64,000 bases of DNA from Hydrolagus affinis (taxonomy: Eukaryota), in the NCBI GenBank assembly GCA_012026655.1, contig JAAILG010000013.1, positions 1 to 64,000 of the forward strand. Reading direction: 5' to 3'. Position numbers and translations under genes: made by a program. This document shows, piece after piece, positions 1-64,000 of the stretch (its first letter is position 1; each line of letters opens with the position of its first letter). The notes beneath the pieces are model-generated. The model searched no databases. It saw only the letters and a list, made by a program, of their open reading frames with translations, and was not told the origin of the DNA.

Positions 1-184
1 TTTTAATTCAGTCAATTTGTGGCTTTCTTTTGAACACACACACACATTTCGTTTTTATTCTAATCAGCAGCTTCTAAGCATCACATGGTGTAGGGTTGTA
101 TTTAACTATTAATTCGTTAGCTTTTTTTTCTCTCTCTAACCTCCTTCTCTCTTTCTCTCTCTCTCTCTCTCTTATCTTGCACAG

Positions 185-341
185 ATCTTTAAAGGAACTT
201 TTTTTTAAAAGCAGCATTCATTTTATTTCACACACAGACAGAGTGAGAGAAAGAAACAGAGAGTAAAAGAGAGAGAGAGAGAGGAGGAAAAAAACATTGA
301 TCTGCAGAATATAGTCTGACTGAATGAAGGATTTTCAAAAT
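185..341 (+). other. Candidate upstream exon of znf217 (5' UTR, possibly with 6 coding codons MKDFQN at 324-341)
   Basis: Long CT polypyrimidine tract ending ttgcacAG (184), then donor AAT|GTAAGG at 341/342. ATG at 324 leaves the exon in phase 0, matching the phase-0 acceptor at 23465. No transcript evidence. Confidence 0.4.
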
Positions 342-3300
342 GTAAGGTTATTTCAGTCTCCTTTTTTTGAGGGGAGGGGGGTTGTTTGGATAAAAAACAT
401 TTAAATCATCCACTCTTCAGTCTTAGCAGGCGGTGACTTGCTGGCTAATGCCAAGACAGTATGGTTGGGGGGTTGTATTAGAAGAAAAGGCATCAGACAA
501 TGATATGACAATGGCTTGAATGCCTTCACGCCATGTTTAAACATGTGTTAAAAGTCGTTTTGTTTTTTGCACTCTACTGTAATTTCTTTATTCCCCCCCC
601 ACACACCCCCCCCCCCACCCCCACCCACTAAACTTTACTGACTTGCAAATGCTTCCTTTTTTGTTATTATATAAAAAAAGGCACTTCCTTGAAATTAGAG
701 CTTAAATGAATGCAACATCAAATATTTATACTGAAGGTAGTGAAACCCAGGCTCTCATATTCTTCCTTTTGTTGTTGTGTGTGTCAGTTGTTTTCTTTAA
801 TATAATATACAGTATATATAATATAAATATATCTTTAAATCCTCAAGCGAATGGAACAGATGATTGCTATTTCAGGATTCTGAGGCCCTGTTAAGACTTG
901 TTTTCATGAAGGTTTGAGGTCAAGTGGACAGTCTTAACTAATTTTACGCGACTTGTCAAGAGTACAAACACTATTGAGTTGTGAATTGCCTTGGCTGCTT
1001 TTAGCACAATGAGGAGGGACAAATGTGGTCATATTTTAACACATGGAAAACAGCACCCAGAACATTAACTTGTGGGACCACAAGTCAGCCTTGCACCTCG
1101 AACTGAAGGTGCAGAAATTCTAGGCTGGACTGATAATTACTTGCTAATTGACTGATTAAAATCATAGTAAATTAGATTGAAACCAGGGCTACAGAGAAGA
1201 AGAGGAGACAAACTGTGCAAGTGTTCACAGACTGGGAATATAGTACAGGGGGGGGTGGGGGGGGAAATAGGCTAGTAGTGGTTGTTCAAGGTTCTCTGAA
1301 TTGAGAGGCTATAAAATTGGTAGGTTTGAGGCAGCTGCAGTTTGATGTCTTTGTTTTAAAGCTTTTTGCATCTCTTTGCAACCTTGATTGGGACTTACAG
1401 TACTCGTAAGAAAAATATAACATGTGTTTTCTTTCAGGTATTGAAATTATTGCCCCCCCACCCACACTCCCCTACCCCCACCCCAATTGTTCTTGAAGTT
1501 GATTTGATGCACTTTTAAGTTTGACTTTCTTGATTTGTTTAATTGAAATGTTTGCTTTTTGGGAACAGTGATTTAGATTTCATTACTGGCCTCGCTTCAC
1601 TACACACATGCAGTACAGATGAAAGAACCTTTTGGAGCTATTTGATACTGCATGTTCAAATTTAGCACACAAGAATATATATATATGTATTCCTGTCTTG
1701 AGACAAAATGACAATGATATGGGAGGTCAGATTGAATTATTCGGTGCTAAAGTTAGCTAAATAAGTTCAGAATCTATTTCAGTGATAGTTTAGACCAGCC
1801 CCCCCCCAAAAAAAAAAACTGTTCAGTGGCTTCAAAAGAACCTTTTGGCTGCTTAATGCTTACACAAAGTTTTCCAATGCATGAAGTTCAGCAAGGCTTC
1901 AGATCTGCATCCTTTGTTGCATAGCAGTTGCTATTCAAGGCAACCTGGTCAATTAAAACCTCATTGAAAAGTAACCCTAGGAACTTAGTAGCCAGTGATC
2001 TTTAAGAGGATGCATATTAAAACCAAATGATTGAATCTGCGCAGATGTAAGCACCTTAAGTATAATTGAAGAGTGCAATAATGTAAATAGCAAATGTAGT
2101 AGGAAATGAGAGAGGGGCCAAATCTCTTTAATTTGGGATGCTCGGTCATGTGGAAAGAGAAATAGATGGAAACCTTTGTTGCTAAAATAGTACAGTATTT
2201 TCTGATTCCTTCTTCACTGAGTGTTTTGAATGTCCACTTTTCAACAAACAACAAGGAAATACCTATACCCGCATTTTCCTTGTGCATGTGTGACTGGTCT
2301 TTTTTTAAAAAATAAACTAGGTGGTGCTGTGCTGTGCATACATATGCGAATAAGATTTTAGTCAGCCAGCTTCAGCTTTTCACATTGTGGGTCATTCTCC
2401 ATTGCATTTAGTTGCTCAACGAATCACATGTTGTCTTCCTGTATTTATTTTCTCTCCCACTTTTGCACACAAACACCTCTCGAATAAATAGTTCTTCTTT
2501 AACCTTCTTCAACACGAGAGTCAAGGAAGTGTTGCATGTTTATCATGTGATGCTGAATTTGATATCCTCCACAGGGCAGAATAATAATCACCCCAGCACC
2601 ATTGTTGTGGAAAGTCCTGTTTAAAAGCTTGACTTGAGCCTGGCATGGTGGTGAGGAATGGAAATGTCAGCAGTGTTTGGCAGTATACAGAATGCAGTTT
2701 GTATTGCTGTTTGCTCTTTTGCTTCTTTTAAAGTTGTGGTTTGCCCTGTGCAATCCTAGGCATTATCTCTTGTGATAAGGTTAAAATTAAAATAATGCAC
2801 CCAGCAGGATGTTTCTCTGATCGCCTTGTAGGCAGTCTTCAAATGTTAAAAATAACTTTGTTTTTTCGTTACACACACCGAAAACTAGGTGACTATCCAC
2901 AATGTAAACAGAACACAACGTTACATGATTATTCTGAATCTCTCTTGGTTCAATGAGAATCAGTGTTTGAATATTTGAAATTGCCTGGGTTGTGAAAAAA
3001 ATACACTTCAATAATATAACCAGGGTATGTAAGTATGCTCTCTGTGGTGGTGGTGTTGTTGCTCTCAGCGGTGTATCTACACACGTTTAACCTTGGCTTC
3101 AGTACAGTACTGTATCAGCAGAAGTATGATTAATGCGTTTGTGAAGTCTTGTGGCAAATATTTTGGTTTGGAAACTGACGCTTGTCTTGGGAGGCTTCAG
3201 TTGTGTGTGGAATGAGGTGTGTATGGCTATTTGAAAGTACAGTGCTTCATTGACTAGGTGTTTACAGTTAATAAAGAAAATATTGTGCGCGCAAATCCCG

Positions 3301-6300
3301 GTTGAAGACTTGTGGGTGTAAAAGTGGATTACCTTCTGTCAGACAGACAGATCTTAGTTTTTGACCTGTGCTTTAAAAACAAACAGAAAAACACAAATGA
3401 GTGAAAACGCTAATTTGGGCCGGCTGGTTCTGTTCCTGAGTTGTATTATGAGAAGTAGTTTCTGAGCTTGTGACTGTTTTGTCAACCTTCCCTTCAGAGT
3501 TGATACACGACTCAGCCTCCTGTGTTGTGTGCCATTAACCTAAAGCCACATCTGTCCTTCACGTTAGGCCTGTTGGGCATGTCGGTTATGACCTTGGTGG
3601 CTTCATACTGCCATTGAAAGCTCAAGATATTGGTGAATGATAATAGGTGCCCTTCACTGCGTAGCAGTGATGATGTGGATATGCATTCACAGCCTGTAAC
3701 TGCGCAAGTGAAGTTTCCCATTCTTTTCACGAGATTTTGGCATTCTGAACATTGCAGTGGCTGGGGCTTTTGTAGGAAGCTAGTGCTTTGTCTCTGGAGT
3801 TTTCGTATTGTTTCGTATTGGATCACCTTGTACTTTGTGTTTCATTTCATTCGACTTTTAACAAATTCTATTTGAAGTGGTCCATTCAGGGCTTTTTAAG
3901 TTTCTAGTAACAGATAAATAAATGTTCGGACGTGTTGTTCACAATTTGGGCTATGGTGAAACTTTCGATTCATCATGTTGGCCATAAAAATATATTATAT
4001 ATAAAAAAACCTGATAGCACAGCAAAGATAATCTTCTGTGCTGGTTTAAACTGATTGCGGCCCAAACGGTAGTGTGATGGGTGGGAGAACGAGGACAACA
4101 GAGAAGAAAGTAAAAATCAGTTTATATGTTCAGTGATTGCATGCTGCATGCACTTAACAGAGGAGGATAGGATTGAGCTTGGCTATGTTTGCTTCCTTTT
4201 CTCTCCCTCTCCTTCTCCGCCACCCCCCCCTCCGCCCATCAATTGCCTGTAAATGTTCACATGGCGAGAATGGATGAGATATTGAAGGGCATATGTTGCT
4301 ATTGTGGGATCTTAACCCCCCCCTCCCCACCCCCTCTCCCTTCCCTCAGCATTTGTCTTTGCCATTGTTTTGGCAGAAGGAGGGATGTGGAAAGATACAG
4401 GAATATTCTGTGTGATAAACAATCTACCCACTTATGCCTTTTAGAAGCATGTTATTTTACAAACTGATAATAGGTTGTGCAAGAAAAGATGCCTCATTAA
4501 TTAATGCCCCAACCCCCAACTTTTTTTTAAACTAAGTGAAACATTTTCAATGAAACTTCAAATATTTTGCTACTTCAACTGCCCCCCCACCCTCTCCTGA
4601 AAGCTTCATATAATGGACATGCATAAATTTTTCAAGAGAAGAGTTTTCATACGGTATCCGTATCCGTGAGATTTTCGTGGAAAAACAAAACTCTTGCCTG
4701 TGCTAATGTAAATGCAGATGCAACAAAACCACTCCAGGGAATTGTCAAGGGGACTGAATAGTCTTTCCCATTGTAATCTGCAACAAAAAGTTGGATGGCC
4801 AAGCTAAAAAAAAAGGCTGCTGCGTTTCAGTTCACCTCTAGTGTGCATTCCTAGAAAACAGAACTGAATTAAATTGCTTCCAGTAAGACCTATTCCTAGA
4901 AACATGGAGATTTTTTTTAAAAAAACTACTACAATTGTAGTTGATTTCCAAAAGCCCAATTCCGAGTACAGATAGTGTGAAGGATTGGCTGTATCTTGAA
5001 TAAATAACACTCCCCAACAGTTGATCTCTTGCAGTGCAGTCAGCAGTGTTTTACTTCTCGATCACTACCCTATTTAGTGTTCCTGTTTCTGGTGTATACT
5101 GAAGGCACCTTTTAACTGAAATAATTTCTGTACGTCCATTGTACTCCCCAGCAACCATTGTTCCGCCTGTCACTTTGCGAAATGCTCCTTAAAGATGACC
5201 TGTGCAGATGGAATGATTTACACCACGTTTTGCATCTACCCCACACTGCATCATGTTATGTAAATTACGTTTAAATTGAATCCGTTAAACAATGGCAAAC
5301 TTGATGTATTGCTGTTATGAAGTTTTATTGCACTTGATTTGTCTTAATGGGTATGTCTAGTGCGCTTACTAATGCATAGTGTAAAATACAGTACTGTAGT
5401 TATAAAATCTATTTAGTGAGTATTTATAGGTTTGTTTAATGGGAAAGATCTCCCTTGGTAACTTATGTGGACTTAGCTTTGCAGTGTTTCCAGTTACTTT
5501 ACAACCAGTTTTTTTTACAGTAGAGTACTGGTATGCAAAAGGAAACTGAGCTGGGTTTGGTGCAGTTGTAGATTAAATGTTCTACTTTTTTTTGCATACA
5601 TTTCCTCAGTTTAAAGCCCCCCAGTCACCTTTTATGTAGATCTTTAAACTCAGCAGTGGAGCTTTGGATGTAACTACAGAGAGAGAAGTAAGTAGCAGAC
5701 CTTGATTTATCAAAAGGTATTCTCAAACAACATGGCAAAGCAATATGTATGGCAATATAAAAAGCTTTTGCTCTTCCCCCAGCCCACCCCTTCCTTCTTC
5801 CACCCCCGACCCCCACATCAGGGGGAAACTGTAACACGTTTAAAATGTTTAGACTTTACACCTCGGGTCACTTTGCACCACAGCTAAGGAAGCGTGACCT
5901 TGTGCCTTTAGTACACTTTACAACTTCCCCGTTACCTCTTAAGATGGCAACTTCCTCTCTTATCTCTGATCTTCTAATCCAATCATACATTCCATTGCAG
6001 ATTTTTCTTTGCTCCGCTGTAGCAGGTTATTGCCAACATTGCCTTTTCTATTACAAGTTCTGAAATTCTGCGATATTTAGCGATAATCATCAGGTATGCG
6101 AAACTCGAAACCCATTATCCTTTGCCCTATTGTCACCAGCCTTGATAAACTGATGGCGATTAAAGCCATAAATTCCAAGACTTTTTTCTGTTAATATACT
6201 TGGTTCGTTTCTTTCATTTATTGGGATTATGATTGAATCATATCGTCAGATTATTACGCTTTCGGAAGGTTGGCATCTTCACGTGGGTCACGCCTTGTTG

Positions 6301-7769
6301 GATAAAGTTAAATGGTTTAGCATTTATTTCTACAGTGCATCTCAGCTGAAAAGATCAAACGCTATTTTTAAAGCTAGACTCAAAAGATTTCAGCTTCTCG
6401 TGATCTGTTTTATTTTAAAATGAATAGTTCCTTCTAACTTTTGCCTGATTATAGCGTCCTTTTTATTTAAACGTGCTACGGTACAGTACCTGCGTGACCT
6501 GTACAGCAGCTATAATTGAAGTCACAATTAAGGTGGATGATATTTCAATGACTTTATTTGCAGCGAGCTGGCCAGCTGTATTTTCATACTTTTTAAACTG
6601 GTAGGTCATTAAGAGTGGGGATGACTGACAAAGACTTGTCTATGTGTATATGAATGGAGACTTGTGAGATAGAGAATAGATGACTGTACTGTACATGTGT
6701 GTCGTATGTGTCTGAAATGTAGTTCAGCTGGTTTGATTATTAATATCGCTGAACTGGTGGATCTGTGTTTGCATAGTTCTTGCACAAATGAATACTGTAG
6801 GTGCTGTGTTCACTGATTTTTTTTTAAAAATCGTTGTTTCACTTAACATGCTGCACTCGTTATCCGCTTTCATTGAGTGTCTGCACTGTGGACTCTAGAC
6901 TGCAAGGAGCACACCTACAGAAATGGCTGGTGCTTTTCTTTTACCTCACAAAGTAGTGAAATCGACAGGAAGTGTCTTTGCAATGCAGAAAAAAAAGTAT
7001 TAGAAACCAGTGGATCCTCTGTTGCATTCTCTTTATGTAAGCTCTCTCGTAAGCAGTGTAAGCAGTGAAGTTGCTTTGATTGTTCTGCCGAACTGCAATA
7101 TTCATTTTGGGGTCTTTTTAAGTTAGTCTCAAAGATTGGTGATTCAGACGTCTGGTGGGTGATGTTCTGTGTATTGGTGGAGAAGACCACACTGTGATGA
7201 TGCGCCTCTGAGTGGCAAGCGGTGCAAGCGCACCGCTTGCCACTGTTTGGAAGTAAAAGGCTTGTTGCACCTTTACATGCCCATTGATTGCAGTCATAAC
7301 AGCTGGAGCTGACACAGCGTGAATGAACTTCAGTCAGTTTACTTGTTGCTATGAGTACAGCTTCCACCAGGCTGGTGGGTTCGAGCTGCTAACAAGGCTT
7401 TTGAGTTTGACTGTAAGCCAGGTGAAGTTTCTTCTGGAACTGTGGTACTACTGTGGTCCAGTGAACATATAGACTAACCCACTGGACAAGTAAGTGTGGC
7501 TCGAGTTGGTACAATTCTAGTGTATCGCACCTTTCACATTGGGAGGACGTTTCATCATGGTTTAAAATGATGCTCCTTTGTGAAAAGTAATTAGCTGTTC
7601 TGTGGATAAGTTTTTTTTCATACATTTTTGTGTGTTTTGCTGAAATTTAGTGAGCTGTCCCTCTCCTCTGGTTTGCTTTAAAACTGCAGTGACCCCTGGT
7701 GGAAGAGCGTCTCTGTGGACAGGATCGGTCATGGTTTTGATGCCATTCATTGTGGTCAACTAGATTATA

Positions 7770-7962
7770 ATAAAATAACGATGATAATAATAATAATCCT
7801 TGCGTTTGGTATCGCGCCTTTGAGACACCCAACAACAAAATTACATTTGTGGAGTGCCTCTCACGTCTGGAAAACGTACCAAGGCGTTGAACAGTTGAGT
7901 GGGGTTCCGTAGGAGGTCGGCTGAACATACTATGAAATGAATTGACTGTATATTTTGTGGGC
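7770..7962 (-). mobile_element. SINE family A 3' fragment interrupted by an L2 tail
   Basis: ATAATAATCCTTGCGTTTGG.., then CAACAACAAAATTACATTTG..CCAAGGCGTTG, then AATGAATTGACTGTATATTTTGTGGG. Confidence 0.75.
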
Positions 7963-9425
7963 AAAGAATACAGCAGAATACACTCGTTGAGCACCTTTCA
8001 TGTAGGATAATGTCTCAAAGTGCTTTGGCTTGGATTATGGATTACGAATGGAAAGAGGAAGTACAGGATGTTGACTGAGGGCAGTGTCAGAGCAAGAAGC
8101 TTTTTTAAAGAGGATACTTACTGAAGGTGATGTAGAGAGGGTGTCGGTCAAAGGCAATTTGGGAAAAAGTGCCAAAGAGCAAAAGTACAGTATGTACTCT
8201 CAATGAAAGCCAAATAAATATATTGAAACACGCCTTAGGAAGAAATCAACACACATTTTAGCTAAAGAGGAAGTAGAATCAGAAATTTCCATGAGATTGC
8301 ATTAGTGTTCTGAATTCTCCGGATAACAGGAGTCATTGTACTGTATCATTAAATTGTTGTTGAAAACTGTGTCTTGCCGTATATGGTAAGGTGCTCAATA
8401 TCAGGAAGGAGTGGTTTCAGGCAAAGCTAAGCTTTCAGTTGAGAGCAATATCTCCCTTACGTTTTTGGCAGCTAAATTTAGACTCCATTTGGTCTCCAAA
8501 TTCTATAAACTGTATTGAAGTGAAAATGTGCAGTTCAGCTAATCTGCACACTGAGCTGTGATCCTGTTTACTTGCGAAACGGGGGTGGGTGGTGGGGGTG
8601 GTGGTGGGGGGTGGGTTGTGGAGGAAATGAAAGGAAATCAAGCAAATGGGAATCTGAAAAAACGAATCAGAAACTGCTGGAAATTCACAGCATCCGAAAG
8701 AGAAAGAGATGGGTCGATCACACCGAAAAACCTTAGCCAGCTTTTCTTTCAGATTATGAAATGGCCAAGGATTCTGAGCACGATGTTACAATCTTCCTGT
8801 TTTTTGTGGTGGGGGCGGGGGGGAAAGTGGAGTGCCATTCATTGTACGGATTGAGACTCCCTTCACTATCTTCCCGGTCACCAATCTGCCCTCTAGCGAA
8901 TTCCTCCTCCCATTGAGCATTCACAGTATTGGATGATATTTCTGTGTGTATGTGCATGTATGTGCATGTGTATAATATATCAACAGCTTATAAAGGTGTT
9001 AGTGTCTTGCTAATAGAAGGAGGTTGTCCTATTTTTACTTCCTGTTTCAGTGTCCTTGGCATCTTGATTCCATTAGAGTGTTGTAATGTAATCAGTGTAG
9101 TGATTCATATGCAGATCGTGGTTATAATGTGCTATTCGACAGAACTAGTTTAGGGTGTCATTGCCAGTACACAGTACTGTTGTGAGGGTGTGACAGAGCA
9201 TGTCTAACCAGTATTGTGCCTTTTTATTTTAAAAGGTATCTCTTACCTATTCAGGACACATTGTGGTGGATACACAGCTCTGAAACAGTTTCGCCATCCC
9301 GAAACACTGATGGACACTGACTATTAGAGCCAGGATTTACAATCGGTGAGTCTGGATTACAAGGTTTATATCTCTAGTGCAGAAATTTTCACTCACTCAT
9401 TTCTTTGTCTTATGGGGTTTACTTC

Positions 9426-9484
9426 CAGCGCCTTGGGACGTCCTCCTGACGTGAATAGCGCTACACAAATGTAATTTGTAGTTG
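9426..9484 (+). mobile_element. 59-bp L2-tail insertion with 7-bp TSD
   Basis: TTACTTC (9419-9425) | CAGCGCCTTGGGACGTCCTCCTGACGTGAATAGCGCT..GTTG | TTACTTC (9485-9491). Confidence 0.85.
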
Positions 9485-10721
9485 TTACTTCAGTCCCATC
9501 TTAATCTGTGTTCATGTCTTGAGTCAGATTCTCAGGAAATAAAAGCAATTCCCTTTACTCTTTGAATTATACCCACTGTTTCCCCCCCCCCCTCTCTCTC
9601 TCTGTAAAATAATTCAGCAGATTATAAACTCGCCTGGTAGAGGAAGTTTCACGCGTGAATAATTGTCTCTCAACTTCCTAGTTCAGGGTCCAACGCTCCA
9701 GAGATTTGCCGTTGATGCAAATGAAGGTAGTCTCTAGAGTACTGATGTTTCTTGAAAACCATTTTAGAGCGCTTCCCAGGTGTTAGCATATTCCATCTTG
9801 TAATAGTAATTAAAAAAAACAACTATGCATTTGAAGTCTTTAACAGTGTTCTGTTCCCCTTGAATTTAGATCTACCTTCTGGCAGTTTACAAGTAATGAC
9901 AGCTATGGGAATCCTGGATGATATCTTTTAATCTCCCTGATCTAGAGCGCAACCGGGGACATTTTTTAATAAAATATTGAACTCGCCACTATTGTTGATG
10001 CTGGGAATCCTCCAGAAGCTTGTTGTATTTAATAGTGTATTTCTCTGTTGTGTGTATCTATTTTAGAATTTTAGTGTTTTTGCTCAGTTTTATCGCTAGA
10101 CTCAAAGACGAGGGAAATTTAGCCCAGGATATCTTATCCACGGAAATTGGGGACTTATGGTCGGACTACCTTAGTGCCACTTTGTCACAGCTTAGATAGC
10201 GAAGCACAGACTGGGATTTCCTGATCTTCAAGCCTCAGCTTTGCACTAGAAAAATCTGTGGTGCCATCTCGGGAAGCTTGTGCATCCTCTCTTTAGTGTG
10301 TCAAAATGCTGGGGAGTTCCTGAACACTCAAGCACAGTTACTCTGGCATTTCCCCTAATCAGTGGCCACGATGGGGCTTTTCTTTCTGAACAATTCTGTT
10401 TTATTTCCCCCCCCACCTCATCTTGCTCCTAATTGTTCAATGCAATCACTAGGAAGATGCAAACGTCTCCGAAACATGAATTCAAATAAGACAGAATCTG
10501 CAAAGCATTCCAAGATACCAGTTTTTTTTTCCCCGATAAGAATCACGATTGCACTTGGAAATCTTTGAGCCCAATCAGTTCACCGTATTGTATTTATCAT
10601 TCAAGGTTTGCCCAGAATGTCAACTCGTGACCACTTTTGCGCTCGACATACAGGGAGCTCAGGTTGCGTTCCGTTTGTCTCCCTGTTTTTATTGGAGTTG
10701 TGGCCAGGAACTTGCTTCGTT

Positions 10722-10787
10722 CCAGCGCCTAGGGACGTCCTCCTGACATGAAAGGCACTATACAAGTGCAAATGTGTTGTTGTTGTT
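10722..10787 (+). mobile_element. Short L2-tail insertion
   Basis: CCAGCGCCTAGGGACGTCCTCCTGACATGAAAGGCACT..(TTG)n; same family as 9426. Confidence 0.8.
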
Positions 10788-11714
10788 TCTTCAGTTTGAT
10801 ATAAGGTGACCTGTTTTCTATCCAGCCTCGGCGTCTGTAAGTCTCTAATCTGTGCCCATTGCTTTTTTGCGTTGCAAAGTTTAAATTAAAGTAACAGTAA
10901 ATTGAAGGTGGACTCATTTCCTGACATTGTAAGTTGTAATTTTCTTCCATTGTCTCATCTCTCTTTCCTGTTGGTAACTAATTTATGAGCTACTCATTTG
11001 TAAAGGCATTTTTTTTAAAACAAAAGTTGGTGGAAGAACTGTCCAGTGAACGAATCCATTAAAACTGTAGAAACAAGAAGATGTTAGATCTGATTCCTAG
11101 TCTCTGCTGATTTAGCTGATCTCTGTATAAAGGTGTGGATGGTAGGGGGGAGGGTAAAATTGGCTTTGGGGCTTCGGCTGTAAAAAAAAACATTGATCCA
11201 GGTTCCTGTTCTATATTGCTGCTAGGTCAGCGAGGCTCTAAAGTCTGGAGAGAGTGGCACTTTGATCCCCCACCCCACAAAATATGCAGTGAATTACAGT
11301 ATCGTCTGTGAAGGGCTTTCAAATGTCTCAACGATGTTATTATAATAATAATAAGAATCCCTGCATTTGATTTGGTGCCTTATTCACGTCTTCGAGACAA
11401 AATGGACAGTGTTTATTTGGCCATGAAATACCCTGATTGGAGACCCATCAAATATTGAATGAATGAATAATAAATGGGATGGGAGGGGAGGTGGCAGGCG
11501 GGTGGGGTTCAGGGAGGCTTAACTTGTGACGCTTGTAGCAGAACTCGTGTTCAGACGGCAAACATTGCATTGTACAGGCCAAAAAGGATTGGGGGCGCGA
11601 GGGGTGGTCTTCTCTACTGGTCATTAAATCGTCCGACCTTGGCAGTCCATGTTTCTAGTGGGTAGGGGAGGGACGTCACCAGGCCCTTAGATTTAGTGAC
11701 CAGTTGCAAATGTA

Positions 11715-11870
11715 CAAATAAATACTGTAAATACATATATTTATAAATAATATATTTATATTTATATATAGTTATATATATTTATTAATATACAAATTAT
11801 TGTATACATATAATATATATATTTATATATTGTACATATATTTATAAATAAATACAAATAAATACTGACA
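11715..11870. repeat. AT-rich low-complexity tract
   Basis: Degenerate (TA)n/(TAAA)n, almost devoid of G/C. Confidence 0.9.
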
Positions 11871-12354
11871 AATAAAAGGGGTGAGTGATATAAACAAAAG
11901 GGTGGTGACTACCAGGCATTATATGCAATCCAGAATGAAATAATGGTAAATCGTTAAGGTTCAGAAAGCACAAGGAAGTGTAAAGAGAAATGAGGAAGGA
12001 ATGCAAGATAGAGAACAACTGAAATTGAAGAGTACTCTGAACTTTGTTGTTGCACAATCTTTTATGAATAGAAAATAAGACACTTAACCTCGATGCAGGA
12101 ATTTATGTATCCACCTACCTTTTGCTTTGTAGGAGTGTTTCTCCCCCCGCCCTGCATTTGCCAAAAAACAAAAATGGTACAATAGTTCGCAATGGACATT
12201 TGTAGAACACTTTTATAATATTTCTGTCCAGAATAGGTCAGCAGTTTTAAGTCATTCTGATGTAATAAATTGAGAGTCAGCTCGCTTCCCATTTGTGTCT
12301 TGATTTGGAAATTAACTTGTGCCTGTTCTCATTACCGTTGAAATGCGAATTGAC

Positions 12355-12563
12355 AGTATTTGTGGGACGCTGCTGTGCGTAATTGGCTGATGTGTTTTGC
12401 CCACAAAATACAGTCAATTTACTATACGGTCTATTCTGTGAAGCAATTTGAGGCGTATCGAAGATGCGATGAGACGCCATATCAGATACAAAGATTATTA
12501 TTACAACACCAAAATTACATTTGTGTAGTGCCTTTCACGTCAGGAGGACGTCCCAAGGCGCTG
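12355..12563. mobile_element. SINE family A 3' half (+) tail-to-tail with an L2 tail (-)
   Basis: ..CAGTCAATTTACTATACGG..ATTATTATTA followed directly by CAACACCAAAATTACATTTGTGTAGTGCCTTTCACGTCAGGAGGACGTCCCAAGGCGCTG. Confidence 0.8.
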
Positions 12564-14289
12564 ATATTGTTATGTAGTTTTCTACACAGTCGATTTGCTT
12601 AACAATAATTCAACTACCTGGTGAATGGTGTGCTGGGCGTGGTATAATTTTGTTTAAAAACAGCATTCTCCTTTTGAGTCATAGCAGTGCTCAACTCTTC
12701 CAGTTTCCTTCTCTGTTCTCTTCCCTTCCCCCCCCCCCACACATGCACAATTTCCTGGAATCTTCTATTGCTGTATATGTGAAATTATTGTCCATTTGGA
12801 TTCCTCTACCACTCTGTTTGTTGAGACGAACACTGCATGTTGACTTCATTTTATGTAATCGTTTCCAATGATGCTAGATAAAGGAGCGACATTGTTTGCA
12901 TGCTGTTCTGTCCATAGTTCATTTGGCAAGAGGTGTTCTAACTTGTTGTGTAGGCAGGTGCAGCAAAACTCATGAGTCCTTTGCCAGAGGCCTTAATGCA
13001 GATAAAGGCTGGTAATAAAACACAGTTGATCTCTGGTGGGTGAAAACCTTTATACCTCAAATAGAAAGAAGTACATCTTTACATTCCTTGCGGTGTTCAG
13101 GGTTGTAACCTTTTGTGACCTTTACTGTTTTCTTCACAGTAGATATAAGTTTCTATAAGCAAATAATTCACATGAATACGGATGCTCAAGCCAACGTGAA
13201 AGGCCTGTGTGAATTGTATTATTATTGTAGTAATAGTTAAAATACAGAGGGCTACTGACATAGTAAAATGCCCAGCACTAGCACATGCATTTTAAAAATT
13301 GAATGGTTGACTTGTTTTCAGCTGAAACAAATTAAATCAGATGGAATTCTGTTTCTGAAAACGTTCAGATATGGCTGCATTCGTTGATGGACTAATGCAT
13401 GTTATTATAGAAATTGAATATTTGTCGTGCTGACTGAACCTTCATGGCGAAATGTTAGTTGTTTAATGTGTTGTTTTAGATGGTAGTCAGTAGTTTATGC
13501 AGGATTGTTGCTCGAAATGATATCCTCCTGAAAGACCAAGGCGTGGTGTGTTTCTCTTTGTATAATTCGATATGCGCTTTAGGCAACTGCTTTGAATGAT
13601 TACAAGCCCAAGTTATGAGTGATATTTTAAGGGCTTGGCACAAGTAGCCCAGTTTGTGTTTGTTCAAAGTATTTGATGACTCTTAACTGTGCAATCGTGG
13701 AAACAAAAATGATTTTGTGTTTGGCACTGTGAAATCCCCTCGGACTTAACCATTGTTTTCTGTTCCCTCCTGACTTAGCCATTGCTTGCTTGCCTACCAT
13801 GGGTCAATTTTTTGGCTCCAGTCTGATGCCATTCATATTTGATGGCTCGTCAAGCAGACAAAATCCAGGGTTGTAGCAGGAAATAGCGTGTTTTTTTTCC
13901 TCGGAGGAAATCAACACCTGTGTCTGTTTTGACGTTTTATCCTAGGGTTTGATTGATGTAACATGCTTAGTCGGTGATTCAATTCTTCTAAGTTTCATTA
14001 CTTTATTCAAATGAAGCAATAACAACAAATTGGGGAAATATTCCCTTTGTGCAGCAATTCTGACTTTGGGTTCCTTGGCATTTGTACTGCTGTGATAGTG
14101 CGCATAGAGATATAAATAAGACTTAAACAAATCTAGATTAAGCAACTAATCCACATGTCTTGTGATGGTGATGGCTTAGTTGGCCTGTGTGAAAATAAGA
14201 TAACAGAGCCGGTTTCCTGGTCCGAGTTAAGATAGTTTTTAGGCGCTCTTTAACATGCGCTACAGCGGGTTCAATATGTGTTCCTACTG

Positions 14290-14400
14290 CAGTAAAAGCC
14301 CGTTTATCCGGCACCCGTGGGACCTGGCCAATGCCGGTTAAACTGCGTGCCGGATATTCGGGCGACCAGCTGCTGAAAACCCAACACAATTTAAAAAAAA
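14290..14400. mobile_element. Left end of the same MITE family, different internal sequence
   Basis: CAGTAAAAGCCCGTTTATCCGGCACCCGTGGGACCTGGCCAATGCCGGTTAAA matches the other copies for about 70 bp. No right TIR seen; end coordinate approximate. Confidence 0.8.
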
Positions 14401-16619
14401 CATAGCGTATTAATAATAGACTAAATAATAAACGAATATTGTATGGATACTTACTAATAAAGCAATACATATCGATCAGTACGCTTATGGTTCGTTGAAA
14501 GCCTGCCAACACTCTGTAGAGATTCAGACATTGAATTCAGAATTCAGACATTTGAACACCTTACTAGAATGTAATCTATGCCCAATTAACAAGATACATT
14601 CTAGTCTTCGGGGGAAAGCGGAGGGATGGGGTGGGGAATGGGGAAAGTGAACCTGTGGGTTAACGAGAACCTAGAAGTCCTTGTAGCTCATTGCGATCAT
14701 GCTCAGTGCAACTAAGCTTACAGCTGTCAAAACTAACTGTAAAAGAAACATGGGAAAGGAAACGGACAGGGAACTAAACTGTAATTTATTTAGTCTTGCA
14801 CAGCACTGCTGTAATCTTCTTTCCACCTCATTTTTCAGGCTCCTGCCAAGCCCAGGGCTTGGCTTTAATTCAGAATAATTGGATGCTGTGATGATCCTGG
14901 AATTAGAATTCTTTGAAAACAAGAACTTCAAAACAGCACAGAAATAGGTTACATTTTTAACTTGTCTGTTGTGCATTTACCCTGTACTGCCAAAGATTTA
15001 CTGGGGTGAAGGGGAAATTGTAGGGATGTTCTGTTGATTTAAGAAGTGAATTGGTTTTGGCTTGTTATCAGCAAAATGAAAAGCTCAGATCTATTTTCAT
15101 CTGCAGGTTTCAAAGTCTCTCCCACTGTGTCTTCCAACCATGTCACACCCATTCATTCAAATTTACATTCCTGGTCTCTCTCTCTTTTTAATGCAAATCT
15201 CTTGTGTTCAAGGAAGAAAAAGGTTAGCGAGCATTTGATCAGAGGATTGCGCATTATTAATAGAGTCAAACGATTCTCAGTGAGCCAGGGAAGGTTCACT
15301 CCCAAGAAGAGCTTTGAATTGTCTGCTATTTCCATTTAGGCAGATGAATGTTTTGAACTGCCGTTTGCGAAAAAAAAAGCCGTTCTTTATTTAAAAACAT
15401 TACATTGCACTTAGCTTCTGGACTTTTTTGCGAACAGTGTCAAAAGAGTGTTCTCAAGGATCCCGAGGCTGTTGGGAGCTTGGAATTCTGCCCTTTCTAA
15501 GACACAGGCAACAATGGGTTTCAAATTTGCAACTTGCACGGCTCAATGCTATATATGGAGTGTGGAGAAAAAATGGAAAACTAAATACATCCTGGTTAGA
15601 AACACAAGATTCAGGTTGGGGAAGCGTAGCTGAAAACCTGTCACTTCGACTTCCAATTGTTTAAATTGCCTGTGGGCACAGAGTGTTTATATGCCATAAA
15701 TGATTAGGTTAAAAACTCATTAACTCGTGGGCTTCATTTTGAAAGATAGGATTGCTAGCTTCTATATAGCATTGCCCATAGTTTCCTTTTTTTTGTTTGG
15801 GGGGATGGAAAGTAACGGAGGAAGAAATCAAACAGTGTTCAGGAAGAATTACTTCAACAATTTGCTGGGCAAAATTTCATAAACTTCTGGGGAAAGTACA
15901 GTAGATACTTGGGTAATAGGAAATGGCTGAATGCAACTGTCCTTTCGCAATCAACCTATAGGAGAAGAAAAGCCACCGCCGTCAAGTCAATTAATAGCTT
16001 GTCTATCTTAAGAGGTCCCTGCATCATTATAGTGGACATTTACCTCCCCCCCCACCCCCCACATCACATCCTTGCTCAAGCTTGTTTGTGTTTATAGTAC
16101 AGAATTAAAGTAAAAGGGTGGTGTGGGAGGAAGTAAATGTAAAGTCTTTCTGTCTCTTTCTATAGATGTGGATTGATCTTTGAAGTGGTGGGGACAGGGT
16201 AGCTTGTTCCAAGCAAGGTCACTGCAGTATTTCATTCAAGTGAACACACCGTACTCATGACCAATCTTATCTTGTCTTGTGAGGTGCATTATTTAAGTTG
16301 ATCATTTGTTGGCATTAATTTGCCTGATCATATTAATATGACAGCATTTCACTTGTTGGCTATCCAGAGCTTGTACGGTGGTTTGTCTGAGCCACAATTC
16401 TCTCTGTGTGTCTTGAGACAACGATTGCACTGTTGTCATTTTCATGGGAGGTGGAAAAAGCCTTATATTAATTGCTTGGCTCTGTTGGACATTGATGACT
16501 GATCACATGTCTCTTTGAACACTGTGCTAAAATAGACTTGCACATTTGGCTTTCATTTTTGGCAAGTCTTAGTTCGGTAGGAAATTAATTATAATGCAAA
16601 ACATTGGTATACTCTCGTC

Positions 16620-16720
16620 AACATAAGAAATGTTAGACGAAAGAAAAGACAAAGGTCCTTCTATTTCACCTTCCACCTTCCTGGCGGTTGCATTTGCGCA
16701 TATGTCCAGCACGACCTATC
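16620..16720 (-). mobile_element. Probable CR1-like 3' end
   Basis: ACATAAGAAATGTTAGACG..AAAGACAAAGGTCC resembles the reverse CR1 tail (TTCTTATGT). Confidence 0.45.
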
Positions 16721-18030
16721 CACTATATCCCATGATGTTATTTCCTAAAAGAATCACACTAAAGGTCAGTATCACACTGAAGTTGTGGATCTTAGTGTAA
16801 GATACTGTCCAGAAATGTTTTTGAACTTTATACTTGCACCCATTTATCATGCATCCTAATGGTGAAATGCCTTTTTAGGCCAGTTGTCAGGATTATGCAT
16901 CTAAACATCCTTTGAGTAATGTATGATGGGAATGTGAATACATTTCAGGCTCTCGTTTAAAATCCTTTCTCGTTTGTGTACTCAGAATATCTTTCCTCTA
17001 TCTCCCCCTCTCCTCCCCATCCTCTTTCCCAAGAGAAAAAACATTGCGATAGCATCCTTATACCATTGCATCCATACTATCTTATTAGCAAATAATGCTA
17101 GAAACAGATTGCCACTATGTACAAACCAAGTACAGTTGGTGGTATGCTCATTGTTATAGTGTTGAATTACAGTGTCTGGAGTGTTCATTCACTGTTTTTA
17201 TAATGACTATACAAATGATTACTCAGTTTAACTTGTCGAAATCATTTTTTTTTCACGCTTTCAAAATATTGCTTGTGTGTTTGTCATCCAAAAAAAAAAT
17301 CTGTCTTGAAGCGTTTCAAGTGTGGAATAACGTGACATTGATGGGTCATGATGCAGCCAAATAAGTCAAACAATCAAGGGGGAGCACATTTTCTGCTTTC
17401 TAAATCCCAAGCTGTGTTGTGAGTGAAATTGGGAATCCACAGTGAGGTAGGTAGGTAGGGCTTGTGTAATTGAAGCCAAAGATACTGTGTCGAGAATTCA
17501 GTTTCCCCTTTGAGTGGTTAGTAGGTTCCCTTCAAGTGTGATCTTGGAACAGATCATTGTGACTGATGCGGCTTGTATCAAAGCTCCTGGTAGACTTAAC
17601 GAAAATGCCCATCTAGTAGGCAAGTGAAATTCATGTACGACAATTGATGTATAAGGCTTTGCTGCCTGATAACTTGCTGCCGTTCCGTCTCTCTCACGTG
17701 CTGTGCAGCTAACCTTGTTGCCCTTTGGTCTCTCTCTGTGCTGTGAATTGGTACCATTTTAGGATTATGTTGATCAGGATGCAATCAGAAAGCATTTGTG
17801 TATCAAAGTTGCTCTAATATTGGCTTAGGTACAGCGCTCAAGGCCTGAGTTAATACTGTTGCAACATTTGCAGAGTCTGTAAAGCCCTATGTTGGCTTAT
17901 GGACTGATTCCCATTTTATTTCCTTCCTTTTATACATTTCTAAAATTGGCTGTGTGCTGTGACCTTCATTCAATTTAAAAAGCAGCTTCACCTCCAGTTT
18001 TAGGAAGATGCATTGCCAAGTGTTGGAACA

Positions 18031-18130
18031 NNNNNNNNNNNNNNNNNNNNNNNNNNNNNNNNNNNNNNNNNNNNNNNNNNNNNNNNNNNNNNNNNNNNNN
18101 NNNNNNNNNNNNNNNNNNNNNNNNNNNNNN
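18031..18130. other. Assembly gap (100 N)
   Basis: N-run. Confidence 1.
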
Positions 18131-19410
18131 ATTGCAGATGTTCTCGAAAGGGTGTTGTTTAAAAGCTGCAAATCGTTTAGTGCTCGTGGGATTAAAACAG
18201 CTGTATCTTTGCAAGTAAACAAATTTACTACAGTATTCTCTTCACCCACCCACACATCTTAACTGCCAAACAATTTGTGCCTAAATTCATTAGCAGTCAA
18301 CAACTTGCATTCACACCCCTCATGCACAGTAGTGTCTCAGAGCACTTAAAAGATGGATGGATCCAATTGTGTCAATAGATCATTTTAGCACAATAATAAT
18401 AATAATAATCTCTGCATTGATAATTGGATCCTTCCAACATTCACTGCTGAGAGTCTGATTAACAACTCTGGTAATAAACTCTTGCTGTTGGGGATGGTTA
18501 TCGGGGTTTTCAGGAGAAGGGTATGTATTTTTGAGTGGGGGAGGGTTGATGCTATGGTGGTTGAAAGGCAAGAATGTCACTTCTCATTTGGAAACAAATT
18601 GTCCAGTTGTGATATTTTTGCTGGAGGTAATTTGTAATGCCAACAGTCTCTGTGCTGGTTCCAGGCCCTAGATTGATAACAATCGGTATTTATTTATGCA
18701 GATACTCCCTATTAACTAATCATTCCGTAACCAAAATCTGTTTGGGGTCTCCAGTTACTGGAGAACTAATCTCATCAAAAGCTACCTTGTTAAACTAACC
18801 ACATTAGGCAGACAATTAACACCTAATTTAAAAAATCTTGGCAGTGTTGGACTTTAATTTTAAGATCATACGTCTGCAATGCTAAGTGCTTATTAAATCA
18901 AAAACTGAACAATTATTTAGTTGAAATAATTTCTATTCCGAATGCAGTAGTTGCTGCAATCAATATGATGCACTTACTGGCAAAACTACTGAATCTAGTA
19001 GTGAGTTATATAGTCTGCCTTTTTACTGCACCTCAGTGGATATCCAACTTAATAGCATTAATGAAACACATACCATTTACCGATCAGAAACGGGGAAGTG
19101 GAAACGTAATGGTTGCACCACGATTTCCATATCCACTTGTGTAATAAAGTTATTTGTGAGATGTTTTTGAGGCGCAGTGGGCTGGTAAGTGCCAGTACTT
19201 TCATTATAATCTTGGATATTATAATTTTTTTAAAAAAAATTGCAACTGTAACGGCCACCCCACCTTGAAATCTATTTTTAATATTTTTGGGGGTTGCTGG
19301 TTCTGTGAGCCTCTTCCCTCCTCCCATCTTCCCAACAAACCAGATAAAATATACCTAAATATACTGTCTTAAACCTATTTTTTTCTACTTATCAGTAATA
19401 TCTTGTATGA

Positions 19411-19899
19411 TATAATAATAATAATCTTTGCATTTGATATAGTGCCTTATCATGTCATTGAGAAGTCTCAAAGTGCTTCACAAACTGTACTGTCAACAAC
19501 AATAAAATTACATTTATACATTGCCTTTCACGTCAGGGGAGCATGCCAAGGCACTGTAAAGTGAATTGACTGTATATTTTGTGGGTGAATCATGGCAGCC
19601 AATTGCACACAGGAGTGTCCCATAAATAGTCGAGGGTTGAAGTGACCAATTTATTATTTTTTTAAACAAATTATCATCCCTAGAAAAGCGATCCGACAAT
19701 CGACTTAACAACTGGGTTCCTACTTACTGCTGGGTAAACAGGCATGTGGAGTAAGCACCTTGGGACGTCCTCCCGACTTGAAAGGCACTCTATAAATGTC
19801 ATTTTGTTGTTGTTGTAAGGAAACCCGCCCACGGTTTTGTCCTGCCGGGAATCGAACCCATGTCTCTTGCTTGCTCTAACCATTGAGCTACAGGACTCC
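19411..19899 (-). mobile_element. Full-length SINE family A with two nested 59-bp L2-tail insertions
   Basis: Tail ATAATAATAATCTTTGCATTTGATATAG at left, head ..GAGCTACAGGACTCC at right. Inserts at 19494-19552 (TSD ACTGT) and 19756-19814 (TSD GTAAG). Confidence 0.9.
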
Positions 19900-20089
19900 A
19901 TGAGTAAGAGGAACAAGTGTGTCATTTGGCAACGCAGCTTTGGAATCTGTGTACTGTGCACATTTCAATCATTCCTTAGTGCCACTCTCGAAAGATCAAA
20001 TTGATAAAGTGCCACAATTGGTAATTTCTTGCCAACGTTGTGTTTCCTCATTCTACTGTTCTGATGGGGGTGGGGGTGGAGGTGGGGGA

Positions 20090-20226
20090 TTGATCCTTGA
20101 AGGATATCTGGAATACGAAAGGTGCTGTACAAGTGTAATTTTGTTGTTGTTGTTGTTAAGTGCTCTGGGACGCTATCCTGCCTGAAGGGCACTATCTAGA
20201 TGCGTGTTGTTGTTGTTGTTGTTGTT
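20090..20226 (+). mobile_element. Two tandem L2-tail insertions
   Basis: Two consecutive stem-loop units, each ending in (TTG)n, near 20157 and 20226. Confidence 0.75.
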
Positions 20227-22097
20227 CACGGCCCAAGTAGCTACTCTCTAATTTTGACAGTGAATGTCAACGTGTTATCTCCTGATTTTAGTGAGGGTGG
20301 AGGGGAGGCTGGAGGAAAGAAGAAGAGGATGAGGAGAGACACATCACAGCTGAGACTGTTCCCAATTGCTACTTCGAACCAAAGATGGTAGAGCTACCAC
20401 CTTTGCTTCGAACAGGGGTGTGAGGAGGGGCGGGTGGGAGGGGCTCTGGATACTTATCAAAATCCTCCGCCCACCCACTCTTTCCTCCTCAAGCACCGAG
20501 GTTGTTGGCAGTCAACGTAAATGTAGCATTATAAAATTGTATTGTGGGCTCCCCATTTCCTAGCCTAATTACCTTTCCTTTTCACACCCCCCTCCATGTG
20601 GTTTGATGTGTAATGTTGTGTTGGTTTTCTATTGCTCTCTGCGGTGTGTTTTGTGTCCTGTTGTATTTTTTTTCTAGATTCCAAAAGTTATAATTGCATA
20701 AAATTGTTTGTGTGTGTGTGTGTTTTTGTTTCTTCTTCTGAGTGCAGGCTTGGTTGCTCTTGCCACTCCAGAAATATTAAAAGCCATGTGAGGGGTCACT
20801 CCAAAGCTAATCTAATTGTCAACACTCTTTCTACATGCAGATTTTTTTTTAATATAGAACGTGGTATTTAGAATAAGATCTGCTTGCTCAGCCGTTTGTT
20901 TGCTTGAGCTGAATAATGAGTTGATTATTTTGCTTCTGACAAAGGGAGTACGTTTTGAGTAGGTGAGGTAACTTTGAGCCCCAATTTCTCCCTTGGCACT
21001 AGTCCGTGGCACCCGGGTTGGAATGCCGTGTGTGTTTGCACTGTTGTGGAAATCGAATCTTGTCGAGCGCTTTGACTTATTCATTAATCGCTGCTTGTAG
21101 GCATTCCTCTGGTTTTAATTCGCTGTATTTTCTGCCCAACTTCAGAAAATTTCTCCCCAATGCCAAAAATGTCAGTGTCTAGTAATTAAAATCCCAGTAC
21201 ATCGCTGATTATGTAACCGATCGCCAAGGCCAAACATTATTGCCAGATAATCTGTGTGAAATGTGTTTTTCTTTTGCATGACATTCTGACAAGTCATTTC
21301 ACTGGAAGGATGGGAGTGTAGTTGGTTATCTTCACATGATATGATGCCCAGATTCTGGTAATGTGTAAATAATAGCTCTCTCTCTCTCTCTCACTCACAT
21401 CATGTCTCTCACAATGTACAGGTAATTATTGTTGAGCAGTGACTTTGTAGACAGATGCAGCAGCCATTTTGTCCTCAAATTCATGCTTAATTTACCTTGT
21501 GGATTGCTTAAACCAAGAGAAACTCCCTTCCCTTCTCCAATAGTGCTGCAGGATTTTTATTTATAAAATCTACTCGAATAGATGAGGCGAATTTTTGGTT
21601 TAATCTCCGATCTAATTCAAAGATCTCGAGGAAGCAGTGGCCACGAATTTGAAAGCTGCATTTCTGTTCCATTTAGAACCTGATCAAATTGAGAAAATAT
21701 ACCGGGCTGGCTGTAAGAATTTCTTTCTTTTTTTCTTTCTGGTCAGGTGGCAAGGCGTGTACTGTGCTATATATCTCTTCAGTGCAAAGCCAAAGGTGTT
21801 ATTTTGAAACTTAACAGTGCCTAGTCTTTTGTAACAGAGATAATTGTAGCGCGAATCGTGCTGTTTGGCATAGGATCAAATGCCACCTGCTGCATGGAGT
21901 ACATTGTGTGCAGTTGTGTTCCAGCAGCAGCGACACAAATGGTCTTCTCTGGTGTTAAGAGGCTGAGCTAAAGGAATGCATGAAAGCATCTGTTGTGTGT
22001 TCTATGGGGCTTGCAGATATCTTTATTTCCTCCACGCAGGATATGACTGTTCTTCAAATGACTGGGTTTGTTTTGCTCGGTGAAGATTACCTTAATA

Positions 22098-22309
22098 CAG
22101 TAAAAAGCCTGTTTATCCGGCACCCTCAGGACCTGGCTAATGCCTGTTTAAAGCGCCTGCTGGATATTCGGCCGAAAACACATAAATATTTTTTTTTAAC
22201 ATGCATTTTTCCGGATAAATTCCGGTTAATCGAATGCGGGCATTTTTTTGTGGTGCCGGTTTTACGGAAGTTATGGTTGATTGGGTCATGGATAAACGGA
22301 CTTTTACTG
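22098..22309. mobile_element. Complete Tc1/mariner (pogo/Tigger-like) MITE
   Basis: TA|CAGTAAAAAGCCTGTTTATCC ... GGATAAACGGACTTTTACTG|TA: terminal inverted repeats with TA duplication, 212 bp. Confidence 0.9.
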
Positions 22310-22699
22310 TACCATTGTATCCTTAATAACTGTTATTGCAGAAGGCTGGTGGAGGGTGGGTGGGGGTGGGGGGGCACCCGTTGAGCTGCGCTCTGGAGAG
22401 CAGAAAATGGCCTCTTCTAAAGTCTAATGGAGATTAATGGCACGTTTAGCTCTAACCTGCAGTGAGCTGATGATGGGGGAACCACTATTTTACAGTGCTA
22501 TGGCGGGACAGTTCTGGCTGGCTTGCGTTCTGATCGTGCATGACAATAAATAATCATGTTCGCGTGTAAAATTAAGGTGTTTTAAGTGACTTTAGTTGGT
22601 TGTTTTCCGTCCTGGCCCCTTTTACTTTGTCTCTGGGCTCCCAACACGCAAAGTGCTTCCGCCAAGTGTGAATGATCGTGTGCGCAAAGTGGCAACACC

Positions 22700-22831
22700 T
22701 CGACCTTGACCGAGCTTTTGGTCACCTTCCTGCCCCTGCCCCTGGCTTGGTCCCGGGATCCGCTACTGTGAAGCGCTCTGAGACGCCGTCCGGCGTGGAG
22801 GGCGCTATATAAATCGAAGTTGTTGTTGTTG
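22700..22831 (+). mobile_element. L2-clade LINE 3' end, second subfamily
   Basis: CTTGACCGAGCTTTTGGTCACCTTCCT encodes LDRAFGHLP, as in the 41650 element. Ends GTGAAGCGCTCTGAGACGCCGTCCGGCGTGGAGGGCGCTATATAAATCGAAG(TTG)n. Confidence 0.8.
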
Positions 22832-23464
22832 CCCACGGGGCGTACTCGCTATACGTGTCACCTCAACACCTGTATTTTATTTGCTCTTTTGTCCGGACCC
22901 CGTCACCTCTCGTATCAAACTGCAGTTTCACTTCAAAACAGTCAGAAACCGAATCCTCCCAATTCCAGTAAGTCTTGATTAAATTACTGGTGAGGTAGTA
23001 ATAATCCTGTGATTGGTTCTGATGGAAGTTATGAAATCCCTGGTGTAAGCAAAGCTTATTTGCTGCCCAATTAGGCAATTAGGTCATTGCAATGCCCGAT
23101 AGTTGCCACTGGGGGAAAGGATATTGAAACGACAATGGAATTTGGTTGATCGGTTTATTACAGCACCACCAAGTGGTCATATCGTGGGGAGGGGGTTGGG
23201 TGGTGGAGGCGGGGGGCGCGGAGAACTGCAGGTACAGTAGTTTAGGTTGACCGTCTGTGAGAGCATCACACTGATGTCCTTTGACGGAGGAGGTGGAGGG
23301 GGAGGGGAGAGAGAGAAAGAGAGAGAAAGAAAGGAGAGGAACAAAAACAAATAGTTTTATTTTGCATTTCAGCTTTTCATTTCCACAATGTCCGGTGCAA
23401 ATGTTTAAATCTTTCTTTCTTTTTTTCTCTCCTACTCCGTCTTCTTCAAATGTTGTGTTTTCAG

Positions 23465-25325
23465 CCGTCGAATCTCCCGCAAATAACCGAGAGAAGGAGG
23501 GGGGGGGGGGACGGGGACGGGACGGGACCCGTTTCGACGCCGGAAACTCAAGACCTCAGTAATGTGATGAGAATACAATACCAAGACGACCAGAGAACTC
23601 CGTCGGAAGAAGAGCTTATGCCTTGGTTCGCCGAGCGATCCGCCCATGAATTCGTGATGTCGAAATCCAACGACGGTGCCATGACGCAAACGCCCGCCGG
23701 CGGAGAGCGGGACGCGCCGGGCGCGACGTTTGCCGATCTCCCCGCCGGGCCGAGCGCCGCCGAGCACCGCTGCGCCGTTTGCGGCGAGTGCTTCCCCTGC
23801 GGCCGGGGTCTGGCGCAGCACATGCGCATGCACGCCCGGGGCAAGCCGCGCAAATGCCCCTTCTGCGACTACAGGTCCTCTCAGAAGGGGAACCTGAAGA
23901 TGCACGTACGGAAGCACAAGCTGGCCGACTTCCAACCGGAGAGGGACGCGGGCAGGCGCCCGCCGGACCCCGGCTCGTCCGCAGACGCCGGAGCCAGCCA
24001 GGCCGCCGCCGTCGCCCTCAATGGCGTTGGCGTCACGCAGAAGGGGTTCCAGGGCGAGGGCTTTGTGCCGGACCAAGGCCGCGGGCTTCTGCCCTGTATG
24101 TTTTGTCACAAAAGCTTCCGGCAGCCGGGCGAGCTTCATCACCACGTGCTGGTCCAGCACCGGCCCACGCTGTGCGAGCCGGCCGTCCTGCGGGTCGAGG
24201 AGGGTCTCCTGGGTCCCGGCGAGGATGGCTCGGCCGTCGGCTCGCCAGAGCGGGAGGAGAACAACGGCGAGGACAAGGACGGGGAGCTCAGCTGCAAAGT
24301 CTGTGGCCAGGCCTGCGAGAGCTCCCCGGGCCTGGAGACCCACCTGCGCAAACACAAGGACTCGTTCACCTACGGCTGCAGCGCGTGCGGCCGGCGCTTC
24401 AAGGAGCCCTGGTTCCTGAAGAACCACATGCGGACGCACTCGGCCAGGGCCAGAGGCAGGTCGCAGCAGGACGCCGAGGGCCCCGCCACCATCAACGACG
24501 TGGTGCAGGAGCCGGCCCCCGCCAACGGCGCCTCGCCGTACAAAATGTGCATGGTCTGCGGCTTCCTCTTCCCCACCAAGGAGAGCCTGAAGGAGCACGT
24601 CAAGGTTCACAACAAGGAGGCGGAGGAGGAGGAGGACGACACCCCGCGCGGGGACGAGGCCGCGGTGTCGCAGTGGGCGTTCCTGCAGATCCTGAACCTG
24701 AACCCCCTCGCCTCGCAACGCGGCAGCCGGCCGGCCAAGCTGGGCAAGTGGATCGCCGAGCTGGACCCGTTCAACACCTACCAAGCCTGGCAGCTGGCCA
24801 CCAAGGGCAAAGTGGCCGTCGGCCGAGAGAACGTGAAGGATCCGGTGCAGGTGGCAAACTCCGAGAACGAGGAGGAGTCGTCCGACAAGGAGGATCAGCC
24901 CGGCGACCACTGGGTCATGGAGAAGGGCAGCCACGTGGCTGAGAACCTGGAAAAGCCCAAGTCCGTGAAAAGCAGCGGTTTAGGCGGGGGGATGGCGAAC
25001 GGAGGACCGTCTGCCTGCGTATCCGACGCGGACGTCGAGCAGAAACTCTCTCAGAGTAAACCCAAGCCAACAAACTGTGCCACATGCGGGAGGATATTCC
25101 GAACCTACCACCAGTTGGTGCTGCACTCCCGGGTGCACAGGAAAGGCAGGAAGAGCGTTGAGGGTCCCCCGACTCCGATTGAGGGCGGCACAGGATTAAA
25201 CGGTGAAACTCAACCCTCGGACCCTATCACTGCAACCGAAGAGCGCAGTCCGGGGGCCGACAAGCCCGAAGAGGGTTCCGAAGAAGGCTCAGAAGATGGA
25301 GTACTGGGAGAATCGCTTTGTTCAG
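23465..25325 (+). CDS. znf217: Zinc finger protein 217, large first coding exon (7 C2H2 fingers)
   Basis: ORF 23450-25393 trimmed to acceptor tgttttcAG|CCG (23464/5) and donor TCAG|GTAGG (25325/6, phase 1). ZNF217 signatures: CMFC..HVLVQHRPTLCEPAVLRVE, CGRRFKEPWFLKNHMRTH, YKMCMVCGFLF, LDPFNTYQAWQLATKGKVA, KPTNCATCGRIFRTYHQLVLHSRVH, EEGSEEGSEDG. Start uncertain: in-exon ATGs at 23567 and 23618, or the upstream exon. Confidence 0.95.
23640..24960. other. CpG/GC-rich segment inside the znf217 exon
   Basis: Third codon positions almost all G/C and CpG abundant, against AT-rich flanks (visual estimate). Confidence 0.75.
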
Positions 25326-27713
25326 GTAGGAAACCAACAACTTGGAAATTTGGGGGGGCTGTGTTCCTTTTAAAATTCATCGCTAGATTCTGACTTTTAA
25401 ATAGTAATAATGCTGATAATATTCTTACATTTAGTATATAGCGCCTTTCACATCGGGAGGCCGTCTCAAATGTCTGTGAAGCGCTTTGAGACATCACAAC
25501 CCCCTGAGAAGGCGCTGTATTCCTGTACTGCTGGTTCCAATCCCCCTTTAATAACTGTGGGAAAAGTTGCTTCTAAATTCCGAAGAATTTTTTTTAACCA
25601 TCGTAAATTGTAAGATTCTAATTAAATATAATTGTAATTTTCATATTAAGGCTAGGAAAAATGTTGCCTCTTTTACTTTGCAAACTTAATCCTTCAGGAT
25701 TGAGATGCTCCTAAAACAAAAGCATCTGCTGGTGGTCGTGTATAACAACTTAATTCTGCCCCATTTTCTTGTGTGATTTCAAGCATTTTTCTAAACCATT
25801 TCGTAACGTTTCCCATCCAGTTCAGTTTAGTCTAGCGACAATCTTCAAATTGTGTCTCTGCAGTTGAATTGCACCCTCTAGTGCTATGCTGTATTATTGC
25901 ACTAAAAGCAATGGTTTGTGTTTGATGTCTTGTTTCGTAAAGTTATCTGACATTACAATCCATGGTTCCCAGCAGGATAGAAGCCCAACATTGGTACCTG
26001 TTATTGCCTTGCTGCTCTAGCGCAATAACATTTTTATCCCCCCACCTATTTTTTTGCCTTTTTTCAAAAAAAAATTCCCCCCTTTCCATAGAGTTGCTGT
26101 TCAGTAGAATGAGTGTTACGTAAACGAGCGTTTATAACAAAAAGAGCACCAGAGCCCAGTTTAACACCCGACTCAGCTCCACACACTTGACACCAGTTCT
26201 CACAGTGGGTGGGGTGGATAGAGGGAGGCCACAACTCATGATGCCTTAATGTTTAGCTTTTGACTGGCAGCCTGCCCTGTGAAACTTGGAGATGTGCTGT
26301 GTTCTGCTCGTCCTTAATAACTTTGTTCCAGTGATGTTTGAGCCAGTTACTCAATGTACACTTTTAAGTCATTGCCAACTTTACATCTGTGTGTGTGTGT
26401 GTGTGTCTCTCTCTTTTGATATAGTCACAAACACTGTAAATCAGGCTGCTCTATTCACACAGGGATGGGTCTTTAGATCGGTTTGGAATTCTTTGTGTGA
26501 AAAGGCTTCTGATTTTTTTCTTTTTAAAAAAAAATCCTCGTCCTGTATGCCTTGTAATTGTTTTTCATTCGCTCCGCGCCCCCATTCTAAAGTCACTTTC
26601 TGTAATGCAGAAAAAAAAACCAAACACTTTGCGTTTGTTGCAAATAACACAAATCATTGGCATCAACTGAGCCCGAGTGCAACAACGACAACAAAATTAC
26701 ACTTGGGAGGACGTTCCAGTGGAGTGCAGTGGTGCTGCTTTTAGTGGGCTGTTGCATTTAAAGTTTAATAATAATAATCCTTGCATTTGATATAGCGATT
26801 TTCACATCTTCTAGACATCTCAAAGCGCTTCACACACATATATACACGTGGAGAAGGAATGTGTCTCCACGGCTGTGCCTCCAGACCCAACTCTGGCTTG
26901 TACTCACTGACATGTCATCGTCAAATGGCACTGGCTCTAGAGCTGCCTTAATTGCTGGCGTTTACGTTGAGAACTTCTAGTCTGGGTGTTTTAAATAGAA
27001 AGCTGGAGGCTTACACCATCTGACGTTTCAGGCAGTTAAAGATGACTTTATGTCAGCTTGTGGTTCTGCAGTTTTTCCATATCAGAAGACTTTTTTGAAT
27101 TGTGTGAGCCAGCGTGGAGCTCAGGATGTCCCAGGATGAGTTGTAGCCACAGAATGAAAAAGTTAACTCTGGTCTTCAGTTGCTCTAGTCCTTGTGTCTA
27201 TTTTGTATTGGAGTTGGGGGTGAGAGGGGGAAGGTTGCCATTAACTATGCAGTGTTTCTCATTCCCACCTCCCCCGTCCCTCCACACACCCAGAATATCT
27301 TCTGTATTTTTTAGCAGTTGACGTTCTTTCCACTTTATCTCGTGTATTTTGAAGTTCAAAATACCCTTGTTTTAAGAATTAAAACTAAATGTCTTCTGTT
27401 ATTTTGAGGGAGGTGAGGAGGGGGGGTGAGGGGAGTGTAGGGAGGTGCCGGCGGGAGATGTTCCCATATTTATGAAATTAACACGTTCAAGTAGAATGTC
27501 ATTGCGCCGATAGAGCAGATTAACACTCGTTGCCACAGATTGAATTTAGAATTAGCAAAGGGTTGATTCGCAGGCTTGTTGGTATTTGGCACCTCCGTGA
27601 GTTGTGCTCGTGAACAGTTGGAGGAATCGCCAGTAATTGCTGCTTTCTTATGTGTGTTCTTCCTCTCTTTCCACCCCCACCCCCCCCCACCACCACCACC
27701 ACCGCCATTGTAG

Positions 27714-27746
27714 ATCGAACTGAGGACGGATCTGAACGAGCGAGAA
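27714..27746 (+). CDS. znf217: znf217 small internal exon, 5' part only (rest lost in the assembly gap)
   Basis: Pyrimidine tract then cattgtAG|AT CGA ACT GAG GAC GGA TCT GAA CGA GCG AGA. A phase-1 join gives ..SLCS-D-RTEDGSERAR, positionally equivalent to the linker before the human [22 protein letters not shown] finger. N-run begins at 27747. Confidence 0.8.
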
Positions 27747-27846
27747 NNNNNNNNNNNNNNNNNNNNNNNNNNNNNNNNNNNNNNNNNNNNNNNNNNNNNN
27801 NNNNNNNNNNNNNNNNNNNNNNNNNNNNNNNNNNNNNNNNNNNNNN
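27747..27846. other. Assembly gap (100 N) truncating a znf217 exon
   Basis: N-run flanked by poly-C tracts. Confidence 1.
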
Positions 27847-28045
27847 CCCCCCCCCCCACCCCCCCCCCGCCCTCTCTTTCAGCTGAGTATTCCTGATATT
27901 TTTAGCACGGTTCTACTACCTTCTAAATCTCCTTCCAACTTGAGTAAATTTTGCTGCCGGGTGGAGAGTCTTATCCTAGCCCAAATAAATCTCTTTTTGA
28001 GTTGAATATGTTTCCACTGAGCACCTTTTTCTGTTGAAACCTCAG

Positions 28046-29749
28046 GTGAGAAACCGCACCGCTGCCCCCTGTGTAACTACGCCGCAGCCCAGAAGACATC
28101 TCTTAAGTATCACTTGGAGCGACACCACAAGCCTGAACACAAGAAGGCTCCGGAGGAAAAGAGTGACTCTCTCAGTAAGAACCCGTCGACGTCCCCACCG
28201 CTAGATGCGGCACCGACGGGAGGCGACGAACCCGCGGAGTCAAAGAGGTTTTTCGCCGATTCTTTGAGCGCCGTCAAAGACTTCGAAACGGGAGCTGATC
28301 CTCTGAGGAAACACAAGCTCGCGCTTCACCCGTCCCGGCATCTTCTGTCCAACTCTGTGCTTCCCGGCGCCGGGGGAGAGTTCCCGGACCTCAGCGGGGA
28401 CGCCGGCTTTCACAGCTCCCACCGGATCTTCTACAACCCGTTGATACCTTTCACCGAGAGGTCGCGGGTCGAGAAGGTGGTGGCTGAGCTGCGGAGGAAC
28501 AACACTGACCTGAAGGCAGGCGTCGGTTCGGGTGATGTCAAGGCCTTGGACGACTCTTCGCTGACCGACGGCACGAGACAGAACCATGCTAACGGGGTCA
28601 CGGTGGAGCCAATGTCACTCAGTAACAAGTACAGTCTTAGTTTTGCAGAAGATATGGAGTGCTACTCTGATCCATCTCTATCCAATTTATTTGAAATACC
28701 CTTGAACCTCTGCACAAAACCTTATTTGCAAAGCTTGTGTAGTCTTCAGGGAAACGCATCTACCTCAGTTTCCAAGAGTGCCTTACCAAGCAGCACATGT
28801 CCCTTTTGTACCTATAGAACATTTTACCCCGAGGTCCTGGTCATGCACCAAAGGTTGGTACACAAGTATAATTCTGACCCCAGCCCATTAAATGGGGTCC
28901 GAGGTGCTGCTCTCAGTGGATTGGTTAAAGGCAGACGCACTGGATGCCCTCCTGCACTATTGGGTAAAGATGTTCCTTCCTTTCCTGCAACCAAAGAAAT
29001 GAACGCCAGGCTCTCGCGTCGGACCAAGTCACCACTACCAGCTGCCCCACCACATACCTCGAGTTTAGTGCACGGGAAAGTGAGACCATCATCACACCAG
29101 TCCCAGTGCAATAACCTTCCCTCTGCCTCAGGAACTAGATCTTCAGGTGAATTTAAACCATTCAAGCCATCACAAAATCCTAATGTTAATCTAGAAAATT
29201 ATGGACCCATGTACACCGAGTTCAGACCAGGGCTGGACATGGTTCAAATGCTGGAAAGAAGTGGACCTTCAGAAGGTGGTAACGGTAAGCGAAATCTGCC
29301 TGAGAAGTCTCGCATCAAGTTGGACAGTGAATCTGACCGGCCTGGAGGAGGACCCATGTTCAGATACGATGGCCCGTGGGTTCCTCCAAACATGGGCAAA
29401 GTATGTCTTACTAACACGTTTGAGAATCAGGGAGCCTTGGACTCGCACGAGCCAACAGCAAAACGAATGAAAGCAAACAACAATCCCTTAAAAAACGACC
29501 CAATTCTGTTCGGGGTGAGGAGGAATGTCCAAGGAAGAAATGGCAAACTTTTATCTCAGGATATCTCCCCTGTTCAGGCAAAAAACTCAGGGGTGTCCTC
29601 TAAGCAAGGACCATTTTTTGATTCGAATGGAGTCGATGGACATTGGAATGTATTAAATGTTTTGAAGTCCTACAATCCACAAAATTTGGCTTCGCTGTAC
29701 AGTACCTGTGGGCCCAGCCACTATAGAGATCCTAACATGGGTCAGGAAG
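28046..29749 (+). CDS. znf217: znf217 exon with two C2H2 fingers and CtBP-binding motifs
   Basis: Acceptor cctcAG|GT GAG AAA CCG gives GEKPHRCPLCNYAAAQKTSLKYHLERHH. Contains PLNLC (PxDLS-like), CPFCTYRTFYPEVLVMHQRLVH and RRTGCPPALLGKDVP. Donor GAAG|GTATGT at 29749/50, phase 1. Confidence 0.95.
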
Positions 29750-30984
29750 GTATGTGTGATTTATCTTGTTTTGGCTGATATTTTGTTTTTTTTGCTCAGT
29801 TGAGTACTACACAGAAAGGAAACTGACACCTTAACTAATAATAATAATGATAATCCTTGATATAGTGCTTTTCACGCAAATGAAACTGTTGTGATTACAC
29901 GCGTGAAGGAGAAAGGAAAAGAGGTGAATTAGGGGCTTGTATAAGGTATAAACTAGACACAATCTAGCTGGGCCAAATAGCCCAGTTTCCTTTCTGTGTA
30001 GTACTCATTTGTATGGGGTGACGAGGGGAATCTGTCTTGAATATAACTGTTTGATTAACTCCTGTTGCACAGGGCAGGCTGAGCAGCTAAAGGGATGAAA
30101 TGCCATTTTTCATAGGCAGATGGCATTTTGCTCAATCTGAAATGATTGCAATTTGACACCTGAATCAACATACTTTTATTTGCAGCTGTACTTTACCAGC
30201 CTGGTCTGTGTTTTTCCCCTTCCCCCCCACCCCCCTACCCCATCCTCATGTCCAGGTGCCAATCATCCGCTGGTATTTTGGTCAAGTAGCCATGCTTAAT
30301 GTGTGCACCTTGTAACACCAAATACCAATGGGATTGCTTGAACCATGGGGAGTATTGCACTAATTTCCAATCCTGCCCATGCCCTCTCTGTATGTATCCA
30401 GCAGGGGCTGCTATACAGCAATCAGATGTGGAGACACTGGCTGAATGGTGTTTCTCTCTCTGTCTTCTACCTTCCTTTACTTGGATTGCGTTGCCGAGGA
30501 CCATATTAATATTCTGCGCGCTGCGCTAACTGAGATCAGATAGCCACACAAACTGTCTTGAACTTATAACTTCAGCTATTCAATGGCGACGACTGAGCCG
30601 AGCTGCTGAGTTGGGAAAGAACCTGTTTCAATTTCTTTTGATGAAACGTTAGTAAAATCTCTTCTCTGTGCCATTGGTATTTACAAGCGAGGCTATTATC
30701 TAAAAGCACGTCCACCCTGACAAAGGTGCGTTGGCACTGGTCTGAACATCTCTTGCCTTCTCTTCCTGCTTCGGACTTACAACATTCCCATTGTGATTTT
30801 CCGACCAAATTAGTCAGCAAATTGCCGGGAATTTACCTTTCGTTTAGTTCCGTTCAGTCATCGACTTGCGCAAACTTCATGAAGGATTAAATGAAACTCC
30901 AGAGTAAATTTGCATCATTCAATCCAGAGATTACATGTGTCTGAACAAGTGCCGCAGCTCTGGGTATTTGCAGCATGTGCACTC

Positions 30985-31083
30985 TGTATGTGTGTGCATA
31001 TCTATTGTTTGCGTGTGTGTGTATATATATATAATATATATTTATATAAAATACATTTTATATATATATATATATTTATATAA
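30985..31083. repeat. Compound (TG)n/(TA)n microsatellite
   Basis: Seen directly. Confidence 0.9.
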
Positions 31084-33912
31084 TCCTTTTAGCTCCTTTC
31101 CCACCCAAGATGAGTTTCTTGATCAGAAGACGTCAAACTATCACTTGCTAATTTGCGACAGTAGGAAACGCTGCACATCTCCGAGCCCAAAGTATCCTCG
31201 AGCTCTCCGAATGACAAAATTGGCCCTTGTTGGCCCGTGACAGCATTCTTCGGGGCAGAGCGGATGTCTGAAGTGTGTTGGATGGGAGATCGGGAGTGAC
31301 ATGGGAAATGCATTGCACTCAGCAAACTTGATTAGCCCATGATGCTTCCAATCACTGCTTGTTCATCACACTGATGTATTTTTTTTTGCCCAGAGGAGAC
31401 AGCAAAGTTCTGGTGCCACTCACTTCCTGTTGTTTTTGCATCAGCTGCCCCCATCAAGGTGACGACATTGCATCTTGCCTGACTTGCTGCCTGATGAAGC
31501 TGGTTGATGTCTGAAAAATAAAGCCAGCTGCTCGGAAAGGATCAGGCCTGACAAGAAGTGTAATGCTACGGTTAGAGGCACATCAAGCTTGTGGCTTTTA
31601 ATTTAATGCAATTTATTCATACTTGCAGCCTTGGACTTTGTATGCACTGTCAGCACTGATGACAATGAAGGCTGACAAGTAGTCACGCCGAGGCTTCCAG
31701 TAGCCAGAGAAGGGCCCTGGCATATCAGAAATGCTAATGACATCTTTCTGTCCTGAATTTTAACGTGCTCATTTCTCCTGCTGTTTTCTGGTCATAATGT
31801 TACTTGGGACACACGAGGCACGGCTGATTGTGTCAGCCAAGGAGAGGGAGAGTGATTATTGTTGCTCAGCAACTGTTGTACCTTCCAGACAGTTCTCTGG
31901 AATGTATTCAGGGTGAGCGAGCGAGTGAGCGAGACCGCACGCAGCAGTGTTCAGTACCAACTGGCGGGATATATTTCCTTTTTGATGAGATGTGCGTGTT
32001 TCATTATATACAGTTCACTCATTTTGGGATGATGGGGCCTGATGACTATTTGCATAATTCCAATAATTTAACACGCAATTTTTTTTCTCTCTTGCGCCTG
32101 GCAGCCGGATAGGGATCTGAATCCTCCCGAGTCTCAGATTCTGAGCAAATTCTTTTGGATTTACGTTTTTTTTAACAAAAATCGCGGAGTTTCCATGCCA
32201 GGAACAGATGCGTCCTTCCCATTTCACCATTAGGTTGCTTTCAGGGAAAGTTTGTTTGATACAGGTGGTCATGTCACTGTTTCAGATACATATACCATTG
32301 CTTTTTTGGGGTAAAAGTTGCGTTTTGTGTGCTCACAGCGTAACGTGGATCGGCACCCATCCATCCACTTTACATTTTATTCTGTGATGCGCTTTGAGAT
32401 GTCTCAACGATGCGATAATGCAAAGATTGTTAATATAATTTGCACTGTAAGTCCGCTAACTAAACTGTAGCAGCGCATATGGTCTTAAAAGGTGAGACCT
32501 TACGGTGGCTTAATATGCTCTGTCCCGCAGGTTTGAAAAACTCTAGGTTTGAAAATTTTTACATTCACCTTCTCTCCTGTGGTTGTAGTTACTAGTTCTG
32601 CTAAAGAACCATATGAATGGATTTCAGCCGTGCTCCTGCACTATGATGACTTGCACTGATCACAACAACAACAGGGATAGAGTAATTGTACAATACAATG
32701 CAAGATTGCATTTGTAAAGCGCCTTTCACGTCAGGAGGATGTCCTGAGACGCTGAACAGTCAGGGATTAGGACCCAAGTGGGTCTTAATCACAGCTGAGT
32801 CTTATCTGTTAACAACCCAATTCCTTGCATTGCCCATTAGGGATAGTGATGAGGATTAGGAGTCATACTTTATTAACTTGATTTTGTTTTGCTACTTATT
32901 AGCTTGGCATACTTTACTTCTAGCTAGAATAATGCCCCTCTTGTTAAGCAGTAAACTGAGGTGTTAGCATTTCTTCACACCAATGGTTGTCACGATACGA
33001 AATATTCTACCACAGAGTCATCTGTAGAGGTAGAATCAATCAATAGTGATGTATAAAAGCAAGCGAGACAAATATTTGGGTAACAACAACTCGCATTTAT
33101 ATAGTCTTCTTCTAAGGGGCAGTGGAGCACTTAAGAGTGGAGCTATTGAGGGCTTTAGTGAAAGGCATTTGAATTAAAATCTGCCCAAATCCTTTGAACT
33201 GGTAGAACAGGCTCGATGAGCAGAATGGAACTCCTGCTTCTGTTTTCTTACGAAAGAACATTCAAATTGCAGATCTCATGCTGCCTGATCTCTCTTGTTA
33301 GTTCTCTTGTCCAATTTGAATCCAGCTGCTCGTTTGGGTGGGATGGGGACTTTTCTCCCAAATTAAAAAGTACTATATTTCTGTGGGTGCCATTTACACC
33401 GTACTTTGAATATGTAACGTGCCTTGTTTGTGTTCTTGTACTCTGTATGCATGCCCACAATTACTTTTATGCCATTTTATATAATTTTCTTTTTTTTAAA
33501 TTGTGAAACCCGTTTGAAATGCTTTGGGTGGAGTGTCTCTTGGTGTAATTTAAGTGGAACACACTTTTACATAGAAAGAACAGTAGCTAATTCATTGCAA
33601 AGTGCTCATTGCTGTGGCCTTGCCTTATTTGGGGATTGAAGCACATTCTTCCTTAAAAATTCAGAAGTGCCACTTGGCACTGCGGTCTCCTTAAACAATC
33701 TCCCCACACAAGCTTTCTAGCCTTAAGGCAATGATTTTACGCTGTGGTAATTCCAAGAGTAGGTGCTGGCAGCTTTCTGGTTGGGTTGCCTGCCTAAGTT
33801 GCCATTCTCCTGTAAAATCTGGATACTGGGAGTCCCTCCCTCCCTCTCTCCCTCCCATGTTAAGTCAACGATAAATGAACAGAATACGATTGTGGAATGG
33901 AAGAGCCAAGTA

Positions 33913-34112
33913 CAATAAAAGCCCGTTTATCCAGCACCCTCGGGACCTGGCCATTGCTGGTTAAAGTGTGTGCCAGATATTCGGCGAAAAACACACCAAA
34001 AAAAATTAATTTCATGCATTTTTCCGGATAAATTCCGCTTAATCGAATACAGACTTTTTTTGAGGTGCCGATTATATGGTTGATCGGGTATCGGATAAAC
34101 GGGCTTTTACTA
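33913..34112. mobile_element. Second complete copy of the same MITE
   Basis: TA|CAATAAAAGCCCGTTTATCC ... GGATAAACGGGCTTTTACTA|TA. Internal sequence is collinear with 22098-22309. Confidence 0.9.
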
Positions 34113-34408
34113 TAGAAAACTCCAAACTGAGCGAAGGAATTACTTTTTATGAAAGCAGCATTGATAGTTAACACTGCTGCGACGACTTGCTTTTCTTTGA
34201 CCAACTTTATCATGTGCCGATTTGCAGGTATTTGGAATGCTTTGTTTAGCTTTCAGTGTCCAGCCAGTGACCTGTTTCTATTTTCAGTTTTGAAGTGAAA
34301 GGACAAAGGGAATGCAGTTCTTAAGAATGCCATTTGTTTCAAAGAAATATGAATTAAGCATTTGTAACTCACAATGATTTTTTTTTCTTCCCTCTCACCT
34401 GTCCACAG

Positions 34409-34515
34409 GGAAAAGACCTTTCCAGTATCTGCAGCACTCGAACAATATGTTGCAGAAACGGAGCATTAATCACTCACACAGTGGATCTTTAGACAAAGAG
34501 TACATAAGTCAATGA
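34409..34515 (+). CDS. znf217: znf217 last coding exon (GKRPFQYLQHSNNMLQKRSINHSHSGSLDKEYISQ*)
   Basis: Strong acceptor ttttcttccctctcacctgtccacAG|GG in phase 1. The translation resembles the ZNF217 C-terminus (GKRP..Y....N.M.QKR). TGA at 34513-34515. Exon likely continues to donor AAG|GTAATT at 34538/9. Too short for the ORF track. Confidence 0.88.
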
Positions 34516-37500
34516 GACAAACACGTCCATGGAAGAAGGTAATTTGAACGAGGCGCTTATTTAAATGGTACTAGGCTGCAAATGTAGCCTCATCCAGCAT
34601 GTCCAACATTGGGGGTAATCCAGTACATCTTGCAAAACTTTCAATGATGTATTACAGCAGGGAAAATAGCCTGATGCACAGTGCAACCGAACCCCGTTAT
34701 AAATTAGTGTTAGAGGGCTCCATAAAAATACTAAATAGTCTTGTAGCTGGGCGCAATCACTGGCTACTATCCATGCGCACGTTAGAGTTGAACTCAGGTT
34801 ATCAGAACTCGCTCTATTGGGCCGGCAACCTAGACTGTGAGTTCAAAGTCCTGTCATGGGACTTGAATCAATGACTTTCTGGTTCAGTTATTAGCATTCT
34901 TACTTCGGATACCCAATTCTCCCCCCTGCCCCCCCCCCCCCCTCCCACACACACAGAGGCACTTCCAAATTTTAACATGTCACAGAGGAGAGTGGTGTCG
35001 CTGGCCATCTTTACAATACCCTGTCATAAAATGTGGCTTGGAATGTTACCTAGATTTGGGTTTCTGTATTATCAATCGAACGTTAAAAACTGTGAATCTG
35101 CTGTATGGTCAAAACACAGGCAGCCGGGCTTTATATTTGGCATTTTGCAGCATTAATTATTTGCATTTATTTATCCTAGATCCATTGGAAGCTGTGAATG
35201 GGAGACTCCTTTTCTGGTATGGATGTGTTCCCACCCCATTGGTGGGGGAGAGGAAATCTTGACTACGCCAGCAGTACAGGATCCACCCATAAGCTGTGAT
35301 TTGTACATTTACAGAACACTACAGTTCCAGTACATTTGATTACCTTATTTTTTTCGTGTCCAGTTCAAACCAGAGCAGCGAGCGATGCGATGTATGTATG
35401 TGTGTACCCAAATCACCTTGTATTCCATTTTGATTCTGAAATTGAACTGTACTGTTTGTAGTCATATTTGCCCAAGCATTTCTGTATTTGCAATAACTAC
35501 ACGGATAGCTTGGCACTAATATCACGCATTGGGTCCATTGTGTTTTTTTTTAGTATTCTAGGATTTGTGTTAATTATTCTTTTGAATCCGAAGCAAGATT
35601 TTTATTTTCGGTACCTGAAGTTTTGAGATTTCTGGGAAGTTGCTGAACTCTTATTGGACTCTTTCTTTACGTCGGGAAATAAAGAGCAATAAACAAATAA
35701 ATCAATGAAACATAAACTCGTATGAACTGTGGTAAACGCTTCTGCCATCACCAGTCTTCCAATAGTCTCTTTATATTCAGTGTGGTCTTGGGTATCTCGG
35801 GGTGTAGTAAGCAACACATCGCATTTCATAGTTGAAAAGACAGAGAGTGTATTGCAGCTAATTCAGTTGTTGATTTGCTTGAATGGTTAAATGCACCCTC
35901 AATTATCTTTATAGCATTTCGTCCTCCCCGCCCATCCACGCCCTGAGGGTGATGAGAGGGTTCATTTTGCACATCACCTGTATGCAAAATTTTCTAAATT
36001 GCACAGTAAGTCTGCAATGTTAATCGAAATGCACTGTATGGGCGCGGTGCACCTAAATCTTTCAGTGTGTTGCATTTATCAAATGATGCAGTTTTCCTGT
36101 GGTGGGATTGCCATCAGCAATGTTACATAACTCCTCTGTTTTTGTGACTGAACTGCATTACATAAATGTGTGTGAAATATGTAGAAATGCTTAGTATAAC
36201 TGTGCTTTAATCTGTCGCAAGGGCCAAAATTCAGTGCGTGGACAGTACATGTTTAAATTGGTGTTTTTAAAAAAAAAACATATTCAAAACATTGGCTCTG
36301 CATGTGGAGTGAAAATGGCCGTCAAACTGAAAGATATTGAAGACTATCTGTTCACTGAACTGGGCTTCAAGTGCCTTCATAATTCAAATGTGCGGATTAT
36401 AAAACATTCATTTTGATTTTATTAAAATTTGGGGATGACGGTATTGCATGCTTGCATACAGTAAACCCTTTGAACACGCAATAGATGGCAGAGGATTGAA
36501 CTCCACTGAAATGATCAAAAGTTCAGCTGGGACCAGCGAAATCCTTGGAATGGGAAGCTTCACAAAGTCACTTGTGGACTGATTTGAAACCTCAAGCCTG
36601 TATGTTGTACTACTTTTAAATGCACTAAACTTATTTTGTGGGGGGGTGGGGTGGAAATGAAACAAACTCATTTGAAGAGAATCTGAATTGAACAATTAAT
36701 TTTTGCCTGTGGGGAAAGTGTTAGTTATTGCCTTAATCAGAACAGCACTGATCTGCTTTTTTAAAAAAAAATTCAATCAGCTGATTCAGCCCTGAACTTT
36801 TATGACAAGATTGGATGGGTTTGAAGTGTCAGTTTTGTTTTTCTGGAATCCAGTTAATACCAACAAAAGGGATGCTGTCTGTTAATGTGACTTTCCTGTA
36901 CTGTGGAACAGGTGTAGAAGTGAGTATGGTGTCTTTTACAACGCTGTGTGTTTCAGCTAGAGAACGAAGGACTATTCATTTGTGAAATTCAATGTCGTTT
37001 AACTGAAGAATAAATGAAATATTGTAAATAAGTTGAATGTTACATTTCTGTGCAACTGGGCTGCTAAAATTTTGTCAGCTTTTATTGTACATTTACTAAC
37101 TAGGCGGAGGGGCCAGTCACTGCTGGGTTCCAGGTGGTTCATATGAAGTGAATGAGGGCTTTTGGCCAACATTATGATTGTGTGTTTTTTTTAGAACTGG
37201 ATAACTTTCCTGCTTTCGTTGTGTAAGGTTTCTTTTTTTTTCGTGAGAGGAGGGAGGGGGTAACTTGAAAAAGAACTGTATTCGTGAGTGAAAAGCTCTC
37301 TCTCTCGTCTACAGTTGTGCCCTGAACAATGCTACATACTCATTAACTCTTCAAAAAAAAATGCTGCTAACATAGTAACTTAGTAATGAAACCATTGGAA
37401 GACTGTAGGGATTGCATACAAACTATTGTGCCTGATAACAGTTGGGATTCTGAAGGTTTTTTTTTACAACTGTCACCAAATGAGAGAACAGGTATGCAGT

Positions 37501-38578
37501 GAGATGTGTGTCTGTGTAGACGTTTGTGTATTTTTTGGCACAAAAGTCTGCTTAAACCACAGAGAGCCCCTTAATTGTGACGTGTGCCTTACAAAGAACC
37601 CAATCTCTTTCAGAAGAAAATGTACTCAATTTGCAGAGTTTTTTTTTAAAATCTCGGGTTCGTAATATCTACACTACTGACCTTCTGTGACCCTTGACTT
37701 TGGTTTTCGCTCCCTCTCCCCCCCCACCCCTCAGAGACGACTGAGCCATATGTACATGTTCTGGAAAATATTTTATAGTTGCACTTTTACAGCATATTTT
37801 TGAAATTGTTGACTCATTTGATGCAGGGGTTTAAAATTTGCTTATTTTCCCGCCGATCCCAAAATTGTTGTTTGGAGGGAGGGGTGGGAGGTTGAGTGCT
37901 GAATTTCACAAACTTCTACTTCCATTTTGGAGACTTCATTTATGCTACCTTTCATTGGAGATTCTCATTCATGGCGTTTTTTTTAAATAAAAAAATTCCA
38001 CAGTATTAAAATATTAGGAATTGAAAGTTTTTTTTCGCGTTGTAGTGGGGCGCACTGTAGCAAACATCTTATTTAATTCAGTTTTCTTGTATTTATTGTA
38101 TATATATATATTTTTCATTTCTTCTCCCCAACTAAAATTGGAGTTCAAAACGAACATTTCTAGCTGATTTCTCTAACTTATGATGTGCAGATCCATCCCA
38201 TTCTGGAATACATACACCGTGATCTGCGTCTCTGGTTCTCTTGAAAGTTTTTTTATAGAACATTTCCACAAAGAATATTGGTACAGTTTTTTGCTTGTCT
38301 ATAAGATTCACGTTTTACTACAACTTCACTCCTTTTGTGTGAGCCGCTTCTAATACTACACGTTTAAGCAAGCTTGCTGCTATGTTATTACCATATTACT
38401 ATATTCCTTTCAACGTTTGCCAGTAAAACGAGTGCACTGCAGCATTCAGGTGCTCACAAGTTTCTTCTAAGCGGTTTCATAGACTATTCGAAATTCACTC
38501 TGTCATGCCATTCCTCCCGCCCCCACCCCCATCATCCTGTGTACATATTTGCAATGAATCTTTTTGATATTGTATAAG

Positions 38579-38622
38579 AATAAACATTTTGAGCAAAGTT
38601 ATATTTTTGTGTGTGTGTGTGT
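38579..38622 (+). promoter_or_regulatory. Likely znf217 poly(A) signal with GU-rich downstream element
   Basis: AATAAA at 38579-38584, preceded by TGTA motifs and followed by a T-run and (TG)n at about 38604-38622. It ends an AT-rich, repeat-poor UTR-like block. Confidence 0.6.
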
Positions 38623-39049
38623 GAGATGGTTGAATGTGGAAAGTTATCAACTAGCGGGACTAATATCTTCAACACCGATTGACAATAACAGACTTTTTCT
38701 CTTTTCGAAGGAAACGACAGAAACAGTGAGATTTTAAAAATATGCTAGTACCTAACCTCTTATCTATTGTCGTGCTTAAATGGCAATTTTTCATGACCAA
38801 TAATTGATTATTGAAAACAATAAAAACAATTAAAATTGCCTTTGCTTTAACTTGGGAAGAAAAGTCAAGACTACTTTTCTTCGAGATTCTACTTGTCTGC
38901 TCGTCATCTGCTGGGCTGATGGTGGAGGAAAAGGTTTATTGAATGTTCAAGGGAATATTTCCTTGTTCCAGGATTTCTCAGATTTATCATCGATCTGGGA
39001 TCATCAATCAACAATGTCAGATTTGAAGGCAAATTAATTTGAGACAATG

Positions 39050-39240
39050 GGGTGGGACTTTGACCTAATTGTCTGGCTGGGGAGTGTGCTGAATTGTCGA
39101 GGGGAGCTGTCCTGTGAATGAGACATTAAACTGAGTTCCTGTCTGCCTGGACAGGTGGACATAAAAAGATCCCATAGCACTATTTGAAAAGATGGGCAAG
39201 TATTAGTAACCTCCATTAATATATATTTACATTTTGCCAA
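39050..39240 (+). mobile_element. Old Deu-domain SINE relic (SacSINE1/AmnSINE1-like)
   Basis: ATGAGACATTAAACTGAG..CCTGTCTGCC..CAGGTGGACATAAAAGATCCCATAGCACTATTTGAA matches the Deu core as I recall it; needs a RepeatMasker check. Confidence 0.75.
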
Positions 39241-39344
39241 TGAATGTTGATTACTCAGAATATTAATCCTGTAAAGAGAGGAATTCTGTAAACAGAAGTA
39301 GCTGGAGGTTGGAGCTCACTTTTAATACATGGTTTTGAGTATAT

Positions 39345-39595
39345 GAGTCCTTCAGCTCTATGTTGAGAGCATTCCCTTCACAACCGAGAGTTCTGGGTTC
39401 GATTCCCGTCAGGACGAAAACTTGGGCAAATTTCCTCACTCCACGTGCCTGATAATAATCCCTCAAGAAAAATAATATTCATAATTTGGTCACGCAATCC
39501 ACGACTGCGCAGTTTGGCTGCCATGTTTCACCCACAAATATACAGATGATTCACTTTACAGTATGTTCTGTGCAGCGCTTTGAGACGTCTAGAAA
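39345..39595 (+). mobile_element. tRNA-derived SINE family A
   Basis: B box GGTTCGATTCC at 39396-39406; collinear with 43762-44056, with an internal deletion. Confidence 0.88.
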
Positions 39596-41649
39596 ATGTT
39601 AATACATTTAAATTCTGCTGAATTTTCCATTCCGTCTGTGTCCAAAATCTAAACCAGCTTTTCACCAAGTAACGACCAATTGACGTGGGAAGTCACTCAT
39701 ATTACTTACACAGCTTCTAGTGGCTGCTACTGGATACTGAATTACCATGGCTGAGAAGGTCTCCTTTGTTGCCCATGGGATGAAGGGCGTTTGAACAGAG
39801 GCTATGAGTTATACTGTACAGTGTTAACAAGTTTATTTTATCTTTTTAAAAATAAAATCAATACTACACTAGTCCTTTAGTGATTTGAGATAAATATTTA
39901 ATGAAGGCTGGTCACATTCCCTCCCAAGCCTTAACCCCCTCACCCCCCCCTCCTAAAAAATTGTCATTTGAGGGAGCAACATTGACTGGAATGAAGTTTC
40001 TTAATGTGCACTAGAGGTCACTGTTGTAACACTGCATTGATTTCAGTACTTGCTGCTGTAGCCAGTTTCAGGCTTGTTTGCCCTTCGTACAATTACATTG
40101 CCTACATGAACCACTTGCTCTGAAAGTAAAAGCCTTGATTGAAATAGTTTTCGGTTCCATACCACCATGTGTAATTTTGAGGAGGAAGAGGTAGTTTATT
40201 TTGTGGATATTGAGAGGGTAATTGCTGCTTTTACATAGCTTGAGTTCATAGAGAATGGTGAACAGTCACGAACAGACTTTTCAACAGGTCATATTTAATA
40301 GTTGTGTAAAGACACTTTAATGAGTTGCATCTCTGCATAACCCGAGGGGCTGAATAATGAGCAACATATTGGTAAGCCTTTTAAGTCTGGCTCACAGTCT
40401 CCAAGGGTTCCAGTCATTGCAACCCATTTATATACTTGGGAGAGAGTGAACGAGACAGCGAATGAGATCTCTGAGAGAAGAAATCCTTTACAACCAATGT
40501 TGATTTATTTTGTTGCATTGCTCGGTGTGCAGCGGGTGGAGCGGATTTAAGTGAGCCCAATTTAATATGGACTGAATGTGGAACCAAAGGCCTGGCTCTG
40601 ATTTTAATCTACTTTCATTCAGCATTAAAGTCATGCAAAATGCAATCAAGTGAGTCCAATTTACATATTCCCAAATGCAGTCGTTACAGTGATGCAGACA
40701 CAGTCGCAGCGCTCTGCTGAGAGGCATCACCATTCTAATAAATCTGTAGTCAGTAGGTCAAAGTATGGAGGAAAACAAACTTAATGCCCACCATTAAGAG
40801 ATCAAAATGCTGCTGTCCGACCTTGGCTGCATTTTTGTTCGTTAAAACTCTGGTTATCACGTAAGCCTTTTAATTTGCTTTCTCTGATAATTTAGGGCAG
40901 TTCTGGTAGAATCACTGCAATTTTTTTTGTTGTTGCAGGAAATCAGCCAAAGGCAATGCAAATATTAGCTCCATAAAATAAACTCTTTGAACCCTGGCTT
41001 TTCCGAAGCATGTTCCCTTCGACCGTCTCCCTCTCCCCACCCGCTCCCCTCCACCCCCCCCACCCCCCCCCTTTGTTGGTTAACTTGCCATAATTGCTAA
41101 TTACCATCTCTTGATCCACTCAGTCACTGAGAATGGTAGGGATGGGGCTGTGAGGGGGTGGGGGGTGTTTGGTCTCATTTGAGAAGTGTCCTTTTTTTTT
41201 GTTAACTAGCTTAATAACAGAGGAGCTGGTGAGATGAATTATTTAATTTTAAAATGAGATGGTCCAGTGCACTGATGTCTATCTCTATGAGCTCTCATTT
41301 CCCCTCTTGTTCTCTCCTGTGATGTGACAGAGCTTTTTTTTTTCGCCACCGCAAGACAGACCCATCAAAATGCTTAATCAGACTGAGAATTCCACGTGTG
41401 TTTGGCCCTCACACGTGGGAATTTGCCTTTGTCTGGAATGGGATCCACACCCTGTCTACCTAATTCCAGAGAGTATTAGCTGCAGGTTGATGAGAGCCAA
41501 GGCTTGGGGATCCCCGAGTGTGCGTTGGGAGTTTAAGTAAAACTAAATAGTTTACATTAAGAGAAATGTCTGGCAAGATTCCTGCTGTTTTCTGCTTCTC
41601 TGACTTGGACCACTCTAGCCATGAAGGTTTTCGTTGGCTTGCATAGTTA

Positions 41650-41990
41650 ACAACAACAGCGAATTACATTTGTATAGCGCCTTTCACGTGAGGCAGATGT
41701 CCCAAAGCGCTGGACAGTCAGGGATCCGCACCCGAACTAGTGGTTGGGATCGGGAGGGAAGGAGGGTGGGGATGATAGAGGTGGGAAGGTGACCGAAGGC
41801 ACGGTCGAAGTGGAGGGACTTGAGATGTGTCTTGAAAGAGGCAAGGGAAGGGGCGGAGAGACTGTGCGATGGAGTTTCAGAGGCTGGAGGCAGAGAGGCT
41901 GAAGGCCCACCTACCAATGGTGGGGCAAGCACGGCGGGGGCTTGGGAAGAATCTCTGCTCCAGTGACTGTTCTGCCGCTCCCATGATCTG
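41650..41990 (-). mobile_element. L2-clade LINE 3' end (frameshifted ORF2 C-terminus, 3' UTR, TTG tail)
   Basis: Minus-strand frames give IGRWAFSLSASSL and SLSAPSLASFKTHLKSLHFDRAFGHLP, typical of the L2 ORF2 end (G.RAFS..AP.LWN.LP..SL..FK..LKT.LF..AF). Ends in a stem-loop and (TTG)n. Confidence 0.85.
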
Positions 41991-42719
41991 CCGATGAGCC
42001 AGGCTGGCTGGTAAGACATCAGCAATGTCCTGCAACCCCACTGGGCTCAGGAATCGAACCATTGAGATCACCACACAGCAATGTGGTTGATCTGTTTTTC
42101 TTAATGTATTAAGACGTTGACAAATTTTGGTATCTTGGTCGAACTGTGCATTTAAACCTAATGTATGGTAACTCCTCACTGTTCCACTAAATCTCCACGT
42201 AACAGAGATTGGTGAATCTGTCTTTGGAAGCAAGTCAGGAGACCCTTTTTCCCTGACACATGGAGGCTGCTTTTACAAATCTGTTTGGTACAAAATGTAT
42301 TGGGCGTGGTATGGCAGCAGGATCTTTGTCTCTGCTGAGTTTAGTATCTGTGGATGCCAAGGGGAGAGAATATAAACAAGACACTCATCCAAACTACATA
42401 CAAAATAAAAAGTTGGACGTAAAAGTTGTCTCTACTAAAATATTTTCGATAACATAAATGCCATTTTTTTTTAACAGTCTCAGATTAACTAGATGGGAAC
42501 GTCCTGGGGGTGGATTGGCAGTTGAGCAGTTCAACCTCGAAGACCTTGAACTGTGTTTGGTTTGAAAGCTTTCAGAAATGCAGACTCATCTAAACATAAC
42601 ATCTGATGAAAAATAGCTATCCGTTCAGCTCCTCCCAGTCTGGTGGGGTGGGTAAAAGGCATTGCCCGACGCAGACAAGCAGACAAGCAGACAAATTCAA
42701 ATCCTGACCCTTAGAAGCC

Positions 42720-43016
42720 ATGAAAAGTGCTATATCAAGTACAAAGATTATTATTATTATTATTATGGCTCATCTCAGCCAGTCTTGGCAGCAATATATA
42801 ATCATTGCATTTGATATAGAACTTTACACTTCTTCTAGATGTCTCAAAAGTGCTTCACTGAATATACTGTAAAGTGAATTCACTGTATATTTGTGGGTGA
42901 ATTGCAGCATCCAATTGTGCACAGCGGTGTCCCACAAACAGTCGTGGATTTAAGTGACTCATTTAATCTTTTTTTTTCTTGAGTGATTATTATCAAGCGT
43001 GTGGAGTAAGAAAACT
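42720..43016 (-). mobile_element. SINE family A (-) running into a gap, preceded by a + strand tail
   Basis: TGCATTTGATATAG..AATATACTGTAAAGTGAATT..CAGTCGTGGATT..GTGGAGTAAG; + tail at 42720-42765. Confidence 0.85.
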
Positions 43017-43116
43017 NNNNNNNNNNNNNNNNNNNNNNNNNNNNNNNNNNNNNNNNNNNNNNNNNNNNNNNNNNNNNNNNNNNNNNNNNNNNNNNNNNNN
43101 NNNNNNNNNNNNNNNN
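43017..43116. other. Assembly gap (100 N)
   Basis: N-run starting inside a SINE. Confidence 1.
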
Positions 43117-43761
43117 CCCCCCACAATGATCTTTCTTAGCCAGGTTTCAAAAATGGAATCATCCTCCTTGCCTTCTTGGTTTGGATATTCTTATGGGTTT
43201 CCACATTTATCAAACACCTGGCTGACCTCCCCACAAAATTCCATGTACTGTATCTTAATATATAACAGTAAAAACATTCCAAGGCCAGTTACTCCTCTCT
43301 CTCCCCTCTTGCTGAGGCATCCAAATACTGTATTAATTATCTGTAAATTCCCTAAATTTGGAAGCAATGCACTTATAAATATCAGGCAAATCCAATACGT
43401 ACGCACAAATTTACCACCCGGTGGGAAAATCCTATAATCCCTCTTCCCAAGGTTGGTAAGTTTTATTGACAAACGATTCTCCTGTTTTGGTCAGAAAGCT
43501 CACTCCAGTATAAACTAAGCTGGAGTCTGCCTGAGTCTTGTAAATTCTTATAAAATGTAAATAAAAATGTTGTTTAGTCGTTAGTTTATGAATAATGTTA
43601 GTTTACAAATACAGAGCAAGGAACTTCTCATGCCACTAAAAATATAGCAACTTCGACGATTTCTAAATGTCATTGAGCAGCCAGTAGTCACAATTCTACT
43701 GCATTGAAAGGCATTTCTCTGCAAAGTATGTTGATGCCTAATACCACATATCACAGGTCGT

Positions 43762-44056
43762 GGAGTCCTATAGCTCAGTGGTTAGAGCACTCGCTTCATA
43801 AATGAGAGACTTGATCGATTCCCAGCAGGGCGAAACGTTGGGCAAGTTTGCTTACTCCACACACCTCTGTTTACCTAGCAGTAAGTAAGAACCAGGTTGT
43901 TGCTTTTCCAGGGAAAAAATCCTTAAAAAGAAATGTGGTCACTCAATCCACAACTGTTTGTAGGACACTGCTGTGTGCAATTGGCTGCCGCGTTTCACCC
44001 ACAAATACCCAGTCAATTCACTTTACAGTATATTCTGTGAAGCGCTTTGAGACGTA
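43762..44056 (+). mobile_element. Near full-length tRNA-derived SINE (family A)
   Basis: Head GGAGTCCTATAGCTCAGTGGTTAGAGCAC (A box), degenerate B box GATCGATTCCC, body, and 3' part CAGTCAATTCACTTTACAGTATATTCTGTGAAGCGCTTTGAGACGT shared with many copies in the window. Confidence 0.9.
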
Positions 44057-45599
44057 AAGTATTATTTTAAAAAAAAATCTCTCTCCCCACCCTCTATAGA
44101 AACATGTTTATTTCTAGTTCTCGACTCGAAATTCAAGTTCCAAGTTCATCATTGAAAGAAAAACACAGGCTGTCAATGTTCTGCAGGTCAACATGTGTGA
44201 TGCCGTACACTACCAAATGATGGCACTCCTGAGTTTCAAGTGTGCTGCTTAATTGGGAATCAGCCAAATCAAAGGAATCCCATTACAAGTAATGATATGA
44301 TTTGACCATAATGCACCATACCTCTTACTTAACTAAAGTGCAAGCTGTTATGGTTGAGAAAGACATCAAACTGAGTGCACAATCTGAAGCACAGAACTGG
44401 AGCTGGGACCCAGCATCGATAGGATGTGTCCTAAAAACAGATTAAATCAGTCAATCAGCTTCAAACTGTGCTATGTAAAGTGTAGCTGCATTCTATAAAC
44501 TGTTTGGCATTGGTACTCAGAATGTGCATTCAAAGATCTACCAATTTGCACATCTCCATATCACTCTCAGCTGACACACTGTAAAACTGCACGGTACCTA
44601 AGCTGGTTAGAAGCTGTTGTTAGTAACTTTCTTCTTTCAAAGGACATGGCTATGTGTCCTTTAAATACTTCCCTTCACAACTACATTCAGTATTCTTCTG
44701 CCCTTTAGGCATGACACAATTTATACTTCTATGCTTTCCAAAAAAAAGTATATTTATTGTGCCTTTAGGCAAGATCTCTTAATGTGACTGTCTAAAATGT
44801 AGTCACATGTGGTAAAATATTTTCACTGCTGTCCCCAAACTCGCTTTCAAAGACAGTCTTTAATAAATAGCGTAAAGGAATGCTAATGCCTAAATTTTGA
44901 TAGATTAACACTGTGGAGTTCTACATCGACATTTTTCACATAACTTAAGAGTGTATTTGTTTCAGTTTATAAGAACACTTTGTGTTTTAAGTTTAACCCT
45001 CCCTTTGAAGCACGCTATTTAAAAATACTGTAATTATGTTTAATTATACTTAAAATCAGCTTGCAATTGGGCATGTTAGTTATGGTGCAGCGTTGGACTT
45101 ATGTTAGCAAATGTCACATAGATCACGGGCGCTAATGCATTTTGCCCACAGCGCTGTGCAGTGCGAGTTATCTGCATTTTTAAAGCGCATTGACCCTTGT
45201 TACACAGTTTCAGCGCATCTTCAGATGGGTGTTCCTGAGAGGAGCAGCAAGGGTGGTTTATGTCATTTCCGAGTAGTGAAAAGCCTGGATGTTGGGAGAC
45301 AAGTTTCAAGGAAAGGAGAAGTGAATAAAGCCAGAAAATGGCCAGAAAATGTTCAACTGCTAAACAGCGTTTCGAAAATCCTACAGTAACAGAAAGAGGC
45401 CATATGGCCCATCGTTGATTTGGGGTCAAATGGTAGTATATATACACAAACGAACCTAGTTATAACAGAGGACAGTAAAATCCCAACCTTAGAACAGCCA
45501 TGCTCATATCTTGACAGTCATGTCAATGTTACTGCTCACGAGTGCAGAAAAAAGGCAACGTCACTCCCTTCCCCCAAATAGCTGTCCTCCAGAGGTTAT

Positions 45600-46045
45600 C
45601 ATAATAATAATCCTTGCATTTGATATGGCACTTTTCACATCTTATCGACGTCTCAAAGCGCTTCACAGAATAGCCTGTAAAGTAAATTGACTGTATATTT
45701 GTAGGCGAAAGGCAGCAGCCAATTGCACACATCAGGCCATCGATCATTACATCACTTCCACATGCAGCGACCCGATGACCTGTAAGTTGATCATTTTTGA
45801 GTGCGTAAGGAGCCAACTAGGAAACCACCCTCAGGGCACCCAGCTTATAATAGAACCTACTTTAGAACAGAGTGCCATAATGCTCTACTACTGTATAATT
45901 ATGAATAATAATTATTAGTAATACATTTCTGTATTAAGAATAATCCTGGCACTTGATATAGCGCCTTATCATGTTTTCGAGACAACTCAAAGTGCTTCAC
46001 AGAACATACTGGAAAGTTAATTGACTATATTTTGTGAGCATCACG
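45600..46045 (-). mobile_element. Two SINE family A 3' fragments (about 45600-45732 and 45935-46045)
   Basis: Both begin ATAATCCT(T/G)GCA(T/C)TTGATAT and contain CTCAAAG(C/T)GCTTCACAGAA. Confidence 0.85.
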
Positions 46046-46659
46046 GCGTGAAACATGACTGTTTTGGGCAGAAAACTAGGAATTTTGAACTCGGTATTTT
46101 CAGGGGTCATAATATTGACAGTTCTGTATATCTGATTCTTTTCGAGAGGAAAATACTATATTTAAATCCCATTTGCGCTGAATAGTGATTCAGTGCTATC
46201 TTTAAGTGTTTAGAAGTTCACTGTGAAAGACAGAGCCTTTTTTTTGTAACTATAAAATGTTTGAAGAGACATCAACATAAGTGTACACAGCAATAAATTT
46301 AATAGCATCAGAAATTCTGTAACTCTTCTCCTTAAGGGAATTGGAGTAGCTTTGCTGTTTATACTGGCACTGATCTTCTTCCTATACTAAATCATAAACC
46401 TTTCTCTCTGCAGGAAGCTCACGTGCAGCATATGAAATTCTCATCAGCATTACCGTAGTGCTTAAAGTGTTAATCTGTTTTTTTTTTGGTCAGGTATAAA
46501 TAAATCAATTTAAAACGCCAGCGCGAGAAATGTGCAATACACTGAGTTCAGCAGCGTTTATACTAAAAAAATAAATTCCTGTGTGTTGGATTGGGAGGTG
46601 AGGCTTCACTGGAGAAAAAGGCAATCTGGCTTTGTGGGTTGATTTTTACTGTAAAGTGC

Positions 46660-47122
46660 ACTGGTTGGGTAATGGTTGTGCAACAGCCAGTTTGTGTGCA
46701 ACAATGCCCCACAAACAGCCATGAAGCGAGTGACTTACATTTATGTGGTAGATTGTTGGCCAGGACACCAGGTGAATCTCCCTTCCCCTTTAGAATAGTG
46801 GGATCTTTTAACTTCCACTTGAGCAGGCAGGGCCTCGGTTTAAGGTCTCACCCTAAGGACAGCGTCTCTGATAATGCGTTGCATCTCAAGCACTGCACTA
46901 GGAGTGTCAGCTTGAGACTGTAAATTCAACTTTGACTGTAAATTCAAAGTTCCTACAACAACAATAAAATTACGTTCATAAAAGTGCCATTCGTGACGTA
47001 AGGAATGTCCCAAGGCGCTGGACAGTCAATGTTTCAAACCTGAGTTGAGGATCGGAATCGGGGATGATATTGCGGCTTGAACCCACGAGGAGAGAGTGCT
47101 ACCAACTGAGCCAAGTTGACAC
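46660..47122 (-). mobile_element. Deu-domain SINE relic interrupted by an L2 tail (about 46955-47040)
   Basis: Reverse strand reads GAGACCTTAAACCGAGGCCC..AAAAGATCCCAC..GGTGTCCTGGCCAACAA. tRNA-like head (+ strand GAGTGCTACCAACTGAGCC) near 47095-47112. Confidence 0.75.
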
Positions 47123-50100
47123 CCAATTGAAGATGAAAGGAATCCAGGCTTTGCCTTGTTCTGTGTGAGCAGTCGTGACATTTGGAGTTCAAAGTGGCCA
47201 CGGTATACACGTGTTGTCTAAGTGACCCACTGCAGTGAGGGAGTCATGTGAATGTGAACCACAGACTCCTGAAGGACATACAGTATTGAGAACGCAGTGT
47301 GAAACGTAGCCAAAGTTTGGATGCCGAATATCGCCAAAGCATTCAATAAAACACAATAAGAGGAACTTCTTCAAATGTCCTTACTGAGTTTATTTAGCCT
47401 GATGTAGAAAGATCAGAAACAGTATCATTTTCATAAAGCATAAAAAGAGCACTTTTTTTAGTTCAGAGTTGTGCTTGGAAAAAATCTAAATATATATATT
47501 TTTAATCATATAAATAGTTCTCTTTAATAAGTGCATCAGTTTTTTTTCTTTGTACATGTCCACTCTGTTCTGTATTATAGGTCATATAAGCCTTTTTATC
47601 AGCTTATGTCTTAGTGAATCAACAGTACAGTTCCAACTTAAATTAAATACGGACAATACAGGAACTGCTGTATTAAACTAAAAGGCAGTCTCTTGCAAAA
47701 AAATGTTATACATCAGTAACATCCAGATAATGATGAGGCCATAACCTCAAAGAGTTGCACTATTTCAGTGGCTAACCGCTTCCATTTCAGTTTAAGCCTG
47801 TAGTCTCGGACAATATTTTTCAAGGTCAGCAAATACAGTAGTTTCTCAGACTTTATTCAAGAAACACAATGGGTTTGGTGGAAATGCAAAGAAAATTTTG
47901 GTTTTTGGAAGTCAGTGCATAAATACGACTGGCATTTCGCTCTTGATTTTAAATGGTGCTTTTGCTGCTTATAATGACAGCATTTCTTTATATTTCACCA
48001 TTTACCCAATAAATATCAGATCAAAGCCTGAGGAACCTTAATCTGTGGTCTCAGTGCATTCCGAACACTCACAATGATACCATACTGAGGCATATTAATG
48101 GATCTTACACTGAAATGGTAATGGTACACTTGGTGATATTTTTAATGTGTTTGCATAATTGTATTGCAAAGAGGGGACACCTTAAACTATGCCTCAGTAC
48201 AGCAAAGTTCAATTCAAAAAGTCCCCACGGTGCAAATGCAAACTGGTTAAGAGGCTGGAAACACGGAGGCAGAACAGAAATGAGCAGGTAAACATAGATC
48301 CCAAACAAACACATTTTTAATAGACAGAACGCCATGAATCCATAATTGTTAAAACCCAGTAGTTCAGGTTGAGCATTTTACATGTGTATATACAATGCTT
48401 CATGACATTGTATATAAAAAGTAGTGAGGTGTCTTCTAATGTCTAAAATGTATTCTTGAACAATGTGATTTATTTTCCCTTTTTATATCCCCTTTGCAAT
48501 TATTTCCCGAATCCCACCAACCCCAACCCCCTTACTCTCCCGTCCCAGCCTCTGAGCTTCAATGGGAATGTACAATTAGATTTTTTTTAAAAAGTAAGAA
48601 TACTTATATACAACATGCAGTCGAGTTACAAAATATCTGAATAAGTATTAGCAGGCTATACACAGACTTAAGCAAATTATAGTGAATACAGTATATGATG
48701 CAACCAGAGGATGGATGTCTCCAGTTCTGTGCTACAGTATTTTGTTAACTGGGGAGCAAGGTTCTGAAAGTTCATTACCCCATTGTGTTGTTTGTGTGAA
48801 AGGCTAATAGCAAGCTACACAATCCCGGTTGTCCTGAGGAGACGTTTAAAGTTGTGTAATTGTTTGCTAATTTTTACGAGACCTGACTTTCAAAAAAAAA
48901 TTAGGTTAAGAGTTTTAGTTTTCTCTCTGAACTGCATCTGACTCTTGTTTTTGATTTACGCTAAAAAAAACGCAAAGACAAGTTTCAAGTTGCATACAGA
49001 GAAAATAAAAAAAAGTCCACCGGATGGATTTCTGCTGTCCTGCAGGTATTCATTTTCAAACCTGTGAATGAGTTCATGCTGGTGTTATGTGGCGTTTACA
49101 TTACTGCTGAAACAATCTCTGTACCCGGGGACAAGGCCAACAGCAGGTATGAGACACGACTGAAAAATGGGGCTGCTTGAGCATTAGCAGAGGCTGCTCG
49201 TTCTTCAAAAAAAAATATTCCTTGCAACACTGTAGGAATGTTCCCTACTGCTGTTTTCCCCTCTCCCTCCTCTTGCCCTTTTTGTTTTAGCCAGTTGTTT
49301 CAACTGCCCACAAACGCCCACAAAATGTACAGTCGATTCGCTTTATAGTCGATTCCATGAAGCGCTTTGAGGAATCTTGAAGACATGATAAGGCGCTATA
49401 CCATTCAGGACGCCTCAAATATTATTGTCATTATTGTTTGCTGACGTTTTTTTGTTTTGCAGTGTTTTTTTGTTTTTGGATAACTACTGTATGTACTAGC
49501 AAGTAAACAGTACTAAAAGAATTAGCAGCAATTTTGTTAGTAGCTAAAATCAATTTTGAACAGTGCAGATAGGACAGTTGTTGGCTAGGTTCCAAATATC
49601 AGTGCTTAGACCAGACCTTGTAGGAAATTCCTTTGTAATATATTATAATAGCTCTCCCTGTGCCTGTTTCTAGCTATTTTAATTATACTGAAACTATACC
49701 CTATTCCTTATCCTTCATCATGTTAAGTTTAACAATTAGAATCAAAGTATAATTAAATAATGGAACATGGATATCATGTTTTCATAATCTCCGATCCAAT
49801 TTTAGGCAATTAGCATTTATTTTTGCATGGTTTATTTTTCGAATGCAAGCTTTCTGTGATTCGGTGGACAACTTACAGCTGTCTGGCTCGGCAGACAAAG
49901 GTTTTTTTTTAACTGTTCAGTCTACAGTGCATCCCTCATAGCATCTGGGTTTTATACGTCGGCTGTTAATGCACTATTGTGGGGAATCGGGGCACGGTGT
50001 AACTGGGTACTTTACCAACATTTTTGCATTCACCATCAGACTCCAGACTAGGTCTGAATTTTAAACACTATCTCAGTCTGGTACACTGAAATCAACAGGA

Positions 50101-50214
50101 TTTTGGGAGAGGGGAAGCAGATTGCAGAATTCAATTACGAAATGAGCATTAACCTTAATGATAATAATAATAATAATAATTTGATATAGCATCTTATCAC
50201 ATCTTCGAGACGTT

Positions 50215-50314
50215 NNNNNNNNNNNNNNNNNNNNNNNNNNNNNNNNNNNNNNNNNNNNNNNNNNNNNNNNNNNNNNNNNNNNNNNNNNNNNNNNNNNNNN
50301 NNNNNNNNNNNNNN
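50215..50314. other. Assembly gap (100 N)
   Basis: N-run starting inside a SINE tail (50160-50214). Confidence 1.
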
Positions 50315-53300
50315 GCATGGGGTATACGTCTTCAGCTGCTGAAAGTGAAATCTACGCCTCCCAGATCTGATCGTCTGAGTTCCATTAGTGGAATTGCAGA
50401 GGTTGCACAATGTAAGTTGACATCGTGATGCAACCAGGTGGACAGGGCTTTCTGGCAGTGAGGAGGGATGATCAATAGGCTTGTGGGGGGTGGGGGTGGT
50501 GAGGGGTGGGGGGGGTGGAGGTGGGGAGGGGGGTTAGAAGATATTGGTAGGACAATGTGCAACGGGATTTGCAGCGCAAGGCAATTTTTGTTTTGCTCGC
50601 CCTGACTACAGGCACACTGTGGAGCTGTCCTACTTGAGCATAACAGCTGCTGTGTGCTGCGACCTGCCTCACTACATCTTTACATCCAACCTCTCTCACT
50701 CTGAGGGGAAGGAAAATCAAAATTAAAGATCCCAAATGTCCCTAAGTGCACTCAATCGCATTGAACGTCGCGCCGCAGACCTGCTCACGTAGCCAGAAAC
50801 TACAATTATTGTCAATTGCAGCGAGCTGCCCTGTGAGCGATCCTCGTTGCTGTGCTGTCTACTTAAAAGTCCAGCGCCCTAAAATGGGTTCCAAACCTGC
50901 CATCTGACCGGGTTTGCGAAGTATGTTTACCTTCTTCACAGTCAAACCGTTTTACCTCCAAATCTGGACGCGGTTGAGGATATGATCTTTGCTGGGATGG
51001 AACGAACGCTGTTTTGTAAACAGGTCGGCTGGCAGCACTGATATAGATGCCCGACCACAGACATGACAGTGCGTGACACTGGCCGCTTCAGCCACATGCT
51101 CCCAGACCGCTTACTGCACGCCTGCAACACAGAACGTGGCTGTCACACGCGTTTAGTCGCTCGCACGTGCAAGTTCTTCACTTAGGAGAACCAAAACCCT
51201 CTTGAATTACAAGCAAAATTGCGATGGGCGGACGGAAGATGGATAAATTATGTTCAAAAATCCACGTTTCAAACAACGGTAAGATTTCACTGAACACTTA
51301 AGTTTGGTTTAGGTGCGGTTTTTGAACTGCTGCCAAAAGAGTCGAAATCTTGTGTGAAATGTAACTTTAATAATTTCAACTTGCGTTTTCCTGGTTCGTG
51401 TGGAGTTTAAACACTGGCAGGGACTGGATTGGGGGTGAATGGCTGTTCTCTGTGTTGTATCACTCCAGGTAACCATGTAACCCGATGTGTGTATGTTTGG
51501 GTCTTTCAAGCTGTGTGCTCAAAGTAACGCGGTAACAAATATAGAGTATTTGATTATCACATCACATGCTGTATCTTTCACTACGCTGAACACAGGTACA
51601 AAGCTATTTGCTTAAGAGGTTCTGGAATGGGGGCTACATTCGCTTTCCAGGGCAAGTGCGTACAGAGCCTGCAGACTTTGATTCTTACATTTCTGCAGAC
51701 GCATCAGCTAACCACCATCGCCTCCAGTGGAGGACCCCCATTTGCACGGACCGTTAATGCCGGAGACAAAAGAATCGAGGGAACTTTCATTCTCAAGCCA
51801 GGTTGGTACTATTAAATAAAGTCGAACTACAACCATATCATCAAAGCACTCCATGGTCCAGTGCATGTCTCTTTCTGGCGTTAAAAAAAATATTACTTGC
51901 TTCATGCTTTTTCATGTCAAAACTACATTTCAACTGCTGTTTTTGATACCCTTAAGCGTATTCCACAATCTGCCCTGTAGCTTTTGCAGTTATTGTTACT
52001 TGCAAAGTGTAATGGATGATTGATTGATGGACGAGTGCTGACAGATCAATGAAGTTATTTCGACCAGCATCTCTATCAAATGATGCGCAGGGTATATTTT
52101 CTGCCCATGGCTCATTACCTCAGAATGACATTTCTGAAACTTCATTTTCTTTTTTGCCCCCCCCACCCCTCCCCTTCTCCTCAAAGCATGATACTTTTGT
52201 ATTCTGAACCTGGCTATGCATGCCATGAGAAAAGCAATTTTGCTATTATGTCCAACTGGAGTTTGACTGACACAGTCCCTGGGAGGTGAATGACAGATTT
52301 TTTATGCTGGGTTTAAGAGGGCTACAGAATTTATTTTGTAATACAAAAGACTGAAAGGCTTTTCTGTCAGGCATCATTCAGTCACAACCCACGAAGAGCT
52401 TCTGAGGCACTCGTTCCTCTATGTCTAACCTCCCTGGTCCGCTCCCCAGGTCTGCACAAGATACACAACAATCAAATCCATCTGCTGTCTGCCCGCCCTG
52501 ATCCTCACTAGTGGACAAGGTTTTTTTTTGCCCCTAAGGACCGAATCTACTCTGCATTATACAGGATAAGGAGATGATTTCTACGCTGGAAATATACAGT
52601 AACTGTGCCAGTAGTCAGTTGTATTAAAACGAAATGAGATTTGTGGCTCCAGAATCTTCAGCGACGACTGATTTTATTGAATTTTCATCGAACAGTCACA
52701 AAGTGTCACACAACCTTCAGACCTAAAGAGCCATTATCCTTTTGTGTGCTCTATGGAGATTCAATGATAAAGCTTAAAATAATATAAAGTGCCCAATTAA
52801 AGAGGATGGATGGAAGAATGCGATGTGGAAGGAGGGGCTCCGTGACAGTGGAATGGCACTGCGACAAGCTCTAGGGATTAACTCCATAAGGATTTGGGCC
52901 ACTTGGAGTGGGAAGCCATAAATCAGAGGCTACCGAAGATGGGCATCAGATTGCTCCTCGGCTCCAGCGAGGAAAGGCACAAGCAGAGTGCAGCAAAACG
53001 TCCTTGAGAATGTACAGGCCTAGACTAACAGCGAAGGCTAGACAATGGCCCAAATTGACCCTAAACCTTATCAACCAAATGGCTCGGTTTATGAATCAGT
53101 GAACTAATGCTCTTAAGACAAAACCTGAAGTGCACTTTCATTGGGTTTCTTCCTCCCCTTCCTCCCCCACATTGAAAACAAACAGAACCAATGCCTCTCT
53201 TTGCTTTATCCCTGTCTTGCCAATGCACCATGCCCTTCCCAATAGTGTGATAGAGGGCAGCTAACCTCTGCCAGCAATCTGTCGATTGGGCTCAATGAAA

Positions 53301-53519
53301 TGCTGTCAAATTGAACAAACACAGCAGTGGCCTGGGTGACTGATGTGCCGATTTTCCTTTGTTTTGTCTCTCTTTAAAATGTTTTAAAGACCTGATTAGG
53401 AATTAGGAAACATTAGGAAACTAATCAGACAAACAAAAGGGGCTAACATGGGCTAACTAAGTAACTGGACCTTGCCTTAAGTTCTAACAAGATGGTGTTT
53501 AAATGTTAAAAGTTCTGAA

Positions 53520-53665
53520 AGCAATAATAATAATAATGATGCTAATAATACTAACGATGATATAGCATTTGATGTAGCACCTAATCGCGTTGTCGAGACG
53601 TTCTCAAAGCACTTTGCAGCCTGCACTGTAAAGTGGTGCTTACTGTGTGCATTCTGTGGGTGAAT
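53520..53665 (-). mobile_element. SINE family A 3' fragment
   Basis: (AAT)n, GCATTTGATGTAGCACC, CTCAAAGCACTTTG, CTGTAAAGTG. Confidence 0.75.
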
Positions 53666-54189
53666 ATTCAGGAATAAATGCCTGGAATTGCCTTCATTTT
53701 TGCATACTATCTAAAATAGACAGGACCTGTTTTTTTCTTCTCCTTCCATAGAACCCCACCCATCACCATTAAATGATGCCTTTAAAAATAAACTCCAAAA
53801 GCGAGTGACTGCGGGGCAGATAGGCAGCATCATTCTCTGTAGCGGTTTCTGAGGTGGTGAAATGTGACATGTTTTCAGCTCGCCTTGTCACTTGCAGCTC
53901 CCAGAAAAACAACCAGGAGGTGAGGCCACCTCGTGGGCATCTTTACTTTCTGAATAATGATTCTAAAAATATTCAGACGTTGAATACATCGGAGCACAAG
54001 GCCATAGCTGTGCGGATTCCTGGGGTAAGTTGCCTTGAGAGGTGCCCAAATTTGAATGGATATCAGATGCCACGGACGGCCTCTTGTCTAGAAAGTCAGA
54101 CCACAAGTATTTTCGAACAAAATGGACTAACTTATTTACAGACTGCTTACAGTCGGCCATAGTTACGTACTGGGTGGCTCTAGGGCTAG

Positions 54190-54306
54190 CTCAAGTCACC
54201 TGCCTCCACCTCCGAGCTCGGCCCAGGGCTCTACCACTGTGAAGCGCTCTGAGACGCTGCCCGGTGTGGAAGTTGCTATACAAATGCAAATTGTTGTTGT
54301 TGTTGC
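54190..54306 (+). mobile_element. L2 3' end, same subfamily as 22700-22831
   Basis: ACTGTGAAGCGCTCTGAGACGCTGCCCGGTGTGGAAG..ATACAAATGCAAA(TTG)n. Confidence 0.8.
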
Positions 54307-54775
54307 TGCTGTCTTTTTTATTCCCTCAAAAGCATCCAATCGGACCAAAATATTTACCACTCACCCAATTGCCCTTCAATTCCTACCTAATCTGTAGCCC
54401 ATTTTGTCACAAAATTATACGGGCGGTGGAGAACTCTGGAAAACTCTTAGTCCTTGTGACTTGATTTAGAAGCGAGTTTTCTTGCGGTCCTTACAGATTC
54501 AGGCGCAATCTTTGCGGCGATTCTGCACGACATTAAATTCCGAGATAAAATGGGAGATAGCGCGGTGGGAGTTACAGCCGTCACAGATTGTGGCCAAGTG
54601 CCAGGTTGCTTGTTGCCTTACGAGTTAGGAATATCATCACCAGCTTTGGAACACCAACATCAGCTTTACTAAAAAAAGTCCCCTGCTTTTTGACCCGTAA
54701 AATGTTCAGAAAACGCAAAATGCAGGAATTGTCAAGCGTGCGAACAGCTGCTGTGCAGTGACAAGAGCACGGAGG

Positions 54776-54856
54776 CCTCTCTCTTTCTTTCTCTCTCTTT
54801 CTCCCCCTCTCTTTTCCCTTTCTCTCCCCCTCTCTTTCTCTCTCTCTGTGTCTCTC
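54776..54856. repeat. Degenerate (CT)n tract
   Basis: Seen directly; similar tracts at 128-172 and 57510-57543. Confidence 0.9.
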
Positions 54857-55371
54857 CTTGGGTAAGGAGCTGTTTTACACTTGTACATCCTTGCTTTCAC
54901 AGGCTGTGGACCTACTGCATTTGTGAAGCAAACCCGCTGGGAAATGCTGCTCTATTTTTCCAACACTAACTGACGGTTTGAATCCAAAATCCCAAGTCTG
55001 TGAGAGACAACGGTCTTTTAAACAATCGCAGGAGACAAGGGGCAGACAAGATGGAATAATAATCCTTGTATTTGCTACAGTGCCTTTCACTTCATGAGGA
55101 TATATTGTACAGTGGAGTACCACATGCTTTTTTATGGGTGACTGTTAGAGGGGTGATGGTATACATCATTAATTTATGTTGATCACTTAACCCTACAAAC
55201 AGTCAACCCACTTTAGCATTTATCCTATGAGGCGTTTTTGACTTTCTCACAATGTGAAAGGCACTATACCAAATGTGTGGTTTATTATTAGTGCTGATTT
55301 TTGCTAACTGATGGTAAAAATCCTCTACCACAATAATAACTGATTTAGCTTTTCATAAGCATTCCCCAGGG

Positions 55372-55422
55372 GGAACACAGGAACAGGAGGAGGCCATTCG
55401 GCCCATCGAGCCTGTTCCACCG
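55372..55422 (-). mobile_element. CR1-type LINE/SINE 3' tail
   Basis: GGAACAGGAGGAGGCCATTCGGCCCATCGAGCCTGTTCCACC is the reverse of the CR1 3' stem (GGGCCGAATGGCCT). Confidence 0.7.
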
Positions 55423-58189
55423 AGCGATTCGATCTCAGCAGATCTTTAGAAGTATTTGTGCGGTCTCATCCCCAGCTCCTTCGGGAGAAGTGGGGAGAAC
55501 AATGGTTCGTTTCACTGAACTGTATCAATGGCAATCGCAGAACAACCCTGCCCACTTCCACCGGGGAAGTGAATACGAACAAGTGAGAGCACCCCACCCG
55601 CCCCCCCCCACTGGTTACATACCCACAGAGCTAGTGTGAGCCCCGCTGTACGGGGTTGGTGGGGGTTGGTTGTTATAGGGTGAAATCCTGCCTTTGGCAA
55701 CGCAATGATGTACTTGATCGGGCCAACACTCACACACCAGCGCCAGACAAAAATGAGAAAAGCTGAATTTTAAAATATTATTTTTAATATAAAAAGTGTG
55801 GTATAAATAGAATACATACCAGTGAGCATTCATTCACCCTCCCTTTTGTCTAGAAAACAAAATCCCACTCTTGAGGAGGCAGATCTCATAAACCTCAAGC
55901 ACCACAATTTATGAAATCTGACTTCTCCCGGGTGAGATCGTATTTCAGGCACTCTCACTTGCCGATGCATATCCTCTATACCGGCAAACGTTGTACCTTA
56001 AGGGGTGTCTTATAACATCAGTGAGATAACAGTCTGACTTGTACATGTGTCCCAGAATTGATCAGTCTTAACAAAAAAAAACAACCGGAAAAAAAAGAAA
56101 GCCTCAGCATGTTGTAAAAAATAAACCTTGAATTAAACAGGTCGGTTGGTACAATGTCCCATTTGTCCACCTGTGTAGAATGAGCTGAATACCTGATGTG
56201 TGCCTGTGGTATTTATTGAACTCATTGCTGCAACCTCATCACTCATTTGTGACTTTGTCTCCTGGGTGACTTTTATCAGGGATGAATGGAGATACATTCC
56301 CTACACCTCGGGTTGCCACGCGTCCTGGGTTATATTGTCTGCGGAAACAGAAGGTAGCAGTATTGAACTGTCGCTCTGTCTGCTCGCTCGTGATACGTTT
56401 TGTCTTCCTTCCTCGTGGGTTCTTACTCTGCGGGACGTAGAATGTCGGAGGAGGCCATTTTTAACGCAGCCGGAGCCTGGCTTCCTGGCAGCGAGAGTGT
56501 CTTTGTGTTAATCGTCGTTCCTACCCTCGGAGAAGCTGAATATGTGCTCTATTCCAGCAGAATGATTAACAAGGTACAAGTTTTTTTTCTGGCTAGGCCT
56601 CACTCACTGCTTCATCAGTCCTTTTCTTCTTACTTAAGACAGATTGATCCCTTGTGCAGTTATATTGGGAGTGGGCAACCCCGACTGGAGAAATAACATC
56701 TGCACTGGCTACAAAGCACCTCATTCAGAGCCCCTGCAGTCTTGTAGTCTCCATCCAGCTCTAATTCATTGTCAGCTTCAACAGTAAAGACATTACTTTC
56801 CAACGTGATTGTATCTTTGCATTAAACTCGGGCATTAAAGTTTGAAAAATGGTACCTTTTTCTTGCCATCAAGAGTAACCAATTGACGAAATAAGCACAT
56901 CAATGTTCCTGGCAATTATCCCCTACAGAAACACTTTGCTATATGTGCCGGGCATAAGCAGCGGGGAGTAGAGAGACAGAGCACAGTTTATCAATGAAAA
57001 TCTAATAACATCCATAAGAATCAAGCTGAAAATCAATACTTCATTACCAAATTGTTAGTGAGAATGAAGAGTAATTGCAGGAGTTAAGCACTCGTTGCGG
57101 TCATAGCATGTGGAGTTCAATGTCGGAGCTGGAGTGAAGGAAGAGAGTCTTGAAAAGGACGACTGGTCTGTAGATTCTGATCACTGTTTATACCTTTGCC
57201 CTAAGGGGAAAGAAAAGGATGACATTATTACTACATTGCAACTTCCTTTCTTACTTCCTTTTTTTGTTTAATCCTTAACTCTCGAGACGCAAGTAATTAG
57301 AAGGAAAAAAAGAAGTGGGGAATGTGGTGTCAAGGCTGTTGGTGAATTCCGTTAGTTGGATGAGCCACCAAATCGCCAAATCTCTGGCTCCCATTCATCA
57401 CCGAGAAGAATTTCACTGATCAGGTTTCGAAATTCATGAAGTTTCTTCCCGAGACTTTGTGCCCAGCCTAAAGTACTTTCACCGGCAATTAAAAGCTTTC
57501 AAGGGCTCACTCTTTCTTTCTCTCTCTCTCTCTCTCTCTCTCTGTCCTTTATATGCAGGGCACACCACAGTATGCATAAGGTTAAAGAGACTAAATGGAA
57601 AAGTCAAGCCACATGAGGTGGAATGCAATTTTTTTTAAGACTGGATACCATTCAGTCTACCTCCCCAAACCACTCCAACTATATCAAGCCACTGGTTTTA
57701 ACCCTTTTATGAGTTGCTAGATGGTCAAATCAGCAATCAGCAAATCTTCAAAACCAATAATGCAATTCTCTGGTACTGAGAGCTGTTAAAATCTCAAAGG
57801 AATTTAAACATTCTTTCTCGTACGATTCAACTTGACTCGCACCAATGGCAATTCTCAGCAATTAGGTGCACTGCTCTGCCTGTAACTTTGAGGGTTTGGA
57901 GGGCATTGCTCTCGAGTTCCACAGGGCAGCAAATCATAACAGGCCTACATCACTGCTCCGCTAACTAATCATTGGAGGCAGATTCAGTCGCTGAAAACGC
58001 AACTCGGAAGGAGCAAGTTAACTCGGAACCTCAGCAGTGATCGGCAGAAATCATCTCACTTTTTGGGGGGGGTGGGGGGGGAACGTGGAGGGAGCTGGGG
58101 TTAAAAGAATACATACAGCTGTTTAAAAAGCACAACTTAGGAATAAGAGAAAAACAGACATGGCAATACTCTCTATTAAAAAAACACTT

Positions 58190-58552
58190 TATAATAATAC
58201 AGTAATAAGCTTTGTATTCGGTGTATCACCTTATCCCGTGTTTGTAATGACAACAAGCATTTCACTGTAAAGCGAATTGACTGTATATTTTGTGCGTGAA
58301 ACGCGGCAGCCACACACGGCAGTGTCCCCCAAACAGTCGTGGATTGAGTGACCAAATTATTCTTTTTCTAAAGGATTATTATGCCTGGAAAGCAAACCAC
58401 CAATTGGCCAACAACCAGGTTCCTACTTACAGCTGGTAAATAGAGGCGTACGACGTAAGGGAACTTGCCTAAGGTTTCGCCCTGCCTCGGGAATCGAACT
58501 GCGGTCCTCTCACTTGCGAGGCGACTACTCTAACCACTACATTACAGGACTT
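58190..58552 (-). mobile_element. Full-length tRNA-derived SINE family A
   Basis: Reverse complement of the 43762 element, with a (TAA)n-type tail at left and reverse B box GGAATCGAAC near 58490. Confidence 0.9.
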
Positions 58553-59361
58553 GGGAGTTTGTCTTCGACATTTTGCAAGCGAAGCAGACGTATTGAAAAC
58601 AGAGTTTACGCCGAGGAACATCTGGAAGAACGATCTGTGCATTTCTGACGGGCTGAGATTATGGAGCTGAGGCTGAGACTGCACAACATTGCAGAACGGG
58701 TCAGCACAATCCTAACGCAGCGATTGCTCTGTTTGCTGCTGCCAGTGAAGCTGCCTCGCTCACTCCCAGCAGTATTGCAACCTGGAATGAACAAGCTTGA
58801 TTTACACTTCCTGCTCCACAACACATCCAATCGGGGGCCATAAGAAAACAAACGTCCGAGCAGAACACCAATATATTTATATATATGTATGTACATATAC
58901 CGCGCTCAACCATCTTTTACTGGTATTAAAGGGTAAAACAGATTCTGCTTTAAGATTATCTAAAAAGTTCTGTTCCAAACCATGGCGATGGACCTAGAGC
59001 TGGTGAAGGACCACGAGAAGAGAGACGGAGGCCAGTGTGTTCATACTGAGTGTCAGACAGCTCGTGCAAGGCACTTCCTTCAGAAGATTCTTGCTGCTCT
59101 CCCTCACTTGCCTCAGTTGTAAGCCTGACTGTGAGAAGCTGCTGAAACTGTGGCAAAGCCCCATTAAACACGGCATAAATCACCGTTCTCCTGTTTAGTC
59201 CAGTGACTGTAAGGTTTTAAATCACATTCCTGCACAAATCAGGTGGTGGGAGGAGAATGGGCTATTTCCTCTCTACTTTTCAGGTTTTGTTAACCATGGT
59301 CATGCCACATACCCTACAACCAATGGAAAGGATTGCACTTTCCCTCTGCATAGTTGCATAT

Positions 59362-59462
59362 ACATAGTCAATTCACTTGATAGTATATTCTGTGAAGCGC
59401 TTTGAGATGTCTAAATAATGTGAAAAAGTGCTATATCAAATGCAAGGATTATTATTATTATT
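59362..59462 (+). mobile_element. SINE family A 3' end
   Basis: AGTCAATTCAC..GTGAAGCGCTTTGAGATG..TATCAAATGCAAGGATTATTATTATT. Confidence 0.85.
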
Positions 59463-60504
59463 CTTAGCACAAATCGCATACTCCATTTTTAGATGATGCG
59501 TGAGACCGAGTGTTAGAGCCTTTTGGTTTTATCGCCAGTCAGTGATTCAATCAGCCTGTCTGACAAGTGGAAATAAAACTCATATGTCCCAAGGAGGCAT
59601 CGAGTGGACTCCGCTTATTTTTTTTTCGTGTGTGCAATAATATTACTGCAATCCTTAGGCAGTTGAGAGACATTCACACAAATACTGCTTGGGCAGTGAA
59701 ACCCGATCAGCCAGCTGTCTGGTCGGCCCCAGTAACACATCATTTTTAATATAGCAACCACGCACCGAAGCAACAAAATAAATATATTCCCTCATCAAAT
59801 ATTGCCAGTTCAGGCAGCGTGGAGCTATGCCACCTAGTAACAGAGGAGGGCCCTGGGTTGAGTCTCTCTCTGGGCTCTGAATTTCACCCACATCAGTGGG
59901 ATGACTCAACTGGGACATTCCTGGTGGGCTATTATCACAGCAGGGAGGGGGAGTTCAACCATTCTCTGGTCCTCACATGCTGAGGATGTTAATTTTGCAC
60001 CAACCTAAACGGGGGCGGCGGTGGGGGGGGAGGATAAGAGAGACAATAAAAACGAGGGAAACATACACACAATCATTAAAAGAAAGAAAAGCAATTGCCT
60101 TTGCCTCCTTCTCTAAGACGTAACCATGGGGAGCGACCCTGTGAAGGGGACGAGCTGTTCACCTGCTGCTTTATTTGGCAAAAACATCACGTGAAATACA
60201 CACGTTGTTTTGCTGCAACATTCAGTACAGTAATTTGCCTTTGTTATAAGCACATGTCAGCTTGTTCAATTGTCTCTGCTTCAAAACATGCTCGGAGCGA
60301 CCTGCGAGCCTCATTTTTGCGGAGGTGATTTGGGTCGGTGTGATTTCCCCAAAGGGCACTTCTCGCAGTGTTGCAATGAGCCCGAGTACAGTGACATACT
60401 CCATCAAACAGACGCAGGCTGGGTGCTAATTGTAGTAACGAACCATCGGCATCTTCCAATCCCCTCCTTCCCCCCCCGCCACCCCGTCCTCAGCTCGAGT
60501 CTGA

Positions 60505-60588
60505 AGCAGTGACTGTCCACCGCCTTGGGATGTCCTCCTGACCTGAAAAGCGCTGTACAAGTGTAATTTTGTTGTTGTTATTTTGTTG
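60505..60588 (+). mobile_element. L2-tail insertion
   Basis: TGACTGTCCACCGCCTTGGGATGTCCTCCTGACCTGAAAAGCGCTGTACAAGTGTAATTTTGTTGTTGTT. Confidence 0.8.
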
Positions 60589-61204
60589 TAAGTCAAAGTG
60601 ACAACCATTCCCTTTCACAGTGAGAAGATTGTGGGCTCAAGACCCATCTTGGGGACTCTGAACTCATATCATCTAGGATGACACTCCTTTTGAGCTGCTT
60701 TACTTACTTAGGCTATTGAGAACATTTCAGGCAACACCCAACCCTATCATCACCTTGGTATCCACATCCGCACACTTTTCGGTCATGAGAAGCAGGAATT
60801 TGAGCTGATTTTCACTTCCCTAGCCCACAGGCAACAAACCAAATGGAACATTTATTTCCTCCCCACCACCCTCCACCGCCCCCAACGCTTACCAGCTGAG
60901 CGGAGGGGCAACGGCGAAACCTAGGACCTCACAAATTAGTTTCAGCTGGTGTCAGCATCACAAAGTCAAACCAAAAAAACTGAAAATCTTTCAGTTGAGT
61001 TAATAACCTAAGATTTAGTGATGGTGAAAGATATGCTGCACGACTGACTGAATAATTAATTAGTTCTAAGAGAGCATTCTCCATACTCAGCATTGAGCTG
61101 TGGTGAGGACGTGTTACCCGACCCACGCTGTAGTAATTCCAGTCTGTACACTTCACGTTCCCACATCTGTCTTTTTCCAAACCTATCACTTGGTGGACAA
61201 AAAT

Positions 61205-61925
61205 ATGATAACAACAATAATCCTAGCATTTGATATACTAGTGCCTTATCTCATTGTCGAATTTCTCAATGTGCTTCGCAGGATTTACTGTTAATTGCAC
61301 AGCGAATGAAAATTCTTAGGGGAGCCTGGCAGCCCCATGGCAGAATGTCCCCCAAACAGCCATGAAAGGGCTTGACCAATATTTTCTTCCATCGGTTGTC
61401 TGTAATAATAATAATCTTTGCATTTGATATAACAGCTTATCACACCGTTGGGACATCTCAGAGTTTCACGGGATAACAACAACAACAACTTCGATTTACA
61501 TAACGCCCTCCATGCTAGTTTCACTGGATACACTGTAAAGTGGTGCGACTGTGTGTATTTTGTGGGCAATCAAGAATAGACTCCTATCTGGATTGTCTGG
61601 GCAATACATTAACATTATATTTGCCAGCACGTGGGATTATATAATAATAATAATGATATTAATCCTTGCATTTGATATAGCGCTTTTCACATCTTATCAA
61701 TGTCTCAAAGCGCTTCACAGAATATACTGTAAAGTGAATTGACTGTATATCTGTGGGTGAAATATATATAAGGATGGAATTCAATGGGCTGAAGAGCCAA
61801 TTTTATGTAGTAATCCTTGTATTAAAGATAGTCTGATCATGTTGTCGGGACGTCTTATCTGGTGTATTTGTGGGTGAAACCGACAGCCACCTTGCAGAAC
61901 GGTGATGTTCCACAAACAGCTGTGG
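61205..61925 (-). mobile_element. Cluster of at least three same-orientation SINE family A 3' fragments
   Basis: GCATTTGATAT tails near 61225, 61420 and 61668, each followed by family body sequence. Confidence 0.85.
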
Positions 61926-63319
61926 CGTGATCTCGTAAAAGTCATAATGCAGTGTCATACTATTCTCTGAAGTCTGCGTTTTTTTCGCAGCCGGACTTGG
62001 GCATAAACACGAGAGATCCGCACGTACAAATCTGCAGAGACTCGCCGTTTCATCACTTGAGGACAATTCCGAAGATGAAAAATAAATCATGCGGAAGGGG
62101 GTGGGGGGGGGGGGGGAGGTGAATCTCGTGCGGAGGGAGGGTTACCTGGGTCCTTGCGATTGAGATAAGAAACTTGCAAATTTCATGTATCACCCACCCA
62201 ACAAAACAAAATTAAGCCAGAGAAGCCTCCCCAACTGCACAGTGATAGTAAACTCTAAGGTGGATGCATCTGGCGTGATGAGATCTATTGTGTGGACGCA
62301 GGCTGTATAGCTGCTGCAGTCTTGTGCTGGCTGCGATCTGCACAATGCCAACACTCCTTGGTAATCAGCTCTTCCGCAGAATGTATCACTAGTTAAGGGA
62401 GCAGGCTAGCCACCCACAGGGGAAGCGACGGCAATGAGCTTGGCTCTGTATCAATGGACACACCGGGAGTGAAGGAAACTTTACTGTCAAGCAACTCCTT
62501 AAAAATATTTTCCTTTAAAGCTGGGGCTGGGGACCACCTTACTTCACTGAGGCAATCTGATGGCTTACAGAGACTTTTTTTTTAAAAAAAAGAGAAAATG
62601 AAGAGATTTAAAAATAAATAAAAATTCTATCAGGTATATAAATATTGTATCACATACACACATTTTGTTGAAAGAATTGGTGCTGTTTGCATCATCAAGA
62701 GAACCGGCTTGGAAGAGTTACTGAGCCTGACAGTATTAAATTAATATACACAGCTAAAATGACTTGATGGCTGAAACACTCCTAGGTTAATGACTGTATC
62801 TGTCGATTGTAGTTCAGCTTCCTCACACTCGGTCTCAGTAACTCTTCTCAGCCAGACCTCCTGATATTATCATCCCACATTCTCAGCCTCCCCAAGGATT
62901 TACCATTCTCCTCTCCCCTCCCCTCACCTCCCTCGCACTCGCAACCCCCACCCAAAAAGGATGTATCGAAGAAGGACGTAAAAGAACACACGATTCTTTT
63001 AAAATTAGATTCATTTGAAAATTGAAGTTTTTAACAGATGAGAATCTGTAACTGGGCCTGTTGATTCTTTCTGTTCCTTTAATCAAAATGATTATTCGCT
63101 CCCCAAGTCCCTAAAAAAAAATTTTCTTCCCCCAATGAAAGGATTTAATTAGGCTGTTTTTAAACTTTGAGGCAGAAAATCGACAAATTTAATTTAAAGC
63201 TGGAAAGAGTATAGGATTGGAGTGAAAACGGAATGCTTCATAGGAGATTTGATAATTATTGAATAAACTCGACTGCCGTGTTTCTGCCACAAAATACACT
63301 TTCAATCCATTTTACAATG

Positions 63320-63455
63320 TATTCTATGAAGGTGTTATATCAAATGCAAGAATTAATAATAATAATTATTATTTCGTTTGATATAGTGCTTTTCATGTCT
63401 TCGAGACGTCTCAAAGCGCTTCACAGAATGTACTGTAAAATGAATTGACTGTACG
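63320..63455. mobile_element. Tail-to-tail SINE family A fragments
   Basis: TATATCAAATGCAAGAATTAATAATAAT followed by TTTGATATAGTGCTTTTCATGTCTTCGAGACGTCTCAAAGCGCTTCACAGAA. Confidence 0.8.
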
Positions 63456-63629
63456 GTATATTACTATTATTAAAAAAAGGCCCAGGAGTATTGCCAGTCT
63501 CTGCTAATATCACTTTAAATGTCCCCCACACCTTCCAAAAACAAAATCAGCTTTCCTACACGTTATTTTAGTGCCAATTTGCTATCCTTTCCTCAATATC
63601 CTCAGCTCCTGAAGCTGCTCACTAATGCT

Positions 63630-63900
63630 CAACGTATGGTATCCCTTTGGACACTGGCACCATCTCTAGTATCACACCCATGTTCTCATTCTTCACATGT
63701 GAGCCTGGACACTCAGTGAGCATCAGTGGACTATTAGACCATGAAAAGCATCGCATAGCTATACTCGGTCCTATTTTTGTTACACACACAATGTCTGCGC
63801 ACAAGCATTTTCCAGCTGGACTGATAGCACAGTGTTTAAGAGTAAGAATCCTGGCTGAATTTTCTGTTCCCAGCCCAGTGTGATAAACTCCAGTGGAGTC
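63630..63900 (-). mobile_element. Ancient vertebrate SINE-like repeat (family name uncertain)
   Basis: ATTCTTCACATGTGAGCCTGGACA..CCTGGCTGAATTTTC..CCCAGCCCAG resembles an old conserved SINE recalled from memory. Related degraded pieces at about 60735-60930, 11085-11220 and 10170-10250. Confidence 0.55.
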
Positions 63901-64000
63901 TGCCTTCCTGCAGGCTGGCTCATAACCTGCCAACCTGGCACAATATCCATCCTCAGACTTTCTGTATGTGTCGGTCCAGGTAAAACACTGGATTCAAAAC

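What the first reader, a model, noticed from the sequence alone, without database searches (positions are those of the whole stretch)
23765..23920. ZNF217 with an extra N-terminal zinc-finger pair of ZNF536/516/219 type
Seen: two intact in-frame C2H2 fingers (CAVCGECFPCGRGLAQHMRMH-ARGKPRK-CPFCDYRSSQKGNLKMHVRKH) precede the CMFC..HRPTLCEP finger. Known: that finger is the first of eight in human ZNF217, while the paralogues ZNF536/ZNF516/ZNF219 begin with a pair ending CPYCDHRAxQKGNLKIH. Inference: this is a 10-finger ancestral-state ZNF217 (counting the finger lost in the gap). The first finger and the TGEKP linker (here ARGKP) are diverged, which may capture a DNA-binding module part-way to loss.
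Basis: partly seen in the sequence, partly recalled or inferred. Interest (0 to 1): 0.7.

Follow-up and report, generated by a model that had tools for sequence, protein, structure and literature searches.

The report
Ancestral ten-finger ZNF217 in cartilaginous fish
This chimaera-like fish's copy of the cancer-linked gene regulator ZNF217 starts with two extra zinc fingers that its sister genes also carry, and the same fingers are damaged or missing from the database proteins of many other vertebrates, so the eight-finger human protein is likely a trimmed-down form of an older one.

Summary
Confirmed. Two complete C2H2 fingers (23771-23833, 23855-23917) lie in frame in the first coding exon, after the first usable ATG (23567); RNA from a close relative covers them and fixes the upstream splice. 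A tree built without the pair places the protein in ZNF217 (100/100), sister to Callorhinchus. The pair is ancestral: ZNF516, ZNF536, coelacanth ZNF219 and hagfish/lamprey relatives carry it. It is not special to this genome. All 12 shark/ray ZNF217 clusters have the region: 5 intact, 7 with finger 2's first cysteine lost. Two caecilians and axolotl keep only finger 2; 148 of 151 bony-vertebrate proteins start downstream and lack it. A further dead finger is hidden in ZNF217's HRPTLCEP signature. The pair evolves much faster than in the paralogues but is still more conserved than its flanks, so 'relaxed' is shown and 'on its way out in this species' is not. It is likely a weak secondary DNA-contact module (untested). 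Nine fingers are seen; the tenth is inferred inside a gap. Ten paper searches found no account of this, nor did the scan's earlier notes. A real, modest evolutionary finding about a known gene.

The parts
9255..9345 (+). Upstream non-coding exon with a 5-codon in-frame uORF (ATG 9310) whose TAG closes the main frame; 3' end shown by spliced reads, 5' end inferred from an AG acceptor
   Evidence: 14 reads of run X3 leave the coding exon at 23464 with a loose end that matches 9315-9344 with 1 mismatch, 0 of 100 shuffles; GT donor at 9346
23465..25325 (+). First coding exon of ZNF217; first in-frame ATG at 23567 (MRIQYQ...), the start shared with shark and ray ZNF217
   Evidence: acceptor and donor read from sequence; RNA depth from 23464 to 24380 in a close relative; conserved start
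23771..23833 (+). Extra finger F1; four ligands intact; helix residues -1/+2/+3/+6 = C/R/G/Q, where 25 of 25 other family rows have F at -1
23834..23854 (+). Diverged linker ARGKP-RK (2 of 5 identical to TGEKP; aromatic residue before the Cys replaced by Arg)
23855..23917 (+). Extra finger F2; four ligands intact; helix QKGNLKMH, with -1/+2/+3 = Q/G/N as in all 13 paralogue and cyclostome rows
24095..24160 (+). CMFC finger (human ZF1 equivalent)
24161..24235 (+). RPTLCEPAVLRVEEGLL...: likely relic of the family's fourth finger (first Cys removed with a 3-residue deletion, His ligands gone)
   Evidence: aligns to finger 4 of ZNF536/516/219/hagfish/lamprey, shuffle p 0-0.0025 in 6 of 6 window comparisons
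24293..25138 (+). Four fingers equivalent to human ZF2-ZF5 (24293, 24377, 24548, 25076) and the family ELDPFNTYQAW motif
27714..27846 (+). Start of the exon that holds ZF6 in sharks; the rest lies in an assembly gap (27747-27846)
   Evidence: not found elsewhere in the genome with one query
28046..29749 (+). Third coding exon: ZF7 (28063), PLNLC motif (28699), ZF8 (28798), RRTGCP motif (28933)

Best explanation
The gene is the chimaera-type ZNF217 and still encodes the N-terminal zinc-finger pair that it inherited with ZNF516, ZNF536 and ZNF219; the pair likely works as a weak, secondary DNA-contact module that ZNF217 can do without. SHOWN: orthology, homology of the pair, an in-frame start upstream, transcription in a close relative, faster change than in the paralogues, and damage or absence in other lineages. 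INFERRED: after the gene duplications ZNF217 relied on its ZF6-7 pair for sequence-specific binding (invariant in 12 of 12 sharks and rays) and on ZF1-4 and the CtBP motifs for corepressor recruitment, so selection on the front pair relaxed. Finger 2 keeps Q(-1)/G(+2)/N(+3) and would, by the standard recognition code (my knowledge), read an A-rich triplet. The changed finger-1 helix and the non-canonical linker would lower affinity and specificity. In bony vertebrates a downstream Met (MPT[H/Q]P, in register with shark TGR-N) likely let the pair be skipped and then lost piecemeal: finger 1 first (axolotl, caecilians), then finger 2 (newts, amniotes, ray-finned fish, coelacanth, lungfish, frogs as annotated). 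In sharks and rays finger 2 lost its first Cys at least twice.
For: Core tree without the pair: ZNF217 clade 100/100, 21 of 21 rows; AU test rejects window+ZNF516 (p=1e-6) and window+ZNF536 (p=2e-45). Pair identity to the window: shark/ray ZNF217 26-32 of 51, ZNF516 26-30, ZNF536/219/cyclostome 25-26, ZF6-7-type pairs 17-21, unrelated pairs 21-23; the six ZNF217 pairs form one group, 90/95. Same-species differences in the pair, chimaera vs Chiloscyllium and Pristis: ZNF217 24 and 24 of 51, ZNF516 6 and 9, ZNF536 0 and 0; 75 of 75 ZNF536-core proteins carry the same pair, allowing only L/I at one site. The amphibian finger's best matches are family F2 fingers, and it sits 69 residues from the CMFC finger vs 69-73 in sharks; axolotl F1 relic in register, p about 0.001; axolotl start MPCYTEQ vs shark MPWFTDQ, p 0.002-0.011. 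Human ZNF219 is reported to bind DNA through its first three fingers (PMC3805895, passage citing its ref. 35). ZF6-7 = DNA and ZF1-4 = CoREST in human ZNF217 (PMC11905140, passages). Predicted model: two beta-beta-alpha units, pLDDT 76.
Against: No binding data exist for this pair. It is no more diverged from sharks (59-63%) than ZF1 (58-71%), which all lineages keep, so rate alone does not show dispensability. In five galeomorph sharks the F2 helix (QKANLKI) stays conserved after the Cys is gone, which fits a non-DNA role as well. Bony-vertebrate absence rests on annotated proteins, and gene models can miss the pair: 3 of 4 Callorhinchus models did. The amphibian extensions are predicted proteins, not shown to be translated. 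The MPT-start register was significant in only 3 of 6 comparisons. The structure search gave no hit at E<=0.001 and rmsd near 7.6 A.
Confidence: 0.62

Rival explanations
1. The pair is kept as a protein-binding or structural surface (for example an extension of the CoREST-binding N-terminal region), not as a DNA reader.
For: F1 has hydrophobic or small residues at the base-contact positions throughout the family (F/S/L-I-V). The linker has drifted in all 13 cartilaginous-fish ZNF217 rows listed. The F2 helix stays conserved in sharks that lost a Cys. The N-terminal fingers 1-9 of ZNF516 bind CoREST and CtBP (PMC5612949, passage).
Against: The architecture matches two-finger DNA readers; the top structural match is ZNF217 ZF6-7 on DNA (3uk3), although only at E=1.1e-3. 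The paralogues keep a near-invariant TGEKP linker. ZNF219's first three fingers are reported to bind DNA.
Confidence: 0.22
2. The pair is already functionless in this species and is decaying neutrally.
For: F1 has lost the otherwise invariant F(-1) and has two glycines at the helix start. The close relative differs at 3 amino-acid-changing and 1 silent site in the pair among the differences listed (10 further differences were not shown). The window has the longest ZNF217 branch in the pair tree (0.37).
Against: All 8 ligands and the frame are intact in the window and in Callorhinchus. F2 is 21 of 23 identical against 75 of 123 in the flanks (p=0.004). The pair is more conserved than its flanks against 5 of 6 elasmobranchs at p<0.05. 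F1 alone is not distinguishable from the flanks (17 of 23, p=0.35), so decay of F1 alone remains open.
Confidence: 0.12
3. The pair was gained in cartilaginous fish by copying from ZNF516/536 or by duplicating ZF6-7, or the gene is a ZNF516/536-type paralogue.
For: The window pair is as close to bony-fish and mammal ZNF516 (29-30 of 51) as to shark ZNF217; the 51-column tree is poorly resolved.
Against: Core tree and AU tests. The own genome has separate ZNF516 and ZNF536 genes. The ZNF217 pairs group together and apart from ZF6-7 pairs. Amphibian ZNF217 keeps F2 at the same spacing, which a gain in cartilaginous fish alone cannot explain.
Confidence: 0.04

Closest known systems
Human/mammalian ZNF217 (8 C2H2 fingers; ZF6-7 structure PDB 3UK3)
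   Same: Orthologue; same order of ZF1-5, 7 and 8, HRPTLCEP and ELDPF motifs, CtBP-type PLNLC and RRT motifs around ZF8
   Different: Longer N-terminus with two more intact fingers; starts at MRIQYQ rather than MPTQ; ZF6 not visible because of a gap
ZNF516, ZNF536, ZNF219 N-terminal finger pair
   Same: Same position at the front of the first coding region; F2 helix QKGNLK identical at -1, +2, +3
   Different: Near-invariant in those genes (0-9 of 51 differences between the same species) but 24 of 51 in ZNF217; TGEKP linker and F1 F(-1)/S(+2) lost in the window; the paralogues also keep the fourth finger that ZNF217 has as a relic
Shark, ray and Callorhinchus ZNF217 database proteins (e.g. XP_007883777.1)
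   Same: Same start, same pair region; 10 fingers where intact and complete
   Different: 7 of 12 shark/ray clusters lack F2's first Cys; the window's F1 helix and linker are the most changed; no paper found that describes any of this
Zebrafish ZNF219L (PMC3805895)
   Same: A family member reported to lack the second finger that human ZNF219 has, a parallel loss
   Different: Different paralogue; taken from passages of the paper, not tested here

Membership tests
ZNF217 orthologues | Core region (pair excluded) groups with ZNF217 | tested here: met
   100/100, sister to Callorhinchus; alternatives rejected
ZNF217 orthologues | CMFC..HRPTLCEP finger followed by ZF2-5, ZF7 and ZF8 in order | tested here: met
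ZNF217 orthologues | ZF6-7 DNA-binding pair | tested here: inconclusive
   ZF7 present; ZF6 exon starts at 27714 and enters a gap; not found elsewhere
ZNF217 orthologues | CtBP-binding PXDLS-like and RRT motifs beside ZF8 | tested here: met
   PLNLC at 28699, RRTGCP at 28933; position per PMC11905140; the motif consensus is from PMC5612949
ZNF217 orthologues | Convergent neighbour TSHZ2 (human synteny recalled) | tested here: inconclusive
   A Teashirt/tiptop-family frame lies on the minus strand about 115 kb downstream; which TSHZ was not determined, and ZNF516/536 also sit near TSHZ genes (recalled)
Eight-finger ZNF217 as described in human | Exactly eight fingers, the first being the CMFC finger | tested here: not met
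   Two more fingers upstream; human count from PMC9776013 and PMC11905140
ZNF516/536/219-type N-terminal pair | Two tandem fingers ahead of the CxFC finger, F2 helix QKGNLK | tested here: met
ZNF516/536/219-type N-terminal pair | F1 helix with F(-1) and S(+2) | tested here: not met
   C(-1), R(+2) in the window; Callorhinchus keeps F(-1)
Canonical tandem C2H2 DNA-binding pair | Four zinc ligands per finger with standard spacing | tested here: met
   predicted beta-beta-alpha units
Canonical tandem C2H2 DNA-binding pair | TGEKP linker and aromatic residue two before the Cys | tested here: not met
   ARGKP-RK
Canonical tandem C2H2 DNA-binding pair | Sequence-specific DNA binding | not testable with these tools
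   needs SELEX, EMSA or a binding array

The most novel reading that the evidence does not exclude
ZNF217 is a living series of zinc-finger loss. An ancestor with at least 11 fingers lost finger 4 by a 3-residue deletion (now the conserved HRPTLCEP signature, still in mammals). Galeomorph sharks repeated the same kind of deletion in finger 2. A new downstream start codon in the bony-vertebrate ancestor let the front pair be shed independently in five or more lineages. Chimaeras, basal sharks and skates would keep a second working DNA-reading module, so that their ZNF217 targets sites that the human oncoprotein no longer sees.
Probability: 0.35. Interest if true: 0.6.

Novelty: new variant of a known kind. 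Interest (0 to 1): 0.42.

Why it matters
It gives the domain history of a well-studied oncoprotein. The human eight-finger form is likely derived, and its closest paralogues differ from it mainly by the fingers that ZNF217 has shed. The graded natural series (intact, Cys-less F2, F2 only, relic, absent) is a ready set of variants for asking how a transcription factor loses a DNA-binding module and what the very conserved front pair of ZNF516/536/219 does. It also suggests that a conserved ZNF217 signature inside the CoREST-binding region is a dead finger put to other use. It is not a new mechanism or a new gene family.

Tried and rejected
1) A finger-2 relic in bird, mammal or snake N-terminal extensions: the owl stretch YIKTR looked like amphibian HVKTH but was not significant (371 of 500 shuffles as high; p 0.20-0.61); tarsier and two unnamed extensions also failed; the Spea extension passed only 1 of 3 pairwise tests. 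Not claimed. 2) The axolotl pre-F2 stretch did not pass the free HMM test (85 of 500); it passed only the position-anchored tests, which were chosen after looking. 3) I recalled the published ZNF217 exon-4-skipping isoform as the ZF6-less form; PMC8283766 (passages) shows it changes the C-terminus, so the link is dropped. 4) The AlphaFold model (3-row alignment, no zinc or DNA; pTM 0.42) says nothing on finger orientation; Foldseek gave no hit at E<=0.001. 5) No RNA holder was listed for this organism itself; inclusion of the ZF6 exon in RNA was not tested. 6) ZNF219 was not found in the own genome with two queries; absence is not shown. 7) dN/dS per finger and a search of vertebrate 5' UTRs could not be run: no other vertebrate DNA is held. 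8) The two primary ZNF217 structure papers were not held; nothing of them was read. 9) The scan's earlier notes held nothing on this gene. 10) Script errors were fixed.

Full report
OBSERVATION. The two fingers are in the sequence as described, at 23771-23833 and 23855-23917, in frame with the CMFC finger at 24095. The gene shows nine complete fingers. The exon that carries ZF6 in sharks begins at 27714 and runs into a 100-N gap; one search of the own genome did not find the rest. The count of ten is therefore nine seen plus one inferred; five shark/ray clusters with an intact pair have ten.

IS IT TRANSLATED? No RNA run of this organism was listed. Three RNA runs of one sample from a close relative were laid on 22800-24380. 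Run X3 covers the exon from 23464 to 24380 without a break (mean depth 4.7-12.6 in the four bins over the pair); X2 and X4 are thin. Fourteen reads leave the exon at 23464 with a tail that matches window 9315-9344 (1 mismatch; 0 of 100 shuffles), followed by a GT donor. In the joined 5' end the main frame is closed by a TAG in the upstream exon, and the first in-frame ATG after it is 23567; there is no in-frame ATG between 23920 and the CMFC finger. The relative has an 18-19 base deletion at 23505, upstream of that ATG, as fits untranslated sequence. The start MRIQYQ is shared with most shark and ray proteins. Translation itself is inferred, not measured.

WHICH GENE? The 120 best hits listed of 674 are named ZNF217 wherever they carry a gene name, with sharks and rays on top. 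A tree of 40 proteins built on the region after the pair gives a ZNF217 group of 21 of 21 rows at 100/100, with the window sister to Callorhinchus. On a 20-row subset, AU tests reject joining it to ZNF516 or ZNF536. The own genome holds separate ZNF516 and ZNF536 genes, each with the pair. A Teashirt-family gene faces it about 115 kb downstream; its subtype was not determined. The organism is chimaera-like by tree position only.

IS THE PAIR ANCESTRAL? Yes. Hagfish and lamprey family members, coelacanth ZNF219 and the ZNF516 and ZNF536 rows used all begin with the same pair. In a 51-column tree the six intact ZNF217 pairs form one group (90/95) apart from the ZF6-7-type pairs; the tree is otherwise poorly resolved.

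THE SERIES. Cartilaginous fish: 12 of 12 shark/ray clusters have the region. All eight ligands are kept in Heterodontus, Heptranchias, Pristiophorus, Narcine and a cluster holding three named skates, and in the Callorhinchus RefSeq model. F2's first Cys is gone in five galeomorph sharks (a 3-residue deletion), Pristis (Arg) and Mobula (His, which might still bind zinc): at least two events, using recalled shark phylogeny. Bony vertebrates: of 151 proteins with an MPT-type start (isoforms and cluster members counted, not species), 3 have a finger upstream: Rhinatrema, Geotrypetes and axolotl. That finger best matches family F2 and lies 69 residues before the CMFC finger, against 69-73 in sharks and 59 in the window. 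Axolotl also keeps the shark-type second start and an F1 relic with no ligands; these pass position-anchored shuffles (p 0.001-0.011) but not a free HMM test. An unnamed newt-cluster protein has a Cys-less F2 remnant (4 of 500 shuffles; p 0.001-0.018). Bichir, bowfin, teleost, coelacanth, lungfish, frog and amniote proteins start at MPT[H/Q]P or a variant, which aligns in register with shark TGR-NKANL (p<0.05 in 3 of 6 tests). Because amphibians keep F2, its absence elsewhere implies several separate losses, unless gene models missed it; 3 of 4 Callorhinchus models did miss it, one by reading F1 in the wrong frame. Human ZNF217 itself was not among my hits; its eight fingers are taken from passages of PMC9776013 and PMC11905140.

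AN OLDER LOSS. ZNF536, 516, 219 and the cyclostome proteins have a finger directly after the CxFC finger (KPYKCTLCEF...H). ZNF217 has RP---TLCEP there. For 7 ZNF217 proteins against 6 paralogues, 40 of 42 comparisons have shuffle p<0.05, and finger 4 scores at least as high as any other finger in 41 of 42 (one tie); the two weak cases are Rhinatrema against hagfish and lamprey. The gap to the next finger is 39-44 residues against 49-54 (81 in lamprey). The ZNF217 signature is thus likely a dead finger, lost by the same sort of deletion seen in galeomorph F2.

RATE. Between the same three species the pair differs at 17-24 of 51 sites in ZNF217, 4-9 in ZNF516 and 0 in ZNF536; in ZNF217 it changes faster than the middle fingers (p about 1e-4). 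ZF6 and ZF7 are invariant in 12 elasmobranchs. Against this, the pair is more conserved than its flanks (window vs Callorhinchus 41 of 51 against 75 of 123, p=0.014; F2 p=0.004; F1 p=0.35) and about as conserved as ZF1, which every lineage keeps. Relaxed but still constrained is the fair reading.

MECHANISM (inferred). Human ZNF217 binds DNA with ZF6-7, CoREST with ZF1-4 and CtBP through motifs by ZF8 (PMC11905140, passages). Human ZNF219 is reported to bind DNA also through its first three fingers (PMC3805895, passage citing another paper that I did not see). The front pair most likely is that second DNA contact, made optional in ZNF217. F2 keeps Q/G/N at the contact positions; F1 has changed them and the linker lacks the usual Thr, Glu and aromatic residue, which by general knowledge of C2H2 arrays weakens binding. 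A protein-binding role is the main rival and neutral decay the lesser one.

LITERATURE. Ten searches returned no paper on ZNF217 finger evolution in fish or amphibians; the library lacks most subscription papers. I read passages of PMC5612949, PMC11905140, PMC6348741, PMC3805895, PMC9776013, PMC8283766 and one reference line of PMC11761706; the others only as search listings. No supplements were opened.

VERDICT. Real and correctly identified; shared across cartilaginous fish; a new variant of a known gene with a well-graded loss series. Interest 0.42.

Noticed in passing
window 24161-24235: The HRPTLCEP signature of ZNF217 aligns with the fourth finger of ZNF536/516/219 and looks like a dead finger, kept in the jawed-vertebrate ZNF217 proteins examined, including mammals.
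   Followed up: yes
G000:C13 about 143000-146000 (L021, L022), minus strand: Teashirt/tiptop-family gene convergent with ZNF217; subtype not determined.
   Followed up: partly
window 27714-27846: The ZF6 exon is cut by a 100-N gap flanked by poly-C. All four Callorhinchus models also lack this exon, and 23 of 200 ZNF217 proteins retrieved (turtle, bird, caecilian, lemur, pig models included) join the flanking exons without ZF6; whether this is real splicing or model error is open.
   Followed up: partly
window 9310-9327 and 23562-23567: A 5-codon in-frame uORF in the upstream exon, and an ATG-TGA start-stop overlapping the main start codon.
   Followed up: partly
L002:1501-1665 (own ZNF516): Cartilaginous-fish ZNF516 finger 1 (FPFLSVLSVH) differs from bony ZNF516 (FPFQSSLSQH), while shark ZNF217 finger 1 (FPFSSLLAQH) resembles the bony form; the core tree also separates 217+516 from 536+219+cyclostomes.
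   Followed up: partly
protein P0004 (Pristis ZNF217): The database model has a tandem duplicate of about 70 residues including the CMFC finger; assembly or model artefact not excluded.
   Followed up: no
window 22800-22835: A high-copy repeat end: thousands of reads and contigs pile up here with unrelated flanks.
   Followed up: no
G000, whole genome: No ZNF219-like fourth paralogue was found with two queries; absence not shown.
   Followed up: partly
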